DNA from: a virus | Lineage: Duplodnaviria; Heunggongvirae; Uroviricota; Caudoviricetes | Virus record (IMG/VR): IMGVR_UViG_2529292873_000004 | Coordinates: 1 to 7,213 of that record | Direction: 5' to 3' (one strand) | Length of the DNA: 7,213 nucleotides | Shown: positions 1 through 7,213 of the stretch, in pieces | How the letters are laid out: each line of letters begins with the position of its first letter | How positions within the stretch are numbered: the stretch's first letter is position 1 | Position numbers and translations under genes: made by a program | The notes under the pieces: generated by a model | What the model saw: only the letters and a program-made list of their open reading frames with translations | Told to the model about the DNA's origin: nothing | Database searches by the model: none

Positions 1-150
1 GACCCGACACTGATTCGAAAGTTACCTGACGGAGAAATACGTCGTTACAACAGACGGCAGAACATAATTTGTCGTGAGTGCCGCCAGAGCGAAGTTATGC
101 AGCGTGTGCTGGCGTTCTATCGGGGAAACTTTCAGGAGGCGGTACTGTGA
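1..150 (+). CDS. 3' end of an upstream phage gene (partial, runs off the window start); unknown product with a CxxC pair near the C-terminus
   Basis: Open frame from position 1 to TGA at 148-150 (…IICRECRQSEVMQRVLAFYRGNFQEAVL). The stop overlaps an in-frame GTG of the next gene (GTGA at 147-150). No family recognised. Confidence 0.4.
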   Translation, partial: DPTLIRKLPDGEIRRYNRRQNIICRECRQSEVMQRVLAFYRGNFQEAVL

Positions 151-206
151 GTGAATTAGCTATCAGGCTTCAATTGTCGCTGGCATTCGCATCAAAGGAG
201 AATGAG

Positions 207-791
207 ATGACCACTTTTACAAAAGAGCAGTTAATCAGTCATGTTAGTGAAAATGTAAAGGCGATGAAATTTGCAGTAAAACAGACAGCATTCAAAAATT
301 CTCTCGAGGCAATTGAGTTGGATTTAGCACTGGCCCTTGTTGCTCAGGCTTCGCTGGAAGCAGAGCCCGTGCTTTATATGAATCGATTTACCGGAAAGAC
401 ATTCTCACTGGAAGAGCAACCCGGTGCTGATAAGGAACCGGAAATATACGTGCCGCTATATGCTGCCCCGCCAGACAGCGCCGCCATGCTTCAGGCTGGA
501 AACTTTCGGGAAAATAAGGGTTCGTCAACCAATAATTTTCGGGAAATCTCGGAAACGTCAACCAACTATCCGGTAACTCTGGATGGTTGGATAAGCTGTA
601 GTGAGCGAATGCCGGATGACGGTCAGCACGTAATTATTTTATGTGATGGCGCATTCGTTCTTTATGCGCAATATCGAGACGGTGAGTTTTTTGATGTAGT
701 CCGTGATGGTGATGAATTTTTCGAAACACAGAGCCGCAATGTAACCGACTGGATGCCGCTACCAGAACCGCCGCAGGAGGTGCGCCAATGA
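207..791 (+). CDS. DUF551-like lambdoid phage protein
   Basis: ATG at 207 preceded by AAGGAG (195-200) at 6-nt spacing. C-terminal region (…ERMPDDGQHVIILCDG…WMPLPEPP) matches my recollection of the DUF551 signature. Alternative start GTG 147 (GGAGG at 133-137) would overlap the upstream stop; the table ORF 78..791 is a further upstream extension. Confidence 0.65.
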   Translation: MTTFTKEQLISHVSENVKAMKFAVKQTAFKNSLEAIELDLALALVAQASLEAEPVLYMNRFTGKTFSLEEQPGADKEPEIYVPLYAAPPDSAAMLQAGNFRENKGSSTNNFREISETSTNYPVTLDGWISCSERMPDDGQHVIILCDGAFVLYAQYRDGEFFDVVRDGDEFFETQSRNVTDWMPLPEPPQEVRQ

Positions 792-905
792 CTGGCCTGA
801 AGCATTTGCAATTACAGGCGTTGCTATAGCTATTGCTTTTTTAGTATATGTTATTTGTCGGTGGGGGTAAAAACGTTCGCCGGGATTCACACCAAAGGAG
901 GGAAT

Positions 906-1010
906 ATGTCGGATGATATTTCACTGGCAATGGAAGGTGCGCTGGCTGTTATTGCTGTTGTGGGCGTTTACTGCCTGGTTGTGTTTTTGATGGATCGACT
1001 AGGGAACTGA
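906..1010 (+). CDS. small hydrophobic membrane peptide (34 aa), unknown function
   Basis: ATG 906 preceded by AAGGAGG (895-901). Product MSDDISLAMEGALAVIAVVGVYCLVVFLMDRLGN has an acidic N-terminus and one predicted transmembrane helix. Below the ORF-track length cutoff. Confidence 0.4.
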   Translation: MSDDISLAMEGALAVIAVVGVYCLVVFLMDRLGN

Positions 1011-1018
1011 ATTCATTA

Positions 1019-1040
1019 CGATATGGGAATTCCCATATCG
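1019..1040. repeat. 22-bp perfect palindrome CGATATGGGAATTCCCATATCG
   Basis: Read directly: the two 11-nt halves are exact reverse complements (9-bp stem, AAUU loop as RNA). Lies 8 nt after the stop of the 906-1010 peptide and just upstream of the predicted hok promoter. No U-tract on either strand. Confidence 0.7.
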
Positions 1041-1051
1041 GGTAAAAACGG

Positions 1052-1080
1052 TTTGCGGTAAAGCGAGAGTTAAGTAGAAT
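1052..1080 (+). promoter_or_regulatory. putative hok mRNA promoter (-35 TTGCGG about 1053-1058, -10 TAGAAT 1075-1080)
   Basis: The -10 sits 5-7 nt upstream of position 1085, where the 5' segment complementary to the mRNA 3' end begins. No experimental start site. Confidence 0.35.
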
Positions 1081-1139
1081 TGCTGCGGGTGCTTGAGGCT
1101 ATCTGCCTCGGGCATGAACACCAACGGCAGATAGAGAAA

Positions 1140-1207
1140 AGCCCCAGTTAACATTACGCGTCCGGCAAGACGCTTAACATTAATCTGAGGCCATATCTAT
1201 GCTCTAC
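1140..1207 (-). ncRNA. sok: putative Sok-like antisense RNA
   Basis: Minus-strand promoter-like elements: -35 TTGCCT (plus 1237-1242), 17-bp spacer, -10 TAACCT (plus 1214-1219), giving a start near 1206 and a transcript antisense to the mok SD and start codon (1187-1201). 3' end not defined; no clean terminator identified. Confidence 0.3.
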
Positions 1208-1411
1208 ACACGTAGGTTAGCCTCTTACGTGCCGAAAGGCAAGGAGAAGCAGGCTATGAAGCAGCAAAAGGCGATGTTAATTGCCCTGATCGTCATCTGT
1301 TTAACCGTCATAGTGACGGCACTGGTAACGAGGAAAGACCTCTGCGAGGTACGAATCCGAACCGGCCAGACGGAGGTCGCTGTCTTCACAGCTTACGAAC
1401 CTGAGGAGTAA
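1199..1411 (+). CDS. mok: Mok-like overlapping reading frame (in-frame N-terminal extension of hok)
   Basis: ATG 1199 with GAGG (1187-1190) at 8-nt spacing, in frame with hok and sharing its stop. Same architecture as I recall for E. coli MokC/HokC. Confidence 0.5.
   Translation: MLYTRRLASYVPKGKEKQAMKQQKAMLIALIVICLTVIVTALVTRKDLCEVRIRTGQTEVAVFTAYEPEE
1256..1411 (+). CDS. hok: Hok/Gef family type I toxin (51 aa membrane peptide)
   Basis: ATG 1256 with AGGAG (1242-1246). Product MKQQKAMLIALIVICLTVIVTALVTRKDLCEVRIRTGQTEVAVFTAYEPEE: single TM helix plus the conserved TRKDLCEVRIRTGQTEVAVF core of Hok/Gef/RelF proteins; closest to HokD/RelF from memory. Confidence 0.85.
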   Translation: MKQQKAMLIALIVICLTVIVTALVTRKDLCEVRIRTGQTEVAVFTAYEPEE

Positions 1412-1478
1412 GAGACCAGGCGGGGGAGAAATCCCTCGCCACCTCTCATGTGTCAGGCATCCTTAACGCACCCGCACT

Positions 1479-1501
1479 AAACCCGCTTCGGCGGGTTTTT
1501 T
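1479..1501 (+). terminator. rho-independent terminator at the 3' end of the hok transcript
   Basis: AAACCCGC-TTCG-GCGGGTTTTTT: GC-rich stem, 4-nt loop, 6-T run. Immediately downstream of the segment (1461-1475) complementary to the mRNA 5' end. Confidence 0.6.
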
Positions 1502-1686
1502 GTTGCGCGCTGAATGCGCAGGGTGAAAAATAACCATATATTTGATTATATACACAACAAAAAATAAAAGTCATTGTACCTGCACATTAAATAATCAAAT
1601 ATACGGCGTGAAATAAATATTTTTCAGATTAATATTTTTGTCTCTATGTGGATATAACCGTTTGTACTTATAAACTCGGAGGCATC

Positions 1687-1899
1687 GTGGAAAAAATAAA
1701 GAAACTATTTAGTTGCAAATACGCAGTCATACGTCGTGATGACCTGTCAGTTATAGTCGAAATGGATTACTTCCCTGAAACCCCAAAATCAATGATGTAT
1801 CGTAATGGTCGAAAGGCAATTTTTTTACCGATGAGGGTAAGTGACATTATGGGAAATGATAAACTGCTGGATGAATTGCGAGTCAGAGCATCCTGTTAG
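1687..1899 (+). CDS. hypothetical small basic protein (70 aa), unrecognised
   Basis: GTG 1687 preceded by GGAGG (1677-1681) at 5-nt spacing (table ORF 1648..1899 is the same frame from an upstream GTG). Product VEKIKKLFSCKYAVIRRDDLSVIVEMDYFPETPKSMMYRNGRKAIFLPMRVSDIMGNDKLLDELRVRASC; no TM segment. Preceded by a strongly AT-rich stretch (about 1500-1650). Confidence 0.45.
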   Translation: MEKIKKLFSCKYAVIRRDDLSVIVEMDYFPETPKSMMYRNGRKAIFLPMRVSDIMGNDKLLDELRVRASC

Positions 1900-1914
1900 T
1901 ATTGGCATTAATTC

Positions 1915-1923
1915 TGGTATACT
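1915..1923 (+). promoter_or_regulatory. possible extended -10 element (TGgTATACT) upstream of the DUF1367 gene
   Basis: TG at 1915-1916, one spacer base, hexamer TATACT 1918-1923. No good -35 at proper spacing. Confidence 0.25.
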
Positions 1924-1970
1924 ACATAACGGGCTGAACACCCATTCTACTGCGCCAGCGGAGAACTACG

Positions 1971-2570
1971 ATGGCGCATATACAACTGGTCAAACAAACC
2001 TCTTCCGGATTACTTCTCCCGGCGACGCCGGAGAGTTGCGATTTTTTGCATCAAATCAAAATAGGTGAGTGGATACACGCAGACTTTAAGCGTGTGCGTA
2101 ACTACGCATTCCACAAGCGTTTTTTCAAACTTCTGCAACTCGGATTCGATTACTGGACTCCGGTCGGTGGGGCGATCACTCCTCGCGAACGAAAACTGGT
2201 GTCCGGTTTCGTTGATTATCTGTGTGAATCAGTAGGCCGGGAACATACGCCAGCTCTGAGCGAAGCCGCAGAGCAATATCTGAATACAGTTGCGACACGC
2301 AGAACCCGAGATACAGCATTGCTAAAGTCGTTTGAGGCTTTCCGCGAGTGGGTAACCATTCAGGCCGGATTTTACACCGAGCATATTTATCCGGACGGTA
2401 GCCGTGGGCGCAGGGCGAAATCCATCTCGTTTGCGAATATGGACGAAACCGAGTTTCAGCAGGTTTATAAATCTGTGCTGAATGTACTGTGGAACTGGAT
2501 CCTGTTCCGTAAATTTTCCTCTCCGGAACAAGTCGAAAATGTGGCCGCGCAGCTACTGGAGTTTGCGTAA
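1971..2570 (+). CDS. DUF1367-like lambdoid phage protein
   Basis: ATG 1971 with GGAG (1960-1963) at 7-nt spacing; 199 aa. The N-terminal pattern (…LPATPES.DFLHQIKIGEWIHADFKRVRNYAFHKRFFKLLQLGFDYWTP…) matches my recollection of DUF1367. Stop overlaps the next start (TAATG at 2568-2572). Confidence 0.7.
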   Translation: MAHIQLVKQTSSGLLLPATPESCDFLHQIKIGEWIHADFKRVRNYAFHKRFFKLLQLGFDYWTPVGGAITPRERKLVSGFVDYLCESVGREHTPALSEAAEQYLNTVATRRTRDTALLKSFEAFREWVTIQAGFYTEHIYPDGSRGRRAKSISFANMDETEFQQVYKSVLNVLWNWILFRKFSSPEQVENVAAQLLEFA

Positions 2571-2860
2571 TGGTGGATTTACGTAAAGCGGCGCGGGGGC
2601 AGATGTGCACCGTCAGAATTCCTGGCTACTGCAATCACGATCCGGAAACGTCTGTGCTGGCGCATTACCGACTGGCGGGAACGTGCGGAACAGCGATAAA
2701 GCCACACGATATGCAGGCAGCGATTGCCTGTAACTCATGCCACGATTTAATCGACGGGAGAGTAAAAACCAGCGATTACACCAAAGAAGAATTGCGCCTG
2801 ATGCATGCAGAAGGTGTTTTTCGCACACAAGAGATCTGGAGAAAGGACGGTTATTTATGA
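2570..2860 (+). CDS. DUF1364 / YbcO-like phage protein (cysteine-rich, putative nuclease)
   Basis: ATG 2570; 96 aa MVDLRKAARGQMCTVRIPGYCNHDPETSVLAHYRL…IACNSCHD… with the conserved Cys/His pattern I recall for E. coli DLP12 YbcO. Stop overlaps the next start (ATGA at 2857-2860). Confidence 0.7.
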   Translation: MVDLRKAARGQMCTVRIPGYCNHDPETSVLAHYRLAGTCGTAIKPHDMQAAIACNSCHDLIDGRVKTSDYTKEELRLMHAEGVFRTQEIWRKDGYL

Positions 2861-3411
2861 TTTACCCAACGAACACAGGAAAAAGCGGAGAGCACCTTCG
2901 TCTCACCACGCTGGAAAGTGTCTGGATCCAGGGGAAACTGCGTATGTGGGGGCGTTGGTCGTATATTGGCGACGGTAAGACGGGAAATATGTTCAACCAA
3001 TTACTGACCTCTAAAAAGCTGACAAAAACGGCAATTAACGAGGCGCTCCGGAGGATGAAAAAAGCAGGTCTGGACAAACCTGAACTTGAGGCTTTTTTGC
3101 GGGATATGATCAACGGCAAGCAAAAAAGCTGGCTGGTGCATTGTACCGATTCAGAGGCGTTAATAATCGACAGGGTTATTGGTGAAGTACTGGCAGGTTA
3201 TCCCGGGCTGCTCAATGTTCTGAGTCAGCGTTATGTGGGGCGGGGGATGACTAAGCGCAAAATGGCTGAACTGCTGAATGATGCACATCCGGAATGGAGT
3301 TTAAGAACCTGTGAAAGACGCATTGAGCATTGGCTAAAGGTGGCAGAATTTATTTTGTACAAACCAATGGTTATGGCTTTTGGTATAGAGAAAAAAGTTA
3401 TTGCTTTTTGA
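2857..3411 (+). CDS. putative late-gene antiterminator Q-like protein (assigned by position; not lambda-Q-like in sequence)
   Basis: ATG 2857 coupled to the upstream stop; 184 aa with a possible HTH near the C-terminus (…GMTKRKMAELLNDAHPEWSLRTCERRIEHWL…). Sits where Q lies in Stx-type phages, directly upstream of a terminator and the tRNA cluster. Table ORF 2737..3411 is an upstream extension overlapping the DUF1364 gene. Confidence 0.5.
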   Translation: MIYPTNTGKSGEHLRLTTLESVWIQGKLRMWGRWSYIGDGKTGNMFNQLLTSKKLTKTAINEALRRMKKAGLDKPELEAFLRDMINGKQKSWLVHCTDSEALIIDRVIGEVLAGYPGLLNVLSQRYVGRGMTKRKMAELLNDAHPEWSLRTCERRIEHWLKVAEFILYKPMVMAFGIEKKVIAF

Positions 3412-3487
3412 CGTAAAAACTGCTTTAATTCCGGTAAGCTTCGCAAAGCTGTATCGCGAGGCGAACCAAACGCATGAACTTTACCAG
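3401..3487 (+). promoter_or_regulatory. putative late promoter PR' / qut region (approximate)
   Basis: Candidate -35 TTGCTT (3401-3406), 17-bp spacer, -10 TTTAAT (3424-3429), preceded by an A-tract; alternative -35 TTGACG (3408-3413) lacks a good -10. Assigned mainly by position between Q and the terminator. Confidence 0.3.
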
Positions 3488-3511
3488 AACCCGCCATTGA
3501 GCGGGTTTTTT
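3488..3511 (+). terminator. rho-independent terminator (tR'-like) between Q and the tRNA cluster
   Basis: AACCCGC-CATTGA-GCGGGTTTTTT: 6-7 bp GC-rich stem, 6-nt loop, T-run 3507-3511. Confidence 0.6.
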
Positions 3512-3550
3512 ATTGCGGAATTAATTACGGACCGTTATTATTCTGCTCCC

Positions 3551-3626
3551 GGCCCTTTAGCTCAGTGGTGAGAGCGAGCGACTCATAATCGCCAGGTCGC
3601 TGGTTCAAATCCAGCAAGGGCCACCA
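3551..3626 (+). tRNA. tRNA-Ile (anticodon CAU, presumably lysidine-modified to read AUA; tRNA-Met not formally excluded)
   Basis: 76 nt GGCCCTTTAGCTCAGTGG…CTCATAA…GGTTCAAATCC…AGGGCCACCA. Perfect 7-bp acceptor stem, canonical T-arm, anticodon loop CTCATAA, encoded CCA. Very similar to E. coli ileX as I recall it; position matches ileZ of Stx phages. Confidence 0.8.
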
Positions 3627-3635
3627 TATCACATA

Positions 3636-3713
3636 CCGCCATTAGCTCATCGGGATAGAGCGTCAGCCTTCGAAGCTGGCTGTGCGGGGTTCGGAGTCCC
3701 CGATGGCGGTCCA
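3636..3713 (+). tRNA. tRNA-Arg (anticodon UCG by my fold), atypical
   Basis: 78 nt; perfect 7-bp acceptor stem CCGCCAT/ATGGCGG, D-arm GCTC…GAGC, anticodon stem TCAGC/GCTGG, loop CTTCGAA, encoded CCA. Unusual: C1:G72 start and an apparent 8-nt T-loop (TTCGGAGT). Confidence 0.6.
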
Positions 3714-3726
3714 TTATCGGTATTCT

Positions 3727-3803
3727 GCGTTGTTAGCTCAGCCGGACAGAGCAATTGCCTTCTAAGCAATCGGTCACTGGTTCGAATCCAGTACAACGCG
3801 CCA
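3727..3803 (+). tRNA. tRNA-Arg (anticodon UCU, reads AGA)
   Basis: 77 nt GCGTTGTTAGCTCAGCCGGACAGAGCAATTGCCTTCTAAGCAATCGGTCACTGGTTCGAATCCAGTACAACGCGCCA. Perfect acceptor stem, canonical T-arm, anticodon loop CTTCTAA; resembles E. coli argU. Confidence 0.85.
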
Positions 3804-4089
3804 CACCACACTTATCTGCCCTGACTCTCTTTTGCGGGCTTTTTATTACAGGAAAGACACCGGACAGTGAAATGTTAAATGCCTCACAATTCAGGTAGTC
3901 GACTGTTGCCTGACATGCTGAGCGTTTGTTAAAAAAATCCTGCATGATGAATCCCCCTGGGCGGCGGGGCATAATGACAGATGTTTGGTTGCGTATTGTA
4001 TAGGCAAGTTGCGGATTCTGTCTGGTCATTGCAGAATTCACCGGGAGGCACCCGGCATCATGCTGTATACAGAGATTAGGCATATATCC

Positions 4090-4114
4090 AGGCTCTCATC
4101 GCAGGAGCCTTTTT
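4090..4114 (+). terminator. possible weak rho-independent terminator (+ strand)
   Basis: AGGCTC-(9-nt loop)-GAGCCT followed by TTTTT (4110-4114). Confidence 0.35.
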
Positions 4115-4120
4115 ACATGC

Positions 4121-4145
4121 AAAAAAAGCCCGAGTAGGTTCGGGC
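4121..4145 (-). terminator. rho-independent terminator acting on the minus strand
   Basis: Plus strand shows A7 (4121-4127) then GCCCGA-GTAGGT-TCGGGC (4128-4145); on the minus strand this is a 6-bp GC-rich hairpin followed by U7. No T-run on the plus side. Confidence 0.5.
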
Positions 4146-4179
4146 AACAGCATGAGATACTTGCATTGTCATTTTTATC
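4121..4179 (-). ncRNA. candidate small RNA (about 60 nt) on the minus strand; hypothesis only
   Basis: Minus-strand promoter-like elements: -35 TTGCGC (plus 4210-4215), 18-bp spacer, -10 TAAAAT (plus 4186-4191), predicted start near 4179, ending at the minus-strand terminator 4121-4145. No convincing ORF. Confidence 0.2.
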
Positions 4180-4205
4180 GTGTGGATTTTAACCAGGGTT
4201 TATAA

Positions 4206-4230
4206 GGCTGCGCAACTGCGCGGCCTTTTT
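4206..4230 (+). terminator. rho-independent terminator (+ strand) about 100 nt upstream of the esterase gene
   Basis: GGCTGCGC-AACT-GCGCGGCC (8-bp stem with one G-U pair) followed by TTTTT (4226-4230). Confidence 0.5.
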
Positions 4231-4330
4231 CGTATTTCGGGCTGTAGTCTTCCTTCTGCCATTGTCCTGTAACTTCCGGACTTCAGCCTGCTCTTTATCT
4301 GATTCAGTACTATCCCGGCCGGGAGGATTC

Positions 4331-6277
4331 ATGACATTTAAACATTACGATGTGGTCAGGGCGGCATCGCCGTCAGACCTTGCTGATGCACTTGCGCAAA
4401 AAATTCGTGAAGGATGGCAACCATATGGTGGGCCGTTTTCTTCGTATACGGATGATGGCGCAGCACTTATTCAGGCGATTGTCGCAGAAGGTGATGTGAG
4501 CACACCTGTTGTGGTGAAGCCGACAGGTGGAGAAGGTGCAGTAATCAGCGCCACCAGCGACCCGGAGTATTACTTTGTTGTGGTTCTGGCAGGGCAGTCA
4601 AATGGCATGTCGTATGGTGAAGGTCTTCCGCTGCCGGAGACATATGACCGTCCGGACCCGCGTATTAAGCAACTGGCGCGCCGCAGTACGGTGACACCGG
4701 GCGGTGTCGCCTGTAAATATAACGACATCATTCCGGCGGACCATTGTCTGCATGATGTGCAGGACATGAGCCGTCTTAACCATCCGAAAGCGGACCTGTC
4801 AAAGGGGCAGTACGGAACCGTGGGGCAGGGGCTGCATATCGCCAAAAAACTGCTGCCGTTTATACCGGCGAATGCGGGTATTCTGCTGGTTCCGTGCTGT
4901 CGTGGTGGTTCAGCGTTCACCACCGGAGCTGATGGCACATACAGTGACGCGAGTGGTGCCTCGGAGAATTCAACCCGCTGGGGTGTGGACAAGCCGCTGT
5001 ATAAGGACCTTATCGGTCGAACAAAAGCAGCACTGAAGAAGAACCCGAAAAATGTGCTGTTTGCCGTGGTGTGGATGCAGGGGGAATTTGATTTTGGCGG
5101 GACGCCGGCAAATCATGCCGCACAGTTTGGTGCGCTGGTTGATAAATTCCGTGCAGACCTGACGGATATGGCAGGTCAGTGCGTTGGTGGCTCTGCTGGC
5201 GGTGTTCCCTGGATCTGTGGAGATACGACGTATTTCTGGAAGCAGAAGAACGAATCCTCGTACCAGACGGTGTACGGCAGCTACAAAAACAAAACGGAAA
5301 AGAATATCCATTTCGTACCGTTCATGACCGATGAGAACGGGGTGAATGTGCCGACGAACAAACCGGAAGAAGACCCGGACATTCCGGGTATCGGGTATTA
5401 CGGTTCGAAATGGCGTGACAGCTCAGCCACCTGGACGTCACAGGACAGGGCGAGCCATTTCAGTTCATGGGCTCGCCGCGGGATTATTTCCGACCGTCTG
5501 GCAACGGCGATTTTGCGCCATGCGGGAAGAGTGGCGCTAAACGCGGGGGCATCATCGACAGTATCAGAGGTGCGCCCGTCATCGTCTTCCGGTGCAGAAG
5601 CCACAGGCGTCACAACACTGCTCTCTTACCTTGCCAGCGAGTCAGAGGGAAGCCTGAAAGTACAGGGATGGTCAGCCAGTGGCGGCAGGGCAGAAGTGGT
5701 CAGCGATGCGGAGGGAACCGGAGGTAAGGCAGTGAAGCTGACCAAGGAAGCAGGTAAAAGCAGCTGGGTGCTGGAGTACGCCGCGGGCAACGGTGCGGCT
5801 CTGTTACAGAAAGGGGGGCAGATTCGCTGCCGCTTTAAGGTTTCGGGAGCGCTGGCTGCGAACCAGTATGTTATGGCGTTTTACTGGCCGGTATCTTCAC
5901 TGCCACAGGGCGTTGCCCTGACCGGAGACGGGGGGAATAACCTGCTGGCAGCGTTCTACATCCAGACAGATGCAAAAGACCTGAATGTGATGTACCACAA
6001 TGCGAAAGTGGCGACAAACAACCTGAAACTGGGAACCTTTGGCGCATTTGATAACGAATGGCATACGCTGGCTTTCCGCTTTGCCGGGAATAACAGCCTT
6101 CAGGTGACGCCGGTTATTGATGGTCAGGATGGCACACCGTTCACGCTGACGCAGTCACCGGTCAGTGCATTTGCGGCGGATAAACTGCATGTGACAGACA
6201 TTACCAGGAATGCGACTTACCCGGTGCTGATTGACAGCATTGCGGTGGAAGTGAACAGCACAGACACTGCGGCATGA
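4331..6277 (+). CDS. prophage NanS-p-like sialate O-acetylesterase (N-terminal DUF1737-like region, SASA/SGNH-type esterase domain, uncharacterised C-terminal domain)
   Basis: ATG 4331 with GGGAGG (4321-4326); 648 aa. Esterase motif …VVVLAGQSNGMSYGEG… as in NanS/YjhS-type enzymes. Size and position (downstream of Q and tRNAs, upstream of the holin) match the large esterase ORF of Stx2 phages. Table ORF 4262..6277 is an upstream extension without an RBS. Confidence 0.8.
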   Translation: MTFKHYDVVRAASPSDLADALAQKIREGWQPYGGPFSSYTDDGAALIQAIVAEGDVSTPVVVKPTGGEGAVISATSDPEYYFVVVLAGQSNGMSYGEGLPLPETYDRPDPRIKQLARRSTVTPGGVACKYNDIIPADHCLHDVQDMSRLNHPKADLSKGQYGTVGQGLHIAKKLLPFIPANAGILLVPCCRGGSAFTTGADGTYSDASGASENSTRWGVDKPLYKDLIGRTKAALKKNPKNVLFAVVWMQGEFDFGGTPANHAAQFGALVDKFRADLTDMAGQCVGGSAGGVPWICGDTTYFWKQKNESSYQTVYGSYKNKTEKNIHFVPFMTDENGVNVPTNKPEEDPDIPGIGYYGSKWRDSSATWTSQDRASHFSSWARRGIISDRLATAILRHAGRVALNAGASSTVSEVRPSSSSGAEATGVTTLLSYLASESEGSLKVQGWSASGGRAEVVSDAEGTGGKAVKLTKEAGKSSWVLEYAAGNGAALLQKGGQIRCRFKVSGALAANQYVMAFYWPVSSLPQGVALTGDGGNNLLAAFYIQTDAKDLNVMYHNAKVATNNLKLGTFGAFDNEWHTLAFRFAGNNSLQVTPVIDGQDGTPFTLTQSPVSAFAADKLHVTDITRNATYPVLIDSIAVEVNSTDTAA

Positions 6278-6278
6278 T

Positions 6279-6314
6279 AAAAAAACCGCCAGCGACAGGA
6301 ATGGACGCTGGCGG
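6279..6314 (-). terminator. rho-independent terminator oriented for minus-strand transcription, immediately after the esterase stop
   Basis: Plus strand shows A7 (6279-6285) then CCGCCAGCG-(11-nt loop)-CGCTGGCGG (6286-6314); on the minus strand this is a 9-bp perfect stem followed by U7. Downstream on the plus strand is TGGTAATA, so it is weak in the + direction. Confidence 0.5.
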
Positions 6315-6413
6315 TGGTAATACCTATGGAGAAAAAATAAAGGAACGATACTTTCGTGCTCTGGTTTTTTAAATGAAAACAGTTCTTATTGTCAACAATA
6401 ACGGAAAGAAATT

Positions 6414-6593
6414 ATGACATTTCTGAACCAGTTAATGCTGTACTTCTGTACGGTGGTCTGTGTGCTGTATCTCCTTTCGGGTGGGTACAGGGCCATGCGT
6501 GACTTCTGGCGCAGACAGATTGACAAAAGGGCCGCTGAGAAAATCAGCGCCGGTCAGTCAGCCGGAAGCAAACCCGAAGAGCCGCTCATTTAG
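6414..6593 (+). CDS. hypothetical small membrane protein (59 aa)
   Basis: ATG 6414 (weak GGAAAG upstream) to TAG 6591-6593. Product MTFLNQLMLYFCTVVCVLYLLSGGYRAMRDFWRRQIDKRAAEKISAGQSAGSKPEEPLI: one N-terminal TM helix and a basic tail. Below the table cutoff; overlaps the 5' part of table ORF 6460..6906 in another frame. Confidence 0.35.
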   Translation: MTFLNQLMLYFCTVVCVLYLLSGGYRAMRDFWRRQIDKRAAEKISAGQSAGSKPEEPLI

Positions 6594-6633
6594 CGGCAAC
6601 TTTCTTAATCACACCTTTCGACGAGAAAATCCC

Positions 6634-6906
6634 ATGTCAGAAATTACATCCCTGGTCACTGCAGAGGCAGTGAAGGAAGTCCTGCGCTCTGAAGAAGTCC
6701 TGAGCGCACTGAAACAAAAACTTCGCCATAACCTGGAAGCGCGTCTTGATGCAGAGGTTGATGCCATTCTGGATGAGCTGCTTGGTGTACAGGCAGAGCC
6801 ACCGACTGAAGCGGGAGATACCACCGCAGAGAGCGGTGAAGTTCAGCCTGAATCACCGGTCGCCGATGCGACTGAACCTCAACCCGAATCGGTCATGATG
6901 CTGTAA
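6634..6906 (+). CDS. hypothetical small acidic protein (90 aa)
   Basis: In-frame ATG 6634 of table ORF 6460..6906, weak SD (GAGAAA). Product [51 protein letters not shown]… then an E/D/T/P-rich tail. Family not recognised. Confidence 0.45.
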
Positions 6907-6917
6907 CGGGGAGTCAG

Positions 6918-6947
6918 GGCCATCAGTAAACAGCTGCTGGCCTTTTT
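6918..6947 (+). terminator. possible rho-independent terminator upstream of the holin gene
   Basis: GGCCATCAG-(7-nt loop)-CTGCTGGCC (9-bp stem with one mismatch) followed by TTTTT (6943-6947). Confidence 0.4.
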
Positions 6948-6982
6948 CATGTTGTGAGCTTCCGGATAACGGGAGACGGGGT

Positions 6983-7198
6983 ATGTACCAGATGGAAAAA
7001 ATCACAACAGGTGTGTCATACACCACGTCAGCGGTGGGGACGGGATACTGGTTACTGCAGCTGCTGGACAAAGTCTCTCCGTCCCAGTGGGTGGCAATAG
7101 GCGTGCTGGGGAGTCTGCTGTTTGGTCTGCTGACGTACCTGACGAACCTGTATTTCAAAATCAGAGAAGACCGGCGTAAGGCGGCGCGGGGAGAGTAG
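6983..7198 (+). CDS. S: class I holin (lambdoid S-type) with dual-start motif
   Basis: ATG 6983 with GGGAGACGGGG upstream; 71 aa [71 protein letters not shown]. Hydrophobic segments plus a charged C-terminal tail; two start codons (Met1, Met4) as in holin/antiholin pairs. Matches my recollection of the 933W-type S holin. Confidence 0.85.
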
Positions 7199-7201
7199 AC
7201 G

Positions 7202-7213
7202 ATGAACCATGAA
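7202..7213 (+). CDS. 5' end of the next late gene (partial; presumably endolysin R by position)
   Basis: ATG 7202, 3 nt after the holin stop (7196-7198), reading MNHE… before the window ends. Assignment by synteny only. Confidence 0.3.

Follow-up and report, generated by a model that had tools for sequence, protein, structure and literature searches.

The segment 1043–1505 of the 7,213-nt stretch analysed here (the window) is very probably a self-contained hok/mok/sok type I toxin–antitoxin cassette that a Rac-like lambdoid E. coli prophage carries as a moron in its nin-equivalent region. A sequence-only reading had proposed a complete hok/mok/sok locus with an in-frame Mok-like extension, a tac/fbi-type 5′/3′ pairing, a leader hairpin and a minus-strand promoter, and we found all four features where it had placed them. 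The assignment of a complete locus is supported by matches to Pfam, to PHROG and to the Rfam leader model, by 94% gap-free identity to the hokW–sokW locus and by a covarying tac/fbi pairing. "Nin region" is also a fair label, with DUF551 early genes on one side and NinB/Orf-like, YbcO-type nuclease and Q-like antiterminator genes on the other. The cassette is an ordinary complete copy of a well-known system, nearly identical to copies annotated and tested earlier in Shiga-toxin phages. It carries little weight as a discovery: such cassettes are annotated in the 933W and VT2-Sakai records and are reported to be prophage-enriched, and experiments have characterised a copy with 94% identity. The gain is one of annotation. 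The sole RefSeq label at the locus is the 51-aa "hokD" CDS, to which mok, Sok, both promoters and the RNA switch elements can be added, each with coordinates:

1053..1080, plus strand: putative hok/mok mRNA promoter, proposed from its sequence, with −35 TTGCGG at 1053–1058, a 16-nt spacer and −10 TAGAAT at 1075–1080
1087..1501, plus strand: predicted full-length hok mRNA, ~415 nt, from the Rfam model start, the R1-type alignment and the terminator
1087..1098, plus strand: tac (translational activator element), GGGTGCTTGAGG, pairing with fbi in the full-length RNA or with ucb in the truncated RNA; conserved in 35 loci
1099..1134, plus strand: leader hairpin of 9 bp, CTATCTGCC at 1099–1107 with GGCAGATAG at 1126–1134, from the fold
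1137..1207, minus strand: predicted Sok antisense RNA, 71 nt, from gap-free alignment with the SokW misc_RNA of VT2-Sakai and from K-12 sokC
1139..1147, plus strand: ucb (anti-Shine–Dalgarno box), AAGCCCCAG, of which 1141–1147 pairs with 1185–1191 (containing the mok Shine–Dalgarno sequence) in the full-length fold
1187..1190, plus strand: mok Shine–Dalgarno sequence GAGG, 8 nt 5′ of the ATG at 1199; invariant in 35 loci
1199..1411, plus strand: mok open reading frame, 70 codons, in frame with hok and ending at the same stop codon
1214..1242, minus strand: Sok promoter, with −35 TTGCCT (1242→1237), a 17-nt spacer and −10 TAACCT (1219→1214); predicted start at 1207
1220..1226, plus strand: dcb (downstream complementary box), GCCTCTT, assigned by homology
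1241..1246, plus strand: hok Shine–Dalgarno sequence AAGGAG, 9 nt 5′ of the ATG at 1256, paired to 1223–1228 in the full-length fold
1256..1411, plus strand: hok toxin gene, 51 aa, from the Pfam and PHROG matches and identity to HokD
1419..1440, plus strand: 3′ UTR stem-loop, GGCGGGGGA-GAAA-TCCCTCGCC, from the fold and covariation
1461..1473, plus strand: fbi (fold-back inhibitory element), CCTTAACGCACCC, pairing with tac; compensatory changes in 35 loci
1479..1501, plus strand: intrinsic terminator, AAACCCGCTTCGGCGGGTTTTTT, from a terminator scan and the fold

Our observations at the window locus cover these elements and the way they are conserved and covary, together with the predicted folds and the near-identity to a tested locus. 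The comparison of the 51-aa product with Hok proteins, which had been suggested as a check, placed it in the Hok/Gef family: it matched Pfam HOK_GEF (PF01848) at 2.9e-23 with 81.6 bits (cutoff 22) and PHROG 251, "MokW-like host killing", at 7.8e-33. The product shares every residue with K-12 HokD (100% identity) and 92% with HokW, the 4 changes among the 51 residues all being C-terminal; HokW itself shares 44% identity with R1 Hok (PMC8621323). HokD, the same protein as the window Hok, served as a toxic control in a preprint (10.1101/2025.08.07.668861), and HokW is toxic and its effect rescued by SokW (PMC8621323). By analogy, the window Hok would be toxic and its Sok neutralising. The Mok-like extension described from 1199 was recovered as an open reading frame of 70 aa (1199–1411) in the hok frame, with 57 nt, or 19 codons, lying upstream of hok. 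A mok frame reading through the hok start was present in 34 of 35 related loci (25 in frame, 7 in the +1 frame and 2 short).

The closest tested relative is hokW–mokW–sokW of the Stx2 phages Sp5/VT2-Sakai and 933W (AP000422, AF125520; Takada et al. 2021, PMC8621323). Over 436 gap-free bases (1043–1478) it is 93.8% identical to the window, with 27 base differences, and the hok promoter −10, tac, the leader hairpin, ucb, the Sok hairpin, the Sok promoter and the hok Shine–Dalgarno sequence are all identical. The two loci also have in common a mok of 70 codons, a Hok of 51 aa and a Sok RNA of 71 nt, and sokW, mokW and hokW are all annotated in VT2-Sakai. The terminators differ, because the sequence past 1478 differs. 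Genomic position differs as well: the cassette of Sp5 and 933W lies near the phage right end, beside tail-fibre-region genes, whereas that of the window lies in the nin region.

We then folded the predicted mRNA. The 5′ end at 1087 was placed from the Rfam model start, the alignment with the R1-type locus and a distance of 7 nt past the −10 hexamer. The proposed pairing of the 5′ segment GCGGGTGCTTGAGG (1085–1098) with CCTTAACGCACCCGC (1461–1475) appeared in both the minimum free energy (MFE) and the centroid structures of 1085–1501, and the fold of this whole segment had z = −8.1, with none of 100 shuffles folding as well. Counted from 1087, tac and fbi form a helix of 12 bp that includes one G–U pair (1095–1464), leaves one C (1467) bulged and has a pair probability of 0.999. 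The outer pairs, 1085–1086 with 1474–1475, lack conservation in relatives; they are probably located upstream of where the transcript starts. At 1464 the window carries T where most relatives, including hokW, carry C, giving the G–U pair and a slightly weaker lock. The 9-bp leader hairpin claimed for 1099–1134 was likewise present in the fold and covaried in relatives.

For comparative support, we aligned 35 related loci from Escherichia, Kluyvera, Citrobacter, Pantoea and Photorhabdus. These were picked by the motifs GGG[TC]GCTTG and GC[AG]CCC, so that the inner six pairs were forced to be pairable save at the Y/R position; this selection does not bias the covariation seen at pair 4/405 or in the outer tac/fbi half. 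Across the alignment, the whole structure was 86% paired, compared with 40–44% when the 3′ partners were slid, and 36 pairs changed on both sides, a number reached in 0 of 500 shuffles. Column-wise, pairs 8/400, 10/398 and 12/396 look broken because MAFFT moved the Photorhabdus fbi by one column; when the duplex was recomputed per sequence, all 35 loci paired, and the 12-bp tac/fbi duplex is kept through changes such as U–A to C–G and G–C to A–U. The leader hairpin (helix 2) was 95.6% paired across the 35 loci, with three pairs changing on both sides, and the 3′ UTR stem-loop (helix 17) was 97.5% paired with two covarying pairs. In helix 5, formed by ucb and the mok Shine–Dalgarno region, pairs 61/101, 62/100 and 65/96 covary; this covariation cannot be assigned to a single role, because on the opposite strand the same pairs make up the stem of the Sok terminator as well.

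These data bear on whether the 5′/3′ complementarity and the leader hairpin might be chance products, devoid of regulatory function, of GC-rich untranslated sequence flanking a Hok gene, a reading that we consider barely credible. Composition alone occasionally suffices, since a duplex of the first 14 nt with the distal mRNA was equally good in 8 of 1,000 dinucleotide shuffles. Against this stand the retention of the pairing in every locus through compensatory substitutions, its near-certain ensemble probability and its location at the exact alignment position of R1 tac and fbi. The comparative data refute the chance reading, short of the covariation being an artefact of the alignment.

The folds also outline a switch. 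The leader scored 111.7 bits with Rfam RF01794 ("sok", CssrC), whose gathering threshold is 59, model positions 1–157 corresponding to 1087–1261 of the window on the plus strand. In silico, the nascent RNA of 39–49 nt formed a metastable hairpin in which tac pairs with 1105–1115 (−19.0 kcal/mol). In the full-length fold the mok Shine–Dalgarno sequence is sequestered by ucb, and forcing a tac/ucb pairing costs 10.8 kcal/mol. When the RNA was truncated to 1087–1447 in silico, the MFE structure paired tac (1087–1094) with ucb (1139–1145) at an ensemble probability of ~0.33, and a tac/ucb stem is likewise present in the Rfam consensus. The partner stem of mok Shine–Dalgarno and dcb is drawn in the Rfam alignment as GAGGCC with GCCTC, with several flagged mismatches. 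In the truncated MFE structure the mok Shine–Dalgarno sequence pairs elsewhere than with dcb, an outcome that depends on the arbitrarily chosen 3′ end (1447), and in the folds computed here dcb pairs with the hok Shine–Dalgarno region.

On the minus strand, the Sok candidate spans the Shine–Dalgarno sequence and start codon of mok, and its predicted fold consists of a free 5′ tail and a long hairpin followed by UUUU (z = −4.8). The promoter that had been postulated to drive an antisense RNA across the mok start is present as a candidate, TTGCCT/17 nt/TAACCT, and is identical to the sokW promoter region of VT2-Sakai, within a stretch (1212–1281) that is identical to the hokW–sokW locus throughout. 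The sokW promoter has been inactivated by mutation (PMC8621323). The Rfam "sok" match was rejected as evidence for the Sok strand: in K-12 the model matches the hokC strand and not the annotated sokC strand. Because the model describes the hok-sense leader, the plus-strand match does not locate Sok.

A generic sigma-70 consensus scan recovered neither the hok nor the Sok promoter. The hok/mok promoter is thus a proposal, its score lying under the threshold of that scan; in related loci a −10-like hexamer occurs at the position matching 1075–1080. A plus-strand TTAACA/TATGCT site at 1174–1203 from the generic promoter scan was set aside as unused, because homology to sokW, sokC and R1 puts the promoters elsewhere. 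At the other end of the transcript, the stem-loop at 1419–1440 is likely the protective 3′ end of the processed mRNA, a role assigned after R1 (PMC9841398).

Transcription, 3′ processing, Sok turnover and toxicity of the window copy are expected on the model of R1 and hokW–sokW, and the following course is proposed. The weak promoter at 1053–1080 would yield a stable mRNA of ~415 nt (1087–1501), with tac held in the metastable 5′ hairpin during synthesis. In the finished RNA, tac would pair with fbi, the mok ribosome-binding site (1187–1190) would be held by ucb (1141–1147) and the hok Shine–Dalgarno sequence would be paired; we propose that this closed full-length RNA is therefore untranslated and unbound by Sok. 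Slow 3′ trimming back to the stem-loop at 1419–1440 would remove fbi, allowing tac to capture ucb and free the mok start. Translation of mok from 1199 would then permit translation of hok (1256–1411) into a 51-aa inner-membrane peptide that may kill or lyse the cell. The unstable Sok of ~71 nt (1207→1137, minus strand), made from its own promoter (1242→1214), would pair with the processed mRNA around the mok start, leading to block and cleavage, and Hok would be made once Sok synthesis stops. Slow 3′ processing, cutting of the Sok–mRNA duplex by RNase III, and a short Sok and long mRNA half-life have been described for R1 (PMC9841398) and in part for hokW–sokW (PMC8621323).

When we compared the layout with other known loci, the R1/IncF hok/sok locus (parB) showed its elements in the window order: tac, hairpin, ucb, mok Shine–Dalgarno sequence, 19-codon mok extension, Sok promoter, hok, 3′ stem-loop, fbi and terminator. 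Both R1-type and window loci match RF01794. The R1-type Sok promoter reads TTGCGC, 17 nt, TATCCT, with like spacing and with TAACCT as the −10 of the window; in pairwise alignment, the first hairpin of the window is shorter and its Sok hairpin 19 nt longer. The R1-type locus is carried by a plasmid, whereas that of the window is carried by a prophage. In K-12 hokC/mokC/sokC (gef), mok is in frame, shares the hok stop codon and has a 57-nt extension, as in the window, and the Rfam match of hokC scores 118 bits. The annotated 5′ end of sokC lies 9 nt inside mok, which corresponds to 1207 of the window. The sokC hairpin is 18 nt shorter than that of the window Sok, and the fbi region of hokC is replaced, adjoining IS186.

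The same slot as in the window is occupied by the mok/hok of phages Rac (MN652886) and Rac-SA53 (KU052037), with early genes, mok/hok, DUF1367 NinB-like, YbcO and Q in that order. The Rac copy is 94.5% identical to the window over 1070–1505, terminator included, and Hok is 96–98% identical. The flanking small genes differ: hok is followed by rem in Rac and by an unrelated 70-aa PHROG 1813 reading frame in the window. Downstream synteny with K-12 rem was not found, the window reading frame at 1687–1899 being unrelated at the DNA level. K-12 hokD (relF) of the Qin prophage encodes an identical Hok, and its DNA is 97.7% identical over 1242–1500, which covers the hok Shine–Dalgarno sequence, the coding sequence, the 3′ stem-loop, fbi and the terminator. 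Everything upstream of 1242 is missing there, namely the hok promoter, tac, ucb, the mok start, Sok and its promoter, and relBE adjoins the break. The window holds an intact form that shows the full layout of a locus truncated in K-12.

As for the biological role, the cassette would most likely aid lysis and phage release when the window prophage is induced, after the example of hokW–sokW. That locus is a toxin–antitoxin system of type I by experiment: upon mitomycin C treatment SokW disappears and HokW appears, in this sole study of a prophage copy its presence hastened lysis and raised phage release twofold once the prophage was induced, and without the locus the phage yield halves (PMC8621323). 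The effect is only ~2-fold and belongs to a copy at another position in another phage (PMC8621323). Prophage retention and exclusion of other phages are further possibilities, by analogy. The sequence-only reading had suggested prophage addiction or abortive infection; this suggestion is an analogy with plasmid R1 only, and function is less settled than it proposed. On such a view, Hok would kill the cell once Sok is no longer made, either when the prophage is lost or when an infecting phage shuts off host transcription. As the main role we consider this unlikely. A stable mRNA opposed by an unstable antisense RNA would answer to any event that halts transcription. Post-segregational killing is known for R1 hok/sok, and the same locus, placed on a high-copy plasmid, cut T4 plating efficiency by 42% (Pecota and Wood 1996, cited in both PMC8621323 and the preprint). 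The preprint also finds hok genes ~4-fold enriched in prophages (10.1101/2025.08.07.668861). However, the T4 effect required the high-copy plasmid, no prophage-borne hok is known to produce either effect, and the tested prophage copy aided its own phage instead of blocking others (PMC8621323). In the preprint, hok is described as unenriched near defence systems, and the tested chromosomal hok loci are summarised as giving no post-segregational killing (10.1101/2025.08.07.668861).

It is also rather improbable, in our estimate, that the cassette is intact yet physiologically silent, never setting active Hok free in natural settings, and merely hitch-hikes with the prophage, like the chromosomal hok of K-12, E. 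coli C and ECOR24. Its abundance fits selfish spread: a 561-bp query matched at 10,999 places, distributed over 4,726 of the 5,426 E. coli genomes (at most 10 per genome). Its promoters are also weak by consensus. Yet none of the regulatory elements is damaged, purifying and compensatory selection on them is visible, and the 94%-identical hokW–sokW locus makes HokW and alters lysis and phage yield after induction (PMC8621323). Decayed copies look different, as in the bare 1242–1500 remnant of K-12 hokD and in K-12 hokC next to IS186.

Seven of the 27 differences from hokW–sokW fall in the patch 1192–1211, where the mok start and the 5′ tail of Sok lie; in the 35-locus alignment this stretch is one of the more variable. 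Tentatively, and with less than even confidence, this patch may be a specificity determinant that insulates the several cassettes sharing an E. coli genome from one another's Sok RNAs; a separate suggestion, held just as tentatively, is that the window represents the intact ancestor of the truncated hokD/relF. If 1192–1211 does set specificity, each prophage would control only its own toxin, and the cassette would be a private device for lysis timing or retention.

The locus at about 1043 to 1505, which the sequence-only reading had taken for a complete hok/mok/sok system, proved to be real and correctly interpreted, as judged from protein families, the mRNA leader, predicted folds and homology to hokW-sokW of the Stx2 phage VT2-Sakai. 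By homology, the cassette runs from just before its promoter (~1043) to its terminator (~1505) and is therefore a self-contained moron. The system is a textbook one, found where such loci are known to occur. Its elements were as follows.

1087-1098 (+), tac, the 5′ mRNA element
1099-1107 and 1126-1134 (+), arms CTATCTGCC and GGCAGATAG of the 9-bp leader hairpin
1141-1147 (+), box upstream of the mok Shine-Dalgarno sequence (ucb)
1187-1190 (+), mok Shine-Dalgarno sequence GAGG
1199-1411 (+), 70-aa frame; its final 51 codons, starting with the ATG at 1256, make up hok (MKQQKAMLIALIVICLTVIVTALVTRKDLCEVRIRTGQTEVAVFTAYEPEE, ORF listing)
1242-1214 (−), Sok promoter: TTGCCT (1242 to 1237), 17 nt, TAACCT (1219 to 1214)
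1419-1440 (+), conserved 3′ stem-loop
1461-1473 (+), fbi, the 3′ partner of tac

The hok ORF matched the Pfam family Hok/Gef (PF01848, 2.9e-23) and PHROG 251 ("MokW-like host killing", moron category, 7.8e-33). Comparison at the protein level, proposed earlier as a BLASTP check, showed a product identical to K-12 HokD. DNA homology to K-12 hokD, in contrast, covers only 1242-1500 and begins right after relE, so that K-12 keeps the hok Shine-Dalgarno sequence, coding sequence, fbi and terminator but has lost the promoter, tac, ucb, mok start and Sok. The window carries the complete form of the locus truncated in K-12 hokD.

The predicted in-frame Mok-like extension was also present, starting 57 nt upstream of the hok ATG, as it does in mokW/hokW and in K-12 mokC/hokC, where both share a stop codon. 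Among 34 relatives with an aligned start codon, mok was in the hok frame in 25, in the +1 frame in 7 (L010, L011, L023, L025, L028, L029 and L031 of our species scan, with the ATG 58 rather than 57 nt before hok), and a 19-codon ORF ending 4 nt into hok in 2 (L014 and L016). The +1-frame mok overlaps hok by 110-152 nt and encodes a different protein. Frame is thus no conserved property of mok in this family; the conserved trait is an ORF reading through the hok start, which fits the published view that mok translation matters and the mok product does not (PMC9841398). Within the toxin gene, TACGAA (1394-1399), part of TTACGAA at 1393-1399, was invariant in 35/35 aligned loci, and its TAC (1394-1396) is the Tyr47 codon. 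In the mRNAs of hokC, hokD and hokE, A-to-I editing by TadA recodes the corresponding codon to Cys (preprint 10.1101/2025.08.07.668861); the candidate for the edited base is A1395. The 1393-1399 segment pairs with the hok start region in the full-length fold.

For the antisense RNA, we regard homology to hokW-sokW as the decisive evidence. Window positions 1043-1478 aligned with hokW-sokW without gaps at 93.8% identity, and 1212-1281, including the whole Sok promoter, were identical. SokW, annotated as a 71-nt antisense RNA, maps to 1207 to 1137 on the minus strand, and the fold of the RNA predicted to start at about 1207 shows a free 5′ tail, then a long hairpin and UUUU. The R1-type locus has the same promoter geometry in a gap-free stretch of alignment (TTGCGC, 17 nt, TATCCT). 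This likeness and the identity to the sokW promoter bear out the minus-strand promoter proposed for an antisense RNA across the mok start; a consensus promoter scan missed this promoter. For hokW-sokW, Takada et al. (PMC8621323) demonstrated toxicity of HokW and its neutralisation by sokW under the sokW promoter; mutations in this promoter abolish protection, and SokW supplied in trans restores protection in part. Seven of the 27 base differences from hokW-sokW lie within 20 nt, 1192-1211, comprising the Sok 5′ tail and mok start. In the 35-locus alignment, 1192-1211 and the hairpin loops rank among the more variable stretches. This segment may confer specificity and so restrict cross-talk among paralogous cassettes.

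Rfam RF01794 ("sok") gave a full-length plus-strand match at 1087-1261 (111.7 bits; gathering score 59). In K-12, this family matches the hokC/mokC strand, whereas sokC is annotated on the opposite strand. RF01794 thus represents the leader of the hok mRNA on the sense strand; the match shows a conserved hok leader and was rejected as evidence for a Sok gene.

The leader hairpin and the segments 1085-1098 and 1461-1475 read as the earlier description gave them, and the long-range pairing it proposed appeared in both the MFE and the centroid structures of RNA 1085-1501 (fold z-score −8.1). Folded from the likely start at 1087, tac and fbi formed a 12-bp helix containing one bulge and one G-U (probability 0.999), the mok Shine-Dalgarno sequence was paired with ucb, and that of hok was also paired. 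Forcing a tac/ucb stem on the full-length RNA cost 10.8 kcal/mol, whereas in RNA cut at 1447, past the 3′ stem-loop, the MFE switched to this stem. Nascent RNAs of 39-49 nt formed a hairpin pairing tac with the next segment (−19 kcal/mol). These predicted folds match the three states known from the R1 hok mRNA, namely a metastable one, a closed one at full length and an open one after truncation (PMC9841398). The stem between the mok Shine-Dalgarno sequence and its downstream box (dcb), belonging to the open form, was not recovered in free folding.

Of 1000 dinucleotide shuffles, 8 gave a duplex equal to tac/fbi in strength, and a comparative test provides stronger evidence than this frequency. 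Scanning one genome per species yielded 53 hok loci, of which 34 non-identical, leader-bearing ones were aligned with the window. The full-length structure of the window was 86.4% paired on this alignment, compared with 40-44% when the 3′ partners were slid, and its 36 both-sided pair changes were reached in none of 500 shuffles. Within tac/fbi, pair 4/405 was U-A in 22 loci and C-G in 11, and pair 12/396 was G-C in 19 and A-U in 5. Computed per sequence, the 12-bp duplex was found in 35/35 loci (−17 to −24 kcal/mol), drawn from 17 different sequence combinations. The motif used to select loci predetermines part of the inner helix, so the evidential weight lies with the Y/R position and with the outer half. 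Position 1464 in fbi is T in the window and C in hokW, Rac-type and most other relatives, so that a G-C pair becomes G-U and the duplex is weaker (−17.6 instead of −19.8 kcal/mol).

Homology allows the regulatory mechanism, unlike the physiological role, to be stated with high confidence. The earlier suggestions for the role were addiction and phage exclusion, and the accounts of R1 hok/sok in PMC8621323 and 10.1101/2025.08.07.668861 describe post-segregational killing, together with a partial exclusion of T4 seen at high copy. As summarised in the latter, tested chromosomal hok loci show no post-segregational killing. In hokW-sokW, the closest relative with experimental data, SokW disappears and HokW appears after mitomycin C in a RecA-dependent manner, and deletion of the locus halves phage release (PMC8621323). 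Because of these induction data and the chromosomal loci, we rank a role as helper of lysis on induction first for this prophage, with addiction and exclusion as possible alternatives.

Upstream of the cassette lies a DUF551 gene, and downstream are a PHROG 1813 ORF, a DUF1367 protein (NinB/Orf in PHROGs), a YbcO-type nuclease and a Q-like antiterminator; given these flanking genes, the label "nin region" is reasonable. In phage Rac (MN652886), annotated mok and hok genes occupy this slot. A 561-bp region occurred at 100% identity in a prophage of E. coli O157:H7 493/89, where RefSeq labels "hokD" only, and matched 4,726 of 5,426 complete E. coli genomes, with up to 10 places in a genome (median 2). 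According to a preprint (10.1101/2025.08.07.668861), prophages are enriched for hok about 4-fold, and 9.3% of Escherichia phages carry it. Near-identical Hok (96-100%) on very short contigs or on records assigned to non-enterobacterial hosts, namely Acinetobacter idrijaensis (L017, 275 bp), Xanthomonas pisi (L022, 431 bp) and Actinobacillus phage vB_Apl-pPE4 (H16/H68), points to contamination from E. coli or to mis-assignment rather than to genuine transfer.

Directly upstream of the ~1043 boundary, 13 nt before the hok −35, is a perfect 22-bp palindrome (1019-1040, CGATATGGGAATTCCCATATCG) that may stop transcription of the upstream gene or bind a protein. Also just upstream of the cassette, 906-1010 (+) encodes a 34-aa hydrophobic ORF (MSDDISLAMEGALAVIAVVGVYCLVVFLMDRLGN; "hypothetical" in RefSeq) with no match in Pfam or PHROG. 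After the hok terminator, ahead of the PHROG 1813 ORF, a very AT-rich spacer (1530-1680) marks the cassette's right-hand mosaic boundary; it contains two minus-strand promoter-like sites (1574 to 1545 and 1627 to 1598). Farther downstream, Rfam matches to the sRNA STnc100 (3913-4120, +, 165.7 bits) and the anti-GcvB sRNA AgvB (4121-4180, −, 56.2 bits, just at the gathering score of 56) lie back to back between a tRNA cluster and a SASA-esterase gene. In Stx phages, this slot holds stx; there is no stx gene here. The cluster, downstream of the Q-like antiterminator (3551-3803, +), holds three tRNAs: the first is tRNA-Met (CAT) according to ARAGORN but tRNA-Ile according to RefSeq in 493/89, followed by tRNA-Arg (TCG) and tRNA-Arg (TCT).

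Follow-up and report, generated by a model that had tools for sequence, protein, structure and literature searches.

The stretch of DNA analysed here, referred to throughout as the window, spans 7,213 nucleotides of a Caudoviricetes record (IMG/VR IMGVR_UViG_2529292873_000004, positions 1 to 7,213). It covers the early-right and late-regulatory part of a lambdoid prophage of E. coli. The analysis centred on an open reading frame (ORF) of 70 amino acids (aa) and on the AT-rich DNA preceding it. The features relevant to this locus are listed below by position.

207–791: DUF551 gene.
1087–1261, plus strand: hok/sok regulatory RNA region (Rfam 'sok', RF01794, 111.7 bits).
1256–1411, plus strand: coding sequence (CDS) of the type I toxin hokD (Pfam HOK_GEF, 1.2e-23; RefSeq hokD).
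1479–1498, plus strand: intrinsic terminator of hok, found by scan (8-bp stem, 5 GC pairs, T-run) and also recorded as inverted repeat I6.
1503–1686, plus strand: AT-rich spacer of ~185 nt, GC 0.31 (0.310).
1534–1606, no strand assigned: inverted repeat I1, with arms at 1534–1552 and 1588–1606 (19 nt, 89% complementary, 35 nt apart).
1574–1602, plus strand: weak and speculative candidate promoter, TTGTAC-17 nt-AAATAT, read from the sequence and below the scan threshold.
1629–1658: weak candidate promoter, TTAATA-18-TATAAC.
1678–1682, plus strand: Shine-Dalgarno sequence GGAGG, 4 nt 5' of the GTG start codon, with GGAG kept in both allele groups.
1687–1899, plus strand: CDS of the 70-aa protein, GTG start, a putative GfoA-family small antirepressor.
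1821–1827, plus strand: T7 homopolymer within this CDS.
1931–1970, plus strand: right cassette boundary, a conserved junction reading GGGCTGAAC...CGGAGAA, defined by alignment with K-12 Qin.
1971–2570, plus strand: DUF1367 gene (Pfam 2.3e-98), the right neighbour and anchor of the locus and the counterpart of 'irsA' (PMC3121763).
2570–2860: YbcO/DUF1364 gene.
2860–3411: DUF1133 Q-like antiterminator gene.

The rest of the window carries three tRNAs, the sRNAs STnc100 and AgvB, a nanS-like esterase and lysis genes. The 70-aa ORF has hokD and its terminator on the left and the DUF1367/YbcO/Q block on the right, in line with its earlier description as lying between hok and the nin genes; 71 nt separate its end from DUF1367, whose product has the PHROG label 'NinB/Orf recombination mediator'. 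Among complete E. coli genomes, strain 2013C-4974 gave the best full-length match to the window (97.5% identity), and positions 1440–1970 are 100% identical in this strain and in many STEC genomes. The window-type ORF occurs in ~3% of complete E. coli genomes (173/5,426), many of them STEC; neither Sakai nor EDL933 was among the 60 matches listed for the cassette.

The ORF had been called well initiated, and both its ribosome-binding site and its extent (GTG at 1687, stop ending at 1899) bore this out. A mechanical ORF list gave an 83-aa form from a GTG at 1648, which we rejected: the RefSeq CDS WP_001356604.1, labelled hypothetical protein, is exactly the 70-aa ORF, and GTG 1687 with its preceding GGAG was kept in 81/81 related loci, including a group of loci with 57% protein identity (the 57% group). 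We preferred the 70-aa reading because of this conservation and because of the starts of family members elsewhere, which begin ~10 residues ahead of the conserved core.

The protein is basic (pI 9.3; 14 K+R versus 10 D+E), contains two Cys residues and has no transmembrane segment (maximum KD19 0.53), as had been noted initially. The Cys residues are not conserved, C10 being Ser in many alleles including the commonest and C70 being present in the E. coli type only, and basic charge is not a family trait (pI of relatives 4.9–7.9). An AlphaFold2 model (mean pLDDT 83.6) predicted four beta-strands between a short helix and a C-terminal helix, a fold for which we found no informative structural neighbour in PDB or BFVD.

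The gene is under purifying selection. Its dN/dS was 0.16 against the 57% group and 0.39–0.49 among 25 near-identical alleles, for which shifted frames gave 0.66 and 0.78. An intact frame with GTG and Shine-Dalgarno sequence was present in 69/70 E. coli-type loci (24/25 distinct alleles) and in 11/11 loci of the 57% group. Frameshifted short alleles of the gene ending ...KAIFFTDE exist in other genomes (P0012, P0013 and P0017); some genomes can hence dispense with it. In the sources checked, the protein is labelled 'hypothetical', 'bacteriocin' (truncated 45-aa calls) or 'Bacteriophage cohesive ends', and none of the public databases checked names it 'antirepressor'.

Domain searches gave little to build on. 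The 70-aa ORF had no match in Pfam or NCBIfam and none in PADLOC at E up to 0.1; in PHROGs it matched only phrog_1813, 'unknown function', and a PDB sequence search with the family profile found no match. A word-indexed protein search returned matches in E. coli and Shigella only. Using tblastn against phage genomes, we detected relatives with 28–55% identity in phages of Salmonella, Citrobacter, Klebsiella and Aeromonas, always directly upstream of a nin-type block (DUF1367 in four) and, in 4/5 annotated records, directly downstream of DinI. The homologue of Salmonella phage SPN3UB, used as query, retrieved 97 clusters from across the Enterobacterales; each was labelled 'hypothetical' and none had a Pfam domain. 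When 1.84 billion representative proteins were searched with a profile, only 43 matched, and nearly all of these are short proteins with a single domain.

The DinI-linked position matches the Gifsy prophages, whose operon order is dinI-antirepressor-irsA (PMC3121763). GfoA is the experimentally characterised antirepressor of Gifsy-1, and repressor binding, removal of the repressor from DNA and prophage induction have been shown only for GfoA, GftA and FsoA (PMC3121763) and for Rem (PMC10448788; see below). A search of the phage genome collection for Gifsy-1 and Gifsy-2 found neither. We rebuilt the gfoA and gftA sequences in IMG/VR contigs from published cloning primers (PMC3121763), which gave a GfoA of 82 aa with a TTG start and a GftA of 73 aa with a GTG start.

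As a guard against circularity, we built a profile from SPN3UB-type sequences only, leaving out the window-type sequences and GfoA. With this profile the window protein scored 45.0 bits (E 4e-16) and GfoA scored 43.5 bits, while none of 200 shuffles of either protein exceeded 4.1 bits. When built from window-type sequences only, the profile still gave GfoA 11.5 bits (E 1e-5), against a maximum of 5.7 among shuffles. Alignment of the family against GfoA with hhalign gave 98.4% probability (E 7e-15, 71 columns), and pairwise BLASTP of the window protein with GfoA gave E 3e-4 at a low identity of ~30% locally. On this sequence similarity, the 70-aa protein is a diverged member of the GfoA family. 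The initial annotation had been unable to assign it to any family and considered it the least explained element of the window; because the protein matches a characterised phage family, an outcome that the annotation itself had set against its view, that status falls. The two proteins are of similar size (70 versus 82 aa) and both genes have a non-ATG start; the window protein has the higher pI (9.3 versus 7.9 for GfoA).

Gene order agrees with the assignment to this family. A further 102 loci with relatives usually run from DinI through the family member to nin-type genes (RusA, YdfU/DUF968 or DUF1367, NinG) and then Q. In Gifsy-type loci the order is DinI, GfoA or GftA, DUF1367, with DUF1367 directly downstream of GfoA in 51/57 and of GftA in 21/22 loci, and the Gifsy-type DUF1367 is 54% identical to that of the window. 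Therefore, the window ORF occupies exactly the position of gfoA, directly upstream of DUF1367/irsA and outside the immunity region. GftA of Gifsy-2, likewise a small antirepressor with a GTG start, occupies the same slot between dinI and DUF1367 (PMC3121763). Homology of the window protein to GftA was not detectable (−0.4 bits in the profile test).

The tight linkage to dinI and DUF1367 in most relatives might instead point to a role in DNA-damage or recombination biology, through RecA, DinI or the NinB-like DUF1367 protein rather than through a repressor. We regard such a role as highly improbable. In Gifsy prophages, non-polar deletions of dinI or irsA left induction unaffected and the small ORF alone was sufficient (PMC3121763), and the window version keeps the ORF despite complete loss of dinI.

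The window gene differs from gfoA in what lies upstream. A perfect-core LexA box ~39 nt upstream of dinI was present in 53/53 GfoA-type, 19/19 GftA-type and 70/72 SPN3UB-type loci (142/144 overall), whereas none was found in the 700 nt upstream of the ORF in window-type loci (0/63). Positions 1400–1700 of the window hold no LexA site within two core mismatches, and no dinI homologue heads an operon in the window. Where relatives have the LexA box and dinI, the window has the hok/sok region, and nearly all window-type and Rem-type loci have Hok next to the gene on its left (for Rem, see below). Because hok/sok, a terminator and the AT-rich spacer replace the LexA-box promoter and dinI, expression of the gene is not wired directly to LexA; we therefore treat it as a family member with a variant regulatory context. 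FsoA of Fels-1, a small antirepressor that is not controlled by LexA, provides a precedent (PMC3121763).

The spacer stands out in base composition. Initially described as markedly AT-rich, the stretch 1500–1650 has a GC content of 0.291 and coincides with the minimum of the GC profile across the whole window. The lowest 150-nt value is 0.253 (1521–1670) against a mean of 0.499 (s.d. 0.064), and all 150-nt windows with GC below 0.34 start between 1491 and 1611. The 57% group has a homologous spacer with conserved blocks; the spacer thus travels with the ORF. The putative antirepressor gene presumably has its promoter and regulatory sites here. A consensus scan of 1500–1690 found no plus-strand sigma-70 site matching at least 9 of 12 positions. 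In the 57% group, the TTG of the candidate promoter at 1574–1602 is conserved together with the GTCATTG block around it. Inverted repeat I1 scored 13, above the highest score among 300 shuffles (12; fold z = −2.87), and the 57% group does not evidently retain it. Silencing of the spacer by H-NS, suggested in the initial description, is plausible for DNA of 28–31% GC.

Two forms of control were considered for the spacer and set aside. An RNA hairpin masking the Shine-Dalgarno sequence or start codon lacked significance, with z scores of +0.7 and +0.8 for the window and of −1.4 and −0.4 for the 57% group. For control by the phage's own repressor, as with FsoA, comparison of the spacer with the immunity region of the closest relative revealed no operator-like similarity beyond chance.

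Alignment to the Qin prophage of E. coli K-12 delimited the segment that carries spacer and ORF. Identity runs through hokD and its terminator, ends in the T-run at window position ~1502 and resumes at 1931, at the left end of the junction, which K-12 Qin shares although its next gene, ydfU, differs. Between the hokD terminator and this junction K-12 Qin has rem, a gene unrelated in sequence to the 70-aa ORF. Other E. coli prophages with the same flanks contain a Rem-like ORF or ~463 nt of AT-rich DNA without a comparable ORF. The segment 1503–1930 behaves as a replaceable mosaic cassette; these boundaries and the alternative contents of the slot agree with the initial suggestion of an inserted module.

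The cassette-like boundaries, the low GC (0.35 over 1503–1930) and the proximity of another moron, hok/sok, would also suit a horizontally acquired 'moron' encoding a toxin, defence or exclusion factor behind an H-NS-silenced promoter. This reading, implied in the first description of the locus, found no support and seems very unlikely. Besides the lack of a PADLOC match and of a transmembrane segment, the characterised member of the family regulates the phage's own repressor, the position is conserved across genera as regulatory architecture and not as variable cargo, and the gene co-varies with the type of repressor.

Rem (b1561; Pfam PF27490), the occupant of the slot in K-12 Qin, is an antirepressor of DicA (Ragunathan & Vanderpool 2023, PMC10448788). 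It was discovered by iterated searches from GfoA and relieves DicA repression of the dicBp promoter by a factor of 165 (PMC10448788). The rem locus resembles that of the window in several respects: the slot is identical (hokD terminator, gene, conserved junction, next gene), the proteins are of about the same size, and both genes show the same LexA-less, hok-linked arrangement. A LexA-less regulatory context is already known for Rem. The predicted order of structural elements is also the same (helix, four to five strands, helix), with the Rem model being of low confidence (pLDDT 59).

A short motif resemblance had raised the suspicion of homology to Rem, which sequence comparison did not support: BLASTP found nothing and hhalign gave 0.7–1.3% probability. 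Among precomputed domains, PF27490 occurred on relatives of Rem and on no window-family protein. Two proteins link the families, and only these two: P0143, which combines an N-terminal half of the window family with a C-terminal half matching Rem at 97.7% probability and may be a recombinant, and P0149, which matches Rem at 72.9%.

The gene for the partner repressor is not in the window, and we infer its identity from relatives. In the closest relative, 2013C-4974, a divergent repressor/cro-like pair lies 5.5 kb upstream. This repressor of 139 aa (WP_000410105.1) has HTH_3 as its sole domain, lacks a peptidase domain and can be aligned with DicA over its full length (29% identity). It is closer to the GfoR-like repressors of GfoA loci, with which it shares 34–37% identity (E ~1e-21), and ~50% in a C-terminal segment, LLEL(F/Y)xQLPxxEQ...RLKExDE. 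Its match to the Gifsy-2-type repressor is local only. GfoA is likewise tied to a short, non-cleavable repressor, GfoR, with which it forms an A2B2 complex, whereas GtgR, the repressor targeted by GftA, is closer to DicA.

We counted repressor pairing over 160 IMG/VR loci, taking as denominators the loci in which a repressor was found. Window-type genes occurred with the GfoR-like family of short HTH-only repressors in 45/48 loci and with other repressor types in 3/48; in 8 further window-type loci no repressor of either type was detectable within 10 kb. All 11 loci of the 57% group had the same repressor family or a diverged form of it. By contrast, Rem-type genes occurred with DicA-family repressors (59/59). 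The window-type pairing held across 29 distinct intervening architectures of 3.6–7.9 kb, with the repressor upstream in relatives. This diversity argues against plain clonal linkage, with the caveat that the loci lack phylogenetic independence; the pairing could partly reflect shared ancestry.

Taken together, membership of the family rests on sequence, position, type of start codon and partner. We consider it probable that window 1687–1899 encodes a GfoA-family small antirepressor of a GfoR-like non-cleavable repressor and that the gene is no longer SOS-responsive. On the model of GfoA/GfhA from Salmonella Gifsy-1/-3, the protein would, when produced, bind a short non-cleavable HTH repressor of GfoR/DicA type. 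The repressor would then leave its operators and early promoters would be derepressed, so that the prophage would be induced or, in a defective prophage, early genes would be switched on. Repressor binding and prophage induction by the window protein itself are what we infer from this analogy. In the classical members, the gene is co-transcribed with dinI from a LexA-repressed promoter, wiring that the E. coli/STEC branch lacks.

In weighing the antirepressor reading, we counted against it the low identity to GfoA, the lack of a LexA box and dinI, the lack of a convincing promoter and the frameshifted alleles. Also counted on that side were the position of the repressor outside the window, the 3/48 and 8 exceptional loci in the pairing, and the lack of a structural neighbour.

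Several of the same observations would fit a GfoA-family homologue that is now idle or decaying, either silent or without effect, in prophages that are themselves mostly defective; it would have been separated from its SOS promoter when hok/sok took the place of dinI. The LexA box and dinI are lost, no strong promoter is present, truncated alleles arise by frameshift at the T7 run, selection among near-identical alleles is only moderate (0.39–0.49), and some slots between hok and DUF1367 have no ORF at all. We nevertheless find decay unlikely. The frame is intact in nearly all E. coli-type loci and in the whole of the 57% group, dN/dS across this deeper split is 0.16, and the spacer is conserved along with the ORF. 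The pairing with one repressor family persists across the 29 intervening architectures, and Rem, whose gene has the same hok-linked context without LexA control, shows full activity upon expression (PMC10448788).

If the antirepressor reading is correct, the gene might have been rewired in the E. coli/STEC branch from SOS to another input read by the spacer. We put this forward tentatively, as possible and somewhat doubtful. The input may be relief from silencing by a nucleoid protein, a temperature or host-niche signal, or read-through from hok. Rewiring would give these prophages a route to induction that is independent of DNA damage. As the antirepressors of Gifsy prophages act in trans on repressors other than their cognate ones, cross-induction among the many GfoR/DicA-type prophages of a polylysogenic STEC strain could then also occur.

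An antirepressor at this position will be no great surprise to a specialist familiar with the work on Gifsy prophages and Rem. Recognition of the GfoA family fills an annotation gap for a protein without a Pfam or NCBIfam model whose relatives are common in Enterobacterales prophages. The gene probably acts as the switch for induction in a group of STEC prophages with repressors that RecA cannot cleave. Together with Rem, it would represent a second, independent case of an antirepressor that has lost LexA control, and with two LexA-less antirepressors the question of the inducing signal, raised for Rem, can now be tested by comparison. Two antirepressor lineages co-vary with two repressor lineages, which suggests the hypothesis that the C-terminal domain of the repressor sets specificity.

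The same logic, in which a trans-acting protein binds and inactivates a non-cleavable repressor, is known from two antirepressors under LexA control, Tum of coliphage 186 and AntC of N15, both cited in PMC3121763. They differ from the window protein in being larger, in belonging to other phage groups and in their LexA control. Tum also carries a DinI-like half, echoing the linkage of dinI to the antirepressor gene (PMC3121763).

One related protein, P0143, links the GfoA-type family of the 70-aa ORF to Rem, the DicA antirepressor that occupies the same slot in K-12 prophage Qin. The N-terminal half of P0143 is GfoA-type-like, with a profile E of 6e-10; the 44 residues at its C-terminal end match the profile of Rem with 97.7% probability. 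Judged from these two matches, P0143 looks like a natural chimera of a GfoA-type and a Rem-type half, which suggests that the two antirepressor types have recombined or that they share a deep ancestor.

Within and around the slot, the window carries the following features:

1534-1606, inverted repeat in the AT-rich spacer, 19-nt arms 35 nt apart
1762-1899, truncated 45-aa call of the ORF, from internal Met26 onward, also seen in cluster members
1821-1827, T7 homopolymer inside the 70-aa ORF
1931-1975, conserved junction of about 40 nt, GGGCTGAAC.CCC...CGGAGAA..CGATGGC

The junction is common to the window and Qin despite different downstream genes, DUF1367 in the window and ydfU in Qin. Possible readings of this sequence are a boundary within the mosaic, a linker, or a translation-initiation region that both prophages share. 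Some E. coli prophages have the same hokD and DUF1367 flanks as the window, with an AT-rich stretch (GC 0.37) of about 463 nt between them:

L011:754-1219 and L012:757-1219, AT-rich slot between hokD and DUF1367

No ORF resembling any antirepressor type was found in this slot; it is either vacant or occupied by something unrecognised.

The window-type ORF is itself inactivated, or possibly phase-variable, in some strains, as indicated by alleles from other genomes that are frameshifted at the T7 run and end in ...KAIFFTDE (P0012, P0013 and P0017). Upstream, the spacer inverted repeat outscored all 300 shuffles (fold z -2.9); clear conservation of it was not found in the diverged allele group with 57% protein identity.

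In many relatives, 1.3-2.6 kb of cargo separates the antirepressor from the nin block, with large gaps in L063, L023, L032, L053, L074, L107 and other loci. The cargo of L063 was assigned by domain matches:

L063 4464-6359, cloacin/colicin-E3-type bacteriocin (PF03515, 1e-61; Cytotoxic PF09000, 3e-31) and its immunity protein (PF03513, 2e-38)

This cargo lies directly 3' of the LexA-box/dinI/antirepressor genes, placing the bacteriocin within an SOS-controlled prophage operon.

In NCBI records the 45-aa truncated calls go by 'bacteriocin', and in UniRef some of the 70-aa members carry the name 'Bacteriophage cohesive ends'. These two labels appear to be spurious, and 'antirepressor' is absent from the NCBI and UniRef names of the ORF protein and its cluster members.

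The order hok-ORF-DUF1367-DUF1364 is common to the window and L002 (PP818812.1, 'Actinobacillus phage vB_Apl-pPE4'), a record deposited as infecting Actinobacillus pleuropneumoniae. L002 is 97.6% identical to the window's E. coli prophage segment, and its Actinobacillus host attribution looks doubtful.

Further downstream, the layout of the window is like that of the Stx-phage late region, whereas the stx genes are absent:

3551-4180, tRNA-Ile/Arg/Arg, then STnc100, an AgvB-like sRNA (minus strand) and a nanS-like esterase

The sRNA STnc100 matched at 165.7 bits; the AgvB-like sRNA was borderline, its 56.2 bits barely exceeding the gathering score of 56.

Follow-up and report, generated by a model that had tools for sequence, protein, structure and literature searches.

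A predicted convergent small RNA locus, without cargo, between the argO tRNA and the nanS-p-type esterase gene of a lambdoid prophage

The window, meaning the whole stretch of viral DNA that was analysed (7,213 nucleotides), includes a gap of 527 bp (3804-4330) between the end of tRNA-argO at 3803 and the ATG of an esterase gene at 4331. To its left, ARAGORN identified tRNA-Ile(CAU)/Arg/Arg at 3551-3803, and from 3511 the tRNA cluster of phage 933W, annotated pT promoter included, is 91-100% identical to the window. To its right, the esterase gene (4331-6277) has L0105 as its homologue in 933W. The order of Q-like gene, gap, esterase, and holin is that of 933W and of Sp9, a prophage of E. coli O157:H7 Sakai, and the gap occupies the place where lambdoid prophages carry late-region cargo ("morons"). 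The features of this region are:

2857-3411: Q-like gene (Pfam DUF1133 and Phage_antitermQ)
3551-3803, plus strand: ileZ-argN-argO tRNA cluster, the left border (ARAGORN and Rfam tRNA matches)
3818-3844, plus strand: T1, a weak terminator past argO (hairpin 3818-3839, GCCC/GGGC, then TTTTT; -6.0 kcal/mol)
3845-3868, no strand: cargo junction filler of about 25-29 bp, at the break in 933W homology
3869-3895, plus strand: conserved box AAATGTTAAATGCCTCACAATTCAG, bordering the STnc100-type gene on its 5' side
3913-4120, plus strand: STnc100-family sRNA gene (Rfam model bounds)
4090-4115, plus strand: T2, predicted intrinsic terminator of the STnc100-type sRNA (scan; -9.7 kcal/mol)
4121-4180, minus strand: anti-sRNA of the AgvB/AsxR/EcOnc03 family, EcOnc03 type, T3 included (Rfam and published EcOnc03)
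4128-4145 (stem) and 4121-4127 (U-tail), minus strand: T3, predicted anti-sRNA terminator (-11.1 kcal/mol)
4181-4215, minus strand: putative anti-sRNA promoter, -10 TAAAAT (4191-4186) and -35 TTGCGC (4215-4210), from sequence inspection only
4204-4232, plus strand: T4, the strongest predicted plus-strand terminator (scan, 10 pairs; -18.3 kcal/mol)
4238-4330, plus strand: structured 5' leader of the esterase gene (RNAfold, -21.5 kcal/mol)
4331-6277, plus strand: nanS-p-type sialate O-acetylesterase gene, the right border (Pfam SASA, DUF6645, DUF1737)
6983-7198: P21-type holin gene

As a first-pass annotation of this DNA had stated, the gap contains no credible ORF. Those present reach at most 116 aa on either strand, and the longest (3733-4083, minus strand) runs antisense across tRNA-argO and has no match in Pfam. 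The RefSeq annotation of a 97.7%-identical gap in strain 2013C-4974 has zero CDS. Small proteins, rather than RNAs, might be encoded by the ORFs of 30-116 aa found on both strands, and PGAP has called a "hypothetical protein" in some homologous gaps. This call, however, is a 144-nt partial pseudogene, indels of 1, 2, 5, and 7 nt per 60-bp bin separate the gap from 933W, and conservation tracks RNA stems and terminators; a protein-coding role is scarcely credible. At least 80% of the gap is present in 748 of 5426 complete E. coli genomes and is covered in 167 phage records. No sequenced phage was found to span the whole window, the best phage matches covering 3511-7197 only and being broken by stx.

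The first-pass annotation had also taken the interval to be empty, a view overturned by the finding of an STnc100-type gene and an EcOnc03-type anti-sRNA within it. On the plus strand, the Rfam family STnc100 (RF02076) matches over model positions 1-206 of 206 with a score of 165.7 bits (gathering score 47; E = 2.4e-38), and 3913-4120 is homologous to EcOnc28 (Sakai Sp9) and to EcOnc27/sRNA103 (Stx2 phages). The gene is 99% identical to Sakai Sp9, and a CLASH read fragment of Sakai EcOnc28 is an exact substring of the window at 3979-4040. Rfam places the same family at the same position in 933W, Sp9, one Stx1 phage, and two AgvB-type loci. Northern analysis of the Sakai homologues gave sizes of 222-247 nt (Tree et al., 2014; PMC4104026), with which a start of the window RNA near 3886-3897 would agree. 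The conserved box AAATGTTAAATGCCTCACAATTCAG comes after stx1B, stx2B, TerB-type cargo, or T1 in every representative, regardless of cargo, and probably includes the -10 element or the point where transcription begins. Two candidate promoters were found for this RNA, neither a strong consensus match; the candidate at the box reads cGGACA-18-CACAAT.

On the minus strand, 4180-4121 scored 56.2 bits with the AgvB family (RF02702), barely at the gathering score of 56, and 44 bits with AsxR (RF02703), below the gathering score of 63. Published EcOnc03 matches the window at 50 of 51 nt, with the 5' 38 nt exact and the sole difference a substitution in the terminator loop (CCUA vs. CCCA). A CLASH read fragment of Sakai EcOnc3 is an exact substring of the window at 4179-4137. 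The window RNA has the pattern of the phage anti-sRNA family, i.e., a length of 51-60 nt, a conserved 3' region of ~42 nt, and a variable 5' region of 14-18 nt; the conserved 3' region consists of GUAUCUCAUGC..UUGCCCGAACC...GGGC and a U-tail, with its core at 4160-4137. This core was found in 124 loci, 44 of which are of the EcOnc03 type, the second commonest of three classes, and about 35 of these 44 have argO at the window's distance (about 357-360 bp). The 5' region of the window RNA agrees with the EcOnc03 type without a difference. The putative promoter at 4181-4215 is 100% identical to Sakai Sp9 and near-invariant over AgvB-, AsxR-, and EcOnc03-type loci (33 distinct sequences, 114 loci). 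Inside the gap or close to it, Rfam gave sub-threshold matches (Leu_leader, Trp_leader, Esr41, isrK), which were treated as chance or terminator-only matches. HnrS (EcOnc10-12), a recently characterised multicopy sRNA of prophages that Sp9 also carries, maps to another part of the late region, outside the gap.

The two predicted RNA genes converge, with T2 (4090-4115, plus strand) and T3 (4145-4121, minus strand) facing each other and ~5 nt between their tails, and this dyad is placed downstream of the Q-like gene and upstream of the nanS-p esterase and lysis genes. Exactly such a convergent arrangement of Hfq-binding sRNAs has been described (Tree et al., 2014; PMC4104026), and the gap thus contains an already known kind of sRNA pair, an ordinary feature of such prophages. 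In Sakai, EcOnc03 was detected in Northern blots as species of 56/54/51 nt that were destabilised in delta-hfq, and Hfq-CRAC peaks were found in Sp9 for both EcOnc03 and EcOnc28 (Tree et al., 2014; PMC4104026). By likeness to this locus, which is 97-100% identical, both window RNAs would be expressed and would bind Hfq.

The 5' region of the minus-strand RNA was paired with GcvB, FnrS, and RyhB by RNAduplex; AgvB-GcvB and AsxR-FnrS served as positive controls, and shuffled sequence as background. Pairing with GcvB reached -11.5 kcal/mol (z = 0.06), compared with -19.9 (z = -2.1) for AgvB; the z-score with FnrS was -0.11, and pairing of the EcOnc03-type 5' region with MG1655 GcvB, FnrS, and RyhB was no better than with shuffles. 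The GcvB target-consensus mimic CACAACA is absent from the 5' region in the window. As judged from its sequence, the window RNA is neither AgvB proper (anti-GcvB, pairing with the R1 seed) nor AsxR proper (anti-FnrS, pairing with the terminator loop, and stx2-linked), and the label "anti-sRNA" is applied to it by analogy with its relatives. Published RNase E-CLASH partners of EcOnc03 are mntH, fieF, and bfr, mRNAs of manganese and iron homeostasis, which can be taken as a hint. EcOnc03-type anti-sRNAs are as common as their characterised relatives.

Four terminator-like hairpins had been placed in the gap by the first-pass annotation, and all four were recovered at those positions, three by scan and the weak one by RNAfold. 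Scan matches with a T-run lie at 4090-4110 (plus strand), 4204-4227 (plus strand), and 4145-4128 (minus strand), with RNAfold energies of -9.7, -18.3, and -11.1 kcal/mol, respectively; the shuffled expectation for 527 bp is 0.58 matches, against the three observed (Poisson P ~0.02). When judged by a GC-rich hairpin followed by a U-tract, T2, T3, and T4 pass, while T1 is marginal (-6.0 kcal/mol), and the gap hairpins are predicted to be real terminators. T1 aligns with 933W 21385-21408, annotated there as "terminator upstream of the stx genes," and its stem is degraded in the window and Sakai Sp9 (GACTCTC) compared with 933W and locus L025 (GGCTCGC). T2 corresponds to the 3'-terminal stem-loop in Rfam's STnc100 consensus; it closes the plus-strand sRNA gene, as T3 closes the minus-strand one, so that half of the four terminators belong to these genes. 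T4, which lies outside both sRNA genes and overlaps the -35 of the putative anti-sRNA promoter, is kept in all three dyad classes, and its 8-bp core is invariant in 10 distinct alleles except for one G-C to G-U change. The earlier proposal of terminator insulation is weakened by T2 and T3, while T1 and T4 are not accounted for by the sRNA genes, and we infer an insulating role for these two.

The leader that follows T4 forms two hairpins, one of 13 bp (4238-4250 with 4278-4290) and a small one (4313-4323) adjoining the SD GGGAGG (4321-4326). RNAalifold of 10 distinct leader alleles revealed compensatory double changes at 3 pairs, and an Rfam search of 4238-4330 returned no family. The invariant T4 together with the covarying nanS-p leader hairpin may act as a cis-regulatory element not described before, gating expression of the esterase and lysis genes.

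No visible stx remnant was found, as the first-pass annotation had stated. With Stx2A/B (933W) and Stx1A/B (an IMG/VR Stx1 phage), tblastn against the window gave nothing beyond noise (best match E ~0.09 anywhere in the window, E ~9 inside the gap), and blastn-short of the stx1 and stx2 cassettes against the gap found no stx coding match, only shared post-stxB sequence. BLASTN against Stx2a phages aligned 3884-4330, or 85% of the gap, at 82.1% identity with the 441 bp that immediately precede the esterase gene (447 bp in the window vs. 441 bp in Stx phages), and this counterpart lies downstream of stxB in 120+ Stx2a phages and in 933W. For this 85%, the outcome is the one that the first-pass annotation had itself named as counting against its reading. 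At the left edge, 3804-3844 aligns with the argO-to-stxA spacer terminator of 933W. Homology to 933W ends at 3844 and restarts at ~3869-3884 (blastn), and the 1341-bp stx cassette of 933W sits opposite window 3845-3883 only. Since 85% of the interval lies downstream of stxB in Stx phages, the interval is not itself the slot, and the alignments place the true cargo junction within at most 25-39 bp (about 3845-3883) rather than across 527 bp. The claim of an unoccupied cargo site therefore stands in so far as stxAB is absent from the moron position, and fails as to the size of the slot, given as 525 bp.

These results bear on the proposal that all 525 bp form a gene-free, unoccupied cargo slot with an insulating stack of terminators, past which the esterase and lysis genes would be reached by antitermination. 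It agrees with the absence of ORFs and stx, the four terminators in the gap, the fact that T1 and T4 are not sRNA ends and that T4 is strong and conserved, and the Q-like gene upstream. However, Stx phages have 85% of the interval, at nearly the same length, past stxB. The interval matches two curated RNA families as well as RNAs seen by experiment in Sakai, and for the Sp9 locus of Sakai, 99% identical, discrete sRNAs are already on record. T2 and T3 belong to the sRNA genes, and an insulator has no need for a minus-strand terminator or for 97-100% conservation over 300 intervening bp. We consider this proposal very improbable, although the downstream late genes plausibly do need Q antitermination.

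In other prophages, the junction is occupied by stx2AB, stx1AB, a TerB-like cassette, or nothing, and it measures 0 bp in some; in L025, T1 adjoins AAATGTCTCACAATTCAG directly. The 80 bp at 3804-3883 recur at 100% identity in each of the five loci listed (Sakai Sp9, L002, L005, L008, and L009), and most cargo-less EcOnc03-type viral contigs have a match to this segment. Another explanation would be that stxAB was recently carried here and lost by deletion with its flanks left behind. The window is indeed close to 933W-type Stx2 phages in its tRNA cluster (88-100% in 60-bp bins), at 4221-4280 (100%), and in the esterase gene from ~4700 (92-100%), and the 25 bp at 3870-3894 resemble sequence just past stx1B (88%, E = 0.019). 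However, no stx remnant or deletion scar was found, the same junction is widespread, and Stx-negative phages with a cargo-less junction include Lahn2, TL-2011a, and PPwrbA phages. The segment from T1 to T4 is of the Sp9 type and not the Stx2-phage allele, with STnc100 at 77% identity and an anti-sRNA of the EcOnc03 type instead of AsxR, which accompanies stx2 in 18 of 18 loci. The anti-sRNA allele travels with the cargo, AsxR with stx2 and the EcOnc03 type with stx1 or no cargo. Furthermore, 3691-4230 is 97-100% identical to stx-less Sakai Sp9, and therefore exchange of the whole module by recombination at the conserved T1/T4 fits better than deletion; the crossover of Sp9-like and 933W-like sequence is located at T4. 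A vacated stx site is thus improbable, and the window is a mosaic of an Sp9-type dyad and a Stx2-phage-type esterase rather than a fresh stx deletion.

Taken together, the interval is very probably the sRNA locus that is standard in the late region of EHEC-type lambdoid prophages, here without cargo. On the plus strand, the Q-like gene, PR', and a tR'-like terminator would be followed by pT with ileZ-argN-argO, T1, and the cargo junction; then by the STnc100-type gene running to T2, the converging anti-sRNA (~56-60 nt) running to T3, and the anti-sRNA promoter; and lastly by T4, the structured leader, and the esterase gene. The tRNA transcript would end at T1. In the lysogen, each sRNA would be transcribed from its own promoter and target host RNAs in trans, EcOnc03 via its 5' variable region, as AgvB and AsxR do in sponging GcvB and FnrS, while unmodified plus-strand transcription would be stopped at T1, T2, and T4. 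After induction, Q-modified RNA polymerase would pass all of the terminators into the esterase and lysis genes.

The main value of this analysis is one of correction, as regions of prophage late operons with "no ORF" are not empty. In EHEC, regulatory RNAs of this kind reshape the sRNA networks of the host, AgvB through GcvB and AsxR through FnrS, with an effect on haem use. Toxin cassettes are placed relative to these sRNAs, immediately upstream of the dyad, and a recent report names SNPs in EcOnc27, the STnc100 homologue of Stx2 phages, among predictors of HUS (PMC12711010). A bolder suggestion, tentative and on the doubtful side, is that in cargo-less prophages the dyad itself is the payload, with the EcOnc03 type as a third anti-sRNA specificity and T4 plus the leader as an undescribed cis element.

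Among known systems, the EcOnc28/EcOnc03 locus of Sakai Sp9 likewise has argO, an identical 80-bp junction, the dyad, and then a conserved ORF, at 97-100% identity to window 3691-4230. The two differ in that argN is kept in the window and missing from Sp9, in that past T4 the window has a 933W-like leader and esterase while Sp9 has ECs_1781 (about 60-75% identical), and in the upstream genes, a DUF1133 Q-like gene in the window and a different antiterminator and a methylase in Sp9. In the Stx2 phages Sp5 and 933W, the EcOnc27 (sRNA103)/AsxR dyad downstream of stx2B is the homologous locus with the same architecture (in 933W, Rfam scores of 207.7 bits for STnc100 and 88.1 bits for AsxR), and it has the promoter region, T4, and leader in common with the window. 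There, however, stx2AB is immediately upstream of the dyad, while the window is without stx2, and the STnc100 copies are only 77% identical. The anti-sRNA 5' region reads CGAUUAUUAAAACGA in Stx2-phage AsxR and CGAUAAAAAUGACAAUGCAA in the window, and therefore activity directed at FnrS cannot be assumed for the window RNA. The AgvB (EcOnc01)/EcOnc06 dyad of Sakai Sp10 and Sp17 shares the Rfam family, the ~42-nt 3' region, the promoter, and the position, but AgvB carries the mimic of the GcvB target, ACAACACAACA, which the window lacks. The PasD/STnc100 sRNAs of EPEC and EHEC prophages are, as in the window, structured Hfq-associated sRNAs directly upstream of a sialic-acid esterase, and STnc100 matches are frequent in prophage esterase flanks (Zhu, Shabalina & Storz, 2026 preprint; 10.64898/2026.05.13.724894); the window copy, a full-length STnc100-type match, would not be of the PasD type. 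Finally, lambdoid moron sites downstream of PR' (Juhala et al., 2000, as cited in Tree et al., 2014) provide a cargo position before the lysis genes whose occupants vary (none, TerB-like, stx1, or stx2), and in the window this position is unoccupied, with a junction of 0-39 bp.

The window represents late-regulatory sequence of an EHEC-type lambdoid prophage. Its gene order is as follows, where the two small RNA matches are those of an Rfam scan run with permissive settings (gathering scores 47 for STnc100, 56 for AgvB and 63 for AsxR):

5' part, before the Q-like gene: DUF551 gene, hok/sok module, DUF1367 gene and YbcO-like gene
2857-3411: Q-like antiterminator gene (DUF1133 + Phage_antitermQ)
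3551-3803: three tRNA genes, ileZ-argN-argO type
3913-4120 (+): STnc100 (RF02076), full-length match, 165.7 bits
4180-4121 (-): AgvB (RF02702), 56.2 bits
4331-6277: nanS-p-type esterase gene, 648 aa (SASA/DUF6645)
3' of the esterase gene: DUF1378, DUF826 and P21-type holin genes

The nearest complete genome, E. coli 2013C-4974, is 97.5% identical across the entire window, and its RefSeq annotation has no feature in the argO-esterase interval. This interval (3804-4330, hereafter the gap) had been described in the first-pass annotation as an empty stx slot, lacking a credible ORF or stx remnant and dense in terminators. As a description of content this was accurate. ORFs in the 527 bp are all short, the longest (116 aa, minus strand, antisense to tRNA-argO) has no Pfam match, and tblastn with Stx2A/B and Stx1A/B queries returned only noise. 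The terminator hairpins are present as well: a consensus scan found three (4090-4110 (+), -9.7 kcal/mol; 4204-4227 (+), -18.3 kcal/mol; 4145-4128 (-), -11.1 kcal/mol) against 0.58 expected from shuffles, and a weak fourth lies at 3818-3839 plus TTTTT (-6.0 kcal/mol).

Two of these terminators mark the 3' ends of small RNA genes. On the plus strand, the terminator at 4090-4114 corresponds to the 3' stem-loop in the STnc100 model; on the minus strand, the one at 4121-4145 is the 3' stem-loop of an anti-sRNA, with ~5 bases between the two tails. Exactly such a convergent arrangement has been described (Tree et al., 2014; PMC4104026), the named pairs being EcOnc27/AsxR after stx2B in Sp5, AgvB in Sp10 and Sp17, and EcOnc28/EcOnc03 in Sp9. 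The pair seen in the window is also detected by Rfam, in the corresponding position, in 933W, Sakai Sp9, one Stx1 phage and two AgvB-type loci. The window locus is a member of this published dyad class, its plus-strand gene an STnc100 family member and its minus-strand gene EcOnc03. The window matches the supplementary EcOnc03 sequence (PMC4104026) at 50 of 51 positions, with the sole mismatch in the terminator loop and an entirely identical 5' variable region, and the EcOnc28 and EcOnc3 read fragments tabulated for Sakai by RNase E-CLASH (PMC5286369) recur in the window without a mismatch at 3979-4040 (+) and 4179-4137 (-), respectively. Assignment of the minus-strand gene as AgvB or AsxR in a functional sense was rejected, despite its Rfam filing as AgvB at threshold; the AsxR model matches more weakly (44 bits).

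For the near-identical published locus, Hfq binding and discrete RNAs have been reported. Among the orphan Hfq-CRAC sites of Sakai, EcOnc03 ranks third in abundance, and Northern blots show species of 56/54/51 nt that are destabilised without Hfq (PMC4104026). The homologue of the plus-strand RNA in Stx2 phages, EcOnc27 (sRNA103), runs at ~235/247 nt. In the window, the putative anti-sRNA promoter (-10 TAAAAT at 4191-4186, -35 TTGCGC at 4215-4210, minus strand) lies in a region 100% identical to Sp9 and nearly invariant in all classes. The STnc100-type RNA probably starts near 3886-3897 (box CACAAT), for a length of 220-235 nt; a second candidate promoter at 3910-3938 would give a transcript of ~173 nt. 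By analogy with AgvB, which sponges GcvB, and AsxR, which destabilises FnrS, EcOnc03 would act via its 5' variable region. Pairing of this region with GcvB, FnrS and RyhB was no better than that of shuffled sequence, in a duplex comparison where the AgvB-GcvB control stands out. The CLASH supplement holds ~85 EcOnc3 hybrids with gene-ontology enrichment for cation transport and iron homeostasis (mntH, fieF, bfr; PMC5286369), and these three genes are leads to possible partners.

The position of the cargo slot follows from comparison with 933W, where argO is followed by an annotated terminator, stxA2, stxB2, 486 unannotated bp and the esterase gene L0105. Blastn of the window against this region gives two blocks, 3511-3844 (tRNA promoter through the terminator after argO, 91%) and 3884-7197 (from 46 bp past the stxB2 stop onward, 92%), so that 1341 bp of 933W (stxA2 and stxB2 with the stx promoter and a further 45 bp) stand opposite just 39 bp, 3845-3883. 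Positions 81-527 of the gap match a 441-bp unannotated stretch at 82% in >120 Stx2a-phage records. In Stx phages, 85% of the interval thus also lies directly upstream of the esterase gene, the outcome that the first-pass annotation had itself set as refuting its empty-slot proposal, and the interval as a whole is not an empty stx slot. Explicit alignments of the junction place the right edge of the slot still further to the left. The box AAATGTTAAATGCCTCACAATTCAG (3869-3895) comes after stx1B in Stx1 phages, in diverged form after stx2B, and after TerB-like cargo in other prophages; in L025, from one cargo-less class, it adjoins the argO terminator without spacer. The cargo slot thus amounts to a point junction holding 0-29 bp of filler, rather than a 525-bp interval.

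Scanning IMG/VR with the conserved anti-sRNA core gave a total of 124 loci, including the window and four reference loci, with 5' regions of AgvB type in 61, EcOnc03 type in 44 and AsxR type in 18. AsxR-type genes always lie 3' of stx2AB, and AgvB-type genes are cargo-less or accompany a TerB-like cassette of 0.65-1.3 kb. EcOnc03-type genes follow stx1AB in 6 loci; far commoner (~35 loci) is the window's arrangement, with argO equally distant from the dyad. Across the 80-bp junction from argO to the dyad, Sakai Sp9 and the four further loci checked show 100% identity. At least 80% of the gap occurs in 748 of 5426 complete E. coli genomes, and a related cargo-less junction is seen in seven sequenced stx-negative phages (Lahn2, TL-2011a, PPwrbA phages, phi296/315/367). 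Slot occupants at three scanned loci (L042, L069, L017) are a 143-aa TerB-like protein, alone or plus two ~70-aa ORFs. The motif TATCTGCG directly 3' of the argO terminator is common to occupied alleles (stx2, TerB-type cargo) and missing from cargo-less ones. In the Stx1 phages (L028, L037, L041, L113, L114, L120) the anti-sRNA after stx1B is of EcOnc03 type, like that of the window; only the 3' 91 nt of their STnc100 gene are near-identical, the 5' half being a different allele.

Whether the junction is unoccupied or vacated was addressed with a sliding identity profile against Sakai Sp9 and 933W. Sp9, which has no stx, shares 97-100% identity with window 3691-4230, and 933W just 49-90% over the dyad; from the terminator T4 (4204-4232 (+)) on, at 4221-4280 and again from ~4700 onward, the window is 92-100% identical to 933W and 60-80% to Sp9. 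The switch is sharp, Sp9-like up to ~4230 and 933W-like (100%) from ~4221, which places the crossover inside the conserved T4 and suggests that the sRNA module may be exchanged by recombination at terminators. By this mosaic profile the window is not an Stx2 phage minus stx. No deletion scar was found, and a recent loss of stx, which nothing supports, is unlikely. Judged from these alignments, the window carries another module, from the argO terminator T1 (3818-3844 (+)) to T4, joined at conserved terminator sequences.

T1 would end the tRNA transcript. Its stem, compared with L025, L118 and 933W, is mutated in the window and Sakai Sp9 (GACTCTC in place of GGCTCGC), and transcripts from the tRNA promoter may thus run through the degraded T1 into the STnc100-type gene. 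T4, the strongest hairpin of the gap, is conserved in all classes and part of neither sRNA. It is most economically read as a back-stop against tRNA/sRNA read-through into the esterase and lysis genes in lysogens, which Q-modified polymerase would override after induction; on this reading, insulation with antitermination is the part of the first-pass proposal that survives. Directly 3' of T4, the esterase leader holds a 13-bp hairpin (4238-4290 (+)) with compensatory double changes at three pairs among 10 distinct alleles, and a small hairpin (4313-4326 (+)) adjoins the Shine-Dalgarno GGGAGG. Neither matches an Rfam family; they are a possible cis-regulatory element for nanS-p. A weak Esr41-like match at 6277-6354 (-), overlapping the esterase terminator, was taken as chance or terminator-only (29.6 bits; gathering score 102).

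Upstream, a strong terminator at 3486-3510 (+) (-13.1 kcal/mol), ~75 nt 3' of the Q-like gene in the 3412-3516 region, probably represents tR' for the late promoter, in which case a short PR' leader RNA would result. Stx phages make StxS at the corresponding position. The 933W homology does not start until 3511 (pT tRNA promoter), and the Q/PR' module is therefore of another type than that of 933W. A complete hok/sok type I toxin-antitoxin module lies at 1087-1411 (+) (sok RF01794, 111.7 bits; Hok PF01848), followed by a strong terminator at 1479-1498, which gives a sub-threshold isrK-like match (31 bits; gathering score 50).

The interval separating esterase and holin, to which a preprint (Zhu/Storz) assigns the PasA/PasC sRNAs, contains in the window a hairpin (GGCCA...TGGCC, then TTTTTC) within 6907-6982 (+), between the DUF826 and holin genes; the correspondence is one of position. 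The 2026 preprint from the Storz laboratory also notes sRNAs of STnc100/PasD type immediately 5' of the sialate esterase genes of prophages. As a member of the published class, the dyad in the gap is thus already known and ordinary for EHEC-type lambdoid prophages.
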